In this document: positions 1 through 64,000 of the stretch, one piece after another | How the letters are laid out: every line of letters starts with the position of its first letter | How positions within the stretch are numbered: the stretch's first letter is position 1 | Origin: a virus | Lineage: Duplodnaviria > Heunggongvirae > Uroviricota > Caudoviricetes | DNA length: 64,000 nt | Direction: 5' to 3' (one strand) | IMG/VR virus record: IMGVR_UViG_3300043449_002776 | The notes under the pieces: generated by a model | What the model was told of the DNA's origin: nothing | Databases searched by the model: none | The model's input: only the letters and a program-made list of their open reading frames with translations | Translations under genes and position numbers: made by a program

Positions 1-9
1 CAAGATGTC

Positions 10-2079
10 TTGCAACCTATCGGCTTTAGCATTTCCATCCAAGTAAATGCATTCCAAGAATATGAAGCCGCAGGAAACATTACTATAAGTGGGTTTGCAA
101 ACGCAACATTCACAAAGAATCTGCCTGAATATAATGTAACTTCCGCTGGCTCCTTATCTATTGCAGGCGAAGCAGAAGCTCACCCTGACCATTTCAGCAT
201 GAGAGGTGGCTCTAGTTTAGGTGGGTCTGCGAGATTGGCATGTAGCAGGTGGTCATTCTCAGGAGGAGAATGGCCAATTCAAACCGCTTCAATATTTGCC
301 ACAGAATCTGCATCAGTATCTCAAACACTTGTTGAGCAGCCTTGGTCATTAACTGATCGAATATTATCTGATAATGGTTTGTATTCATCTACGGATATTA
401 GTTACAGTAAATCTTCTCAAGGTTTACTTGCCAAGAACTTTGGCTTGAATCTACCTTCTTGGGCAAATATTTTGCAAGTTGTAATTGCAATTGATAGAAA
501 GTCTTCGAGCACTAGCATTCGTGACAAAGAGATTTATCTGATGCTTGGTGATCAACAGCTTTCTGAAAATCTTGCAGTAACTGATACTAGTTGGCCTTTA
601 ATTGAAACAAAGAAATATTATGTGCTTAATGTAGGCACATATGATAATTGGCGAAATCCTATTTTCGAATCACAAGTGCCGCCTCAAAAGATTTGGGAAC
701 TTGAAAATATTTCTGTAGAAGATCTTAATGATCCCGACTTTGGCGTAGTTTTAAAGATCAAAAACATTGCTAATGTGAAAGCTATAGCTCGTGTTGATTA
801 TATCAATATTCAAGTCACATATGAAGACGAAACTGGGTCTATAATCAGAATGTCTTCTGGAATAATTGCTAAGAGCCCAAGTTATAGCTGGCAATCTAGT
901 GGAAGAGTAAATTTAAGCAGTCAAACTATTGTTCAGCCAAGAAGAAACTTCGAACAAACAATTTTAAGTGCAGGAGCAAGACTTAGTGGATCTTCATATT
1001 TCACTTATGATATAGAAGCAAATGGGGGGCTTCATCTTGCAGGTGAATCTTTGGTGACTCCGTATATTGAAGAGCCACAAGGAGGATGTCTACTAAATTC
1101 TATTGAGGCACTAATTAATCCAGCTTGGTATACTATGGCTGGCGGTGTTGGCTTGTACAGCAGTGCAGACGTAGACGTGGTTTACAATATTACCACTTCT
1201 GGCTTGGTTGTCATGAATGGGCTCTCAATAGTTACAGCCGATCAATTTTTCCATACTGCTTCTGGCTCTTTAAGCATTGCTGGAAATGCAAGAGCAAGAA
1301 CTCCGAACAGGAGTTTTTCTTCGGACGGCAATGTAGTTTTTGTTGAGGGTGAAGCGGATATTATTGTCGGAGATTTTGAGTTAGAAGATGAAAACATTGG
1401 ATTTGATATGTCTGTATCAAACATAACTGCATCTTTCTTGACAGATGTCGAATTGAATAATCTAAGCGGATTGACAGATAATTTGACAAAATGTGGTTGT
1501 TATAATTTGCCTCTAACCATTCAGCTTTATCATAATTTTGCAACAAGCAATAGTTTTGCTAAATTCTTAGTTAGAAATGGATTAACAATTAATCGCACTC
1601 TGAGTTTAAGATACAATGAAATCAATGATTCTTGGCAAAATAATTTACATTATAAAGGTTTTGCATTTAACAACAACTCTTATGAATCTTGGGATATAAT
1701 TTCAGAATTGAATTGCACTTCCAATATTGGCGGAATTGTTTTAGGAACTTCCGTTTGGCGTCTTGCTTTGCAATTCTTTAGAAGAAATTTGACTACAGGT
1801 GCAATGTATGATTCTCGTATTTTAATTGCGATTATTCCTGACAATATTTGCAGAAGCACCACAAGTCAATTAGATTTTTTAGTTGAGTACAACACTCAAT
1901 CAAGATTAGCGACTGCTACTCCAAATGCTACAATTTATCAATCTACGCTTTACGATAATATTGGCTTGTTTAAGAATCCTGCATGGGTTGACAATCCTAT
2001 TTTGAGACTTAAAGTTTCTCAATCAGGAACAATTAGAAATCAGCCAAGACTTGATTTAACCAGCACTGTTTTGTCTTAA
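10..2079 (+). CDS. Large Gly/Ser/Thr-rich repeat protein, putative virion fibre/structural protein (possibly 5'-partial: frame is open to the window start)
   Basis: 689-aa ORF; recurring S/T-G-G-x-hydrophobic beta-strand-like repeats shared with ORFs 14736-16481, 26771-28213 and 57887-64000. Confidence 0.5.
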   Translation: MQPIGFSISIQVNAFQEYEAAGNITISGFANATFTKNLPEYNVTSAGSLSIAGEAEAHPDHFSMRGGSSLGGSARLACSRWSFSGGEWPIQTASIFATESASVSQTLVEQPWSLTDRILSDNGLYSSTDISYSKSSQGLLAKNFGLNLPSWANILQVVIAIDRKSSSTSIRDKEIYLMLGDQQLSENLAVTDTSWPLIETKKYYVLNVGTYDNWRNPIFESQVPPQKIWELENISVEDLNDPDFGVVLKIKNIANVKAIARVDYINIQVTYEDETGSIIRMSSGIIAKSPSYSWQSSGRVNLSSQTIVQPRRNFEQTILSAGARLSGSSYFTYDIEANGGLHLAGESLVTPYIEEPQGGCLLNSIEALINPAWYTMAGGVGLYSSADVDVVYNITTSGLVVMNGLSIVTADQFFHTASGSLSIAGNARARTPNRSFSSDGNVVFVEGEADIIVGDFELEDENIGFDMSVSNITASFLTDVELNNLSGLTDNLTKCGCYNLPLTIQLYHNFATSNSFAKFLVRNGLTINRTLSLRYNEINDSWQNNLHYKGFAFNNNSYESWDIISELNCTSNIGGIVLGTSVWRLALQFFRRNLTTGAMYDSRILIAIIPDNICRSTTSQLDFLVEYNTQSRLATATPNATIYQSTLYDNIGLFKNPAWVDNPILRLKVSQSGTIRNQPRLDLTSTVLS

Positions 2080-2092
2080 GAAAGAGAGTTTT

Positions 2093-2374
2093 ATGGATTA
2101 CGTCGTGCTTTGTGTCTCAATTTTGAACTTATTGTTGTTGATTGGTATTGCCGGTTCTGTGGCAAAAATACTAAACTATTTGCGGAATGAAGAAAATGAA
2201 AAAGCTGAATGGGCTGAAGTGATTCGGAGTCGAAGAGTTTTTGATTCGCAAAATAGATCTCCAAATTATTCAGATCCTGCTTTTTCAGGGCCTTCTGATG
2301 AACGTGCTCAAAACTGGGATGGGATGCCCAGAACAAATAGAAATTGGGACGGTCTACCGGCTACAAAAGAATAA
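2093..2374 (+). CDS. small membrane protein (hypothetical)
   Basis: 93-aa ORF with N-terminal hydrophobic helix; overlaps start of next ORF. Confidence 0.3.
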   Translation: MDYVVLCVSILNLLLLIGIAGSVAKILNYLRNEENEKAEWAEVIRSRRVFDSQNRSPNYSDPAFSGPSDERAQNWDGMPRTNRNWDGLPATKE

Positions 2375-2391
2375 ATATAGGAGTCGCTGGG

Positions 2392-3420
2392 ATGCGGCAA
2401 TTAATTTACAATGAGCTTTCGAAAAGAAGGTTTGGCGTCGAGATAGAAGTTTCCAATAATGTGACCAAGCAACAAATTGGCCAAGCTATCCAAGAATATG
2501 AAATAACTTATAAAAATCCCTCACATAAACGGATGCGGTCAGTACGAGTCACTACTGGCTTGGCTGGTTGGGCACAGACTAGAAAAAATTCGTATTGGCA
2601 CGTTAAGTACGATAGCACTTGTGGCCCTTTGGGGAAAAACATCGACTCTGGTTGGGAAATAGCCTCATATATTGGATCTGGCATTGGTGATATAGATCAT
2701 ATTTCACGATTAGCCAGATTTTTGAATAATTTTGGCTTAGAAACTAATCTCAATTGTGGACTCCATATTCATATTGAAGTTAAAGACTTCTCATCAATAG
2801 AAATTGGCATACTACTTGCACGTTGGCTAAAAGTAGAAGAGCTTTTAATTAAGATTTGTCATTCTAGTCGAAAACAGAATGAGTATTGCAAATCACTAAG
2901 AAGCGTTCTGGAACAAAGAAAGAAAACTGGATCATTTATGAAGTTAATAGATGATTCATTCAATGGCACAAACTATATTGGCAGTCCACTGGATTTGTGG
3001 GCAATATTACATCCTTTAGATTTAGGCGTTCATAATAATCAAGAGAAAAAAGTCACTCTCAATACAGTAGGGTTCGCCATCTCTCAATTCAATCCTGATT
3101 ATTCAAGGCCAACAATCGAGCTTCGATTGCCTGAATCATTATTGGACGAAAAGCATGTTAAGAATTGGATACGTTTAATTCTCAACTTTGTAGAAACTTC
3201 AAAGGTGTCAAATAAGTGCCCAAGGTGCCTGACTCCATCGCTCAATTTATCAGAAATTTTGAGCTATTTGGGACTAAGCGATGATAATGGATTCATGATT
3301 TTAGAGCATGAACTTTTAAGTACAAAAGTGTGGTTTTTGAACAAAATAATTGAATGTTCAAATGATCAAAATCTTATTAGGCAAGCCAAAAAGCATTTGA
3401 ATTTTACTACTCTAATTTGA
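2392..3420 (+). CDS. hypothetical protein, possible carboxylate-amine (amido)ligase-like enzyme
   Basis: ORF with AGGAG RBS 8 nt upstream of ATG 2392; motifs FGVEIEV near N-terminus and GLHIHIEV resemble GCS2/YbdK-type amidoligases (weak, by eye). Confidence 0.35.
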   Translation: MRQLIYNELSKRRFGVEIEVSNNVTKQQIGQAIQEYEITYKNPSHKRMRSVRVTTGLAGWAQTRKNSYWHVKYDSTCGPLGKNIDSGWEIASYIGSGIGDIDHISRLARFLNNFGLETNLNCGLHIHIEVKDFSSIEIGILLARWLKVEELLIKICHSSRKQNEYCKSLRSVLEQRKKTGSFMKLIDDSFNGTNYIGSPLDLWAILHPLDLGVHNNQEKKVTLNTVGFAISQFNPDYSRPTIELRLPESLLDEKHVKNWIRLILNFVETSKVSNKCPRCLTPSLNLSEILSYLGLSDDNGFMILEHELLSTKVWFLNKIIECSNDQNLIRQAKKHLNFTTLI

Positions 3421-3490
3421 TAGATAGCTTTGAAGACAATTACTTGTTTTTTACAGTTACTTTACACCTTTACAACTACTGGAGTTTATT

Positions 3491-4042
3491 ATGAATACTA
3501 CACAAGAACTTGTGTTAAAATACGTACCTTTAGCCAATAAAATGGCCTATCAGAAGAAAAAAAGTCTTCCAAAATTTGTTGATGTTGAAGACCTGAAGTC
3601 AGCGGCCTATCTTGGTTTGGTTGAAGCTGCAAACAGATTCAATCCAAATCTTGGAATTGCATTTACCACGTTTGCTTATCCTAGAATTTTCGGGGCAATA
3701 CATGATTACCTTAGAGAACAAGGGTGGTTTAAACGGGGCGATTCAACTCCTATGATGAGCTTAGATTCATCTTCTGATGATAAGGAATATGCTTTGAAGG
3801 ATTTGATTTCTTCAAAAATTGACAGCAAAATCGATGAAAGCTTAGAGGTTGTAACACTTGATTTCGACGATCAAGCTAAAGATATATTTAAACATTATTT
3901 TGTCGAAGAGTATTCGATGAAAGAAGTTGGAGATATGATAGGCTTGTCTGAAAGTAGAGTAAGTCAATTGATTAAACTTTACAAAGGCAAAATCAAGGAA
4001 AAATGGTCTCGACCCTTATTGATTGAAGAACTTGCTGCATAA
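3491..4042 (+). CDS. RNA polymerase sigma factor, sigma-70 family (phage-encoded)
   Basis: Region-2-like YLGLVEAANRFNPNLGIAFTTFAYPRIFGAIHDYLRE and C-terminal region-4-like helix-turn-helix (MKEVGDMIGLSESRVSQLIK). Confidence 0.7.
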   Translation: MNTTQELVLKYVPLANKMAYQKKKSLPKFVDVEDLKSAAYLGLVEAANRFNPNLGIAFTTFAYPRIFGAIHDYLREQGWFKRGDSTPMMSLDSSSDDKEYALKDLISSKIDSKIDESLEVVTLDFDDQAKDIFKHYFVEEYSMKEVGDMIGLSESRVSQLIKLYKGKIKEKWSRPLLIEELAA

Positions 4043-4071
4043 AACTACATATAGCATCAAAGGAGACTGCG

Positions 4072-4998
4072 ATGAATAAGCTTATACAAACTTTAGTCCT
4101 ATTTTTTATTATCCCTGCTTTTGCATTTGGGCAAGAAGAAATCACAAAGGTTTTGAGTCCAGAAGAAGTCAAAGTGGAGGTAAAGAACTCTCAGGGCTTG
4201 CCAAAAGAACTCGAAGGTCTCTCTTGGAACCGTTGGACAAGCAAAAATTTCGTAGTATGCAGTTTGAATGACCCTCAAGCCCAGTACCTTCATAAGCACC
4301 TTGAGCTTGTGAAGGGCTGGTGTTTTTCACGATGGGGGATGTATGACATAGATTTGTCAGTGCCATGTAAACTTATTTGCGTCGATAATAAAGACGTTTA
4401 CCGTAAGCTTTTCAATTTAAACGCAACCAAGGTTGAGGTCAGGCGTGATAGTGGAGGAAGAATTACAGAAACGGTAATTTTTCTTTTAATTGATGGGCCT
4501 CCATCTCATACAGTACCAACTCCTTTAACAGAAGTCTGCTTAGCTGAATTTGCTCAAAGATATCAAGGTAATTTTGGAGTGTGGACTTTTCGGGGAATGG
4601 GCAAGCTAAATGGAACTCTAGAGCAAATCCGTAAAAGTATACTGAACATAAAACCCCGCCTAGAGAAGAACGAACCTTTGTTTTTCTCTAAAGGCATTCT
4701 AGAGATGACTTATGATCAATACAAGTTACTGCCCGATGATCAAAAACTTCTTTATGACGACTGTGCAACTGTTTTCGCATTGATGGTTCGTAAAGAATTC
4801 GGTCAAGATAAATACCTGAGATTTCTGCAAAAGACAGCAGAAAATGCTCCTGAAGAAGCAATCAAAGAAGTTCTTATGTTTGGTGGCTATGATAATTTTG
4901 ATCGTGTGTTTAAAAGGTACATGACGGACTTGTCAAATGACATTGCAGCAACAAAGACACCAGACAGTTATCTGCAAATAAGAGAAAGAACAAATTAG
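4072..4998 (+). CDS. secreted hypothetical protein
   Basis: 308-aa ORF, N-terminal signal peptide MNKLIQTLVLFFIIPAFAFGQEE. Confidence 0.5.
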   Translation: MNKLIQTLVLFFIIPAFAFGQEEITKVLSPEEVKVEVKNSQGLPKELEGLSWNRWTSKNFVVCSLNDPQAQYLHKHLELVKGWCFSRWGMYDIDLSVPCKLICVDNKDVYRKLFNLNATKVEVRRDSGGRITETVIFLLIDGPPSHTVPTPLTEVCLAEFAQRYQGNFGVWTFRGMGKLNGTLEQIRKSILNIKPRLEKNEPLFFSKGILEMTYDQYKLLPDDQKLLYDDCATVFALMVRKEFGQDKYLRFLQKTAENAPEEAIKEVLMFGGYDNFDRVFKRYMTDLSNDIAATKTPDSYLQIRERTN

Positions 4999-5210
4999 TC
5001 TTTTTTCATCTTCTTTTTCATCATTTTCATGCCGCTACCCATCATGGCACCTCCGCCACCACCTCCAGATCCTCGTGGAGTGGCACCTGCGATAGGCCCC
5101 AGATTTCTAAATGGCCTACCGTCAGATGGTTTTCTTGCGAAATAAGGCAATGGAAAGCCCATCAAGCCTCTGTCTTCTTCGTTGATTTTGATGAATTCTT
5201 TAAATGTCAT
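4995..5210 (-). CDS. small Gly/Met/Lys-rich hypothetical protein
   Basis: 71-aa ORF filling a gap between convergent genes; low-complexity C-terminus. Confidence 0.3.
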   Translation of the reverse strand: MTFKEFIKINEEDRGLMGFPLPYFARKPSDGRPFRNLGPIAGATPRGSGGGGGGAMMGSGMKMMKKKMKKD

Positions 5211-5259
5211 AGCTACCTTATCTATTGTAGAGAAACTTATTTTTAGGTAAGGTTATTTT

Positions 5260-5469
5260 ATGGATGACATTCAAGTTGCCTTGAAGGCAAGATACCCGCA
5301 CATACACCCTTTGATTTTTCAAAGATCCTTAGAAAAAGCTAAGTCAAATGGAGATTTGTTTGATATTCTAGAAGGCGTCCCCAAACAATATCCAATTGTT
5401 TGGGATGAAAAAAATCATTGTTGGAAGTACACGGACGATTTACTTCAAGCTATACAACAAAAGAAATAG
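5260..5469 (+). CDS. hypothetical protein
   Basis: 69-aa ORF. Confidence 0.35.
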   Translation: MDDIQVALKARYPHIHPLIFQRSLEKAKSNGDLFDILEGVPKQYPIVWDEKNHCWKYTDDLLQAIQQKK

Positions 5470-5483
5470 ATTTGGATTCACGG

Positions 5484-6086
5484 ATGAAAACCCTATCGCT
5501 TCAAGAAGAATACTTGAAAAGGCACCGGTCTAAAATTAGACCAGTGCTTTTCAAGTCTAAAACATGTGTTTTTTTGAAACTCAAAAATGCACATTATAAA
5601 AACCCCAAGTGGCGAATTCTGTCATTTACTTGGAGAGAACAAGAGCGTCATCCGGGCTTTTTTGAAGCTAATTATTGCCAAGTAATTTATAACAGCTACT
5701 TAACTAAAAGTTTTACTAACGAGCTTTTGTCAGATACCCTTTATTGGGATGCGTATGAAATAATGGTCCGAAAACTTATTCAATCTATACAAAAAGAAAA
5801 TTTTGTCGCAATTCCAATGGAGGAACAAGCTTTGGCAGCATGGGAAGTATTTCTTTACGTAGCTGACTCTAAGCTTGCAAAAAGTTTTGATCCATGTTTT
5901 TATACATCTTTAGAAACAAGTATTCGTAAAGATTTGTCTTTGCAACAAAGACTTAAAGCATGTAGAGATTGCCAACTACACTTAAACCAATGTGATAGTT
6001 TTTTGTACGATGTTTGGTTTCATCAATTTTTTGGATTAGAAAAAATAACCGATTCGGAATGGCTGGTAGATTTGATCAATGAGTAA
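5484..6086 (+). CDS. hypothetical protein
   Basis: ORF in frame track 5418-6086; internal ATG 5484 avoids overlap with upstream ORF. Confidence 0.4.
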   Translation: MKTLSLQEEYLKRHRSKIRPVLFKSKTCVFLKLKNAHYKNPKWRILSFTWREQERHPGFFEANYCQVIYNSYLTKSFTNELLSDTLYWDAYEIMVRKLIQSIQKENFVAIPMEEQALAAWEVFLYVADSKLAKSFDPCFYTSLETSIRKDLSLQQRLKACRDCQLHLNQCDSFLYDVWFHQFFGLEKITDSEWLVDLINE

Positions 6087-7170
6087 AAAACCTAAATCAT
6101 TCAATGTAAGTAACCCAACTTCGAACCAGCATTTAGTTCGACTTTGTACCGAACAATCAATTCGTCTGAGATTAGATGATTCCTTTTTTAGAGATCACCG
6201 TTTACAATTTTCAACTCAAAATCTTTTTATTGAAAATGTTGAAGAACACCCTCAATATGTCATTTATGAGATAGCTCAATCGCCTCAAGTAAAAAAATGG
6301 GCAGATTATTCAAATATATTTCTTGGCGATATTTGGATTGATTGCTCTAAACATTCATCAAAAATGAATGTACTTCTGGATACAAACAATAAAAGCAAAT
6401 TAGGCTTTGTCACAACAATTAATCCAGATTGCACAGAAATTCGTATTGTGCCGGGTGACATTTTAGAATTCATTTTATTTGATGAAAGCTTTGGCATAGA
6501 CGCAAGTTGGAGTTGGCAATATCAGCCTGAATTAAAGTCAGGAGTAGAACTTCTAGGCAGTCAGACTCTTTCTGTAAATCCGTTGACCGAAGATCACCCA
6601 GATTTGCCTTATGCTCGTTGTTTAAGACTTGAGAGTTTTAAAAAATCATTTTGGCAGCAACATTTTTGGTTCCGTTTTGATAAGAGCCTTTTACATTTGA
6701 TTGGCAAAGAAACAGAATCCAAAAAAATTGGAACGCTAAGCTTTTTTGGCTATCCTGAGAAAAAATGGAACTTCACTGCTGAATACCATGTTGCGATTCA
6801 TGTGAAATTCGATTTAGAAAAATCCGCCAAGTATAAAATGAGAGCGTTCAATAGTTTGCTTTTGCCAAAGATAGATTCTAAGCCAATATCTGAAGGGTTT
6901 ATTCTGCCTCCAAATTTTTATAGAACCCCAGTTTATTTCAATTCAAAACATAAAGTCATGGAAGTACAAGCGACTTTATTATCTACCAAATCTCTTGAAG
7001 AAGGCTGCAATACCGAATCTGCAATCACTGATGAAAGCCTTGATGCCGAAAACCACAATGCTTCTTGTCAAAATTATCGCTTTGAACACAAGGCACAAAG
7101 ACACTATGATTGTTCTGATTGGCGAGATGATTTTTCTGATTGGCGGGATAATCCTTCTCATTGGTATTAG
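6079..7170 (+). CDS. hypothetical protein
   Basis: 363-aa ORF, tightly packed with neighbours. Confidence 0.5.
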   Translation: MSKKPKSFNVSNPTSNQHLVRLCTEQSIRLRLDDSFFRDHRLQFSTQNLFIENVEEHPQYVIYEIAQSPQVKKWADYSNIFLGDIWIDCSKHSSKMNVLLDTNNKSKLGFVTTINPDCTEIRIVPGDILEFILFDESFGIDASWSWQYQPELKSGVELLGSQTLSVNPLTEDHPDLPYARCLRLESFKKSFWQQHFWFRFDKSLLHLIGKETESKKIGTLSFFGYPEKKWNFTAEYHVAIHVKFDLEKSAKYKMRAFNSLLLPKIDSKPISEGFILPPNFYRTPVYFNSKHKVMEVQATLLSTKSLEEGCNTESAITDESLDAENHNASCQNYRFEHKAQRHYDCSDWRDDFSDWRDNPSHWY

Positions 7171-7794
7171 ATGATGCAAATTGAATTGCAAAAACCGAAA
7201 ATAATTAAATCCTGTAATGTTGATGCTGTCGTGGGATCTTATGCCTTAGATCGTCAACCGCTTGTATTTGAAAATTGCAGAGAGCGGTTTGCTGTTGCAT
7301 TTCAAGAAGCAACGACAGGATTGTACTTTAAACATCAGGCCGCTAAGGGGATTGATATTGCCAATTTTGTATCAAAAACTGAAATTATTATTAGGCAAGG
7401 CCCTTTAAGTAAATTTTCTATTACAAACAGAGATACTATTTTATGGGTTGAGCCTTCCCAATTTTGGAAGTCTTGTCCGATGAAAAGATCTCTTTTTACC
7501 ATTTTACTTCGTGCTGCAAGTGCGTATAATTCGCAAACAGACAATTACGAGGACGCAATATTCTCCCAACAATATCTAGATCCCACTAAAAAAGCTGTAA
7601 TCAGATTTTTGAATGGGTTTACAAAATATGTTGGGCCAGATTTGAAGATAAGCTCGACAGGCACAGTAATTGTCGATGGTTGGAAAACAGTTTTCCAAAA
7701 CAAAACTGAAACAGAAATAAAGAAAATGTTGGTGTCCCCGAACAAATTCTTTTCTTTTTACGGGGATTGGTTTCCTAGTTCATTATGGATTTAG
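7171..7794 (+). CDS. hypothetical protein
   Basis: 207-aa ORF. Confidence 0.5.
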   Translation: MMQIELQKPKIIKSCNVDAVVGSYALDRQPLVFENCRERFAVAFQEATTGLYFKHQAAKGIDIANFVSKTEIIIRQGPLSKFSITNRDTILWVEPSQFWKSCPMKRSLFTILLRAASAYNSQTDNYEDAIFSQQYLDPTKKAVIRFLNGFTKYVGPDLKISSTGTVIVDGWKTVFQNKTETEIKKMLVSPNKFFSFYGDWFPSSLWI

Positions 7795-7795
7795 C

Positions 7796-8416
7796 ATGAG
7801 CTTTTCAAAGCATTTTTTCACTTCAGACACACATTTTGGTCACAGGAATATTATCAAATATTCAAATCGTCCTTTTTCCACTCAGGAAGAAATGGATGAA
7901 CATCTGATTCAACAGATCAATGCCTGTGTGGGAGAAGGTGATATTCTTTGGCATCTTGGTGATTTTTCGATGTATTCGCATTCCAAGGGCAAAAACAATG
8001 TTTATTACTACCGCTGTAAAGGATACAGAGATAGAATCAAATGTAAAACTGTAAACATCATTTGGGGAAATCACGACGATAGGTCAATTTGGGATTTATT
8101 CAATGAAAATTACGCTTTGAAAGAACTTCGTATCGGAAAAGATCGAATGTTTGTGCTTTGTCATTACGCAATGGCAATTTGGAATAAGTCGCATAGAGGA
8201 GCCATCCATTTGTATGGGCATTCTCACAGTATGGCTGAGCCGTGGCTAAACAGAAACATGCCCGGTCGTAAATCCATTGATGTTGGTGTCGATAATGCTG
8301 CCAAAATTCTTGGAGATTATCGGCCTTGGTCAATGGATGAGCTTGTGGCTCATTTCGATAAACAAAAAGGTTTTTGGTTTGATCATCATATTCCAAAAGA
8401 TCAATCTGAAGAATAA
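7796..8416 (+). CDS. calcineurin-like metallophosphoesterase (Ser/Thr phosphatase family)
   Basis: Motifs DTHFGH, GDF and GNHD typical of metallophosphoesterases. Confidence 0.7.
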   Translation: MSFSKHFFTSDTHFGHRNIIKYSNRPFSTQEEMDEHLIQQINACVGEGDILWHLGDFSMYSHSKGKNNVYYYRCKGYRDRIKCKTVNIIWGNHDDRSIWDLFNENYALKELRIGKDRMFVLCHYAMAIWNKSHRGAIHLYGHSHSMAEPWLNRNMPGRKSIDVGVDNAAKILGDYRPWSMDELVAHFDKQKGFWFDHHIPKDQSEE

Positions 8417-8490
8417 TCCCTCTTAAAGAATTGCTTGCCATCTTAATGAATTTATGTTATTGTTAGCCCACCTATTAGAAAGGTGGACTA

Positions 8491-9003
8491 ATGATCGAAG
8501 TAACAATAACAGATGAAATGTTGGATATTGCGAAGGAGAAAGCCGATAAGCTTGGTCAATTAAAAAATAGCATCACAAGAGGGGAAGGTAATGTAGCAGG
8601 CTTCCTTGGTGAATTGGCTGTTCTTTCAGTCATGGGCGGAGAATTGAAGGGAACAAGAGATTATGATATAGTTTTCGACAATGATGTTAAAGCTGATGTT
8701 AAGACCAAGCGATGTACTTCTCCCCCTCAAGAACATTTCGATTGCTCTATTAGTGATTACAACACGACTCAAAAATGTGATCGCTATATCTTTGTGAGAG
8801 TTCTTAAAGATTATAAGAAAGCTTGGATTTTAGGTTGGTATCCGAAAGAGGAATATTACACTGAAGCAACTTTTATCCAACAAGGTCAACTTGATCGTAG
8901 CAATAATTGGCGAGCAAAATGCGATTGCTGGAATATGCCTATTTCGAATCTTAAGAAAATAGAAGACTTTAAGCCGTCTGGTAACGATACTGAACATTCT
9001 TGA
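8491..9003 (+). CDS. hypothetical protein (possible PD-(D/E)xK-type nuclease fold)
   Basis: 170-aa ORF; D..D-x-K-like pattern DYDIVFDNDVKADVKTK; weak. Confidence 0.4.
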   Translation: MIEVTITDEMLDIAKEKADKLGQLKNSITRGEGNVAGFLGELAVLSVMGGELKGTRDYDIVFDNDVKADVKTKRCTSPPQEHFDCSISDYNTTQKCDRYIFVRVLKDYKKAWILGWYPKEEYYTEATFIQQGQLDRSNNWRAKCDCWNMPISNLKKIEDFKPSGNDTEHS

Positions 9004-9406
9004 GTGTATTGCTCGATGCGTTCAGAGTGCCGCCCGTCTTGTTAATAACAACATACTTGTATTTCAGAGGCGGCACTGGAATCATGCGAATGACGTGTCT
9101 CTGTGCCGAAGTTGTTGCACGAATATTAAAAACCCCAACGAGATTTGAAGCTGGGGGATCGATGGAGCCGTCGCCGTCTTCATAGTTGGTGCCATCAAGT
9201 GCAACGACAAGATAAAGCTCAACTACCGAACCAGCGGCTGGAGTGTAGCCCAACGTATTTGTGTAAAGTTCTACATCATCAAAAAGATATAGGTTGGAAG
9301 TATTGTTGATTTCAGAGCTAATGGCATTACCTTCATCTGCAAGCGAATTCATGCCAGTTGTGATCAGTGTAGTTGCCGCTGAAACTTCCCATTTAATTAC
9401 TGCCAT
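8969..9406 (-). CDS. hypothetical protein
   Basis: 145-aa ORF with AAGAGG RBS upstream of ATG; preferred over overlapping + strand 61-aa ORF. Confidence 0.5.
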   Translation of the reverse strand: MAVIKWEVSAATTLITTGMNSLADEGNAISSEINNTSNLYLFDDVELYTNTLGYTPAAGSVVELYLVVALDGTNYEDGDGSIDPPASNLVGVFNIRATTSAQRHVIRMIPVPPLKYKYVVINKTGGTLNASSNTLKNVQYRYQTA

Positions 9407-9533
9407 TGTTTTTACCTCTTATTTTGTCTTCCTTATTTAGTTGTCATAACTTTTTTTCCTTTACTGAAAATCATTTCTCCCGTACAATATGCAGGCAACT
9501 AGGAACAGATTGCCTAAAAATCATGGAGGAATC

Positions 9534-9770
9534 ATGTCAGAAAAAGAACCAGCCCTAGAGTTGGAAGGGGTCGTTGTTGAAGCTTTCAAGTCCAAATTTT
9601 TGGTCAGAACCGATAATGTGGACGTTGCGGGAAAGCCCTACGATGTTATGGCACATATTTCTGGGAAATTGAGAAAGAATTACATCAAAATTGTGCCCGG
9701 TGACCGAGTTAAAGTTGAAGTGACACCATACGATCTTAGTCGAGGTCGTATTACTTACCGCTTGAAGTGA
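9534..9770 (+). CDS. infA: translation initiation factor IF-1
   Basis: S1-like OB-fold sequence [56 protein letters not shown] closely matches IF-1; GGAGG RBS before ATG 9534. Confidence 0.85.
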
Positions 9771-9783
9771 ATCGAGATTAGCC

Positions 9784-11865
9784 ATGATCCAAGTTGGAAA
9801 TCGGTCGTTCGAAACTATTGATGATCTTGAAGAACTCGTCGTTCACGCAGCGACGGAGTATGAACTCAACGGTTACGCCGAAGATTTGGACAACGTAGAG
9901 ATCACTGATCCTGAGTATGATCAACTTTATCGTGAACTAAAAAAGTTAAAGCCAACATCTGTTGCCTTCGTAGGCACTAGTCCAAGTAAGGCGGCAGCAA
10001 AAGGCAAGACTGTCAAACATGATCCGCCAATGACTTCTATTGCCAAGGCCGATGGCGACGAGAAAGATTCCATCTATACTCGATGGATTGCCGATTGTGC
10101 TAAGAGAATTGGTGTAAGAACTGAAGAAGTCAAAATCGCTCAATCGTACAAGCATGATGGGGTTGCGATCCGAATCAATTACGTTAAAGGTAAGTTGCAT
10201 TCTGCTGGTTTGAGGCCAAGAGATGGCGTTAACGGATCTGATGTTACTCGTCACATGAAATATATAAAAGGCGTTCCTTTGGAATTGCCTTTGCCGCTTA
10301 CCCTTTCTCTGAATGGCGAAATTGAGTGTTGGGATGGTGATTTTGCGGCTGTGAATGCTGCACGGGATGCCGCAGGTGAAGAACCTTACAAAAACCCGAG
10401 AAACTATACCGCTGGTTGTATGGGTCGGGATGATGCTGAAGAAAACAAAGATGCTCGATTAAGAATTGCTTTTTACTCAATCACTAGTTTTGATGATTGG
10501 GCAAACTATTATTCATCAGAAATAGAGCGTGCCAAATGGGCAAATTCACCAGAAGGATTAAATCTTCAGGATGAAGAAGGTAAGGGTTTCTTTGTGCAAA
10601 TGCGGCCACATGAGTACCGTCATTTGGCCTTGATGGAAACACACTCTAAGAAACTTCCGTACTACACAGATGGGATTGTACTCAAGGTTGATAATCTTGA
10701 GTGGCAAACCGAACTGGGGAATATTGGCGACGATGCTGTCAATTCTCCAAGGGGTGCAATTGCATGGAAGTTTGAGGAAGAAACTGCCGAGGCAGAAGTT
10801 TCAAGCATTGAATGGAACGCCAGTCGGACGGGCCGTGTTGTGCCTACGGCTATTTTTGATACTCCATTTGTGCTTGCTGACACCGAAAATACACGAGCAA
10901 CATGCAATAATTATGGATGGATGGAATCACAAGGTCTTGGTCCCGGTGCAAAGGTTCGGTGTAAAAAAGGCGGCAAAATCATTCCCAATATTATGGAAGT
11001 GATCAAGCCGGTCAAAAACATTGGAGCCCCATCTTCTTGCCCCACATGTTCAGCTAACCTGAACCTTGTGACAAGTAGTAGTGGAAACAAGGATCTAATT
11101 TGTCCTAACCGTGACTGTGGTGCCAAGCATGTTAAGGGTTGGATGTTTTATGTCCAAAAACTGGGCGGAAAAGGTCTTGGCCTATCGGCTATGGAGAAAA
11201 TACTCCAGACCGGTAAAGTGCGAGGCTTGCACGACCTCTACGATTTGACTTACGATGATTTGATGGCTGGTGGTTTCACCGAACGACAGGCCGCTTTGGC
11301 TCTTGCCACAATCTTCATTATTCCCCCAATCAAGGACACTGATAAGTTATTGGAACAGATCGAAGCGTCCCGATCACAGAAATACAAAATTGAAGCGTGG
11401 AAGTTCTTTGCCGCTCTTGGCATACCGGGTGCAGGTGAAACTGCTGGTAAAGCCTTGGTTGCCCACTATAAAGATTTTGATCGCATCTGTGATGCGACTG
11501 AAGACGATTTGCTTGGAATTGCTGGCGTTGGTCCGGCTACTGCAACTGCGATTGTTGATTTTTTTAATCACCACCGTGCAACGGTTGAAAAATTACGTGA
11601 TCATTTTGATCTCGAACTCCCCAAGTCAGGAAAACTGACTGGGAAAAATTTTTGTTTGACCGGAAGTTTCACAGAAGGCAAGAAACATTGGCAATCGTTG
11701 ATTGAGGATCAAGGCGGTAATATTCAATCAAGTGTGGGTAAAACTACTCATTACTTAGTTCAAGAACATGGGAAGAACGACGGCTCGCCAAGTGAAAAGG
11801 AAGTGAAGGCAGGTAAACTGGGTATTCCAGTCATCTCTGTCAAAGATCTTCAAAAATTATTTTGA
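9784..11865 (+). CDS. ligA: NAD-dependent DNA ligase
   Basis: KxDG adenylation motif (SYKHDGVAIRINY), Cys4 zinc finger (CPTCSANL...CPNRDCGAKH), HhH motifs and C-terminal BRCT-like domain. Confidence 0.85.
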   Translation: MIQVGNRSFETIDDLEELVVHAATEYELNGYAEDLDNVEITDPEYDQLYRELKKLKPTSVAFVGTSPSKAAAKGKTVKHDPPMTSIAKADGDEKDSIYTRWIADCAKRIGVRTEEVKIAQSYKHDGVAIRINYVKGKLHSAGLRPRDGVNGSDVTRHMKYIKGVPLELPLPLTLSLNGEIECWDGDFAAVNAARDAAGEEPYKNPRNYTAGCMGRDDAEENKDARLRIAFYSITSFDDWANYYSSEIERAKWANSPEGLNLQDEEGKGFFVQMRPHEYRHLALMETHSKKLPYYTDGIVLKVDNLEWQTELGNIGDDAVNSPRGAIAWKFEEETAEAEVSSIEWNASRTGRVVPTAIFDTPFVLADTENTRATCNNYGWMESQGLGPGAKVRCKKGGKIIPNIMEVIKPVKNIGAPSSCPTCSANLNLVTSSSGNKDLICPNRDCGAKHVKGWMFYVQKLGGKGLGLSAMEKILQTGKVRGLHDLYDLTYDDLMAGGFTERQAALALATIFIIPPIKDTDKLLEQIEASRSQKYKIEAWKFFAALGIPGAGETAGKALVAHYKDFDRICDATEDDLLGIAGVGPATATAIVDFFNHHRATVEKLRDHFDLELPKSGKLTGKNFCLTGSFTEGKKHWQSLIEDQGGNIQSSVGKTTHYLVQEHGKNDGSPSEKEVKAGKLGIPVISVKDLQKLF

Positions 11866-11969
11866 GTATGGGCTTGATTTGCTCTAGAAAATCCCGTAAA
11901 AACCTTACAGTCCACAATTCGGATTTTGTGGACGGGTTTCTGAGTTCCTAAAGCTGCTGTGCAGCAAGG

Positions 11970-12860
11970 ATGGCACTGATGGAGGTCGAGGAGCAGACCA
12001 GTTTAGAGCAAGTTGCGTTTTTGACCCAAAAAGTACAAGGGAGACTGAAGCGAATTTTCAAGGTGCGTGAATTTGACGATCCAGCCAATCGTCAAGTCTT
12101 TCTAGGTGTCATGCCTCAATACGAATCATATCTGGAACAGGTTCGACAGGTTCAATCACAAAGCACAAGATCTGTTGCTGATCATCTTAAGGCTTGCTAT
12201 CAAGAGCCTCTAATGAGTAAAGATCAGGAATATCATCAGTTCCGAAAATACAACTATCACAAATTTTTGGCCCAAAAGTGGCTGGAACTTGACCGTATTT
12301 TCAAGGCTTGTGCGGAATTGAAGCGTGCCGATGAAGTGCGAAAGATGATTACCAACGCAAATGTGCGTTTGTGTATTCCCATCGTAAAGAAGTACCGAAG
12401 TGCTCGGCATCACGAGGATCTTGTTAGTGAAAGTTACTATTTGATCCATCGTGCCGTCGATTACTATGACTATACTCGGAATTTCAAGTTCAGCACTTAT
12501 GCAACGTGGGCCGTCTACAACACGATGGGCAGAACAGCCCAAGACTTGTTCAAGCACGATGCTGTTCATTGTGGTGAAATTGATACGGTTTCTCCCACTT
12601 TAACCACGGGCGAAGCTGAGCAAAAAGAAAAGCATGATGATGACCACTTCAAAGTGCTTGTCAGCAAGCTTTTGAGTTTTGCACATGAACGAGAGCGAGA
12701 TGTGCTTCACCGCAGATTCTTTGTGGGTGAAACCTTGGACGCAATTGGCAAGGACATGGGGGTCACTAAAGAAAGAGTCAGACAAATTGAAATCGCAGGG
12801 ATCGCTCGTCTTGCCAAGAAGGCGGCGGAAATGGGCTTGTCAATCGAAAATGTTTGGTAA
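11970..12860 (+). CDS. RNA polymerase sigma factor, sigma-70 family (RpoD/RpoS-like)
   Basis: Region 2 (YLIHRAVDYYDYTRNFKFSTYATWAVYN) and region 4 (LDAIGKDMGVTKERVRQIEIAGIARL) recognisable. Confidence 0.8.
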   Translation: MALMEVEEQTSLEQVAFLTQKVQGRLKRIFKVREFDDPANRQVFLGVMPQYESYLEQVRQVQSQSTRSVADHLKACYQEPLMSKDQEYHQFRKYNYHKFLAQKWLELDRIFKACAELKRADEVRKMITNANVRLCIPIVKKYRSARHHEDLVSESYYLIHRAVDYYDYTRNFKFSTYATWAVYNTMGRTAQDLFKHDAVHCGEIDTVSPTLTTGEAEQKEKHDDDHFKVLVSKLLSFAHERERDVLHRRFFVGETLDAIGKDMGVTKERVRQIEIAGIARLAKKAAEMGLSIENVW

Positions 12861-12944
12861 AAAAGTGTAGGTGCCCGAACCTTTTCTTTCCACTGCGTGT
12901 CTTCTCACATTGAAGGGTCAATTGTGAGGAGAAAACACAAGAGA

Positions 12945-12984
12945 CCGAATGTTGTGAGAAATAATTCATAACATTCGGTTTTTT
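12945..12984 (+). terminator. rho-independent terminator after sigma factor gene
   Basis: Inverted repeat CCGAATGTT...AACATTCGG followed by TTTTTT. Confidence 0.7.
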
Positions 12985-13102
12985 GCTTGAATATCTCTTT
13001 CGATTGAACTATATTTATTTTCCGAGACAAATAGTCACACAGTGTTTGTCTCTTTTGTCCCATTTTCGAGCTAACAAGTTCGAACGAAAGGAATGATGTA
13101 GG

Positions 13103-14689
13103 ATGGCTAACAAGAATATTTTCAAGAATACCGGTGCAAGTGTTCCTGCAACCGATACCACAAACAATGCTGGTGGAAAGGCTTATCGCTTTGATAAGCG
13201 ACACTGCCTCGCACAAATTGCGGCGACAAACTGCTTCAACGGCACCTTCTATGCGAGTGCAGAGGACAATCTGAAGCTGGCTAAGGAAGCCGCTCTTGCT
13301 CTGCGAGACGATCCTGAATTCATCGCTAAGGTGGCGTTGTATGCCCGTGACAAGGCATACATGAAAGACATGCCTGCTTTTCTGACCGTGGTTTTGTCGG
13401 AAATCGACAAGCCGCTGTTCCGTAAGGTCTTCCGCAGGGTTGTAGACAACGGCAAGATGCTCCGTAATGTCATTCAGATGGCACGAAGCGGTGCTGTGAC
13501 TACCAAGAAGGCCAACATGTCGGCGGGAACTTGGCGTCATGCGATTCAGGAATGGTTCGATAGCCGAAACGCTGTTGCACTATTCAAGGCATCCATTGGC
13601 AATGATCCAAGCATGAGAGACATTCTCCGTATGGCTCGACCAAAGCCTAACTCCCCTGAAAAGGAGGCGTTGTTTGGTTATTTCATCGGCAAGGATGTGT
13701 CTGTAGATCGTCTGCCCGAGAACGTGCGTGCGTATGAGCTTTACAAGAAGGATAAGTCTGGACCTGTGCCAGATGTGGACTTCCGTATGCTCGACTCGTT
13801 GGGAATCGGTGATGCTGAATGGTCTCAGATCGCAGGGCGTGCTCCTTGGATGATGACTCGGATGAACCTGAATACGTTTGCTCGTCATAACGTATTCAAG
13901 GATTCAGGTCTTACCAAGGTTATTGCTGATCGTCTCAACAACAAGGAACTGATTGAGAAGGCTCGTGCTTTCCCATACCAGTTGTATGTTGCTTGGCGTG
14001 AGATCTCCAACAATAACGATATTCCGTCGTTGGTGAAGGAAGCGTTGCAGGACGCTATGGAAGCTGCCATTGAGAATGTGCCAGCCCTTCCGGGCGAAGG
14101 CTTCGTTTGCGTGGACATGTCCGGCTCTATGAGTAGTCCGATCACGGGCCATTCTGCTGGTCGCCACAGTTCGTCTGTAACCTGTGTTGAGGTTGCTGGC
14201 TTGATCGCTTCAGCGGTTTACCGTAAGAATCGTTCAGCACAGATTTACACCTTCGACAGTACGGCAACTTTGGTTAATCTCAATCCTAGAGATACTGTTT
14301 TGACGAACACTTCGAAGCTGAGCAAGGCCGGTGGCGGAACAAACATTTCTGCTCCTTTGCATGATCTCAACAGAAAAAATGCCAAGGGCGATTGGGTGTT
14401 CTATGTTTCAGACAATGAATCATGGATCGACTCTGGCTCCAGATACAGTTACTACGGTACTGGTCTGGCAGATGAGTGGAAGAAATTCAAGTCTCGTAAC
14501 CCGAAGGCTCGTTTGATTTGTTGCGACTTGACTCCAAGAAACAACAGTCAAATTAAGTGTCAGCCTGATGTTTTGCAGGTTGGTGGATTCAGCGATCAGG
14601 TTTTTGATGTGATTGCATCCTTCTTGGAGCATGGGCACGAATCTGATCACTGGGTCTCTGAGATTGAGAAAGTTGTCTTGCCAGATTAA
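13103..14689 (+). CDS. TROVE-domain (Ro60-like) protein with C-terminal von Willebrand A domain
   Basis: N-terminal TROVE-like sequence (KAYRFDKRHCLAQIAATNCFNGTFYASAEDN...), vWA MIDAS motif VCVDMSGSMSS. Confidence 0.7.
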   Translation: MANKNIFKNTGASVPATDTTNNAGGKAYRFDKRHCLAQIAATNCFNGTFYASAEDNLKLAKEAALALRDDPEFIAKVALYARDKAYMKDMPAFLTVVLSEIDKPLFRKVFRRVVDNGKMLRNVIQMARSGAVTTKKANMSAGTWRHAIQEWFDSRNAVALFKASIGNDPSMRDILRMARPKPNSPEKEALFGYFIGKDVSVDRLPENVRAYELYKKDKSGPVPDVDFRMLDSLGIGDAEWSQIAGRAPWMMTRMNLNTFARHNVFKDSGLTKVIADRLNNKELIEKARAFPYQLYVAWREISNNNDIPSLVKEALQDAMEAAIENVPALPGEGFVCVDMSGSMSSPITGHSAGRHSSSVTCVEVAGLIASAVYRKNRSAQIYTFDSTATLVNLNPRDTVLTNTSKLSKAGGGTNISAPLHDLNRKNAKGDWVFYVSDNESWIDSGSRYSYYGTGLADEWKKFKSRNPKARLICCDLTPRNNSQIKCQPDVLQVGGFSDQVFDVIASFLEHGHESDHWVSEIEKVVLPD

Positions 14690-14706
14690 GACAAGGTCGC
14701 TATTTA

Positions 14707-14737
14707 CCTCTCCCCAAATTTTGGGGAGAGGTTTTTT
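14707..14737. terminator. bidirectional rho-independent terminator between convergent genes
   Basis: CCTCTCCCC AAATTTT GGGGAGAGG then TTTTTT; A-run on other side. Confidence 0.7.
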
Positions 14738-16481
14738 AGCTTCTTCTAACACAAAGGGCATTTCCAATTGGAGTGCCCTTTAATCTTGCAAATTCTTCGA
14801 TGCTTAGTATATTTCTTTCTGCAAAAGAACCAATTCCACAATCGTATATGAACGTATTTTGATTTTTGTCAATTCTTTTTACAGTTTGAAGCACATGACA
14901 GCATAGTTTTGAACAACGCACAAAAACTTTTTCACCTTTTACAAATTTAGGCAAAACTCTTTTTGGGGCTTTGAATAGCGATTTCATAGAACCACCTCTT
15001 ATTTTTGCCCCTCCTTGCGAGGATACATTATTTATGCTTTGCAGTAGATGACTGCCAGAATTTTCAATTCCCCCAATCATAATTTCATTTTTTGCTATTG
15101 CATTGTAACTTTCTCCAGAAACAATTGCCCCTCCCGAAGTTGATTGCTCACTAATAAGGGATACATCAAGTGTGCCAATTAGCACTATTCCGCCTTGCAT
15201 AATTTCTGACTGTGAACTTTCGCTTATGTGGCTTCCAGACAGTAGTATGCCGCCACCAACAGATTCATCATATGCAAGCCCATATAGGCTTTCTCCTGCA
15301 ATAGTAGCCCCACCTGAAAATTCAGTTTGACTTACAGAAGTTATCTCTGCAAAGCCAGTAACTAAAATTCCCCCCTCTAGAAGCAGTTCTGTGTTCGAAA
15401 ATATAAACGACTCTCCACTTACAGAAACGCTAGCCACCATCATTTCATCATAGGTAAATGTAGCAGATGAAAATCCTACATTTACACCGCCGCTCATAGT
15501 GACTTCAGATACGACCTCGGGGTTTGCTGAAGAATTTGCTGACACTCCACCACTAGCAATTTCATCATAAGTTTGCGATGTTACTATCGCCAAACCGAAT
15601 AAAATATTTGCATTGTCAGTAGTTGTGCCATTTATGAATGCTGGATCGCTTGCACCACTGTCGGTGCCAGTTTTAAATGCAAATTCTCCAGTTGCTATTA
15701 TATTTGTCGTTGAGGTCGATCCAGTAGTGCTTGATTGCAATATTTGCGACCAACTAGTTGTTGTATTTAGCAAACCTGTAGTAGTTGTGTCAGATTCAGA
15801 TGCTATTGCTCGAATCCAAATGTGATCAAGAGCATTAGTTCCAGATACACTCATGCTTGCTAAAGCATTATTGGTTCCTGCTTCTTCTAGTATTCCGTCT
15901 ATAGTAACTTGTGAGGAAGTATTATTTTGAAATAGATGTCCAGTTATAGCCTTAGCTGTTTTGCTAGAACTCAATGATGCAGTAATTGTCGAGCCAGATA
16001 ATATATTAGTTGGTGCAACCAAATACCAAGCAGATACTGTTGCACCAGCATCACTTGCACCTCCGCCTTTTGTATACTCTCTTATTTTTGTTGCACTGTA
16101 TCCATCAATAGTAACACTTGAATGCAAGGTTGTGATAGCGTCTGATGTCGCATCATTATCTGATGCCAGAATTACAATCGCTATCTCGTTTGTATTTATT
16201 TCTGCGGTAGATGTAGTGCTTATTGTGCTGCTGCTCGTTTTATCATTGGCACTGACAAAACTTCCTAGATTGGAAAAATTTGGTTTTATTGCCACTAATC
16301 TACTGACTTGGCTGATTCTGGCTTGAGATGTATTTTGGAGAGCGGTCAATTTTGCGACCTGTCCAATTCGCACATCTGATGAAGCCTGCAAAGCAGTCAA
16401 TTTTGCAACTTGGCCAACTCTCACATCAGAATTAGCAGTCAAAGCTGTTAGTTTTGCTACTTGTGTAATTCTGTTAGTCAT
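14736..16481 (-). CDS. repeat-rich fibre/structural protein
   Basis: 581-aa ORF; N-terminal tandem QVAKLTALxxxSDVRxG repeats, then S/T-G-G beta-repeats related to the giant protein at 57887. Confidence 0.55.
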   Translation of the reverse strand: MTNRITQVAKLTALTANSDVRVGQVAKLTALQASSDVRIGQVAKLTALQNTSQARISQVSRLVAIKPNFSNLGSFVSANDKTSSSTISTTSTAEINTNEIAIVILASDNDATSDAITTLHSSVTIDGYSATKIREYTKGGGASDAGATVSAWYLVAPTNILSGSTITASLSSSKTAKAITGHLFQNNTSSQVTIDGILEEAGTNNALASMSVSGTNALDHIWIRAIASESDTTTTGLLNTTTSWSQILQSSTTGSTSTTNIIATGEFAFKTGTDSGASDPAFINGTTTDNANILFGLAIVTSQTYDEIASGGVSANSSANPEVVSEVTMSGGVNVGFSSATFTYDEMMVASVSVSGESFIFSNTELLLEGGILVTGFAEITSVSQTEFSGGATIAGESLYGLAYDESVGGGILLSGSHISESSQSEIMQGGIVLIGTLDVSLISEQSTSGGAIVSGESYNAIAKNEIMIGGIENSGSHLLQSINNVSSQGGAKIRGGSMKSLFKAPKRVLPKFVKGEKVFVRCSKLCCHVLQTVKRIDKNQNTFIYDCGIGSFAERNILSIEEFARLKGTPIGNALCVRRS

Positions 16482-17503
16482 TATGCTATCACTTTTTGTC
16501 CGATTTCAACTGCCTCTACTTGTGCTTGAGTCCAAGCTAAGCTGGTGTCTGGATTCGTTGAAAAAATATCCTGTATTTGGTATGCATATGTGTCAGAAAT
16601 AGCAACATTGGTGCCATCTTGTTCTGTAGAGCCACTTTTAACAACCGCACATATAGTTCGGCTTGTTGCATCGGTTTTTCTACAGTTTACATCTACCCCC
16701 ATAGCCACAATAGAACTTGCAGTTGATCCTAGCGTTGGAAACCCATAAAGATCTTTATGCCCAACAGTATTTGACTGCACATAAGTGGTGTCATCGTCTG
16801 GGTTGGTCTCATCTACAAGCAAATAATTATCGGTCGAATTCCCATCACTGCCTGTCCACGAAGAAGAGCTACCATTGGCATTAGGAAATGAAGTTATAAT
16901 TCTTGTGTCGCCTAAAAAATCTGAGCCAGATCCTACTTGTAAAATAAAGTCATCATAACTCACGTAAGTGCTAGTATCTGAATTTAATCTTAAAGAATTT
17001 GCGTATGCATTTGCACTGGCTTTTGTGTCTTGTCCAGTGGCCACAGTAATAGCAAGCTCTCCATTTATTTTTAGTTGACAACTATTTGCTGATATTGAAT
17101 CAGCAATCATCATTTTCCATTCAATCCAATTCCAAGTATTTGGCCTAAGCATAATGGTGCTAGTTCCATTGGTTAGTGCCGTTCCTCCTCTTGTTATAGA
17201 AACTGTGTAGTTGCCATTTATAAATAAGTCAGCTTGCTGAGTTGAGGCATCTACTAAAGAAAGCAAAGTGCAGCCACTACCTGAAATTGATGTAAGATTT
17301 AGTCCAAAAGAAACACAGAAGTATTGGTTGTTCACAAAAGTTTTTGTGATTCTATCGTTTGAATAAAGCTTAATACATGATCCGCTAATTCTACCAGTTG
17401 TGAAGGTTTGAAAAGTGCTCGATGTGACCCATTTATCGCTTATATTTGCAACTGTGTTATAGTGTTCGAATCCATCCATAAAAATTATATTTGCTGCTGG
17501 CAT
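16481..17503 (-). CDS. putative virion structural protein (paralog A)
   Basis: Internal start chosen so protein begins MPAANIIFMDGFE like its paralog; ConA/lectin-like beta-rich sequence. Confidence 0.55.
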   Translation of the reverse strand: MPAANIIFMDGFEHYNTVANISDKWVTSSTFQTFTTGRISGSCIKLYSNDRITKTFVNNQYFCVSFGLNLTSISGSGCTLLSLVDASTQQADLFINGNYTVSITRGGTALTNGTSTIMLRPNTWNWIEWKMMIADSISANSCQLKINGELAITVATGQDTKASANAYANSLRLNSDTSTYVSYDDFILQVGSGSDFLGDTRIITSFPNANGSSSSWTGSDGNSTDNYLLVDETNPDDDTTYVQSNTVGHKDLYGFPTLGSTASSIVAMGVDVNCRKTDATSRTICAVVKSGSTEQDGTNVAISDTYAYQIQDIFSTNPDTSLAWTQAQVEAVEIGQKVIA

Positions 17504-17517
17504 ACTATGCTCCTTAG

Positions 17518-18537
17518 TTATGATGACAATTTGTAGCCAAACTCTGAAGCTTGCAAACTTTCGCTTGTCCAACTTGAGCTTGTGTTTGGATCATTGATCA
17601 AAATAGTTTCTACATGTGTTTGGTATGTGTCTGATAGATATTTGTTTGATCCATCTTGTTCGGTGCCGCCGCTTTTTACTACAGAACAAATCGTTCTGGA
17701 GCCTGCATCTACTTTCTTTGAATTAATATCAATTTCAACTGCTGAAATTGTAGGGGTAGTCGTTTCTAATGCTGGGAAAGTGAATAAATCCTTTTCCCCC
17801 ACGGTATTGCTCTGAACATAAGTGCTATCACCATCATATACTTGTTCATCAACAAGCAAATAATTATCAGTCGAATTACCGTCACTGCCTAGCCAGTTAG
17901 AAGCACTTCCATTACCGGATGGAAAAGATGTCAAGATTCTTGTGTCCCCAATAAAATCAGAGCCTGCCCCAACTTGCAAGACAAAATCGTCAAATAAAGT
18001 TGAGACCCCATTGGATGCAGTTCTTAACGCCATTCTATTAGCATAAGCATTAGATGTTTGTTTTGTGTCTTCCCCGGTTGCTGCATTTATTATTGTTTCG
18101 TCATTTAATCTTACTTGACAACTATTTGCTGATATTGAATCAGCGATCATCATTTTCCACTCAAGCCAATACCACACCTTAGCTCTGATTGCTACAAGAC
18201 TTGTCCCATTAGTAAGAGCAGTTCCAGATCTTGTTATTGATAAAAAACCGCTAGAATTCATTCTTAGGTCTATTTGGGAACTTCCGTCGAAAGCAGTACA
18301 AAATGGACCTGTGCCGATAGAGGAAAAAAATACGCCGAAAGAAATACATAAAAATTGATTATTGGCAAAACTTCTGTAGGTATAATCAATTGAATTTGTC
18401 AAATTTAGGCTTTTGCCACCATACCTGCCATCTGTGAACGCCGCCCCTACGGAAGTAGTGTGCCATTTATTCGATAGGCTGTCTGGCGTGTTGTATGTTT
18501 CAAAACCATCCATGAATATAATATTAGCTGCTGGCAT
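17518..18537 (-). CDS. putative virion structural protein (paralog B)
   Basis: 339 aa beginning MPAANIIFMDGFE; clearly paralogous to 16481-17503. Confidence 0.55.
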   Translation of the reverse strand: MPAANIIFMDGFETYNTPDSLSNKWHTTSVGAAFTDGRYGGKSLNLTNSIDYTYRSFANNQFLCISFGVFFSSIGTGPFCTAFDGSSQIDLRMNSSGFLSITRSGTALTNGTSLVAIRAKVWYWLEWKMMIADSISANSCQVRLNDETIINAATGEDTKQTSNAYANRMALRTASNGVSTLFDDFVLQVGAGSDFIGDTRILTSFPSGNGSASNWLGSDGNSTDNYLLVDEQVYDGDSTYVQSNTVGEKDLFTFPALETTTPTISAVEIDINSKKVDAGSRTICSVVKSGGTEQDGSNKYLSDTYQTHVETILINDPNTSSSWTSESLQASEFGYKLSS

Positions 18538-18675
18538 AGGCGTCTCCGTCCAAAGCGGTACATGTATTTATGCCTATGAACAAAACATAAAGCAAAAACT
18601 TTTAAGCCAAAAACCAGAAAGTAGTTTGACCAAATTCGAGTTTTGAGGATAAAAGTAAATTTTTGGAGGATTGAG

Positions 18676-18704
18676 TTGATCAGACTTCAATCGATTTGTA
18701 TGAT
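18676..18704 (+). promoter_or_regulatory. sigma-70-like promoter (TTGATC-17-TATGAT)
   Basis: Exact 17-nt spacer; A/T-rich upstream region; precedes gene 18900-19307. Confidence 0.55.
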
Positions 18705-18899
18705 ATATTTGCACCTGCTTCCCTCTCAAAACTTTGAGGAGGGTCTTCTTTGATCTTTCAATGCATAGGAGCACTGTGTCATAGAGACACGTCTTGCTCA
18801 TGCTTGATAGATTTCTCCCTGTTTGATTGCGAATCACAGGAGTAAATGCCATGCAAATGCATAGGGCTAAAAACTCGTGGTTTCCTGTAAGGAAAGAAC

Positions 18900-19307
18900 A
18901 TGAGTACGACCATTCCCACAACCGCAAAGACGAAGTTCTTGAGCGAGCCCAAGTCGCTCAAGATCGCAGAAATTGGAGGCCACAACACGCACTTGGGTGT
19001 GCTGGTCTTGGATGAGCCTATGCAGCCGGGCAATGCTTGCCACTTCTACCAAATTGAAGTTGGGGGTGTTCCTGCTGCGACAATTCACTTTCAGCGAGGC
19101 CCTGTCAAGGAAGCTGGCGTGAATGGAATCAGTGCAGAAGCTTTGCTTGCAATTGTGGCCCACAGACTTGAAGGATTTCAGTCTGGCCAGTTTGCATGTG
19201 AAGAAAATGCAGAAGCCTTGAAGTGCGTTTATGGTGCGTTGGAACAGATGGCGAAACGCACGAAGGGACGTATCGAGAGGCAAGTCGAAGGATACAATCA
19301 ACTTTAA
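18900..19307 (+). CDS. hypothetical protein
   Basis: 135-aa ORF with AGGAAAG RBS; preferred over antisense 148-aa ORF. Confidence 0.5.
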   Translation: MSTTIPTTAKTKFLSEPKSLKIAEIGGHNTHLGVLVLDEPMQPGNACHFYQIEVGGVPAATIHFQRGPVKEAGVNGISAEALLAIVAHRLEGFQSGQFACEENAEALKCVYGALEQMAKRTKGRIERQVEGYNQL

Positions 19308-19334
19308 ACTCAAAAAAATTTTTTGAGAATTTAG

Positions 19335-19363
19335 TTGACCTCACTCTAATTCATTCGTATCAT
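19335..19363 (+). promoter_or_regulatory. sigma-70-like promoter (TTGACC-17-TATCAT) upstream of tRNA pair
   Basis: Exact spacing; shares extended upstream ATTnAGTTGAyC with promoter at 18676. Confidence 0.55.
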
Positions 19364-19686
19364 GTAAGTGTTGCGAGTGAAAACTTGTAACAAGTTGAAC
19401 AGATAGCTTAGTCAGTCCTGTCAAAATTGAATTGAACTCTTGGTTGCAAAATTAAGAGTTCGGTTTAATGAGCGGGGTAAGCAGATCGAAAGATCGGTTT
19501 ACAAAGCGTTACCAAGAAGCCGCCCATCTGCGATATGATGATCAATAAAAGCATCTTGGTAAATACGATGGTGCAATTCCATCTCTGTTCATTTAGCCAC
19601 TACGATTAGCAATCGTGCGAGCAGCCCTTAAATTTGCTTAGGGAATAACGTGGCAAGGACAACTGAAAGTCGTGATGTTGTCCAAC

Positions 19687-19812
19687 TTGGGCAGGTAGCT
19701 CAGTGGTGTTTCCAACAGTAATGTTGGAAACTTCGGCGGGATGCAAGTTCAGTCGTACAGAGCATTCTCCTGAAAAGGAGAAGGGTCGCTGGTTCGAGTC
19801 CAGCCCTGCCCA
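19687..19812 (+). tRNA. tRNA-Phe (anticodon GAA) with about 52-nt insertion in the D-loop
   Basis: Perfect 7-bp acceptor GGGCAGG/CCTGCCC, D-stem GCTC...GAGC split by insertion, anticodon loop CTGAAAA, T-arm GCTGG TTCGAGT CCAGC. Confidence 0.45.
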
Positions 19813-19889
19813 CTTGGCGGAATGACGTTGTGGTTTACATCAAAAGTTGTTTGAAGAACAAACTACAACAACCTTTGTCCGCCAAATAC

Positions 19890-19985
19890 GCCGAATAGTT
19901 TAAGGGCAAAACACTCGGGAAGGTTATCGAGGCAACTCGGTGGACGCCGGGGGAATTGGAGGTTCGAATCCTTCATTCGGCACTA
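19890..19985 (+). tRNA. tRNA, long (96 nt), isotype undetermined
   Basis: Acceptor GCCGAAT/ATTCGGC, T-arm GGAGG TTCGAAT CCTTC; interior contains extra hairpin CGAG GCAA CTCG. Confidence 0.4.
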
Positions 19986-20048
19986 AAGGAATGACGAGCG
20001 GGTTTACATCTAAATACCGCAAAACTCGTTCAACAACTTGTCCTTTTT

Positions 20049-20081
20049 AAAAAAGACCAGCCTCACGGCTGGTCTTTTTTG
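20049..20081. terminator. bidirectional rho-independent terminator
   Basis: AAAAAGACCAGCC TCAC GGCTGGTCTTTTTT. Confidence 0.75.
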
Positions 20082-20082
20082 T

Positions 20083-30416: not shown

Positions 30417-30445
30417 GTTGACTTTGGTGAACCCTTACTGTATTA
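30417..30445 (+). promoter_or_regulatory. sigma-70-like promoter (TTGACT-17-TATTAT) driving main tRNA array
   Basis: Exact consensus-like hexamers, 17-nt spacer, A/T-rich UP region. Confidence 0.6.
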
Positions 30446-30566
30446 TTGTGTCTCAGTCATGGGACTGGCTCGACATCGAAACTTTTGACCTTTGAAAAAT
30501 TTTTCAGAATCGCCTGAACTTTTTTTGAGGTCTAGTGTCTAGATAAGAGCACGACACAATTAACGT

Positions 30567-30641
30567 AGCGGGGTAGAGCAGTCCGGTTAGCTCGCATGGC
30601 TCATAACCATGAGGTCGAAGGTTCGAATCCTTCCTCCGCCA
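30567..30641 (+). tRNA. tRNA-Met (CAT)
   Basis: Cloverleaf by eye; anticodon loop CTCATAA; T-arm GAAGG TTCGAAT CCTTC. Confidence 0.8.
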
Positions 30642-30869
30642 CTGCAAGACAACTTGCGAAACAAGGAATTTAGAATGCTTCATTCAACAACAACACAAAC
30701 ACAAAGATGCTGGCAAGGTCAAGAGACCGAACGCCGATGCTCCGTACATGCGTGCCCCATTAAGGGCATGGATAATGGAGCCAATCCAGCATCCAAGCTG
30801 TTCTGAGTTTAAGTTGAAGACTCAGGGCGGCGAAAACCACCTGAGTCCAGCCAAGCATAACGCACTAAA

Positions 30870-30911
30870 GGCTCGATCAGGTGGGAAACCTCGCCTGATC
30901 GAGCCTTTTTT
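30870..30911 (+). terminator. rho-independent terminator
   Basis: GGCTCGATCAGG ... CCTGATCGAGCC TTTTTT. Confidence 0.75.
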
Positions 30912-30927
30912 CGTTGATACACATAAC

Positions 30928-31000
30928 GGCCCATTCGTCTAATGGTTTAGGACAACAGACTTTCGATCTGTAAATAGGGGTTCGATTCCCCTATGGGTCA
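30928..31000 (+). tRNA. tRNA-Glu (TTC)
   Basis: Acceptor GGCCCAT/ATGGGTC, anticodon stem ACAGA/TCTGT loop CTTTCGA. Confidence 0.8.
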
Positions 31001-31064
31001 CTTGATAGTTGCTGATTATAAGGCAGCTAAGATCTTTGACAATTTGGTAGAATTTGCCACAAGT

Positions 31065-31135
31065 GCTCCTGTCGTTCAATGGCAGGATGCCAATCCTTGT
31101 GATTGGCGATCAAGGTTCGATTCCTTGCTGGAGCA
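31065..31135 (+). tRNA. tRNA-Gln (TTG) (unusual C33)
   Basis: Anticodon stem CCAAT/ATTGG loop CCTTGTG; T-arm CAAGG TTCGATT CCTTG. Confidence 0.6.
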
Positions 31136-31145
31136 TTATGTTTAA

Positions 31146-31218
31146 GACTCCTTGGCATGTCTGGGATTGCAGCAAGCTGTTAACTTGCACTAGCTCGGTT
31201 CGATTCCGAGAGGGGTCT
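31146..31218 (+). tRNA. tRNA-Asn (GTT)
   Basis: Anticodon stem GCAAG/CTTGC loop CTGTTAA. Confidence 0.8.
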
Positions 31219-31223
31219 CTTGT

Positions 31224-31296
31224 GGGTACGAGGAGCAAATGGTAGCTCACCAGCTTGTCACGCTGGAGGTTGCGGGTTCGATTCCCGTGGTACTCG
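31224..31296 (+). tRNA. tRNA-Asp (GTC)
   Basis: Anticodon stem CCAGC/GCTGG loop TTGTCAC; T-arm GCGGG TTCGATT CCCGT. Confidence 0.8.
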
Positions 31297-31355
31297 CCTC
31301 ACGCCACTTCTTGCGAAGTGGGCGGCTTGGTCGGAAATCAAGCCGCATGTGTTAT

Positions 31356-31430
31356 CAGGGTGTAGCTCAGCTTGGCTAGAGCGTCTGGTTTGGGACCAGA
31401 AGGCCGCAGGTTCGAATCCTGTCACCCTGA
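31356..31430 (+). tRNA. tRNA-Pro (TGG)
   Basis: Perfect acceptor CAGGGTG/CACCCTG; loop TTTGGGA. Confidence 0.8.
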
Positions 31431-31437
31431 CTAATAC

Positions 31438-31509
31438 GGGCCGTTGATGATAACGGGAGCATATCTGGCTTGCAACCAGAAAGAAGGGGTTCGATTCCCC
31501 TACGGTCCA
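31438..31509 (+). tRNA. tRNA-Ala (TGC)
   Basis: Acceptor GGGCCGT/ACGGTCC; anticodon stem TCTGG/CCAGA loop CTTGCAA; D-arm atypical. Confidence 0.65.
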
Positions 31510-31541
31510 CTGCATAAAGTTCATTTTGAAAGGATTTAATC

Positions 31542-31931
31542 ATGCCAAGAATAAAGTTAATCAAAGTTCATGATGTTAAAACATCTTGTGATTATTGCGA
31601 TCATTATGTCAAAGACATAGTCGTAGATGAAATGTCGCCTTGGCAAGAAGTGACAGAGGAAGAACTTACTTGGCTACGATGCTGGCAAGCTCGTAGGGAG
31701 ATGGCTAAGAAAAATGTAGCGATTGTGATTTTGGAAGAAATTACAAGCGAAGAAACTGTTGATGGCTTCATCAGTGACATCAAAAAATTTGTCAAAGATG
31801 AAGAGATCAAGCAAAAGGAACGTGACAAGAAATATGCAGAAGCCGAAAAGAAAAGGAAGCTTTTGGCTGAGCAAAAGAAAATTGAACGGGCCAAAAAGGT
31901 TCTACAAAAAAGTGGAATTAAAGTTGATTGA
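31542..31931 (+). CDS. hypothetical protein embedded in tRNA array
   Basis: 129-aa ORF, Lys/Glu-rich C-terminus. Confidence 0.5.
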   Translation: MPRIKLIKVHDVKTSCDYCDHYVKDIVVDEMSPWQEVTEEELTWLRCWQARREMAKKNVAIVILEEITSEETVDGFISDIKKFVKDEEIKQKERDKKYAEAEKKRKLLAEQKKIERAKKVLQKSGIKVD

Positions 31932-31935
31932 TCGA

Positions 31936-32006
31936 AGGTGCGTGATGTAACGGTAGCATGGTGATCTCCAAAGTCATTCGTGCGGGTTCAAATCCTGCCG
32001 CACCTG
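31936..32006 (+). tRNA. tRNA-Trp (CCA)
   Basis: Acceptor AGGTGCG/CGCACCT; loop CTCCAAA. Confidence 0.75.
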
Positions 32007-32011
32007 TTTAT

Positions 32012-32082
32012 GCTCGATTGGTGAAATGGTATCGCATCTCGTTTACACCGAGAAGTCGAAAGTTCGATTCTTTCATCGAGTA
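32012..32082 (+). tRNA. tRNA-Val (TAC)
   Basis: Acceptor GCTCGAT/ATCGAGT; anticodon stem TCTCG/CGAGA loop TTTACAC. Confidence 0.75.
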
Positions 32083-32120
32083 CTTGCCGAAATGCTAGAA
32101 GGGATTACATCTTTTCCGCC

Positions 32121-32197
32121 AAACTTGGGAAAGTGGTGTAGTTGATGCACACCGTCTGCATAAGACGGAGGGATGGGTTTGACTCCCATAAACTTGT
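32121..32197 (+). tRNA. tRNA-like element (Met CAT-type anticodon arm) without pairing acceptor stem; flanked by AAACTTG direct repeat; preceded by conserved 22-nt motif
   Basis: D-arm GTGT..GCAC, anticodon stem CCGTC/GACGG loop TGCATAA, T-arm ATGGG TTTGACT CCCAT, but 5' GGGAAAG cannot pair with 3' AAACTTG. Confidence 0.3.
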
Positions 32198-32226
32198 TCT
32201 CTTCGCCTTTTGTTCGGCAAATTATG

Positions 32227-32298
32227 GTGTCCATAGTGTAGTGGCTCGCACGTCTGCTTGTGAGGCAGAAAGTACCGGTTCAATCCCGGTTGGACACC
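32227..32298 (+). tRNA. tRNA-His (GTG) with encoded G-1
   Basis: G-1 plus acceptor GTGTCCA/TGGACAC with C73; loop TTGTGAG. Confidence 0.8.
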
Positions 32299-32375
32299 CT
32301 TGAGAGAATGCTAGTTGGGATTACATCTTTTTGGTAGAAAAACATCTCAACAATTTTTTTGTCTCTCATTTTTAT

Positions 32376-32492
32376 GGTGGCTGTGATGTAATGGGCCTCT
32401 TAAGTCAAAGTGCGTAGCTTTGTCGGTAAGTTGGACGGAAAGCATCAGATACTGTGACTATCTGAGTGTAGGTTCGAATCCTACCAGCCTCC
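32376..32492 (+). tRNA. second tRNA-His (GTG)-like gene interrupted by about 45-nt insertion within the D-loop
   Basis: G-1 + acceptor GTGGCTG / CAGCCTC + C73; D-stem ATG...CAT separated by insertion; anticodon stem AGATA/TATCT loop CTGTGAC; T-arm GTAGG TTCGAAT CCTAC. Confidence 0.4.
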
Positions 32493-32588
32493 CTTTAGGA
32501 ATTTTAGTCTCTAGCAGGAATTGAAATGTGTGCTTTTGTTAATAGTCGCACTCGTATATACAGGAAACTGTAAAGGTGTGAGCATTGA

Positions 32589-33203
32589 ATGATAAACATA
32601 TTTCAACATATTCCCAGAACTGGTGGCACAACCTTAATTTCAATCTTTAAGAACTTCTATTCTGAAGAGGAAGTATTTCTGTATTACGGTTATAGGATGA
32701 CTGATCTTTACTATTTGCCCACAAATCCTAAAATGATTTATGGACATCTTCCTTTTGGGATTCATAAAATTCTTGATGATGATTTTTTGTATATTGCCAT
32801 GTTGCGAAATCCTATCGAACGAGTTCAATCACTCTACAGATTTGTGCTTGCAAGAGAAGGTGAAATTAAATTTGATGGTTTTTTACGGTCTTATGACCAA
32901 AATGATGTGGTGAAAGCTTTTGTCTATAAGCCACATACAAAGCAACCTTCAGATTGGTTGGATGAAGCTAAAGAAAACATTGCAAAACATTACTTATTAG
33001 GATTTACAGAGAATTACGATGCTTTTTTGGAAGAACTGTCTTTGAAATTTGGGTGGCCTTCAATTCCTTATGAGCAAAAAAATGCAAGCGATAAAACTTA
33101 CGTTTTTTCAAAAGAGGAAGTTGATGCGATCATTGATAGCAATCATTTGGACATGCAGTTATACAGTTGGGCAAGACAAAAATTCTTGAATAAGAATTTG
33201 TAA
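32589..33203 (+). CDS. carbohydrate sulfotransferase-like protein
   Basis: 5'-PSB-like IPRTGGTT and 3'-PB-like LRNPIERVQSLY motifs. Confidence 0.55.
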   Translation: MINIFQHIPRTGGTTLISIFKNFYSEEEVFLYYGYRMTDLYYLPTNPKMIYGHLPFGIHKILDDDFLYIAMLRNPIERVQSLYRFVLAREGEIKFDGFLRSYDQNDVVKAFVYKPHTKQPSDWLDEAKENIAKHYLLGFTENYDAFLEELSLKFGWPSIPYEQKNASDKTYVFSKEEVDAIIDSNHLDMQLYSWARQKFLNKNL

Positions 33204-33217
33204 AATACAAGAGTTTT

Positions 33218-33291
33218 CGGGGTGTGGGCTAAAGGTGAGCCGCCTGCTTTGGGAGCAGGACATCGAGTGAGTTCGATTCTCACCACCCCGA
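33218..33291 (+). tRNA. tRNA-Pro (TGG), second copy
   Basis: Acceptor CGGGGTG/CACCCCG, D-stem GGCT/AGCC, anticodon CCTGC TTTGGGA GCAGG. Confidence 0.7.
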
Positions 33292-33295
33292 CTTT

Positions 33296-33379
33296 GCATT
33301 AGATGTGACCGTAATGAGCAATGGTAGCGAGTCCCGTAAGGGTAGGTACATGTGGGTTCGAGTCCCATCATCTAATGCA
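33296..33379 (+). tRNA. tRNA-like gene (84 nt), isotype undetermined; unusual 10-bp terminal helix
   Basis: GCATTAGATG pairs perfectly with CATCTAATGC; T-arm GTGGG TTCGAGT CCCAT; internal CCC GTAA GGG hairpin; no clear anticodon arm by eye. Confidence 0.35.
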
Positions 33380-33402
33380 ACAAAATTTTGGAGAGGTGGA
33401 TC

Positions 33403-33633
33403 ATGAAAGAAAAGAAGAACAAGGCATTTCTTGAATATCAGGGCAGAAGTTTTTCTGTTTGGCAAGATGAAAAAGATTACTGGTGGTACTCTTTGGGAGC
33501 ATTGTCTGATATCAATACTCAAAACAAAGAGTTGCAGACAGCACTGAATATTGCTCATGAGAGCATTCGTGACAGTATGCCTCGAAAGAAATCTAATCAG
33601 CCACCAAAGAATTCAAAAAATTGGCCGAGGTAA
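33403..33633 (+). CDS. hypothetical protein
   Basis: GGAGAGGTGG RBS before ATG 33403. Confidence 0.4.
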   Translation: MKEKKNKAFLEYQGRSFSVWQDEKDYWWYSLGALSDINTQNKELQTALNIAHESIRDSMPRKKSNQPPKNSKNWPR

Positions 33634-33637
33634 TTAT

Positions 33638-33709
33638 TGCCCTGTAGTGTAGTTGGTAGCACAAAACACTTTGGATGTTTTAGTTTAGGTTCGAACCCTA
33701 ACAGGGTAG
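33638..33709 (+). tRNA. tRNA-Gln (TTG), second copy
   Basis: Acceptor TGCCCTG/CAGGGTA, D-stem GTGT/GCAC, anticodon AAACA CTTTGGA TGTTT, T-arm TTAGG TTCGAAC CCTAA. Confidence 0.65.
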
Positions 33710-33784
33710 TTTTGTTAATTGCGAGCCGTAGCAGATGGGTTTTGGAAAGCCTTTTTAAATTTGAACCATAGTTTTTGGTCTTAA

Positions 33785-33856
33785 GGTTAGTGTAGGCGGG
33801 TTGCCTGATTGATTCTGATAAGGTCAAGATGTTGAGTTCGAGTCTCAAACTAACCA
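33785..33856 (+). tRNA. tRNA-Ile (GAT)
   Basis: Acceptor GGTTAGT/ACTAACC; anticodon stem TGATT/GGTCA loop CTGATAA; T-arm TTGAG TTCGAGT CTCAA. Confidence 0.65.
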
Positions 33857-33954
33857 TTCTTTTTATGTCTTATTCAAAAGTAAAAAATTGGCGACAAAAT
33901 ACAAAAAACTTTTAGTTGAATCTTTAGGCGGAAAATGCAATAGATAAGGATTAC

Positions 33955-34001
33955 ATCTTTTCATCAAAGAGAGGCCGTGGGTTCGAATCCCACCCCCACA
34001 A
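33955..34001 (+). tRNA. 5'-truncated tRNA-Met(CAT)-type 3' portion (pseudogene or split gene) immediately after conserved motif
   Basis: ATCTT TTCATCA AAGAG + V + GTGGG TTCGAAT CCCAC + CCCCACA; no matching 5' acceptor strand within 100 nt upstream. Confidence 0.3.
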
Positions 34002-34058
34002 CTCAGTAAATTTGATATAGTGTTCGAATTCCAGTAAGATAAGTTGAGGAGCAAAGAC

Positions 34059-34430
34059 ATGCCTTTTTACTCAGAGAAACGTGTAAAGTTGCCGCCCGAT
34101 TTTAAAGTCGGCTCCAAAATTTATATTATTGGCGAGGGCTCTGAAGTTTTTGTTGTGCAAAGAATTGTTCGAAACTCTAAAGGAAATGTTGTAAGTGTTG
34201 AACATGATGGCGGCTTTAGAGAGCCCCTAAGTAAACTTTGCTTGATTCGATCAGAGCAAGGTTTTGAAAGTATGTTTGATAAAAATAATTTTATTCAAAC
34301 AGAAATTGGCGAGTGTGATATTTGTAAAGTTGTCTTTCCTGACAGTTGCGAATATTTTGCTGACAAACCTAACAGCATGATTTGTAAGTCTTGCTACAAG
34401 GGTAAAAGTGGTGTGAAAATTTTGATTTGA
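34059..34430 (+). CDS. hypothetical protein with C-terminal Cys-rich zinc-ribbon-like motif
   Basis: GAGGAG RBS before ATG 34059; CDICK...CKSCYKGK. Confidence 0.5.
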   Translation: MPFYSEKRVKLPPDFKVGSKIYIIGEGSEVFVVQRIVRNSKGNVVSVEHDGGFREPLSKLCLIRSEQGFESMFDKNNFIQTEIGECDICKVVFPDSCEYFADKPNSMICKSCYKGKSGVKILI

Positions 34431-34436
34431 CTTTAT

Positions 34437-34541
34437 GCGGAAGATGCTCATGGGAGCTTTTCTCTTTCACTTTTTGTTTCTTAAGCACTTAAGAAAATGC
34501 AGATTGGGATTACATCGTTGGTTCGATTCCAATCTTCCGCT
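34437..34541 (+). tRNA. tRNA-like gene with about 60-nt insertion containing the conserved motif in place of the anticodon arm
   Basis: Acceptor GCGGAAG ... CTTCCGC pair perfectly; D-stem GCTC/GAGC; T-arm GTTGG TTCGATT CCAAT directly follows GGGATTACATC. Confidence 0.35.
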
Positions 34542-34658
34542 CTATGGTAAGCCTTATTCCAATTGAGGGTCAAAGTTCTAGTTGCCTAATCAGCAATGAT
34601 GATGAATAAGTAGCTCAATGAGATGACTCAAGGCCAGCGGGTGATTCCGCTGAATTTT

Positions 34659-34738
34659 GCTAGTGTGGCTCAGTGGCGACAGCACCGCTCTTGTAAAGCG
34701 GAATACAAACACCGTGGGTTCGAGTCCCACCACTAGCT
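34659..34738 (+). tRNA. tRNA-Thr (TGT), 80 nt with extended variable region
   Basis: Perfect acceptor GCTAGTG/CACTAGC; anticodon CCGCT CTTGTAA AGCGG; 12-nt variable region. Confidence 0.65.
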
Positions 34739-34745
34739 CTTTTAT

Positions 34746-34818
34746 GGCGGCATAGCATAGTGGCTAATGCGTTTGTTTCATAAGCAAAAGATCGTCGGTT
34801 CGAGTCCGACTGCCGCTA
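34746..34818 (+). tRNA. tRNA-Met/Ile2 (CAT), second CAT tRNA
   Basis: Acceptor GGCGGCA/TGCCGCT, D-stem GCAT/ATGC, anticodon TTTGT TTCATAA GCAAA. Confidence 0.7.
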
Positions 34819-34825
34819 CTTACTT

Positions 34826-34897
34826 GTCCTCTCCTGCGGATCTCAGGCTCTGTCTCTACGAAAGACGGTTGCAGAAGTTCGACTCTTCTAGGGGGCA
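34826..34897 (+). tRNA. tRNA-Arg (ACG)
   Basis: Acceptor GTCCTCT/AGGGGGC (with G-U), anticodon TGTCT CTACGAA AGACG, T-arm AGAAG TTCGACT CTTCT. Confidence 0.65.
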
Positions 34898-34904
34898 CTT
34901 TTAA

Positions 34905-34975
34905 GCAGGTGTCGTATAATGGTATTACCCCAGTTTTCCAAACTGGCGAAGAGGGTTCGATTCCCTCTACCTGCT
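34905..34975 (+). tRNA. tRNA-Gly (TCC)
   Basis: Acceptor GCAGGTG/TACCTGC; anticodon CCAGT TTTCCAA ACTGG. Confidence 0.75.
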
Positions 34976-34976
34976 C

Positions 34977-35107
34977 TTCGACGTAGCTCAGTGGTAGAGC
35001 ACCTAAAAATAGTCTTTTCACTACTTGTCTGCGAATTAGCAGAATGATAGAAAGGATTACATCGCATTCGGAGCGGGTGGTCGTTGGTTCGAATCCAACC
35101 GTCGATA
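34977..35107 (+). tRNA. tRNA-Arg (TCG) interrupted by a conserved 59-nt insertion between position 26 and the anticodon stem
   Basis: 5' part TTCGACG TA GCTC AGTGGTA GAGC A; insertion 35002-35060 ending in GAATGATAGAAAGGATTAC; 3' part ATCGC ATTCGGA GCGGG + V + GTTGG TTCGAAT CCAAC + CGTCGAT; removing insertion gives a 72-nt cloverleaf. Confidence 0.45.
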
Positions 35108-35153
35108 TTACAGTTTTGTCAGAAGCGGGTTCTGTTTAAAAACCCATTGAACA

Positions 35154-35283
35154 CTCGGCGTAGCTTAATGGCTAAAGCACTAAAAATAGTCTTTTCAATC
35201 TTTGTCTGCGAATTTGCAGAATGTCAGAAAGGATTACATCACCTGTTAAGTGAGGGATGTTGGTTCGAATCCAGCCGCCGAGG
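35154..35283 (+). tRNA. tRNA-Asn (GTT) interrupted by the same conserved 58-nt insertion at position 26/27
   Basis: Perfect 7-bp acceptor CTCGGCG/CGCCGAG; insertion 35180-35237 about 90% identical to that in 34977-35107; anticodon arm ATCAC CTGTTAA GTGAG follows motif. Confidence 0.45.
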
Positions 35284-35461
35284 CATAATTCAACGGGATT
35301 ACATCTCGGTATGAACGAGAACTCCTTCACAGGTCGTAGGGGAGTTTTGAGTCGCCATTGACACGACGACGGTGGATATGGTTGTGCCTGTTTATGGCAT
35401 ACTCAAAAGTAGGTGCAAGCGTAGGCATACGTTCTAATCCTGCTAGTTTCGTTGAATTTAT

Positions 35462-35548
35462 TCTAGGGTAGCCGAGTTGGTAGCAGGCACCTGACTGTTA
35501 ATCAGGAGTGGTTTATCCCCGTCGCAAGTTCGAGTCTTGCCCCTAGAG
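35462..35548 (+). tRNA. tRNA with GTT anticodon and unusually long (17-nt) variable region
   Basis: Acceptor TCTAGGG/CCCTAGA, class-II-like D-arm GCC...GGC, anticodon CCTGA CTGTTAA TCAGG, T-arm GCAAG TTCGAGT CTTGC. Confidence 0.45.
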
Positions 35549-35583
35549 CTAAATTTTGATTATTCATATCATTACATATTGGT

Positions 35584-36138
35584 ATGATTGAAGTCGTTCT
35601 TGCAAGATACAAAGAAGATATAAGTTGGGCAAAAAACCTTTCTGGTTGCAAATTGACTATTTACAACAAATTTGAAGGTCAGAACTTACTCCCTAATGTT
35701 GGTTATGAAGCTCACACTTATTTGCACCACATTGTTACAAATTATGATGATCTTGCAGAGATCACAGTTTTTTCACAAGCAAATCTTCATCCACATATTT
35801 CTGTTCCGTTTTTTCAATCTCAAATTCTGAAACTTGACAGTTTACATTTCAAACCATTTACTGGTTTGCTTTTTTGTCTTAAAGATGGGTCTCCACGTCA
35901 TATTGGCTTAAAAATCGAACAATTTTGGAACTGCCTTTTTGGAACGCCTTGTCCAGATTTTTTTAATTTTCATCCTAATGGGATTTTTTCTGTTCCTGCT
36001 GAAATTATTAGGAAGCATCCATTGACTTTGTATCAAAGAGCATTGGATATGACCAAAACTAAAGAAGATGCCTGCATCATGGAACGTCTGTGGAAGAATT
36101 TGTTCACGACACGACAAAGATGCATAAAAATCTTGTGA
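35584..36138 (+). CDS. hypothetical protein
   Basis: 184-aa ORF. Confidence 0.5.
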   Translation: MIEVVLARYKEDISWAKNLSGCKLTIYNKFEGQNLLPNVGYEAHTYLHHIVTNYDDLAEITVFSQANLHPHISVPFFQSQILKLDSLHFKPFTGLLFCLKDGSPRHIGLKIEQFWNCLFGTPCPDFFNFHPNGIFSVPAEIIRKHPLTLYQRALDMTKTKEDACIMERLWKNLFTTRQRCIKIL

Positions 36139-36207
36139 CAGGCATACTAGACTTTGGTTTTTATTTGCCTAAGATTTTGGAAATCAAATTTGGGCAAGGA
36201 GAGCTAG

Positions 36208-36819
36208 ATGAAAAACGCAAGATGGACTGAACAAGAAATCGAAAACTTGAAAAACGGCATTTTGCCTACTAACCGAACTCAAACCTCAATTATGGTTATG
36301 AAAAGAAGGTTGGGTTTAGTTTCCTTCAAGAAGCCTGTATGGACTTCTGAACACAAAGTGCAACTCAAGCAACTTTTGTCTGAGGGAAAGACAACTAAGC
36401 AGATTTCTGAGATTTTGCCTTACACGCAGAGAAGCATTCAAAAAGAGATTGTGAGGCAAAAGATTCCTCACAATAATATCGTTCGTTTTACCGAGCTTGA
36501 AAAGATTTTCTTTTGCAAGTTTCTGTCTGAAAATTTTGCCCAAAAAACAACACGGGAACTTGTTGATTTGTGGAACAGAGACAATAAACGTAAGGTTAAT
36601 GAGAAAAAGGTTGTTATTTATCTCAAGAAGTTGAATCTTAAAATCTCAAAGGCAGAAGTCATAAAGATGACTTGGTTGCGAAAAAGAGAGCAGGAATGGC
36701 TTCAGGAAAAAGATTTAGATTCAATACGGGCACGGAGAGTTCAAATTATGTCTGAGAGATATAAGAAGCAATTAGATCTCTGGACTGCTCTTCCTAGCCA
36801 TGAAATTGTTGTAGAATAA
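36208..36819 (+). CDS. hypothetical protein (basic, helix-rich)
   Basis: 203-aa ORF. Confidence 0.5.
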   Translation: MKNARWTEQEIENLKNGILPTNRTQTSIMVMKRRLGLVSFKKPVWTSEHKVQLKQLLSEGKTTKQISEILPYTQRSIQKEIVRQKIPHNNIVRFTELEKIFFCKFLSENFAQKTTRELVDLWNRDNKRKVNEKKVVIYLKKLNLKISKAEVIKMTWLRKREQEWLQEKDLDSIRARRVQIMSERYKKQLDLWTALPSHEIVVE

Positions 36820-36878
36820 AAAACGGTTGGTATTCGAAAATACCAACCGCTCCAAGTTGACGATTGTTTCAGCTTTAA

Positions 36879-37103
36879 TTAGCTAATGAATGGATAATCG
36901 GCAGGCGAAGTGACGATAACATCATCAAATGTTTGACCGTCCTTAACAATGCCAACCATCTTACGGTCGGAACCGTCTACAATCATAATTCCAAAGTACT
37001 CTCTTTGGAGTGAATTGCCGCTTGCGTCCTTAACAGTATCGAGTGAACCTTCTGAAGCGAGGTTAACCAATGCTGGTGACAGATCTACAGTAAAAGTAGC
37101 CAT
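36879..37103 (-). CDS. hypothetical small protein
   Basis: 74-aa ORF. Confidence 0.4.
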   Translation of the reverse strand: MATFTVDLSPALVNLASEGSLDTVKDASGNSLQREYFGIMIVDGSDRKMVGIVKDGQTFDDVIVTSPADYPFIS

Positions 37104-37213
37104 AATTGTCTCTCCTTTGCAAAGAATAGATGAATCAATTGATTCTTAATTATTTACACTTGCTAGGAAAATAATCACATTGAATGGTGTCTTATTAGAC
37201 ATAAAAAACTAAT

Positions 37214-37311
37214 AGGGATATGATGTAGTGGTAGCATTCTGAAAAGGGAGCACGGCATAAGCCGCAGTACCAATCGCTTGCAGAGCCTCAGTTCGATTCT
37301 GAGTATCCCTT
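37214..37311 (+). tRNA. tRNA-like gene with about 24-nt extra sequence between D-arm and T-arm (isotype undetermined)
   Basis: Perfect acceptor AGGGATA/TATCCCT; D-arm ATG TAGTGGTAG CAT; T-arm CTCAG TTCGATT CTGAG. Confidence 0.35.
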
Positions 37312-37314
37312 TCT

Positions 37315-37385
37315 TACCCGATGGTGTAACGGTAGCACAAGGGATTTTGGTTCCCTTTGTCTAGGTTCGAATCCTAGTCGGGTAG
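37315..37385 (+). tRNA. tRNA-Gln (TTG)-type, third TTG tRNA
   Basis: Acceptor TACCCGA/TCGGGTA; anticodon AGGGA TTTTGGT TCCCT; T-arm CTAGG TTCGAAT CCTAG. Confidence 0.6.
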
Positions 37386-37670
37386 TAAAATCTTTGAGTC
37401 TGTTAGGCAGATTCATTTTATGAGTTCGTGGCAGACTGGGAAATGCACCTGTCTCTTAAACAGGACTATGCGAGATCGTACCTCGCCGGACTCACTTTCT
37501 TAAGTTTTCCTTTTCAGAGCCTAGTATCTCTTGAAAGTAAGGCTATAATTCTTGGACAATATTTTTGTCGGGTTGGACTTTTTCATGGAGGTTTGAGATG
37601 TGGTGTCTTGAAACAATCGTCGCTTTGAATCAAAAAGTCTGTGAATTTTCTAAGGAAGGCAAATCCTTAA

Positions 37671-38030
37671 GTGCCGCTTATCGAGCGGTCGGCATACAAA
37701 TCGGTGACCGACAAATCTCCAGAAGTGGATCAACTAAAAAATCAGAAGAGAAAGATCAAACTCTTAAAAGAGCAAATTAACATGGATGATTCTGAATTGT
37801 TACAAGCCAATGGATTTGAAGCGGCCTTGCTCGGAGTTGGCAGAAAGAAAGGCTCACAAAATTCGCTGGTCTACGACTACGATAAGTGTATTGAAATCTT
37901 GGTCCAAGGTGGAATGACTGAGGATGAAGCGGTAGAATACATGGAGTTCAATGTTGTTGACGCCTATGTCGGGCCTGCAACACCAATTTTTGTTCATACA
38001 GATAAAATTGATTTGGAAAACTTTGTGTAG
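37671..38030 (+). CDS. hypothetical protein
   Basis: 119-aa ORF. Confidence 0.45.
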   Translation: MPLIERSAYKSVTDKSPEVDQLKNQKRKIKLLKEQINMDDSELLQANGFEAALLGVGRKKGSQNSLVYDYDKCIEILVQGGMTEDEAVEYMEFNVVDAYVGPATPIFVHTDKIDLENFV

Positions 38031-38058
38031 ACATTAGATTGGAATTGCTGTAAATTAT

Positions 38059-38143
38059 GACGGTGTGGCCGAGTGGCTGAAGGCAACAGATTGCAAATCT
38101 GTCGAGTAAATACTCCTCGTGGGTTCGAATCCCACTGCCGTCT
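38059..38143 (+). tRNA. class-II (long variable arm, Ser/Tyr-like body) tRNA with anticodon GCA (Cys by anticodon)
   Basis: Acceptor GACGGTG/TGCCGTC; D-arm GCC GAGTGGCTGAA GGC; anticodon ACAGA TTGCAAA TCTGT; 16-nt variable hairpin CGAG...CTCG; T-arm GTGGG TTCGAAT CCCAC. Confidence 0.5.
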
Positions 38144-38149
38144 TTAAAT

Positions 38150-38223
38150 GCTCCTATAGCTCAACTGGATAGAGCAACAGCCTTCTAAGCTGTAGGTTGC
38201 AGGTTCGAGTCCTGCTGGGAGTA
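38150..38223 (+). tRNA. tRNA-Arg (TCT)
   Basis: Acceptor GCTCCTA/TGGGAGT; D GCTC AACTGGATA GAGC; anticodon ACAGC CTTCTAA GCTGT. Confidence 0.8.
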
Positions 38224-38411
38224 CTTATTATTTGGAGCTTCAAGTGCAAAGACTTTGGAGAATTTGGTGTAAGACGATGGGTAGTCGCATAAGCGAATGC
38301 GACACAGAATCTGATATAGCTGCAATTATCAGAACATTTTATTGGATATTGAATGTCGTGACATGCATTGTGATTATTGCAAATTGCATACGACATTGGA
38401 ATGATTAATTT

Positions 38412-38482
38412 ATCCCAACCAGCGGATCTCTGGCGGCAGGTCTTCGAAACCAGCTTGGAAAGTTCGACTCTTTCTTGGGGTA
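38412..38482 (+). tRNA. tRNA-like, anticodon TCG (Arg) with weak D-stem
   Basis: Acceptor ATCCCAA/TTGGGGT; anticodon CAGGT CTTCGAA ACCAG (one mismatch); T-arm GAAAG TTCGACT CTTTC. Confidence 0.35.
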
Positions 38483-38489
38483 CTAATTC

Positions 38490-38560
38490 AGTCCCTTCTT
38501 TCAATGGTAGGATATCACTATGACACGGTGAAGACAAAGGTTCAATTCCTTTAGGGACTA
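38490..38560 (+). tRNA. tRNA-Val (GAC)
   Basis: Perfect acceptor AGTCCCT/AGGGACT; anticodon TCACT ATGACAC GGTGA; T-arm AAAGG TTCAATT CCTTT. Confidence 0.7.
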
Positions 38561-38718
38561 TTTTCACAAGTAAAATGTGTATATAAGATTGCATTTAAAA
38601 CTTGTGAGAATGCAGACTGGATTACATCTAATTTTATCTTAGTGATTTCCTGCGAAATCAAGTCTTGTCGTTATTTGTCTCACATCTTTTTGCTTTTTGA
38701 ATTGACAAATTTTCGAAT

Positions 38719-39075
38719 CTAAAATGTGTCGGTAAGCTTTACCCATTCTTTGAAACGCCAATACATTGTGCTTGCAGTCGGAGATGATAGCGAGTAGTCG
38801 ATATTACGGCCTTTGTTTTTTACAAATCCAAGAGTTTTGTAAAATTTATCTAACGCCTGTTTGTATCCCTTTTCAGGTTGCGGTCTAAGGACAATTGGCT
38901 TGCCGACCGCTGCTGCATATTTTTGCAATCGCTGAATGATATTTGTGCCGATTCCCATACCTCTTTGCTCTTTGGGCACTTTGATATTCATCAGTTCAAT
39001 TTTTTCTTTGCTTTCGTAAGCATCAATATCAACTGATGGAAATTCGACTCTCAATTGGTTCAGAAGTTTTTCCAT
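38719..39075 (-). CDS. GNAT-family N-acetyltransferase
   Basis: Acetyl-CoA binding motif QRGMGIGTNIIQRL. Confidence 0.65.
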   Translation of the reverse strand: MEKLLNQLRVEFPSVDIDAYESKEKIELMNIKVPKEQRGMGIGTNIIQRLQKYAAAVGKPIVLRPQPEKGYKQALDKFYKTLGFVKNKGRNIDYSLSSPTASTMYWRFKEWVKLTDTF

Positions 39076-39126
39076 GTAGTATATACGTTAACTTGTCAAA
39101 TGATTTTTCTTGCTTAAAGAAAGGAT

Positions 39127-39381
39127 TTGTCCTATAATTTTGCAGTTCAAATAAGGAGTTTCGCTTTGAACAGACTGCAAAAAACAAGACACGAATTGGC
39201 TCAGCATGGCATCGAATGCACAATTGATGAGACAAAAGACTTGATTCACATAGCTTCTCAATTAAGGGAGCTTGCAAAAATTCCTGATGACGAATTCAAA
39301 AACATGATTGATTTTGGAGACTTTAGACAGGAGTCGTTGTATAATGCCGTGTTGAAAGTAAAATATGGGCAAACTGCATGA
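39127..39381 (+). CDS. hypothetical protein
   Basis: 84-aa ORF. Confidence 0.4.
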   Translation: MSYNFAVQIRSFALNRLQKTRHELAQHGIECTIDETKDLIHIASQLRELAKIPDDEFKNMIDFGDFRQESLYNAVLKVKYGQTA

Positions 39382-39427
39382 TGCAAGGTCTAGGCTTACG
39401 CCTAGCTATGCAGCAGTCATCTAAGTA

Positions 39428-39727
39428 ATGAGAGATGACTGGCCCATTTTTTTGTTACCTTTAAAAGGAGTTTGTTCAGTGGTCAACGCAGTTCCAATCA
39501 TTGGATGGTTTTTGTCCATCCTTGTCAGTACCTCTTTGTCGGTGCCTTTTTGGTTTTTTTGGACAGTATGTGGAATTGGGGAAAAGTATTTCTACTTTTT
39601 GCCACCGGTTTGGAAATCAATTCCATTTTTTGAATGCATAGGGCTTTTTATTGCTGTATCAATCATTCAAGCTGTATTTGTTCCAAAGTTAGTGACGGTC
39701 AGTCAAACCACAAAATCTGAGAGCTAA
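39428..39727 (+). CDS. small membrane protein
   Basis: 99 aa, multiple hydrophobic helices. Confidence 0.4.
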   Translation: MRDDWPIFLLPLKGVCSVVNAVPIIGWFLSILVSTSLSVPFWFFWTVCGIGEKYFYFLPPVWKSIPFFECIGLFIAVSIIQAVFVPKLVTVSQTTKSES

Positions 39728-39742
39728 CATCAAGTGTAAAAA

Positions 39743-39768
39743 GGCCCGAAAAGTTCGGGCCTTTTTTG
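39743..39768 (+). terminator. rho-independent terminator
   Basis: GGCCCGAA AAGT TCGGGCC TTTTTT. Confidence 0.75.
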
Positions 39769-39790
39769 TTAATATATCCGAGCAATTCTT

Positions 39791-40369
39791 ATGACTACAT
39801 CTTTAGATTTTCGCAAAGACAATCGATCAACCGAAGTTTTTCAACAGAATATTGCAGAGTTCACACAACGAGAGCAGATTTATGCAGAGGCTTTACGTCT
39901 GGATATGCAAAGCAGGCTCAAAAAAGAAATCAAAATAAGGAATAACGGTGTAGACAACAGTGGCGGTTTGATTGAGGGAAATTTACATAATCACAATGTT
40001 GATATGTGTTTTGATATAGATGGCAAAGACTGGTATTTTGAAATCAAAACCGCACCCGAATACTGTGATTCTTTTTATACTTTCAAGGTTTATTCTTTGC
40101 AGCAGACTTTGTTGCAGAATGCGAAACTTGTTTTACCTAAGCTTGGCTTTTATTATATTTTTAGTAAGCCAGCCATTCAGTGGATGTTGAATTTAAAACA
40201 TTCAATCTATCCAAGGTTTTCGCCAAACGATATGGCGGTCAGAATCATGGCAAGCCAAGTGAATGATTTATACAATTCTAAGATGCTTATTTTTAGAGAA
40301 TGGAGTCCACTAGCAAAAAAATTAGTGAATCAGCATAAAGATTTCTTGCTTCAAGAAAAATCAATTTAA
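39791..40369 (+). CDS. hypothetical protein
   Basis: 192-aa ORF. Confidence 0.5.
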   Translation: MTTSLDFRKDNRSTEVFQQNIAEFTQREQIYAEALRLDMQSRLKKEIKIRNNGVDNSGGLIEGNLHNHNVDMCFDIDGKDWYFEIKTAPEYCDSFYTFKVYSLQQTLLQNAKLVLPKLGFYYIFSKPAIQWMLNLKHSIYPRFSPNDMAVRIMASQVNDLYNSKMLIFREWSPLAKKLVNQHKDFLLQEKSI

Positions 40370-40608
40370 GATTCCTTAGTGCCTCTTGCTTTGTGTGGAT
40401 GCTTGTCAGTGTAGCGGATGATTCCGTTTTTACCGGGAATATTATTTACTCCATACATCATGTCGATATAGGTTATCAAATCTGCCGAAATAGGGGTGCC
40501 GTACAAAGGCGGATATTGGCCTAACGCATCAGAGATTGCTGGATAAAGACCGAGTTTGGCACCGGTTCGTGAAGCATTTTCATTTTGTAGCCATAACTTG
40601 AATTTCAT
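40366..40608 (-). CDS. hypothetical protein
   Basis: 80-aa ORF overlapping stops with neighbours (operon-like). Confidence 0.4.
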   Translation of the reverse strand: MKFKLWLQNENASRTGAKLGLYPAISDALGQYPPLYGTPISADLITYIDMMYGVNNIPGKNGIIRYTDKHPHKARGTKES

Positions 40609-41591
40609 TTAAGCCAGTCTCCGAGTTGCTTTAACTCATCTGGTGTCAATTTTATAGCTGGTGTGGGTGATTCTTTTTTGGACTTGAACCTATCATACAA
40701 ATCCTTAAAATTTGGATATCCATTTTCTAATTCCCTATATCTTGCATTAATATAATCCCCGTGTCGAAGCCCTGTTCGGGTGTCTACCGGATAACTACGT
40801 TCGCCAGTTTCAGGATTGATGTAAGGAAGCACTGGAGTTGGAGATCGCCATCTTTGCATAGAACTTCTGGCTTCTGCATCTTTAATCCACTGTGGTGTCA
40901 TTTGATTAACTTTATCCGAAATTGCCTCACCTGCATCATTGGCTTTTTCAGAAGCAAATTCAATTGTTTTATCAGCGGCATCTTGAGCCAATTCTAAAGC
41001 TTTGCCTCCTGCCGACAGTCCACTATCGACAGCTTTTTTAGCCATCCACATACCCAGCCAAGGGAAAAATCCAATCAATTTCATAAAAGCTTGTTGTCCA
41101 AAAGCACTCACTTTCTCTGTCATTTTGTCCATAAAAGGAACTAAAAAAGGAAACATAGATCTGACTGCGTCAAATTGAAAACCAACAAATATTAAAGAGG
41201 CAACAAATGCTGTAATCCCAAGCACCTTTATCGCCTTGTAAATCATCGAAAGAATGCCACCTTCTTTCTTTACATTTTTCTCAACCACTTCATTTTCTTT
41301 TTCTTCTTCTTTAGATTTTGCGGTCAGTTTGCTCACAAAAAAAGATGTTGCAAAACGCATGGCAATTGATTTTGCAATGTTTGCCGCCATAGGTATTAAA
41401 AAGGCAAATTCTTGGATCAGAATTTGGTGTTCATCGGCAAGAGCTTCTTGCTCCTTAATATTCATCATGTTATACAAGTTGTCCAATACTTGAAATTGCA
41501 GAATTTCAAGTTCATTTTGGCTTAATTGACATTCGTTCAAAAACGATAAATGCTGTCTGTAGGAGGAATATTCCGAAAAACTTTTATACAT
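40605..41591 (-). CDS. hypothetical membrane-associated protein
   Basis: 328 aa; central hydrophobic segment. Confidence 0.5.
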   Translation of the reverse strand: MYKSFSEYSSYRQHLSFLNECQLSQNELEILQFQVLDNLYNMMNIKEQEALADEHQILIQEFAFLIPMAANIAKSIAMRFATSFFVSKLTAKSKEEEKENEVVEKNVKKEGGILSMIYKAIKVLGITAFVASLIFVGFQFDAVRSMFPFLVPFMDKMTEKVSAFGQQAFMKLIGFFPWLGMWMAKKAVDSGLSAGGKALELAQDAADKTIEFASEKANDAGEAISDKVNQMTPQWIKDAEARSSMQRWRSPTPVLPYINPETGERSYPVDTRTGLRHGDYINARYRELENGYPNFKDLYDRFKSKKESPTPAIKLTPDELKQLGDWLK

Positions 41592-41630
41592 GTTTGCCTC
41601 AGAGATTTATTAAGTATTTAGTCTAGTTTT

Positions 41631-42293
41631 TCATAATTTGAAGAATTGCATAAGCTTTTTAGCTAACCAATTTCCTGTGTCGCAATCACTTTGGAAATGG
41701 AAACCAGCTTTGACTCTATTGTCGCCTATTTCTTTGCCGAGTTTTCTCAATTGAGATCTATGTTTAGGGTACAGCCTTGATAACCAAGCACCCATAAATG
41801 TTCCGATAACTGCGTGTGTGGATGGATATGAAGGGGAATCCGTAGTTTTGCCTTTTGGACCAGCATCTTTACCTTGAGCCTTTAGTATTTGAAATGGTCT
41901 TGGACGATCAAATTTAATTTTGAAACTCAAACTTATAGTTGAAAGTTCTTCTGAAACCTTGACAATTTTTTCTTTGAGAGATTTGTCTAATGTTTCTCCT
42001 TGTTGTTCCAAGAGTTCAATGAAACACGTTTCGAGATCTTCTCTGTCTTGTTCTTCAATTCTTTTTAGAACTTCAGAGCTATTGGTATTTCTGAACTTAA
42101 GTATTTGTTTCAATTCTTGCTGTGTTTCTTGACTGTCATTTTTTGGCGGTTCAGGTAATGAAATTGTTTTCCAATTTGAGTCGAAATCGGGGGTGTCTTT
42201 GCCTACAAGATAAGCATCTTGTTTAGGACGACCATATTTCAGTTTTTCTAGATTTTCCTCTTGTAGGAAAAGCCATTTCTTGAAATTGCCCAC
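41631..42293 (-). CDS. PAP2-family (acid phosphatase/phosphatidic-acid-phosphatase-like) protein
   Basis: Motifs K-x6-RP (KIKFDRPRP), PSYPSTHA (PSGH-like) and FHFQSD (H...D). Confidence 0.5.
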   Translation of the reverse strand: MGNFKKWLFLQEENLEKLKYGRPKQDAYLVGKDTPDFDSNWKTISLPEPPKNDSQETQQELKQILKFRNTNSSEVLKRIEEQDREDLETCFIELLEQQGETLDKSLKEKIVKVSEELSTISLSFKIKFDRPRPFQILKAQGKDAGPKGKTTDSPSYPSTHAVIGTFMGAWLSRLYPKHRSQLRKLGKEIGDNRVKAGFHFQSDCDTGNWLAKKLMQFFKL

Positions 42294-42332
42294 AAAAATA
42301 ATCTCCTATTTGTAAATAATACGTGTGTATTT

Positions 42333-42989
42333 ATGAAAATATTAGAAACAATTTTACCACGTAAAATTAAGTCGCCTTTATTTCGTCTAGGCAACCCACA
42401 TGATGGTGGTTATGTAGTTGATGTTGAGGCTTTGCATCGAGTTGATTCTTTATATACTTATGGGGTAGGGGGCAATACAACATTTGAACTAGATTTTTAT
42501 GAAAAAACTAAAAAGCCCGTTTATATGTTTGACCATACTGTAAATGACCCTAAAATCGAAAATTTAAATTTTCGAAAAGAAGGATTAGCAGCTTTTTGCA
42601 ATAAAAACTTTAATAATTTCATAAGTTGCAATTTACATCATCATGTGTTGCTAAAAATTGATGTTGAAGGAGCAGAAGTCGATTGGATAAAAGCTATGGA
42701 TTTTAGCAAAATAGCAGTTGATACAATGATAATTGAATTCCACAACCTTCTTTCTGATTTGCCTTTAATTGAAAAAATAAAAGAACATTATAATATCATT
42801 TGGATACATCCAAATAATTCAGGAGGGATGACAGCAGGGTTTCCCAATGTTTTAGAAGTAACCTTTGTGGCAAAAAAATTAGATATTTTTGAAGGTTGGG
42901 CGAGATGTAAATACCCTTTAAAGATTGATAGTCCTAATATTCCAAACAAACCAGATTATATTTTAGACTTTCGCCCTATTTATCTTTAG
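42333..42989 (+). CDS. FkbM-family methyltransferase
   Basis: GNPHDGGYVVD and LKIDVEGAE...IEFH motifs typical of Methyltransf_21/FkbM. Confidence 0.65.
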   Translation: MKILETILPRKIKSPLFRLGNPHDGGYVVDVEALHRVDSLYTYGVGGNTTFELDFYEKTKKPVYMFDHTVNDPKIENLNFRKEGLAAFCNKNFNNFISCNLHHHVLLKIDVEGAEVDWIKAMDFSKIAVDTMIIEFHNLLSDLPLIEKIKEHYNIIWIHPNNSGGMTAGFPNVLEVTFVAKKLDIFEGWARCKYPLKIDSPNIPNKPDYILDFRPIYL

Positions 42990-43078
42990 GTCATTGAAAG
43001 AAAAATTTTTGCTATTATAAGCTATTTCGATTCAGTTGGCAGAGCCTTTATGGCATCACTATTGTTCTGTAGTTTTTA

Positions 43079-43150
43079 GCTACCTTAGCTCAGTGGTAGA
43101 GCACTTCATTGGTAATGAAGAGGTCATGGGTTCAAGCCCCATAGGTAGCT
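43079..43150 (+). tRNA. tRNA-Thr (GGT)
   Basis: Perfect acceptor GCTACCT/AGGTAGC; D GCTC AGTGGTA GAGC; anticodon CTTCA TTGGTAA TGAAG. Confidence 0.8.
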
Positions 43151-43202
43151 CTGTGATATTATAAACACTTGACTTATTTATGCACCTTCCTTAAGATTGT
43201 GA

Positions 43203-43272
43203 ACTGCTTTAGCTCAATGGAAGAGCCTGCCATTGTAGGGCGGAGACGTGGGTTCGATTCCTACAGGCAGAC
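43203..43272 (+). tRNA. tRNA-Thr (TGT)-type, second TGT tRNA
   Basis: Acceptor ACTGCTT/AGGCAGA (1-72 mismatch); anticodon CTGCC ATTGTAG GGCGG; T-arm GTGGG TTCGATT CCTAC. Confidence 0.55.
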
Positions 43273-43439
43273 CCTTACTTTGTGACAAATCATGACTCAT
43301 TTGCTAGCATGTGCCTGTGGAGGAACAATTGAGATACTTGCTGTATTTGCAGCATGTATGATATCCTCTATTATTGTTGCCTTAGAATGGCTTGGAGTTG
43401 GCTTTAAAAAGCATCACAAAACCAAGGAGGGTTGGTCTG

Positions 43440-43694
43440 ATGAATCCGCAGAGGGATGACGCAGATGATGTTCAGTGTGCAGTGCGAAAGTATAACATTG
43501 ATCCCAAGTGTGAGTTTTGTGCTTCTACACAGGGGCTAAAACTGGAAAGCTCACGCACAGCCTACCCTTGGGAAGGTGAGTTCGATTCTCCAGATGATCC
43601 TAATCGTGAAAAGCTTTTGTGCAGACATTGTGCAAAAGAACATCATGAATATTGGGATGACATGTGGAAGGATTACTACAGTAGTCGATTTTGA
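43440..43694 (+). CDS. hypothetical Cys-rich (zinc-ribbon-like) protein
   Basis: AGGAGG RBS before ATG 43440; CEFC...CRHC. Confidence 0.45.
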   Translation: MNPQRDDADDVQCAVRKYNIDPKCEFCASTQGLKLESSRTAYPWEGEFDSPDDPNREKLLCRHCAKEHHEYWDDMWKDYYSSRF

Positions 43695-43945
43695 AATGGA
43701 GCTTTAACATGGAAGTTTTTCAAGGACATAAAACGATTTACACAGACCGTGGCGAACTTTTTACTCCTGAGTATGTCTCATACTTGGAGAGACAAATTGT
43801 TATTTTAAGCAACAAGTTGGTTACTTCGCAGTCTCAAGTTCGACTACTAACAAGTCAAAATGATAAACGATTTGATAACATAAAAAGGTCTTATGATTTT
43901 GAAGAGGATCATATAGGCTATCCCGATGATGATCATGATCGATGA
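43691..43945 (+). CDS. hypothetical protein
   Basis: 84-aa ORF, overlapping stop/start. Confidence 0.4.
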   Translation: MKWSFNMEVFQGHKTIYTDRGELFTPEYVSYLERQIVILSNKLVTSQSQVRLLTSQNDKRFDNIKRSYDFEEDHIGYPDDDHDR

Positions 43946-43951
43946 TTTTTT

Positions 43952-44040
43952 GGGAGTGAAGCTCATGGTAGAGCGTGGCGGCTTATAACCGTTAGGATCA
44001 GATGAATCTCAAGGTTAGGGTTCGAATCCCTACACTCCTA
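43952..44040 (+). tRNA. tRNA with anticodon TAT (Ile AUA-reading) and 22-nt variable region
   Basis: Acceptor GGGAGTG/CACTCCT; D GCTC ATGGTA GAGC; anticodon GGCGG CTTATAA CCGTT (two G-U); T-arm TAGGG TTCGAAT CCCTA. Confidence 0.45.
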
Positions 44041-44086
44041 CTTTTTTTGAAAAAGCGGGAATTAAAGCACTATAATAGTGTTGATT

Positions 44087-44157
44087 GCGGCCATGATGTA
44101 GTGGTAGCCTACTTGCTTGCCATGCAAGATGTGCGAGTTCGATTCTCGCTGGCCGCT
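44087..44157 (+). tRNA. tRNA-Gly (GCC)
   Basis: Perfect acceptor GCGGCCA/TGGCCGC; anticodon CTTGC TTGCCAT GCAAG; T-arm GCGAG TTCGATT CTCGC. Confidence 0.8.
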
Positions 44158-44169
44158 TAAAGGGATTTT

Positions 44170-44814
44170 ATGAGTAAATTCAATTATGTGTTGCTGATTA
44201 TTGCATTCATTATTGCTTCATTCGTTTTTGGTTTTTTCACATTCTTTATAAATCATATTGCAAAAGCTAATGTGACTAAAACTTATACGCTTGATTACCC
44301 ATTCGAAAAAGTCAAGCGTGTTATGATGCAAGTAGATGTTCTTGAAGAGATGGTAGCCTACGAGCAAGGACAAATTTTAGAGAAAAACTGGACTAAGCTT
44401 TTGGTGTCGGGGGATCGTCCTCTTTTGGAGGGCGTTGATGTAGATGGTAATCTCGATTTTCTTGTCTTAAAGCAAGATCCAGAACTTGGACGAGCTTTAA
44501 TGAGATTCTCCGAAGTCATTTATGTCGGAAAACATAAAATCAATTCTGAAACTTCCTTGGTCGAGCCAGTTTCACATCTGCAAGCCATCAAAACAATCAT
44601 GGAAATAAGCCCAGAAGGTGACAAGACTGTGGTCAAAACTTCTGCCTCCCTTACTTATCAAAGACGAATACCCAAGAATATGGTGGATGAAGTCAATCGT
44701 CGAGTTAATCAAACTGCTGAGCAAATGTTGGCAAACAATAAAGAAGTGCTTACCATGCTTGTAAGCAAATATGCAGATAAAAGATTTGTTATACCTTTTA
44801 AAAGAAAAAATTGA
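44170..44814 (+). CDS. membrane-anchored hypothetical protein
   Basis: N-terminal TM helix. Confidence 0.5.
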   Translation: MSKFNYVLLIIAFIIASFVFGFFTFFINHIAKANVTKTYTLDYPFEKVKRVMMQVDVLEEMVAYEQGQILEKNWTKLLVSGDRPLLEGVDVDGNLDFLVLKQDPELGRALMRFSEVIYVGKHKINSETSLVEPVSHLQAIKTIMEISPEGDKTVVKTSASLTYQRRIPKNMVDEVNRRVNQTAEQMLANNKEVLTMLVSKYADKRFVIPFKRKN

Positions 44815-44827
44815 TAAAAGGATTTGT

Positions 44828-45448
44828 ATGAACGAGCAACAGGTGGCATCAGTTATGCATGTAAATTCTCGTGCAACTATAGATGAAGATAAATGCAGAC
44901 AGCAACTACAAATAAAATTAAATGTATTTGATCTAGCTTTTCACAATTTAGAATCCGCCCAAATGGAAAATCCAGAAGCTTCTAAGAACATCAAAGATGG
45001 CAGATTTACCTTTGTCCCATTTCCCTGTGGTTTTTTTGTTGATACCTTACTTGATGCTTTTTTCTTTTTTGGTAGAGATCGCACTAAAAAATTTCTTGAT
45101 GTTGGTTGTGGGATTGGAACCAAAGTAATTTTAGCTAGTGCCATTTTTGATGCTTATGGAATTGAATATGATGAGAGATATGTTAGTCTTGCCCATGAAT
45201 TGAACATTAATAGAGTTGGCAAAGCCGATGCTTTAACCTTTGATAAGTATGACGAATTTGATTTCATTTACTACTATCGTCCGATACATGACACTGATGG
45301 GTACAGGGCTTTGGAGAGTAAAATTCATCGAGAAATGAAAAGTGGAGCCTTGATAGCTCCGATGCATACTGAATATAATTGGTCTGAATGTGATGACATA
45401 GAAGTTGTCGTAAATAATCCGTATCCAAAACTTTACAAAAAGAAGTGA
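44828..45448 (+). CDS. SAM-dependent methyltransferase
   Basis: Motif I FLDVGCGIGTKV; AAAGGA RBS before internal ATG. Confidence 0.6.
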   Translation: MNEQQVASVMHVNSRATIDEDKCRQQLQIKLNVFDLAFHNLESAQMENPEASKNIKDGRFTFVPFPCGFFVDTLLDAFFFFGRDRTKKFLDVGCGIGTKVILASAIFDAYGIEYDERYVSLAHELNINRVGKADALTFDKYDEFDFIYYYRPIHDTDGYRALESKIHREMKSGALIAPMHTEYNWSECDDIEVVVNNPYPKLYKKK

Positions 45449-45457
45449 TTTTTTCTT

Positions 45458-45766
45458 GTGAATTTCGATTTTCATCGTGAACAGTTAGCTAAAGGAACGT
45501 CTGTTTCTTTTCGGCCAAAAGGCAATTCCATGCAGCCGAAAATAAAGTCTGGGCAACTGGTGACTATCTCTCCAGAGATATCTAATATTGCAGAAGGTGA
45601 TATTGTTTTTTGCAAAGTTCATGGCCATTTTTACGTTCACTTAGTCAGTGCCATCAAAAAAGAGCAGGACAAAACACTTTATCAAATCAGCAACAATAAA
45701 GGTCGAATTAATGGTTGGATAGGCACAAATTCTTTGTATGGGAAAGTCGTAAAAATTGATGATTAA
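45458..45766 (+). CDS. S24/S26-like (LexA/signal-peptidase fold) peptidase domain protein
   Basis: GNSMQP Ser-nucleophile motif and downstream Lys; 102 aa. Confidence 0.5.
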   Translation: MNFDFHREQLAKGTSVSFRPKGNSMQPKIKSGQLVTISPEISNIAEGDIVFCKVHGHFYVHLVSAIKKEQDKTLYQISNNKGRINGWIGTNSLYGKVVKIDD

Positions 45767-45778
45767 GGAGTGTGTGAA

Positions 45779-46174
45779 ATGAAGACTAAGCAAGTAATTG
45801 TCATGAGGTACAAATACCCTGATGGCAAAGGGGGAACTGTTGGCCTTCGGACAGGCAAATATATTGCCCAAGCATGTCATGCCTCAATGGCATTTCTGTC
45901 TCGTCGAGTATTCGAGACACAAGGCACTCCAATCTTTAGTGATGCTGAAATTAATTGGTTCCAGAACAGTTATGCCAAAGTTTGTTGCCGGGTAGATACT
46001 GAAGAAGAGCTATTAGATATTTACGAAAAAGCGAAGGCTGCTGGTTTAGAAGTTCATTTAATTACCGATAGTGGCAAAACGGAATTCAAAGAGCCAACCA
46101 AAACTTGTCTTGCTATTGGTCCTGATTTGGCCGAAAAGATAGATCCAATAACTGGTCATTTAAAACTACTGTAA
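45779..46174 (+). CDS. peptidyl-tRNA hydrolase, PTH2 family
   Basis: GKYIAQACHAS resembles PTH2 GKIAAQCSHA active-site region; AAGGAG RBS. Confidence 0.6.
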   Translation: MKTKQVIVMRYKYPDGKGGTVGLRTGKYIAQACHASMAFLSRRVFETQGTPIFSDAEINWFQNSYAKVCCRVDTEEELLDIYEKAKAAGLEVHLITDSGKTEFKEPTKTCLAIGPDLAEKIDPITGHLKLL

Positions 46175-46182
46175 GGCTAAAT

Positions 46183-46416
46183 ATGGCTAATGACGAACGC
46201 ATAATTTTGGCTTTTAATCAAGCATTTGTCCGCAAATCTTGGAGTCAGGTCAATAAAGGTGATCAGGTCTATTTTCAAATTATCTCTGTGCCTAGTGATA
46301 GGTTTTTTGGCCCATATGAAGTTATTGATCCTAATAAATGCCAACTCAAATTGACTCTGGGTATAACTTGTTCTATGCCAAATAAGAATGTGCAGCTTTT
46401 AAAACCTTGTGATTGA
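46183..46416 (+). CDS. hypothetical protein
   Basis: 77-aa ORF. Confidence 0.4.
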   Translation: MANDERIILAFNQAFVRKSWSQVNKGDQVYFQIISVPSDRFFGPYEVIDPNKCQLKLTLGITCSMPNKNVQLLKPCD

Positions 46417-46418
46417 TT

Positions 46419-46494
46419 GGGGTCACTTAGGAAGCCTTTATCGTAAAACCTACATGGAATGATAAAGTAGAGAGTTCGAGTCTCTCTGACTCCA
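46419..46494 (+). tRNA. tRNA-like element (acceptor + T-arm present, no recognisable anticodon arm; contains motif-like GGAATGATAAAG)
   Basis: Acceptor GGGGTCA/TGACTCC; T-arm GAGAG TTCGAGT CTCTC. Confidence 0.3.
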
Positions 46495-46498
46495 TTTA

Positions 46499-47635
46499 TT
46501 ATTCTGATGAAAGCTCTTTCAAAATTCTTTTATCATAAGCCTCAAATTTCTTGATTCTTTCCTTTTCAAGAGTTTCTTTATCTAACATTGAGATCGCTTC
46601 ATCTACCGATAATCCTTTATCTTGATATTCTTTGAGTCTAAATACTTGATCAAGATTTAATCCCTCACTTGCATTTGCCCAGTTTTCTGGGAGCAGTTTC
46701 AGTCTAGTTTCTAAATTTGGATTTTCAAAACACCGTACAAATTTGAATCGGCTTGGTCTATTTTTTAATGCCGAATCGACTTTATCAATATCGTTGACTG
46801 TCATAATGAAAACCACACCATCATAGGTGTTGTAAACACCGTCGAGACCATTTAAAATGATATCATAGGTGAATTTGATATAATTAGCTTTGTCTCCGCC
46901 GCCTCCTATAATACATGTCCTTTTGTTAAAGTAATTGTCAAAGTCTTCCATCAAGACAATGCATTTGTTTGGTATCTGGGAGAACAAAAGCAGCAAATCA
47001 TGATTGTTCCATTCTGGATTAAGGGTAAAAATCATTACCGGTAAGTTGTGTTTAGTTGCTATATGCTTGACTAAACTTGTTTTTCCATTACCGGGAGGTC
47101 CATATAACAAAGCTGATGTTTTTCTTCGTTTTCCTTCGGCTACCTCTTGAACTTCATCACAAAAATCTTTCCATAGTTTTGAGTCAACAATAGGTTCTGA
47201 TATACTTTCTTTAAGAGAGCCAATCTTATCTGTATAAAAGGGAAGCATAAGTTCAACAGGAACACCTAATGTGCTAAGTTGTAATTCCTTTAATCTTATT
47301 TGAAGATATGTTTTAAGTTTTTTGTACTTCCAACGGAAACAAGAAATAGTTGTAACGTAATCTTTGCTTTGCCACCCCGCCTGCATCATTCTTTCGCTGT
47401 GGTTAAGAAAAAACCAAGGTGCTTCTTTTGAGAAGCATATAGCTGAATAGGACACGGGGTGTCTATTTTCTGTGATGAACTCTTCACTAAGAACAATTTT
47501 GCGTTCTTTTTTGTTTGTCTCATATAGAGTCTTGAAAGTATTGGCATCAATTCTCATTTCAAAGAGAATTACATATTTAAAAATTGCCCACACCCCAACA
47601 AGTGAAGCAAGTAAGGTTAAGATGCCTGACCACAT
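46499..47635 (-). CDS. AAA+ ATPase (membrane-anchored)
   Basis: Walker A LLYGPPGNGKTSLVKH, Walker B-like IVLMEDFD; N-terminal TM. Confidence 0.7.
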   Translation of the reverse strand: MWSGILTLLASLVGVWAIFKYVILFEMRIDANTFKTLYETNKKERKIVLSEEFITENRHPVSYSAICFSKEAPWFFLNHSERMMQAGWQSKDYVTTISCFRWKYKKLKTYLQIRLKELQLSTLGVPVELMLPFYTDKIGSLKESISEPIVDSKLWKDFCDEVQEVAEGKRRKTSALLYGPPGNGKTSLVKHIATKHNLPVMIFTLNPEWNNHDLLLLFSQIPNKCIVLMEDFDNYFNKRTCIIGGGGDKANYIKFTYDIILNGLDGVYNTYDGVVFIMTVNDIDKVDSALKNRPSRFKFVRCFENPNLETRLKLLPENWANASEGLNLDQVFRLKEYQDKGLSVDEAISMLDKETLEKERIKKFEAYDKRILKELSSE

Positions 47636-47713
47636 AGAATTCTCCTATTTCTGAAATAATAACTTATTTCTTGTAGGAGGTCAATGTAAATCAGATTTTG
47701 CGTATTGTGCCAA

Positions 47714-48583
47714 TTAGAAAAGACGCCAGTCTGCAAATGGGAATTTCTTGTTTTGATAGTAGGGATTCATTTGTTGTTTGTCGAGATCTGCTACTTGCAT
47801 AGCTGCATTTCTTGTAGCTATGTCATTCGCTGTTTGTTGCTGTCGTTGTCTTTGTTCAAACCCCTGATTCTCCACGTCTGTGTTCAATTTTCCAGCTTCT
47901 AATTCGGCCAAAGTAACAGTATAACTTTTATTTCCATAAACGCTGATATTAAATTCTGCATCGTCACTCAAATCTGGATCGATATCATATAAACCAGAAG
48001 CTATTTGTCTCATGTCATCTGAAGTAAGTGCTCGACTTTCGATATCATTTCCAGCAACTCGTTTCCATCCCCACTTCATAATTGCGTACAGTCTAGCATC
48101 TCCGTAGCCATTAGCTATTTGCATTTTTTCATTTGCTTCGGGGTCATCCATTTGCAAGGCAATAAATCCATCAGGATCATCATCAGCCTTTTCCGCCAGA
48201 GCTTCATATTCCTCTGGAGAAGCATCTTGTAAGATTTCGTCTACAATTTGCTTTTTGATTTTATCCCAGTCTAAGTATTCAGAATGGCTTTCCACCCCAA
48301 AGTGTGAGGCGATATCGGACTGCATATACATCATGACATAACCTTCATGATTGTAGTCACTATTATCATCAGCTTGCATAACATGGCCGTCTGCGATCCA
48401 GTACTCGCCACGTATTTGATTTTTCTCAAAATATTCTAACCATGTTTTAAACTTCATATTACTTCCAACTAATGGGTTTGCTGCTTTTCTTTCTTCTGGT
48501 GCCTTTTTTATTGCAAGCTGATAATGTGGGCCTACAAGCTGGGTATTCTCTTTCCGCACCTTTGCCAGTTTTCTTTCTTCCAC
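47714..48583 (-). CDS. hypothetical protein
   Basis: 289-aa acidic ORF. Confidence 0.5.
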   Translation of the reverse strand: MEERKLAKVRKENTQLVGPHYQLAIKKAPEERKAANPLVGSNMKFKTWLEYFEKNQIRGEYWIADGHVMQADDNSDYNHEGYVMMYMQSDIASHFGVESHSEYLDWDKIKKQIVDEILQDASPEEYEALAEKADDDPDGFIALQMDDPEANEKMQIANGYGDARLYAIMKWGWKRVAGNDIESRALTSDDMRQIASGLYDIDPDLSDDAEFNISVYGNKSYTVTLAELEAGKLNTDVENQGFEQRQRQQQTANDIATRNAAMQVADLDKQQMNPYYQNKKFPFADWRLF

Positions 48584-48956
48584 AAGGCACTAAATTCCCT
48601 TTACTGCTTTTTTTGCAATCAATCCAACCTTTGCCTTTGTTGCGGGAAAACCAGCCATGTAAGCCTTTGTCTTTTTCTAGATCAAATGTTCCCTCAGATA
48701 TTCCAGCAGAGCATACATCACAGACAGGAACTTCTTCATCCCACATTTCTATGGATGTAGCTGGTGAATCACAAAACTGACAACTCAAGGCACTTTCATT
48801 TTTAGATTTGCCCCAATTTTTAGCCCCTTTTTTGCGACACTTAACCAGTGCCCCTGAAGCATATGCAGACGGCCAGACATCATATCTTGCCTTTACTTTG
48901 TAATAGCAAGCATCTTTTTTCTCATTGAGTTCGAACCATTCTTTAAAGCTTTTCAT
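48459..48956 (-). CDS. hypothetical Cys-rich protein
   Basis: 165-aa ORF; multiple CxxC. Confidence 0.45.
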   Translation of the reverse strand: MKSFKEWFELNEKKDACYYKVKARYDVWPSAYASGALVKCRKKGAKNWGKSKNESALSCQFCDSPATSIEMWDEEVPVCDVCSAGISEGTFDLEKDKGLHGWFSRNKGKGWIDCKKSSKGNLVPCGRKKTGKGAEREYPACRPTLSACNKKGTRRKKSSKPISWK

Positions 48957-48965
48957 AAGTTGCCT

Positions 48966-49385
48966 CTAGCATCTGCACTTCCACACTCTTAGTGCGGCAT
49001 TGATTTTACTTTTTGGATCTTTTGCTGTTTTTGATGATGTGTTTTTCTTTTTGTGTCCACACATTCTGGCACAGAATGATTTGCGGCGTTTCTTGGTCTT
49101 GTCAGACATTTTGTCTACACCGCCTTTCCGCTCTGCCTCTCTCTTGGTTTCGATTCCAGCATGAATGCCAAGTTTCTTTGCATAAGATGGTTTTAAACCC
49201 CCCTCAGGATGGTTTTTGTCTTTGTCAAAGTCTTTGTACGGCTTCTTTTCTTTTTGTTCACGGAGTTGCATCCATTCTGAAAAAGTAGGGAAGGTATCGT
49301 GTTCTGAAACGTGCTCATGCACCAAGTTGTTTTCATCTCTCATGATTTTCTCCCGTGGAACAATTGCACTATTGCTTCGCCCCAT
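48966..49385 (-). CDS. hypothetical basic protein
   Basis: 139-aa ORF, Lys/Arg-rich. Confidence 0.45.
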   Translation of the reverse strand: MGRSNSAIVPREKIMRDENNLVHEHVSEHDTFPTFSEWMQLREQKEKKPYKDFDKDKNHPEGGLKPSYAKKLGIHAGIETKREAERKGGVDKMSDKTKKRRKSFCARMCGHKKKNTSSKTAKDPKSKINAALRVWKCRC

Positions 49386-49708
49386 ACCTCAAGTTCACCA
49401 CTGATTGCTTGAAATTGTCTTTGTGTCATATTTAGGTTTTTAAGTTGAGAAAGTATGCTTTGATATTTGGATTCGAAAAACTTTCGATCTTTTCCTTCTC
49501 GAACTGCTTGCTCAACAGCTTCATACTGTTTCACTTTCGCTGCAAAGTGATAATGCGTGAGTAGGCTTGGGCCACCTTTTTCCTTAGCTTGTGCAGAAAG
49601 TTTTTTCGCACCAGTCATTCTTTTGTCAAAAAATGTCAATGAGTCAGGTGTGCTATTTTTGCTTGCTTCTGTCAAATAGTCGAGAAATTTTTTCATTTTG
49701 AAACCCAA
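49340..49708 (-). CDS. hypothetical protein
   Basis: 122-aa ORF. Confidence 0.45.
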   Translation of the reverse strand: MGFKMKKFLDYLTEASKNSTPDSLTFFDKRMTGAKKLSAQAKEKGGPSLLTHYHFAAKVKQYEAVEQAVREGKDRKFFESKYQSILSQLKNLNMTQRQFQAISGELEVWGEAIVQLFHGRKS

Positions 49709-49956
49709 AAGATTTTTGAATTATTTAGGGTTTGATCAGAAAATTTTACTTTTTGAGTTGCTTTTTGTTTTGGCTTGCTATATAATAATTCCCGAGGAAC
49801 AAATGATGCTCTATACACCGTTCAAATCTAAACGAGGCAAACTCTAGCCTCCCTCAAATTGATGAGGGAGGCCATGACTGGTTTTTGCCCTCATAGAATT
49901 TTGTTATTCTTTGTTGGGCTCCTTTTAGGAGCTTTTTAAAACTCCTAAAAGAAAAA

Positions 49957-50226
49957 GGGTCATTAGCTCAATGGTTAGAGCAACGGACTTCAATAGGAGT
50001 GCTTAGAGGGAAACCTCTAATGTAGAACCTCTCAAATTCGGTGAACGCTTAACTGCCAATACCGAGCCAAGCCTGTTGATCAGGAAGGTGTAGAGACTTG
50101 ACGGGAGGCACCTAAAACCACAAGGTTATGGTGAAGGTAAAGTCCAGACCACAAACTGCAAGGGTAACGAAAGTTATAGTGGTAAAGTTAATCCGTAGGT
50201 TGTAGGTTCGAGTCCTACATGGCCCA
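49957..50226 (+). tRNA. tRNA (probably Lys, TTT) interrupted by about 197-nt group-I-like intron (49991-50187) in the anticodon loop
   Basis: 5' exon GGGTCAT TA GCTC AATGGTTA GAGC A ACGGA CTT; 3' exon TTAA TCCGT AGGTT GTAGG TTCGAGT CCTAC ATGGCCC; exon ends in T and intron ends in G as for group I; intron has R/S-like elements GTAGAGACTTGA and AAGTTATAGTGG. Confidence 0.5.
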
Positions 50227-50943
50227 TTTTTTTTTGCTCCAGTAACCAACTGGTGGTTTGCTGATTCCATACTTTTCACACCAGCCTTGAATTGCTTTGT
50301 CAGTCACTCCATATATTTTGGCGATATGGATGGTTGGTATTTCCCAAATCATCTTTTGAAGTGTGGCCTTGTCAGGCCAAACAACTTTTCTACGAGTAGG
50401 TCTATCAGAATTTCTTTCTTTTTTCTTTTTGATTTCTTTTTCTTTAGCTGTTCTAGTTTTTGTCATAAACGCTTCAAATTTTGCCGTAACAAATTCAGAG
50501 GTTAATGTGATTTCTGGACATTCCAAAATTTTGCTATGAATCTTTCTGTGGCAGTTACTACAAACACATACACATTTTGTAAGTTCGTTTATAAGTCCTT
50601 TTATCGATTTCATGCCAACAAATTGTGATATATTTTTGTCTTTTTGGCCATCTTTGTGGTGAAAATCTAAACAAGCCGGTTCTTTTTCATCACATATACT
50701 GCAACCCAATTCTGCTTTCAAATCTCTAACCGCAATTTGTAAAAGATGTTTTTTCTTTTTGTTGTAGCTGTGGATACGTGTTGATGTATTTTCTTTATTT
50801 TTGTTTTTTTGATACCAATCTTTTGCATTTTGATTTGCACAACTTTTGCACCAGCTATGATATCCAGTTTTACTTTTTGGGTTTTTATTAAACTCTGATT
50901 CATTTTTTGAATAACCGCAATTAGCACATTTTACTTTACACAT
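50215..50943 (-). CDS. HNH homing endonuclease
   Basis: HNH motif DFHHKDGQKDKN...CVCSNCHRKIH; zinc-finger N-terminus; C-terminal HTH-like. Confidence 0.75.
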   Translation of the reverse strand: MCKVKCANCGYSKNESEFNKNPKSKTGYHSWCKSCANQNAKDWYQKNKNKENTSTRIHSYNKKKKHLLQIAVRDLKAELGCSICDEKEPACLDFHHKDGQKDKNISQFVGMKSIKGLINELTKCVCVCSNCHRKIHSKILECPEITLTSEFVTAKFEAFMTKTRTAKEKEIKKKKERNSDRPTRRKVVWPDKATLQKMIWEIPTIHIAKIYGVTDKAIQGWCEKYGISKPPVGYWSKKKWAM

Positions 50944-50993
50944 ATATACCTCTAGTCGTATATATGTGTACTAATTAAAAATTTTTTAAAAAC

Positions 50994-51034
50994 TTTTAAC
51001 TCCGAGGTTGTAGGTTCAAGTCCTACTGGGGGCA
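50994..51034 (+). pseudogene. duplicated tRNA 3'-exon fragment (anticodon-stem 3' strand + V + T-arm + acceptor 3')
   Basis: TTTTAACTCCGAGGTTGTAGGTTCAAGTCCTACTGGGGGCA is about 80% identical to 3' exon of tRNA at 50188-50226; no 5' half upstream. Confidence 0.5.
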
Positions 51035-51044
51035 CTTAAGTTTT

Positions 51045-51776
51045 CTAAATATGGCCGACCTCATGATGGTATTTTTCATCCACAATGATTGAGTTTGGCA
51101 AATTAGATAAATTCTCGGCCTGAGAGCTTATTGGTTCAATCCATCTTTTGAAAGTGTAAACTTTCGAAGACCCGCCTAAGAACATACACCACCAAGCAAA
51201 CGTGCTATTTGACAATATGACTTTGTCAAATGACATAAGATTATAAAAGTCATTTGTTGCATTTGCCGAAATATTCTTAATCTTGTATTTTCTTTGTAAA
51301 TTACGAATGTATATGTTTTTAGGATCATCAGTAATTAAATAGATTTCCTCAAAGTTTTCATTTTCAAGTATGTTTTTGTAATAATCGGGATGTATGATCC
51401 AATTGTAGCTTTTATAATCACCCAACCTAACAGACAGACAGATGTCTTTTTTATTGGTTGCGATATTTGATCGATTATATATGAAAAAGTTTTTTATGAC
51501 ATCTTGCTTGTGTTTGTAAAAACCAAATTTTTGAAAGTAACCGTCTAGCAAGTAGGTTGATTCTTTCAAGTCACTTGGGAATTTAAAAAAATCATCTCTC
51601 AATATAATTGGTTGTGTATCAAAAGACTGGGTCGTCGAACACTCGGTAGTGCTCAGTATTTGATTTTTGGGAAGATCACTAGCTAATTTATAATTGAATT
51701 TTTCAGCTAACATTCTAGCAAAAGCATACTGGAATAAGTGATTTCCGAAGTTCCCTAAATATTTTATTTTGATCAT
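51045..51776 (-). CDS. alpha-1,2-fucosyltransferase-like glycosyltransferase (GT11)
   Basis: N-terminal GNFGNHLFQYAFA matches GT11 GxxGNxxFQYA motif. Confidence 0.6.
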   Translation of the reverse strand: MIKIKYLGNFGNHLFQYAFARMLAEKFNYKLASDLPKNQILSTTECSTTQSFDTQPIILRDDFFKFPSDLKESTYLLDGYFQKFGFYKHKQDVIKNFFIYNRSNIATNKKDICLSVRLGDYKSYNWIIHPDYYKNILENENFEEIYLITDDPKNIYIRNLQRKYKIKNISANATNDFYNLMSFDKVILSNSTFAWWCMFLGGSSKVYTFKRWIEPISSQAENLSNLPNSIIVDEKYHHEVGHI

Positions 51777-51810
51777 ATCTGATTCATCCTGTTAATCACT
51801 CTTATAACAT

Positions 51811-52356
51811 ATGATCAAGAATGAAATTCAAACAATTGCTGGTTCGTATATTATCGAAATAGATCGTTATGACGATGATCGAGGGTTTTTCCAAGAGATA
51901 TTTTCAACAACTCGATACAGCCCTGAGTTTCCTGAAATAGCTCAAATTAACGTAAGTTGCTCAAACAAAAATGTGATTCGTGGTTTGCACGTTGCACCTT
52001 TCGCAAAACTTTGCACATGTATAAGAGGTAGCTTGTTTGATGTAGTGGCCGATGTAAGGAAAGGCAGTCCAACTTTCGGAAATTGGTTTGGTTTATGGTT
52101 AACAGAAAGCAATCGAAAACAGCTTTTTGTTCCCAATGGCTGTGCTCATGGTTTTTACTCAGCCGAAGACAACACAATTCTTTGCTATCAACAAGATGGT
52201 CTATACAGTCCTAAATTTGAGTGTGAGATTCATTTCCAAGATCCCACATTGGGCATATCTTGGCCTGCTGCCGATAATTACATTGTTTCGGCCAAAGATC
52301 AGGCGGCAAGAGATTTAAATGCCGCTCTGCAATTTCTAGACAAGAACCACATCTAG
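51811..52356 (+). CDS. rmlC: dTDP-4-dehydrorhamnose 3,5-epimerase
   Basis: RGLHVAPF...GSLFDVVADVRKGSPTFGNWFG...NGCAHGFY closely matches RmlC cupin signature. Confidence 0.85.
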   Translation: MIKNEIQTIAGSYIIEIDRYDDDRGFFQEIFSTTRYSPEFPEIAQINVSCSNKNVIRGLHVAPFAKLCTCIRGSLFDVVADVRKGSPTFGNWFGLWLTESNRKQLFVPNGCAHGFYSAEDNTILCYQQDGLYSPKFECEIHFQDPTLGISWPAADNYIVSAKDQAARDLNAALQFLDKNHI

Positions 52357-52447
52357 ATTTGCCTTCCTACAAACATCTGTAGGTCAAATGTTCTAATTCA
52401 ATAAATCAAAAAAGTCTTTCGTCTCGCTAAATAAAACGAGGTGAAAA

Positions 52448-52798
52448 ATGAAAAACTGGAACGAATTTTTGGCATCTAAACAAACCTTGTCTGAAGTGGC
52501 CCCGCCGCCACCTCCGCCGCCGCCGCCGCCACCTCCGCCGCCGCCACCTCCGCCGCAACGGTCTCCTTTGCCAAAACCTGATGAGCGATTTTTACCGATT
52601 CCTCAGAGTGGAGCACTGGATTTAATAAAGGTTTTGCAAGAGATTTATAATAAAATTGGAGAGACGGAATCCATTTTGAAAACATTTGGAACCATGTATT
52701 CGCCAGAAGAATATAAAGACATGGCCAAGGGGCCTTGTATTGAGGCAAAAACAAAATTAGCGGAAGTTCTCAAGAAGCTAAGAGAAACTTACAGATAG
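52448..52798 (+). CDS. proline-rich hypothetical protein (19-residue poly-Pro tract)
   Basis: ORF encoding PPPPPPPPPPPPPPPPPPP from CCGCCGCCACCTCCG tandem repeats. Confidence 0.4.
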   Translation: MKNWNEFLASKQTLSEVAPPPPPPPPPPPPPPPPPPQRSPLPKPDERFLPIPQSGALDLIKVLQEIYNKIGETESILKTFGTMYSPEEYKDMAKGPCIEAKTKLAEVLKKLRETYR

Positions 52799-52801
52799 TT
52801 C

Positions 52802-53518
52802 ATGGAATATTTCTTACACATACCTAAGACAGCCGGTACATCTTTAACCAGATTTCTAGATCAATATTACCAACATCAAGATATTTTCCCTCACCAAAGT
52901 TGGGATAAGGTCTTAGAAAATTGGCCAGTGGATGTGTCTAATTTCAAATTAGCTCGTGGGCATTTCGGATATTGTGCCCATCATCTCTTTGGTTTTGACA
53001 ACCTAAACTATATCACCATATTACGAAACCCGGTAGAAAGAACTATTTCTCAGTTTCATCACATGACTGTAGACCGTGATAAGAATAACTGGGTATATAA
53101 GTTTCCTTATACTTCTATTCAACCAATGTTGTATCAGTCGCCTTGGGTGGTTTCTAATATTCAAGTAAAATATCTTTCATTTGATGAAAATGTTTTAACT
53201 ATAGAGAATTTAAATAATCCCGATAGGTTTATTTTCTTAGAAAACTATGAACCCACCAATATGGAGGAGCTTTTTCAAAAAGCTTGTGCGAACCTTGATA
53301 AATTTTTCTTTGTAGGTTTGTTTGAAAAGATCGCAGAGTCAGTTGACAGACTTTGTGAAAAGATGAATTGGGAGAGAAGAGAATTAAAACGTGAAAATGT
53401 TTTAAAAAACCGTCCTGCTATTAAGAATTTCAGAAAACGTGCAATAAGAAGAATCGAAGAACTCAATGAATGGGATTTAAAACTTTATGATTATGTCAAA
53501 GAAAAATTCTTTAAGTGA
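52802..53518 (+). CDS. carbohydrate sulfotransferase-like protein
   Basis: IPKTAGTSL (5'-PSB-like) and LRNPVERTISQF (3'-PB-like); paralog of 32589-33203. Confidence 0.55.
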   Translation: MEYFLHIPKTAGTSLTRFLDQYYQHQDIFPHQSWDKVLENWPVDVSNFKLARGHFGYCAHHLFGFDNLNYITILRNPVERTISQFHHMTVDRDKNNWVYKFPYTSIQPMLYQSPWVVSNIQVKYLSFDENVLTIENLNNPDRFIFLENYEPTNMEELFQKACANLDKFFFVGLFEKIAESVDRLCEKMNWERRELKRENVLKNRPAIKNFRKRAIRRIEELNEWDLKLYDYVKEKFFK

Positions 53519-53605
53519 TTGTCTTGCAGTTTTTATTGTGTTAGAATGCCACTCCTTACTTTTCGTCTCAAAGTTTTAAAAAGGCCAACATAAGCGAATC
53601 CCAAT

Positions 53606-54043
53606 ATGTCAAAATATGACTGTCCAATTTGCGGCCAGTACATGGATTTCATTGTTACCAGTCATCGAAACAAGCCTTTTGTCGATGGCAAGTGTTACCC
53701 CAAAATGTGCTTTGCTTGTTTTCATGTTCCACTTGATTATATCACAACGTATGATGAGCAAGGCAATATAGCAGAGACAAGTGGTCCATTTTTCAGTCAT
53801 CGTCATCTTAATTCTGCCGAGGATTTGCTGAAAAACGGTTCTGTTAACTCTTTAAGAGAAGCTCAAAATTCTGTTGACGCCGTCAAGCGTTCTTGTAGAG
53901 AAGTTGGAGCAAGAAATTTGGACAAGCTCAAGATAACTCGGCCTTCTCCTGACTATGAATTGAATTTTGAGCACGAAAAAAAGCAAATAGAGATGTACAA
54001 AAGACGTGTGCAAAATAGGTCTTCTAGAAAATCCAAAAATTGA
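53606..54043 (+). CDS. hypothetical zinc-ribbon protein
   Basis: CPICGQ...C motifs. Confidence 0.4.
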   Translation: MSKYDCPICGQYMDFIVTSHRNKPFVDGKCYPKMCFACFHVPLDYITTYDEQGNIAETSGPFFSHRHLNSAEDLLKNGSVNSLREAQNSVDAVKRSCREVGARNLDKLKITRPSPDYELNFEHEKKQIEMYKRRVQNRSSRKSKN

Positions 54044-54126
54044 CAAAAATGATTTGACCCCCATTCTGGGTTTCGTAGAATTATGTGATTGTGTTCCCCT
54101 TCACTTTTTCAGGAGATGCTACTCAG

Positions 54127-55455
54127 ATGGATTGGTTGAACGAAAATTGGAAAAAGTTGGTGCTTGTGCTGTTTATGGTTGTCGGATACACCGCTGTATC
54201 CAACATTTATTTCAATAGGCAGCAAGCCGATGATACAAAGGCTGCTTTGGAGTCTTTCAAAGACCCGAGCAAAAGAGTTGAGAATCGGGAGAAATTGTAC
54301 ACCGATTCAACAATTTACAATGTCGGATGGATTCTTGTAGGAATTGCATCCTACCTCGTTTTGAAAGGCAGTTTTACTGTGAATAAGAAATCGATAAATG
54401 CTGCGTCCATTGCTTTGGTCGCTTTGATTACGTTGAGTTCGTCGGGTTGTAGAAAGCCATTTAAGCCAGTAAAGCTCGAAGTGGTTGAGTCACATGAAGT
54501 GGCGTTTTTGATCCCTTATCTTCAAGATGGGACAACTCAGAAATCAACTAGCAATGAGGCTTTTTTCAAGGAAAAGTTGGTTTTTACCCAGCAGGTGGAA
54601 ATTCCACAGCAGTGGGTGCAAAAAGGATATGAGACCTTAGGTTACAATGGTGAGTGGCGTGATGCAGCTATTTTAATCAAGGTAGACACTCAGCCCGTTA
54701 CTAGAGAGTGGACGGCTGATGCGAACTCTGGAACTAGTGACAAGAACGAAGCCATTTGGGTCATGACCTCCGATCAAGTTGAATTTTCAACAGGCTGGAA
54801 TATTACGGCACGAATTCAAGATCGAGATGAAGCTGTTAAGTTTCTTGCAAATTATCCCAACGGTAGTCTTCAAAAAGTCCTCGATCAGGAAGTACACGCT
54901 AAACTTCAAACGACTTTTGCACTTGCTGTGACTGATTTGCCAATGGAGACTCTTCGAAAAGCGGCAACTCCAGTTATAGAAAAGGTTTGTAAAGATGTGA
55001 TTGATTTCTTCGCTCCCCGTGGTATTGCAATTACCAATCTTGGTATTACCGGTGGTTTTGTTTATAAGGACAAAACGATTATGGAGACTTTGGTTAAAGT
55101 CTTCAATGCTGAACAAGACAAGGCAATCGCTGCCGCAGCCACAGCGGCTCAAGAGGAGAAAAACAAGAAAGTTCTTCTTGAGGCAAGCGGTAAGGCTGAT
55201 GCTTTGCTAAAGGAGAAAGAGTCTGAGGCAGAAGCCATTAAATTGGTGGCAGACGCCAAGTTTTATGAGCTTGATAAGACTCAACAAAATTTGGAAGATT
55301 ACGTTGCCTTGAAAAACTTGGAATTGATCAAGGAAATGATCACCAAGTGGGATGGCACTTTCCCTCAGTATTACATGGGTGGCTCTCAAAGCAATCCAAA
55401 TACGCTTTTGCAGTTGCCAAGCTTCAAGCCTGCCGAAAAAGAGCAACCTAAGTAG
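54127..55455 (+). CDS. membrane protein, possibly SPFH/band-7-like
   Basis: Two N-terminal TM segments, long C-terminal Ala/Glu/Lys coiled coil; AGGAG RBS before ATG 54127. Confidence 0.4.
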   Translation: MDWLNENWKKLVLVLFMVVGYTAVSNIYFNRQQADDTKAALESFKDPSKRVENREKLYTDSTIYNVGWILVGIASYLVLKGSFTVNKKSINAASIALVALITLSSSGCRKPFKPVKLEVVESHEVAFLIPYLQDGTTQKSTSNEAFFKEKLVFTQQVEIPQQWVQKGYETLGYNGEWRDAAILIKVDTQPVTREWTADANSGTSDKNEAIWVMTSDQVEFSTGWNITARIQDRDEAVKFLANYPNGSLQKVLDQEVHAKLQTTFALAVTDLPMETLRKAATPVIEKVCKDVIDFFAPRGIAITNLGITGGFVYKDKTIMETLVKVFNAEQDKAIAAAATAAQEEKNKKVLLEASGKADALLKEKESEAEAIKLVADAKFYELDKTQQNLEDYVALKNLELIKEMITKWDGTFPQYYMGGSQSNPNTLLQLPSFKPAEKEQPK

Positions 55456-55483
55456 TGCTTGTTTTAAGTAATGAAAATTATGA

Positions 55484-55518
55484 ACAGACCGGTCTAAAAA
55501 ACCGGTCTGTTTTTTTTA
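55484..55518 (+). terminator. rho-independent terminator
   Basis: ACAGACCGG TCTAAAAAA CCGGTCTGT TTTTTTT. Confidence 0.75.
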
Positions 55519-55582
55519 TGCATATTTGTGAATCGGCAACCCATTTATAGTGTGTAGTAACACTTGAAATAGGAGCAAAAAT

Positions 55583-56296
55583 ATGACTGAGGATGGATTT
55601 GTTCAAATGGCTTCTGGAACTGGCCCTGATACCCGTGAAAATCGAAGTTTACTTCTGGAAAAATTTGACCAAGTACATGAAAATGTAGAATGTGCTCATT
55701 GCGTCAACGACGCTCTTCATATGGCTCATTATTGTTTGGCAAATCAGAAGTTTCCCGGTCCCTTAACAGAATTTGGTTGTTACAAAGGGGGCATGAGTTG
55801 CAAATTATCTCATGTCGCAAAACTGTTGAATAAAAAATATCTTATTTTTGACACGTTTGAGGGCTTGCCATCTGAAGCTATTTACAAATTTCACGATGAT
55901 CGGGACACAGTTGAGTTTCGCAAAGGACAATACTGTGGTGAATATGAAGAAGTGAGTGAGAACTTGAAGAAATATGGAGCTTTCGAATATTGTGCCTTGA
56001 TCAAAGGAAAGATAGAAGACACTTTACCAAAATATCAATTGAGGCCCTCTCACGTTTTTGTCGATGTGGACATTATTGAAACTGCTCTTTTTGTGATCAA
56101 GAATATGTGGCCTTTAATTACCGGGCCTTGGCTTTTTACTCATGAAGCTTGCATTTCAGAGTACATGCAAGCACTCATGAATCCAGACTGGTGGCAAGAA
56201 AATTTTGGCACTAAGCCCCCTTTATTTGGGCATCAGTTATACGGATTCAGATTTGGCTTGCATGGGGCAAGATGCTTGAATTGTCTTATAAAATGA
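55583..56296 (+). CDS. putative class I O-methyltransferase (TylF/MycF-like)
   Basis: EFGCYKGG...FDTFEGLP resembles macrocin-O-methyltransferase family; weak. Confidence 0.4.
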   Translation: MTEDGFVQMASGTGPDTRENRSLLLEKFDQVHENVECAHCVNDALHMAHYCLANQKFPGPLTEFGCYKGGMSCKLSHVAKLLNKKYLIFDTFEGLPSEAIYKFHDDRDTVEFRKGQYCGEYEEVSENLKKYGAFEYCALIKGKIEDTLPKYQLRPSHVFVDVDIIETALFVIKNMWPLITGPWLFTHEACISEYMQALMNPDWWQENFGTKPPLFGHQLYGFRFGLHGARCLNCLIK

Positions 56297-56323
56297 CAAC
56301 ATTAATATTTTTTATCAAACCTA

Positions 56324-56352
56324 TTGACTAAAATTGTATTTTGCTTCATAAT
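56324..56352 (+). promoter_or_regulatory. sigma-70-like promoter (TTGACT-17-CATAAT) with no annotated ORF downstream
   Basis: Exact 17-nt spacer; followed about 200 nt later by terminator 56513-56559. Confidence 0.5.
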
Positions 56353-56358
56353 TACTAA

Positions 56359-56559
56359 ACCAAGAAAGTTAAAGTAGTCTAGTGTGACTCGATGCTAACA
56401 CTACCTCCAATGTAAGATCAGGAGGATCTGTTAGTGCGAGACGACGCTTGGTTGGTTATCCGGCAATGCCAACCCATCATCTTGAACGCCGGTCAGAGTT
56501 GATGTTGCGTCACCCCCACCGGGAATGGATAGTTGAGACCATCCCGGTGGGGTTTTTTT
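56359..56559 (+). ncRNA. candidate small RNA (or micro-ORF transcript) delimited by promoter and terminator
   Basis: About 200-nt promoter-to-terminator unit lacking ORF above 30 codons; internal AGGAGG. Confidence 0.3.
56513..56559 (+). terminator. rho-independent terminator
   Basis: CCCCACCGGGA ... TCCCGGTGGGG TTTTTTT. Confidence 0.7.
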
Positions 56560-56567
56560 GTTTAAAA

Positions 56568-56981
56568 TTATGACTTATCTTCTAAAGATTCAGCGAATAC
56601 TTCAAATTTTCGACGCATTTCTTTGATTTCTTTTTCACTTTTATCTTCTATATTGATCATTTTGGCGTTTGCACCTTTTTGAGCGGCAATCAATTCATTT
56701 AGTTTGAGTTGCATTGCCATAGACTCTTTATTGTGAGCCCTTTGCAAAAGAAACACCATCAAAAAAGTTATGATGGTTGTGCCGGTGTTTATGACCAATT
56801 GCCAAGTGTCGCTGTAATTAAAGAATGGCCCTAGTATAATCCATGCCATAATAGTTGCCAGAGCTATAGCGAATGCGGACGAGCTTCCTGCCCAATTTGT
56901 TGTCCACTTTGCCAGATTTTCAAAAATTCTGAGAATCAAGCTCCACCTCCTGCGGTATAAGGACTCTGGTATATAGAACAA
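56568..56981 (-). CDS. small membrane protein
   Basis: 137 aa with 2-3 TM helices. Confidence 0.45.
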   Translation of the reverse strand: MFYIPESLYRRRWSLILRIFENLAKWTTNWAGSSSAFAIALATIMAWIILGPFFNYSDTWQLVINTGTTIITFLMVFLLQRAHNKESMAMQLKLNELIAAQKGANAKMINIEDKSEKEIKEMRRKFEVFAESLEDKS

Positions 56982-57012
56982 ATAATTTTCTTTACGAAGG
57001 ATAAGTTTTGAT

Positions 57013-57918
57013 ATGACTATGACTTGGGCAGAAAGCTATAATAAGCTCTTGCAAGGCGACTATGATAATGGTTGGCCAAGCCATGATATTATTCCTGTTC
57101 AAAACAAAAACGGCACATCAGCAGCAAGTACGTATGGCTTGCCTATTTGGCAAGGGGATATTGAGCCGATAAGCCTGCTAGTCAATGCCGAGTTTGGCGA
57201 CGGCGATACAATTCAATACTACAGATTCATTGAAGCCGCCAAGCAAAGAGTTAGCAAAGTTATTTTGCGATGCAATGATGAATTTGCTCATTTGTTTTCG
57301 GATATAGAAGTTGCTTCTTCATTCTCAGAGCCTCCAGAGGCTGATAAAATCATTCACATGATGGCTTTGCCCAAAGTCTTGCAAATCAAGAAACAAAATA
57401 TTTGTGGCAAGGCGTATCTTAAACCGAATGGGGCTGTTCCCGCTTGTGAGCCGATACAAGTATTAAGTTCCTATGGCTTTTCTAAGTTTGGACTTAATTG
57501 GGCAGGCAATCCCTTTAGTCCACGAGATTCTATAAGATCTATTCCTGTGGATTTGTTTTCAAAATTGCATATTGAAGGCATACGGTTCTTCAGTCTAAAT
57601 AAACTTTTTACACCTCCACAGTCTTATTTTGATTGCAGAGGCTTGATGTATGACTGGAATCAGACGGCTCATTTGATCAGTTTAATGAGCCTTGTTATTA
57701 CTGTGGAAACATCAATTGCTTGTTTGGCTGGTGCTCTTGGCGTGCCAGTTTGGGTGCTCGTCCCTTCTGAAGCACCTGAATATCGATGGGGACTTGAAGG
57801 CACTTCTACGCTGTGGTATGACAGTATGAAGCTCTACAGGAAGCAAGGAACTTGGGAAAATACTTTAGATCAAGTAGCCTTAGATTTTAGAGAGCATCTT
57901 GCATGTTCTTACTCTTAA
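57013..57918 (+). CDS. putative GT9-family glycosyltransferase (heptosyltransferase-like)
   Basis: C-terminal VITVETSIACLAGALGVPVWVLVPSEAPEYRWG resembles GT9 donor-binding region. Confidence 0.4.
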   Translation: MTMTWAESYNKLLQGDYDNGWPSHDIIPVQNKNGTSAASTYGLPIWQGDIEPISLLVNAEFGDGDTIQYYRFIEAAKQRVSKVILRCNDEFAHLFSDIEVASSFSEPPEADKIIHMMALPKVLQIKKQNICGKAYLKPNGAVPACEPIQVLSSYGFSKFGLNWAGNPFSPRDSIRSIPVDLFSKLHIEGIRFFSLNKLFTPPQSYFDCRGLMYDWNQTAHLISLMSLVITVETSIACLAGALGVPVWVLVPSEAPEYRWGLEGTSTLWYDSMKLYRKQGTWENTLDQVALDFREHLACSYS

Positions 57919-60900
57919 GACTGTTTTTTACTCGTTTGTGCTCGGTCTTTGCTTGCTGCATTACTTTGGACTTAGACTTACTTGAGAGTTTGTCATCTTT
58001 AATCGCTTTAATTGGCTTGGGCAATGCTTTCAATGCAGCCATTTCAGGACTGTTGTTAGTCGCACTAACAGAGCTTTGATTTCTAGAATTGTTTTTATCA
58101 ATCTTCTTGATTTCTGTGACTTCACGAACCACTGGTTTTTGTGGTGCATCCTTAACTTTTGGCTTCGGAGCACTTGGTGTCTCCAGCTTTTTGAGTTGAG
58201 CCATTTGAGGCGTATTGTTAAGTGGTTCTGCTGAATTTTCATTTCTTGCATGACGTTTATTTGTTTTTTTAACTTCGTTTGTTCTTACAATTTCAAGTTC
58301 AATTTGCGGCTTTGCATTTGGTGTTGTAGGAACTTGTAAGCTCTTCAATTGAGCCATTTGTGGTGTGTTTTGCAACTGAGGAGTGCTCAAGTCATCTAAT
58401 CTGAACGAAGGCAACATCATCATGCTGCCAGTTTTGTTAGGCCGAATTTGTGGTTTTGGATCTGCTGGAGGAAAATAAGTTTTCGGAACAGCATCTTCTG
58501 GTTTAACTCTGATTTTTTGACGGCAGAAAGTAATGGCTGGCAAATATGCCACTCCACCAAAACAAGGCAGGGAATCTTGGGATTGGTTGATGCAAAGTGC
58601 AGTAATATCTTTTCTTTGCTTGTAAACAAGCTTTGAGCCAAAGCCTTGAACAAAATCAATTACACCACAGAATTGATGATCATTCTTGTATCCGCATTTG
58701 ACAGCAACTGGGCATTTGCTTACGGTGATGTAAACCTTTCCACTGCTCAGTTTTGCAGTGCCACCACATGTTGCTCCACCTTGTGGATATATTACGAAAA
58801 TATTTGTGAAGTATTCGCCACCGCACAGTACGCCGCCTGTAGCAAGATGTGCATGTGTCATCTGTACTACTGCACTACCTGATGCAAGTACACCGAAGTT
58901 AACTGTTGCTATGTAATCACTTACAGCACTGCCCGAAACTATGGCACCGCCTGTCATACTTGTATCAACAACTGCAAATTTCTCTATATCAGCTTGTCCA
59001 TTTAGTGTGATTCCGCCACTAGTGGAGATATTGTAAATTGCAAATACGCTGCTTGTTCCAGAGCCTTTACATCCACCAGATGCATTGAATGTTTCAGATT
59101 CATTTGATGTGGCACTGCCTGAAGCCCGAACTCCCCCAAACGTAGTTGGGTTGAATACTATGAATTGCCCCGATTGACCAGATGCAACAGATCCACCAGA
59201 TGTAATTGTGTTGATTTGAGTTTCTTGGCTCGAAGCACCTGTCGCAGTTGATCCACCACTACTCATTAAATTGTAAATAGCAGCAATATTACTTGCACCA
59301 TTTACTAAGACGCCTCCAGTCATTTGCTGTGTTTGATCAAGAAGCTGAACACTACTTCCACTAACTAAGCTTCCGCCACTAGCCAATATGTTATAAGCTG
59401 CATTTGCAAGAGCAGAGCCACTTAGGGTTGTTCCGCCTGACATTGTTTCTGTGTTGGCTGAGGCAGAGCCTACAGATCCATTAGCAATCACTCCACCAGA
59501 GCTTGTAATGTTGTAGATTGCTGAGTTTGTTGATGCTCCATTTACAACAATGCCACCACTCATGTTTTCGGTGTTGTTGCTTAATTGACTTACGGTGCCA
59601 GAGGCTAAAACTCCACTTGATCCAAGCACATTGTAAGTCGCCTGTGTGGTTGCTGATCCGCTAGCAAGTACACCACCAGACATAGATTCAATGTCATTTA
59701 ATGCTTGTGAGACGGTTCCATTTGCAGTTATTCCGCCTGATGCAATAACATTATAAATTGCACTAAGTGTAGCACTGCCATTTGCAACAATGCCACCAGA
59801 CATTGATTCTATGTCGGCAAAAGTTGAACCTACTGCTCCGCTAGCAAGAACACCACCAGAAGCGGTTATATTGTAAGCTGCAATATTGATTGCTGCACCG
59901 TTGGCAAGTGAACCACCAGACATTGATTCGGAATCGACAAATGTGGTTCCTATTGTCCCATCGACTTTTGCACCACCCGAAACAGCGAGATTGTAAGTTA
60001 CGACGGCAGTTGCCGCTCCATTAATAAGCACTCCACCGGACATTGTTTCAATATCAGCAAACGTGCTTGCTATTGTTCCTCCAGCAAGGGCACCATTGGT
60101 AGCAGTGATATTGTAAGAAGCAACGACACTTGATGTTCCACCAGCAAGAACACCACCAGACATAGTCTCGATATCGGCAAAAGTCGTTACTATTGTTCCA
60201 TTAACTGCAACCCCGCCACTTGCGGTAACATTATAAGTAACAACAGCATTTGCTATTCCACTGGCAAGAGCACCACCAGACATTGACTCACTGTCAACAA
60301 AGGTAGTTCCCGCTGTTCCGCTTGCAATAACACCGCCGAAAGCGTTAATGTTGTAAGTGGCAAGTGCAGTTGTTGTTCCGCTAGTAACAACACCACCGGC
60401 CATAGTCTCGATATCGGCAAAAGTAGTTGCTATTGCTCCATTAAGTGTAATTCCGCCACTTGCGGCAACATTATAAGCAACAACAGCGGTTGCTGTACCA
60501 CCAGCAAGAGTTCCACCCGACATTCTCTCAATGTCAGCGAAAGCACTTCCTGCTGTGCCATTGACTTTTGCACCGCCACTTGCAATAACATTGTAAATTG
60601 CAGTAGCAGTAGACGTTCCTCCAGCAAGAACTCCACCAGACATTGTCTCGGTGTCAGCAAATGTGGTTCCTGCTGTTCCATTGGGTTTTGCACCACCACT
60701 TGCGGCAACATTATAAGTAGCAACAGCGGTTGCTGTTCCGCCAGCAAGGGTTCCACCTGACATTGTCTCAATGTCAGCAAATGTGGTTCCTGCTGTGGTG
60801 TTTAATTTTACTCCACCAGAAACGGCAACATTGTAAGCTGCAAGGGAGTTTGCTGTTCCACCAGCAACAGCACCACCAGTGACTGTATCAACGTCAGAGA

Positions 60901-63900
60901 AGGTTGCCCCTGCTGTTCCGTCAGCAAGAGCACCGCCTGAAGCAGTGGTATTGTAAGTTGCAACCGTAGTTGCTGTTCCGCCAGCAAGAGCACTACCTGA
61001 AGCGGTGGTATTGTAAATTACAGTTGTGGCAGACGCTCCTCCAGCAAGCACGCCGCCAGACATTAATTCAAGATCGCTAAATGTTGTTGCTGTTGTTCCA
61101 TTTACTTTTATGCCACCTGAAACGGCTACATTGTAAATTGCAGTGATAGCAGACGTTGCTCCAGCAAGAACTCCGCCAGACATCAATTCAGCATCATTGA
61201 AAATTTGTTGTACAGTGCCACCGGCTAAGAGGCCACCTGAGGTAGTAATATTGTAAGTTGCGAGCGGTGTAGTTGCACCATTAACGACAACTCCTCCTGA
61301 TGAAATTTCAGAAGTTATTTTAACTCCATCTGTGCTTCCGTTTACAACAGCCCCAACGTATTCTTCGAAGTTTCCGACAGAAGAAAGAGTTAAATTTTGA
61401 TACAGATCAAATCTACTTGCTGGTGAGTACATCTCATAAGCTTCATTTGCTGTAATTGCTCTGTCGTAAATTCTTATGTCGTCTATCGAAATATTTGCAT
61501 AACTAGAACTCAAAGATAGATCGGAATAACCTGTTCCTATCTTTAATGTTCCCAAGCATGGGGCAATTTCTCCGGTACAGCCTTCGGATTGAATTTGAAT
61601 TCCATTTTTGTAAAGAATTAAAGTTGAACCGTTATAAACTAGACTGTAATGAATCCATGCAGTGCTTGTATTGCTTGAGCCATCAACAATGTCGATAGTA
61701 CTAAATTGTGGAGATGGACTTGATGTGCCTGTTTCAAGCTCGAATCTAAAGCTGCCGTTATAATCTGCATAGAACTTAAATTGTGTAGTAGATGGTGGTG
61801 AAGTCGAAGAATCTGATTGTTCTAAAAACACTTCATCAGCAGTTCCCAATCCATTTCTTCTTACCCACAATGAAATTGTGCAAGAAGATTTATTTCCCAA
61901 GTAATCGACAGTTTCACTTTCGGCAAATTCACTCAAGCCATCAAATGTCAAAACTCTGCCATGAACATCATCAGTTTGCCAATTTAAAGTAACATCCGTT
62001 GACTGAATGGTTGCATGATTATCGCTTATTCTGTTGTAGATAAGTTGAGATTCTGAACCAAAGCCACCCCACCAAGATCTCAATCCTCTCATTTGGCTAG
62101 AAGATCTATTCAAAGACTTAAAGCCAGTTGGTTTGAAATTTTGTGCCAGTCGATTTGGAGGGATTACAAATCCATAATCTGTGTACAATTGTGGGTTGTA
62201 AATTGCATATACGGATGCGGTTCCACCAGCCGATACTCCTGCACCCTCTGTGGTAACATTTCCTGCAACCTTATCGACAATTGCTGTTCCTGAACATATT
62301 ACACCTCCTGAAGTTTGTTGAGTGTAAATGTAATTTATTGAACTTGATCCGTTTAGTATGGCTCCGCCAGATGCACTGACATTGTAAGTTGCAACGGAAT
62401 TTACGGTTCCATTTACAACAATTCCACCAGATATGGATTCAACGTCAGCAAAGGTTGTTCCTGCCGTTCCATTAACTCTTACGCCACTAGAGGTTGTGAT
62501 GTTGTAAGTTGCAAGAGGAGTTGTTGTTCCGCTAGCAAGAATGCCGCTAGACATTGTCTCAATGTCAGTAAAGGTTGTTCCTGCCGTTCCATTAAGTCTT
62601 ACACCGTCGAGTGTTGTGATGTTGTAAGTTGCAAGAGGAGTTGTTGTTCCATTGACTCTTGTTCCGCCTGAAGCAGTGATATTGTAAGTCGCAACAGCAG
62701 TTGCAGTTCCATTAGCAAAAGCACCACCGGACATTGTGTCAACGTCAGCAAAGGTTGTTCCTGCTGTTCCATTTGCTTTTGCACCACCAGAAGCAGTGAC
62801 ATTATATGTTGCAATTACTGTTGCAGTTCCGCCAGCAAGAGCACCACCGGACATAGTGTCAATGTCAGAGAATGTTGTTCCTGCTGTGCCATTTGCTTTT
62901 GCACCACCAGTTGCTGTGACATTGTAAGTTGCAAGAGGAGTTGTTGTTCCGCCAGTAATAGCACCACCAGACATTGTGTCAACATCAGCAAAGGTTGTTC
63001 CTGCTGTTCCATTTGCTTTTGCACCACCAGAAGCAGTGACATTGTAAGTTGCAAGAGCGATTGCTGTGCCACCAGCAAGGGGACCACCAGAAGCAATGAC
63101 ATTGTAAGTTGCAACAGCAGTTGCATTTCCACCAGCAAGGGCACCACCAGACATTGATTCAGTGTCTGCGAATGTTGTTCCTGCTGTACCGTTTACTACA
63201 GTTCCGCCAATTGCTGTGATATTATAAGTTACAACAGCAGTTGCAGTTCCACCAGTAATAGCACCACCAGACATTGTGTCAACATCAGCAAAGGTTGTTC
63301 CTGCTGTTCCATTTGCTTTTGCACCACCAGAAGCAGTGACATTATATGTTACAATTGCTGTTGCATTTCCACTAGCAAGGACACCACCGGACATTGATTC
63401 AATGTCTGCGAATATTGTTCCTGCTGTTCCATTGACTTTTGTACCACCAGAAGCAGTGACATTATATGTTGCAATTACTGTTGCAGTTCCGCCAGCAAGA
63501 GCACCACCGGACATAGTGTCAATGTCAGAGAATGTTGTTCCTGCTGTTCCGCTTACTACATTTCCTCCACTTGCAGTAACATTGTAAGTTACAAAAGCAT
63601 TTGCCGTTCCGCCAGCTAGGGTTCCGCCACTTGCGATAACATTGTAAGTCGCAATTGCAGTAGCGGTTCCACCAGCAAGAGCACCACCTGTAACTATGTC
63701 AACGTCAGCAAATGTTGTTCCTGCTGTTCCACCAGATAGGCTTCCGCCAGAAGCAGTGACATTATATGTTGCAATTACAGTTGCTGTTCCATTTACAACA
63801 ATTCCACCAGCCATTGCTTCAGTATCGCCGAATATTGTTGCCGCTGTTCCGCCAGATAGGGCTCCACCACTTGCGATAATATTGTAAGTTGCTACGGCAG

Positions 63901-64000
63901 TTGCAGTTCCGCCAGCAAGAGCACCACCGGACATTGCATCAACGTCTGCAAATGTTGTTCCTGCTGTTCCATTTACTTTTGCACCACCAGAAGCAGTGAC
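57887..64000 (-). CDS. giant repeat protein (over 2000 aa, N-terminus beyond window): putative tail fibre/adhesin with about 34-aa GGTAxAxATYNVxASGG repeats, a LamG/ConA-like domain and basic C-terminus with TPQMAQLK repeats
   Basis: Single uninterrupted frame; repeats visible at DNA and protein level; central ISLWVRR...YSLVYNGSTLILYKNG lectin-like segment. Confidence 0.6.
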   Translation of the reverse strand, partial: VTASGGAKVNGTAGTTFADVDAMSGGALAGGTATAVATYNIIASGGALSGGTAATIFGDTEAMAGGIVVNGTATVIATYNVTASGGSLSGGTAGTTFADVDIVTGGALAGGTATAIATYNVIASGGTLAGGTANAFVTYNVTASGGNVVSGTAGTTFSDIDTMSGGALAGGTATVIATYNVTASGGTKVNGTAGTIFADIESMSGGVLASGNATAIVTYNVTASGGAKANGTAGTTFADVDTMSGGAITGGTATAVVTYNITAIGGTVVNGTAGTTFADTESMSGGALAGGNATAVATYNVIASGGPLAGGTAIALATYNVTASGGAKANGTAGTTFADVDTMSGGAITGGTTTPLATYNVTATGGAKANGTAGTTFSDIDTMSGGALAGGTATVIATYNVTASGGAKANGTAGTTFADVDTMSGGAFANGTATAVATYNITASGGTRVNGTTTPLATYNITTLDGVRLNGTAGTTFTDIETMSSGILASGTTTPLATYNITTSSGVRVNGTAGTTFADVESISGGIVVNGTVNSVATYNVSASGGAILNGSSSINYIYTQQTSGGVICSGTAIVDKVAGNVTTEGAGVSAGGTASVYAIYNPQLYTDYGFVIPPNRLAQNFKPTGFKSLNRSSSQMRGLRSWWGGFGSESQLIYNRISDNHATIQSTDVTLNWQTDDVHGRVLTFDGLSEFAESETVDYLGNKSSCTISLWVRRNGLGTADEVFLEQSDSSTSPPSTTQFKFYADYNGSFRFELETGTSSPSPQFSTIDIVDGSSNTSTAWIHYSLVYNGSTLILYKNGIQIQSEGCTGEIAPCLGTLKIGTGYSDLSLSSSYANISIDDIRIYDRAITANEAYEMYSPASRFDLYQNLTLSSVGNFEEYVGAVVNGSTDGVKITSEISSGGVVVNGATTPLATYNITTSGGLLAGGTVQQIFNDAELMSGGVLAGATSAITAIYNVAVSGGIKVNGTTATTFSDLELMSGGVLAGGASATTVIYNTTASGSALAGGTATTVATYNTTASGGALADGTAGATFSDVDTVTGGAVAGGTANSLAAYNVAVSGGVKLNTTAGTTFADIETMSGGTLAGGTATAVATYNVAASGGAKPNGTAGTTFADTETMSGGVLAGGTSTATAIYNVIASGGAKVNGTAGSAFADIERMSGGTLAGGTATAVVAYNVAASGGITLNGAIATTFADIETMAGGVVTSGTTTALATYNINAFGGVIASGTAGTTFVDSESMSGGALASGIANAVVTYNVTASGGVAVNGTIVTTFADIETMSGGVLAGGTSSVVASYNITATNGALAGGTIASTFADIETMSGGVLINGAATAVVTYNLAVSGGAKVDGTIGTTFVDSESMSGGSLANGAAINIAAYNITASGGVLASGAVGSTFADIESMSGGIVANGSATLSAIYNVIASGGITANGTVSQALNDIESMSGGVLASGSATTQATYNVLGSSGVLASGTVSQLSNNTENMSGGIVVNGASTNSAIYNITSSGGVIANGSVGSASANTETMSGGTTLSGSALANAAYNILASGGSLVSGSSVQLLDQTQQMTGGVLVNGASNIAAIYNLMSSGGSTATGASSQETQINTITSGGSVASGQSGQFIVFNPTTFGGVRASGSATSNESETFNASGGCKGSGTSSVFAIYNISTSGGITLNGQADIEKFAVVDTSMTGGAIVSGSAVSDYIATVNFGVLASGSAVVQMTHAHLATGGVLCGGEYFTNIFVIYPQGGATCGGTAKLSSGKVYITVSKCPVAVKCGYKNDHQFCGVIDFVQGFGSKLVYKQRKDITALCINQSQDSLPCFGGVAYLPAITFCRQKIRVKPEDAVPKTYFPPADPKPQIRPNKTGSMMMLPSFRLDDLSTPQLQNTPQMAQLKSLQVPTTPNAKPQIELEIVRTNEVKKTNKRHARNENSAEPLNNTPQMAQLKKLETPSAPKPKVKDAPQKPVVREVTEIKKIDKNNSRNQSSVSATNNSPEMAALKALPKPIKAIKDDKLSSKSKSKVMQQAKTEHKRVKNSLKSKNMQDAL

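Follow-up and report, generated by a model that had tools for sequence, protein, structure and literature searches.

How does a phage tRNA gene come to be interrupted by a ribozyme, overlapped by an endonuclease gene on the opposite strand, and followed by a second, incomplete tRNA 3′ half? This question is raised by positions 49957-51034 of the window, that is, the whole stretch of 64,000 nucleotides of Caudoviricetes DNA (IMG/VR record IMGVR_UViG_3300043449_002776) that was analyzed. The three elements first described there all lie where they were placed, to within a few bases, and none of them arose as a chance match. The answer we favor, with a probability of roughly 60%, is that the locus is a composite selfish cassette around the phage tRNA-Lys(UUU), in which an HNH endonuclease would carry the tRNA, the intron, and itself into intron-less alleles.

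The starting point is the tRNA. Positions 49957-50226 are a tRNA-Lys(UUU) gene split by a group I intron between nt 34 and 35: ARAGORN in intron mode reports this gene, with a 197-nt intron placed at that site, and both default ARAGORN and the Rfam tRNA model miss it. A preliminary description of this DNA reported two stems, with ∼197 nt in between, and the window sequence contains both: the acceptor, with GGGTCAT (49957-49963) opposite ATGGCCC (50219-50225), and the anticodon stem, with ACGGA (49983-49987) opposite TCCGT (50192-50196). The same description proposed a tRNA-Lys(UUU) with the intron at 34/35 and the loop CTTTTAA, as ARAGORN now does, and named alternative exon boundaries as a way in which the proposal could fail. 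The junction 49990/50188 is alone among 143 alternatives in combining a 7-nt loop with a U at the end of the 5′ exon and a G at the end of the intron. Joining the exons in silico gives the loop CUUUUAA and a canonical 73-nt tRNA-Lys(UUU) cloverleaf with discriminator A73. Other junctions, leading to the anticodons GUU (Asn), UCU (Arg), or UCA (opal suppressor), were rejected: they fit neither the conserved P1 nor the requirement for a U-G pair and a terminal G.

The 5′ exon (nt 1-34; 49957..49990, plus strand), delimited by ARAGORN intron mode and the spliced fold, contains the acceptor 5′ strand, the D arm, the anticodon-stem 5′ strand, and C32 U33 U34. The 3′ exon (nt 35-73; 50188..50226, plus strand), delimited by exon joining and ARAGORN intron mode, has no encoded CCA, and the predicted spliced junction reads ...ACGGACUU followed directly by UUAAUCCGU.... 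The suggestion that this might be the only tRNA-Lys of the phage does not hold, for default ARAGORN finds a tRNA-Lys(CUU) at 37422-37495; no UUU isoacceptor other than the intron-bearing gene was found in the window, where a search for an intact intron-less Lys(UUU) anticodon stem-loop elsewhere gave none.

What kind of intron is this? The 197 nt from 49991 to 50187 (plus strand) form an ORF-less group I intron, as assigned by Rfam and by helix mapping, and they are too few to hold an endonuclease ORF. The Rfam model RF00028 (Intron_gpI) matches 49981-50162 over its full length with 50.6 bits and E = 6.8e-10 for the whole window, a score only marginally above the gathering score of 50; the covariance check that had been proposed for 49991-50187 thus returns a match with the P3-P7 core present. 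All helices could be placed: P1 (49987-49991/49996-50000, with the U49990-G49997 wobble), P2 (50003-09/50014-20, with a GAAA loop), P3 (50028-33/50103-08), P4 (50038-43/50060-65), P5 (50047-48/50055-56), P6 (50066-68/50087-89, plus CCUG/CAGG), P7 (50093,50095-98/50141-45), P8 (50109-12/50130-33), and P9 (50149-52/50179-82), followed by the terminal G50187. Together they provide the conserved core, namely, the P4-P6 domain and the P3-P7-P8 pseudoknot with the R/S pairing. The S element, the 3′ strand of P7, is AAGGTAAAGTCC at ∼50134-50145; the segment first taken for it, AAGTTATAGTGG (50171-50182), is actually the 3′ strands of P9b and P9.

Across nine homologues, 99% of the pair cells of this fold are paired, and compensatory changes occur at 23 of 56 pairs, a count reached in 0 of 500 shuffles. 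P7 is invariant, and the U-G pair at U49990-G49997 is kept in 9/9 homologues. Changes in the first base of the intron go along with changes in the guide sequence; its last base, read by eye, is G in all nine alignment rows. Compared with the window, the intron is 91.5% identical in L009 and 86.6% in L011, two diverged relatives discussed below, and the 5′ exon is 100% and 94% identical, respectively; exons and intron are far more conserved than the synonymous sites of the neighboring HNH gene, for which dS against L009 is 0.79. These data bear on the idea that the interrupted gene is a decaying pseudogene, which neither splices nor yields a tRNA. The marginal Rfam score would fit such decay, as would the scores of the homologues in L009, LR756501, Atu_ph07, and Daredevil, all under the Rfam threshold (the L011 intron reaches 57.5 bits), and the clear plaques of Daredevil, formed as if the phage had no working tRNA-Lys (PMC10865867). 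However, the core helices, the U-G wobble, the terminal G, and the full cloverleaf are all intact, the relatives carry compensatory changes, and exons and intron outconserve the HNH synonymous sites, so that decay is very improbable.

The intron probably belongs to the IC3-like family of bacterial tRNA-Leu(UAA) and tRNA-Lys(UUU) introns, since it aligns directly with the tRNA-Lys and tRNA-Leu introns labeled IC3 in Table S5 of PMC13011429, with a mean column identity of 69%. Homologous introns at the 34/35 site occur in the phages LR756501, Atu_ph07, and Gordonia phage Daredevil, and in Actinomycetota and Acidobacteriota genomes labeled IC3 in the same table; relatives in tRNA genes were also found in several IMG/VR contigs. 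That the insertion occupies the classic site of tRNA-Leu introns is borne out by the aligned homology with those of tRNA-Leu(UAA). With the IC3 introns of cyanobacterial and plastid tRNA-Leu(UAA), Azoarcus tRNA-Ile, and Actinomycetota tRNA-Lys(UUU), the window intron shares the 34/35 site, the ACUU P1 with its U-G wobble, the core sequences from P3 to P9, a size of ∼200-250 nt, and the lack of an ORF. Unlike the bacterial ones, it is hosted by a phage, is richer in AT, and has an endonuclease gene immediately outside.

A P1-pattern search for intron-bearing relatives in IMG/VR produced only two matches, L128 and L129, which are chance occurrences in coding DNA. As for intron-less alleles, 23 phage tRNA-Lys genes in IMG/VR match the anticodon arm of the window tRNA only; none of the 23 has its acceptor or T arms, and none has an adjoining HNH gene. 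Two scans of bacterial genome contigs gave no match to the exon sequence, and the exon allele is therefore not a recent capture from a sequenced host. Megablast of positions 40000-64000 against the phage collection found no close relative, and a scan for promoters and terminators gave nothing exceeding shuffled expectation.

The gene on the opposite strand, already recognized as an HNH endonuclease ORF flanking the tRNA, is a free-standing gene of the HNH (His-Me finger) type encoding 242 aa (50215..50943, minus strand), which matches PHROG 2255, "HNH endonuclease", with E = 1.2e-25; the Pfam HNH models do not match it. From its start codon at 50943, the gene runs toward the tRNA and ends, rather than starts, inside it: the stop codon occupies 50215-50217, and the last 12 nt of the gene, stop included, are antisense to the tRNA 3′ end, with 28 nt between the stop codon and the 3′ splice site. 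A Cys4 zinc ribbon opens the protein at its N terminus, the HNH core (CLDFHH...N...CSNCHRKIH) follows, and the domain at the C terminus resembles a helix-turn-helix. In 13 homologues, H95, H96, N130, H132, H136, C81, C84, C128, and C131 are invariant, and a dN/dS of 0.18 against L009 points to purifying selection on the gene. In its AF2 model (pLDDT 85), Foldseek against the PDB, run on the whole model, finds a weak local match to the beta-beta-alpha-Me fold of Hpy99I (probability 0.75, 39 columns, E = 3.3), and there are weak local matches to HTH domains; a profile search of PDB sequences gave a best E of 0.2 or worse. The upstream region read from the sequence (50944..50991, minus strand) comprises a ribosome-binding site, AGAGG, and an AT-rich imperfect palindrome, TTAAAAGTTTTTAAAAAATTTTTAA; in L009 and L101, comparable palindromes precede the HNH start codon by 40-65 nt. 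Over 50197-52530 and 50192-51162, respectively, the window sequence is matched without a difference by L007 and L008, two independent Logan assemblies; consequently, the pairing of HNH gene and fragment is not an artifact of the window assembly.

What, then, links this family of nucleases to tRNA genes? Full-length homologues adjoin a tRNA(UUU) gene in 7/7 lineages examined. Those at 76% and 63% identity show the same convergent overlap with an intron-bearing tRNA-Lys, and the five at 36-42% identity (L015, L017, L099, L101, and L103) are adjacent to an uninterrupted tRNA(UUU). The arrangement of intron-bearing tRNA, HNH gene, and fragment recurs in L009 and L011. Gp51 of Daredevil, a short member of the family, is ∼450 nt from the intron-bearing tRNA-Lys of that phage (L004:1340-1651) and is convergent with it, too. 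More generally, of 79 IMG/VR loci that contain a family member, 51 have a tRNA no more than 350 nt away, and tRNA-HNH-tRNA arrangements are common; where complete tRNAs flank the gene on both sides, they carry the same amino acid in 11/31 loci vs 35/218 control neighbor pairs, and in L015 and L022 a tRNA-Lys(UUU) stands on either side. A metagenome scan provided 72 ORF122 loci, of which 67, syntenic with that of the window, were screened; tRNA and HNH gene are absent from all except the L011 contig, and an intact tRNA-Lys at such a locus would have a 3′ end reading ...TGGGGGCA. The HNH gene is thus patchy among related genomes and sited beside a conserved tRNA(UUU) gene. These loci, at most 52% identical, are too divergent to serve as an empty-site control, and a search for a close relative with an "empty" site, meaning a tRNA-Lys at the same locus free of the intron, the HNH gene, or both, found none.

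One observation on this family runs against a cassette: the intron is not needed for the coexistence of HNH gene and tRNA(UUU), because five lineages of HNH homologues adjoin uninterrupted tRNA(UUU) genes, and the enzyme may be directed at some other site than that of the intron.

Could the parts be independent neighbors? The intron would then be immobile and vertically inherited, the HNH gene would be a free-standing homing endonuclease or a domesticated nuclease that acts at another place (such as the 3′ end of the tRNA or the flank that follows it, as in the case of SegB, a site disrupted by insertion of the gene itself), and the 3′ fragment would be what a deletion left of a tandem tRNA-Lys. 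The intron-less tRNA(UUU) genes that adjoin HNH homologues in five lineages, convergent and abutting in two of them (L099 and L101), agree with such a history, and so do the like tRNA pairs around family members, the tRNA-Lys(UUU) pairs of L015 and L022, and the precedent of SegB, which recognizes the T-loop and cuts tRNA 3′ ends (PMC2330249). Yet the same HNH family accompanies the intron-bearing tRNA-Lys of an unrelated actinophage, and the intron, only ∼30-230 bp from the HNH gene, would be co-converted anyway. The 3′ fragment adds two more objections: in the window and in L011 it breaks off 4-5 nt from the insertion site, which is not a random position, and among the convergent loci such remnants are found in the intron-bearing clade only, those sought in the intron-less L099 and L101 being not significant. 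We consider a history of independent parts unlikely.

The fragment itself (50992..51034, plus strand), delimited by local alignment, is a 5′-less remnant of an intron-less tRNA-Lys(UUU), extending from A31 to A73. It comprises the loop CTTTTAA, the stem strand CTCCG, the variable loop, a complete T arm, the acceptor 3′ strand TGGGGGC, and A73. Its alignment to the spliced tRNA scores 54, with a shuffle maximum of 27 (0/300 as high), and the T arm agrees exactly with a 21-nt pattern that has a chance expectation of 0.00. The 5′-less copy announced beyond the HNH gene is therefore a real fragment, but its designation as a duplicated 3′ exon is wrong, because the remnant is nearer to the tRNA-Lys of another phage and spans the splice junction: it is identical at 37/42 positions to the intact phage tRNA-Lys(UUU) at L213:8686-8758, vs 33/42 to the adjacent exon region, and, starting at 50992/50993, it includes the 5′-exon side of an uninterrupted junction. 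By these comparisons, its source is a different, intron-less tRNA-Lys allele and not the adjacent exon. Orthologous remnants are significant in both L009 and L011. The idea of a split or trans-spliced tRNA was ruled out, as the window has no matching 5′ half.

Is the remnant a passive relic, or is it functional in itself, as a tRNA-like minihelix of T arm and acceptor that signals RNA processing or termination, as a decoy, or as an operator bound by the HNH protein? Its T arm and acceptor strand are unchanged from L009 in 22 of 23 aligned columns despite the dS of 0.79 in the HNH gene, its T stem shows a compensatory pair (GTAGG/CCTAC in L011 vs GCAGG/CCTGC), and in several lineages an AT-rich palindrome resembling an anticodon loop lies between remnant and HNH start; all of this would suit a function. 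However, the comparison comprises three sequences only, the anticodon-stem strand differs at every position between the window and L011, and the remnant of L009 is split by ∼170 nt. The compensatory pair, in turn, is equally expected from the capture of a functional tRNA or from conversion by another tRNA; a GCAGG/CCTGC T arm is present in the window tRNA-Arg at 38195-38215. A function of its own is, on balance, improbable.

The extent of the remnant, from anticodon loop to 3′ end, also resembles that of integrase att sites, an observation that stands against the cassette.

On that view, the remnant would be either an attP core that carries a host tRNA-Lys(UUU) 3′ half, or an attR that stayed in the phage tRNA gene after an element had integrated there site-specifically. 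Fragments of the same extent (42-45 nt, ending GTAGGTTCGAGTCCTACTGGGGGCA) terminate many ∼20-kb elements in bacterial tRNA-Lys(UUU) genes, and actinophages use such cores at tRNA-Lys(UUU) (PMC10865867). As in these elements and phage attP sites, the locus consists of an intact tRNA, an insert, and a displaced copy running from the anticodon loop to the 3′ end. Unlike them, it has no integrase near the repeats, and the insert is a single 729-nt nuclease gene, the only one between intact tRNA and fragment. A scan of 34 window ORFs, including all of at least 280 aa, found no integrase family of PHROGs or Pfam; the gene content is of the large lytic type (sigma factor, NAD-dependent ligase, ∼30 tRNAs), and the remnant is conserved along with the HNH gene in three genomes. 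An att site is quite improbable.

The composite cassette, our preferred reading, could work as follows. The intron would be a compact IC3-type ribozyme acting after transcription, with a splicing activity predicted from its sequence. P1 would form between ACUU, the end of the 5′ exon, and the internal guide GGAGU, and would include the wobble U49990-G49997; exogenous guanosine would attack after U34, the freed 3′-OH of U34 would then attack after the terminal G50187, and exon ligation would yield the 73-nt tRNA-Lys(UUU), ready for CCA addition. The convergent HNH gene is a predicted free-standing homing endonuclease of a family resident in phage tRNA arrays, and its full-length subfamily appears to specialize on tRNA(UUU) loci. 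During mixed infection, the putative enzyme would most likely make its cut within the anticodon arm, or close to it, of a tRNA-Lys(UUU) allele that has neither intron nor endonuclease gene. Repair of the break from the cassette-bearing genome would copy the endonuclease gene along with the adjacent tRNA and intron, a process of collaborative or trans homing by co-conversion, and the resident copy would be protected by the intron or by sequence differences. The remnant at 50992-51034, starting 4-5 nt upstream of the intron insertion site, would be what is left of the intron-less allele that was invaded, namely, its displaced 3′ portion. With this remnant as the homology arm on the downstream side, the intron, the replacement 3′ exon, and the HNH gene would now amount to one insertion into the anticodon loop. 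Endonuclease-driven mobility or gene conversion, suspected from the start, is strengthened, though unproven, by the recurrence in L009 and L011, the linkage to tRNA(UUU), and the origin of the remnant from another allele; the direction and mechanism given here are those that we infer.

Known systems offer partial precedents. Collaborative homing, a term that occurs in PMC3984707 as well, involves an ORF-less psbA intron and the adjacent free-standing F-CphI in cyanophage S-PM2 (PMC6083498), and T4 mobE mediates trans homing of an I-TevIII-defective nrdB intron (PMC2790892). These pairs share with the window an ORF-less intron in a conserved phage gene and an adjoining free-standing endonuclease gene, and by analogy the same co-inheritance through break repair may be expected. 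The window differs from them in several ways: the interrupted gene encodes a tRNA rather than a protein, the endonuclease gene runs antisense into the 3′ end of this tRNA gene, the 3′ portion of a displaced gene persists, and HNH relatives coexist with intron-less tRNAs.

T4 SegB recognizes a tRNA-gene motif and spreads with neighboring tRNA genes (PMC2330249). Like SegB and the HNH genes of FelixO1-like phages, the window gene is a free-standing predicted homing endonuclease in a phage tRNA cluster; unlike SegB, which is a GIY-YIG enzyme, it is of the HNH type. The genes annotated as "HNH endonuclease" in FelixO1, KIL1, Hena1, and Wc4 are its short-form relatives, and several of these genes overlap annotated tRNAs; the window protein differs from them by the extra C-terminal HTH-like domain and by belonging to a subfamily tied to tRNA(UUU); among cultured phage records, none matches at least 80% of its length. 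Another parallel is the endonuclease cited as ref. 105 in PMC3984707: according to that review, it goes with a group I intron of a tRNA gene, and its target is the anticodon region. That enzyme, again by this account, is intron-encoded, whereas the window gene is extra-intronic and on the other strand, with a presumed target. Taken as a whole, and only tentatively, the locus may represent a novel mobile unit, in which the ribozyme, the replacement 3′ exon, and the HNH gene, antisense and outside the intron, would move as a single anticodon-loop insertion between phage tRNA-Lys(UUU) genes, overwriting resident alleles and retaining their 3′ halves as arms of homology.

Each part of the locus is of a known kind; our literature search found no published case of a phage tRNA gene interrupted by a group I intron. 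According to a 2014 review, every phage intron known by then was in a protein-coding gene, despite the many tRNA genes of phages (PMC3984707). The window, LR756501, Atu_ph07, Daredevil, and the IMG/VR contigs indicate that phage tRNA genes do carry such introns. The split genes escape standard annotation: neither default ARAGORN nor the Rfam tRNA model calls them, and they often stay below the Rfam threshold for introns. As a consequence, phage tRNA repertoires are under-counted, and conclusions drawn from absence may suffer, an example being Daredevil, which is reported to lack a phage tRNA.

The link between HNH gene and tRNA(UUU), together with the retained 3′ half, makes this locus a testable case of endonuclease-driven tRNA replacement between phages. 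If the HNH protein is specific for the anticodon arm of tRNA-Lys, this would be a new specificity for a homing endonuclease. Finally, tRNA-Lys(UUU) is a frequent target of host anticodon nucleases, and the cassette could therefore spread tRNA-Lys alleles between phages.

The window, where it was read directly (49700-51400), carries a tRNA gene in two parts on the plus strand: a 5′ part at 49957-49990 (GGGTCAT TA GCTC AATGGTTA GAGC A ACGGA CTT) and, ∼197 nt after it, a 3′ part at 50188-50226 (TTAA TCCGT AGGTT GTAGG TTCGAGT CCTAC ATGGCCC A). The preliminary description had taken these for a tRNA-Lys(UUU) split between nucleotides 34 and 35, and this is borne out: with introns allowed, ARAGORN calls tRNA-Lys(UUU) at 49957-50226 with a 197-nt intron at that position, and the exons, once joined, fold into a canonical 73-nt cloverleaf whose discriminator is A73; CCA is not encoded. 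This gene is absent from the 27-28 window tRNAs listed by default ARAGORN and by the Rfam tRNA model. When 143 alternative junction pairs were spliced in silico, 49990|50188 was the sole one to give a 7-nt loop, a 5′ exon ending in U, and an intron ending in G; Asn GUU, Arg UCU, and UCA anticodons are obtainable from other junctions, none of which combines that loop with those ends. It had also been said that the window holds no other Lys tRNA, which is wrong as written: a tRNA-Lys(CUU) lies at 37422-37495, though the interrupted gene is the only UUU isoacceptor found there. Searching 185,579 species genomes of bacteria and archaea gave no match to the intron-bearing allele. Three Logan contigs (L006, L007, L008), independent assemblies with an identical HNH protein, map from window position 50192/50197 onward, L007 and L008 with 0 mismatches, and all stop 4-9 nt 3′ of the 3′ splice site; the shared breakpoint suggests that the assembly graph branches right at the anticodon arm, through a repeat or through allelic heterogeneity.

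As for the genome, no near match to the window was found in the phage collection, and its relatives were drawn from JGI, ENA, and Logan metagenome assemblies. It encodes an NAD-dependent ligase, a sigma factor, an amidoligase, glycosyl- and sulfotransferases, and ∼30 tRNAs, a content that fits a large phage. No capsid or terminase gene lies within the window, so the label "phage" rests on gene content and PHROG matches. Several other features are unusual. At 35154-35284 there is a tRNA-like sequence (Rfam tRNA, 40.9 bits over 130 nt) with a ∼51-57-nt insert in the anticodon arm, too short for a group I intron; the intron-mode ARAGORN call, Cys(ACA), is doubtful. Further odd tRNA calls lie at 19890-19983, 19689-19813, 32304-32493, and 34977-35107; one was called with a four-base anticodon (aggt) and scores 34.3 bits with Rfam, several long intron-mode calls adjoin normal tRNAs, and 32464-32484 is a T arm resembling that of the Lys gene. 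An ORF at 52448-52798, between dTDP-sugar-epimerase-like and sulfotransferase-like genes, encodes 19 consecutive prolines (APPPPPPPPPPPPPPPPPPPQ).

Is the insertion a group I intron? The Rfam covariance-model check proposed earlier gave a match of RF00028 to 49981-50162 over the whole model (E = 6.8e-10 in the window search, 1.5e-11 in a local one), at 50.6 bits against a gathering score of 50. Because this score is marginal, the fold was tested independently, on an alignment of nine phage and bacterial intron homologues. RNAalifold recovered the anticodon stem, P1, P2, P3, P4, P5, P6, P8, and P9, and P7 was added as a pseudoknot. With P7 included, standard pairs fill 99.0% of 494 pair cells (shuffled mean 85.5%, 0/500 shuffles as high), and pairing falls to 30-46% when the 3′ partners are slid by 1-3 columns. 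Both-sided changes occur in 23/56 pairs, the splice-site U-G wobble is invariant, and the base that opens the intron changes in step with the guide sequence, as c-G for Lys and a-U for Leu introns. Precursor folding has z = -3.2 relative to shuffles. Of the two core elements named in the preliminary description, the R assignment stands, while the sequence it named as S (50171-50182) forms the 3′ side of P9b and P9; S itself is AAGGTAAAGTCC, at ∼50134-50145, with GACU 50095-98 pairing with AGUC 50141-44. The insertion is a true group I intron, probably of the tRNA (IC3) type.

Intron-homologous DNA was found by blastn in LR756501, Atu_ph07, Daredevil, and two pelagiphage-like records of the phage collection. 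LR756501, an uncultured 735-kb phage (77.8% identity over 189 nt), has a tRNA-Leu(UAA) with a 205-nt intron (L001:1455-1745), the 490-kb jumbo Agrobacterium phage Atu_ph07 a tRNA-Leu(UAA) with a 278-nt intron (L003:1452-1813), and Gordonia phage Daredevil (NC_048021) a tRNA-Lys(UUU) with a 238-nt group I intron (L004:1340-1651); intron-aware ARAGORN places all three at 34/35, and all are unannotated. The LR756501 and Atu_ph07 introns are under the Rfam threshold yet clearly homologous. Two IMG/VR loci (L090:2904-3247, L094:857-1138) likewise hold tRNA-Leu(UAA) genes that are unannotated and interrupted at 34/35 by a group I intron; the introns of L090 and L094/L095 pass the threshold (58.7-63.1 bits) and lie 190-250 nt from an HNH gene. 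In bacteria, Nakagawa et al. (2026, Table S5) list 34/35 introns in Actinomycetota tRNA-Lys(TTT), classed IC3, and in Acidobacteriota tRNA-Leu(TAA) (PMC13011429); the tRNA-Lys(TTT) ones open as the window intron does, ...ACTT|caaca.aataggagcgcc. The capsid genes of Pelagibacter phage HTVC120P (L002:1281-2455) and KM23-C739 (L005:1127-2335; two Rfam group I matches, 78 and 76.9 bits) are each annotated as two CDSs split by DNA similar to the window intron, so related compact introns also occur in pelagiphage capsid genes.

The HNH gene is a 242-aa ORF on the minus strand, from 50943 to 50215. Its stop codon occupies 50215-50217, which puts the final 12 nt of the ORF antisense to tRNA positions 62-73; the reported overlap with the tRNA 3′ end is real, and it is the end of the ORF, rather than its start, that lies there. 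A Pfam scan of the ORF gave no match; PHROG 2255 ("HNH endonuclease") matches with E = 1.2e-25, and endonuclease VII families match more weakly. Zinc-ribbon cysteines, CLDFHH, N130, and CSNCHRKIH are invariant in a 13-homologue alignment, and the C-terminal IAKxYGVSDKAVxKWCKKY has a weak helix-turn-helix score. For the AlphaFold model (pLDDT 85), Foldseek gave only weak and local matches, to LuxR/Fis-type HTH domains and to the beta-beta-alpha-Me enzyme Hpy99I (probability 0.75), and the predicted fold is compatible with an HNH assignment. Comparison with the L009 orthologue (76% identity) gives a dN/dS of 0.18 (dS 0.79), indicating that the gene is maintained by selection.

A large protein search returned 95 HNH homologues, and in 7/7 lineages whose contexts were fetched the full-length gene adjoins a tRNA(UUU) gene. 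P0001 (76% identity; L009/L010) is syntenic with the window and converges on an intron-bearing tRNA-Lys(UUU) (200-nt intron), the tRNA gene overlapping the HNH 3′ end; P0002 (63%; L011-L014) has the same arrangement, with a 197-nt intron. In P0008 (38%; L099/L100) and P0009 (39%; L101/L102) the convergent, abutting tRNA-Lys(UUU) is intron-less. P0011 (37%; L103/L104) has a tRNA-Lys(UUU) 52 nt upstream on the same strand, P0004 (40%; L015/L016) a normal one 62 nt upstream and an 85-nt long-variable-arm tRNA(UUU) 2 nt downstream, and P0005 (42%; L017-L019) that same 85-nt tRNA immediately downstream. The called P0002 ORF (L011:4001-4900) is lengthened at both ends by read-through of antisense tRNA sequence, taking in the remnant N-terminally and, C-terminally, 13 nt of intron together with the entire 3′ exon; VPPAGLEPALY and similar peptides are typical artefacts of translating tRNA sequence. 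Annotated HNH gp51 of Daredevil (139 aa) is of the same family (27% identity, pairwise E = 1e-17) and lies ∼450 nt from the intron-bearing tRNA-Lys, likewise convergent. When IMG/VR was scanned with the family alignment, shorter relatives turned up at 79 loci, 51 with a tRNA within 350 nt and 31 with tRNAs on both sides. Both flanking tRNAs carry the same amino acid in 11/31 HNH loci versus 35/218 neighboring tRNA pairs without HNH between them, an enrichment that is only suggestive, given the lack of independence among loci. In FelixO1-like phages, KIL1, Hena1, and Wc4, the HNH genes annotated within tRNA regions are short-form relatives. The family is tied to tRNA genes, and its full-length subfamily to tRNA(UUU).

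TRNAs of 82-86 nt with Lys anticodons (UUU or CUU) lie at L015:4789-4873, L017:4779-4863, L020:2267-2348, L021:908-992, L022:2368-2453, and L028:2987-3071. They exceed normal tRNA-Lys length, and several immediately adjoin HNH genes; those inspected (L015, L017) have a long, class-II-like variable arm, unusual for tRNA-Lys. Rfam tRNA scores are 43-58 bits (L015, L017, L022, L028).

Beyond the HNH gene, at 50992-51034 on the plus strand, lies A CTTTTAA CTCCG AGGTT GTAGG TTCAAGT CCTAC TGGGGGC A, laid out as tRNA positions 31-73 and cut off 4-5 nt 5′ of the intron site. It had been described as a second, 5′-less copy of the 3′ exon. A 5′-less tRNA piece it is (alignment score 54 to the spliced tRNA; null maximum 27), and the partner 5′ half (GCCCCCA...CGGAG) is absent from the window. 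With its last 25 nt as search pattern, intact tRNA-Lys(UUU) genes of phages were found (L213, L227, L250, and others) whose 3′ 27 nt are identical to it; its identity to such a gene is 37/42, versus 33/42 to the adjacent 3′ exon region, which argues that it was not copied from the neighboring exon and comes from another tRNA-Lys(UUU) lineage. Its uninterrupted junction, ACTT|TTAA, indicates descent from an intron-less allele. The orthologous remnant of L011 starts at G30 and differs from that of the window by a compensatory T-stem difference and by wholly different anticodon-stem strands; in L009 the remnant keeps the T arm and the acceptor portion, and what looks to be its loop portion (TTTTAATCC) lies ∼170 nt away. 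No significant remnant is present at the intron-less convergent loci L099 and L101.

The extent of the remnant is that of integrase att cores in tRNA-Lys(UUU) (cf. PMC10865867), but none of the 34 window ORFs scanned matches an integrase family and no integrase gene lies between tRNA and remnant, and we consider an att core very improbable. In Daredevil the intron-less anticodon stem-loop recurs as a lone 17-nt copy (ACGGACTTTTAATCCGC; L004:1170-1186), 155 nt from the split tRNA-Lys and beside the integrase gene, and this copy is probably the attP core; the phage is described as integrating into tRNA-Lys-TTT, encoding no tRNA of its own, and forming clear plaques (PMC10865867). The remnant might instead be functional in its own right, as a minihelix or operator. 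In several lineages the HNH start codon is preceded, at a distance of 40-65 nt, by an AT-rich palindrome (TTAAAAGTTTTT.AAAAAYTTTTAA; window 50944-50991; L009 ∼3930-3960; L101 ∼1925-1955) with arms resembling the tRNA-Lys anticodon loop and 3′ stem (CTTTTAATCC). This palindrome could be a promoter, operator, or target mimic; a functional remnant nonetheless seems to us quite unlikely.

From these comparisons we infer splicing, cleavage, the target site, and mobility, and a homing model is the most likely account of the locus. Precedents are SegB, an enzyme that spreads the tRNA region of T4 and recognizes a motif in the tRNA T-loop (PMC2330249), the trans homing of mobE (PMC2790892), and the collaborative homing of F-CphI at the psbA intron site (PMC6083498). 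Against the model, relatives of the enzyme adjoin uninterrupted tRNA(UUU) genes, so that immunity conferred by the intron is not required; the HNH target may be the tRNA 3′ end or flank, as for SegB, in which case the intron would be a hitch-hiker. No closely related "empty" allele was found; the 67 syntenic ORF122 loci screened in metagenomes have neither tRNA nor HNH, but are at most 52% identical.

The components are of known kinds: IC3 tRNA introns, including the bacterial tRNA-Lys(UUU) 34/35 introns that PMC13011429 tabulates, free-standing genes for HNH homing endonucleases within the tRNA clusters of phages, and partnerships of introns with neighboring endonucleases. A 2014 review (PMC3984707) places every phage intron known by then in a protein-coding gene. 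Within the literature searched, including reports later than Hausner et al. (PMC3984707), we found no group I intron reported in a phage tRNA gene, nor a description of an ORF-less tRNA intron combined with an antisense overlapping HNH gene and the retained 3′ half of an overwritten allele.

In the homing model, the HNH enzyme would break the intron-less, HNH-less tRNA-Lys(UUU) gene of a co-infecting phage, and repair from the cassette-bearing genome would copy the HNH gene, with the neighboring intron-bearing tRNA carried along by co-conversion. In the founding event, the left break end would have recombined within the 5′ exon or upstream of it, and the right one, the recipient 3′ half, would have been joined beyond the HNH gene, giving the order intact donor tRNA with intron, HNH gene, and recipient 3′ half starting near the break. 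Thereafter the remnant would serve as downstream homology, with intron, 3′ exon, and HNH gene moving as one anticodon-loop insertion, and each remnant may have been refreshed from a functional recipient gene. Such a history would account for a window without an intact intron-less Lys(UUU) anticodon stem-loop open to attack by the enzyme, and for remnants that have stayed tRNA-like, as their T stems indicate, while their anticodon-stem strands differ completely.
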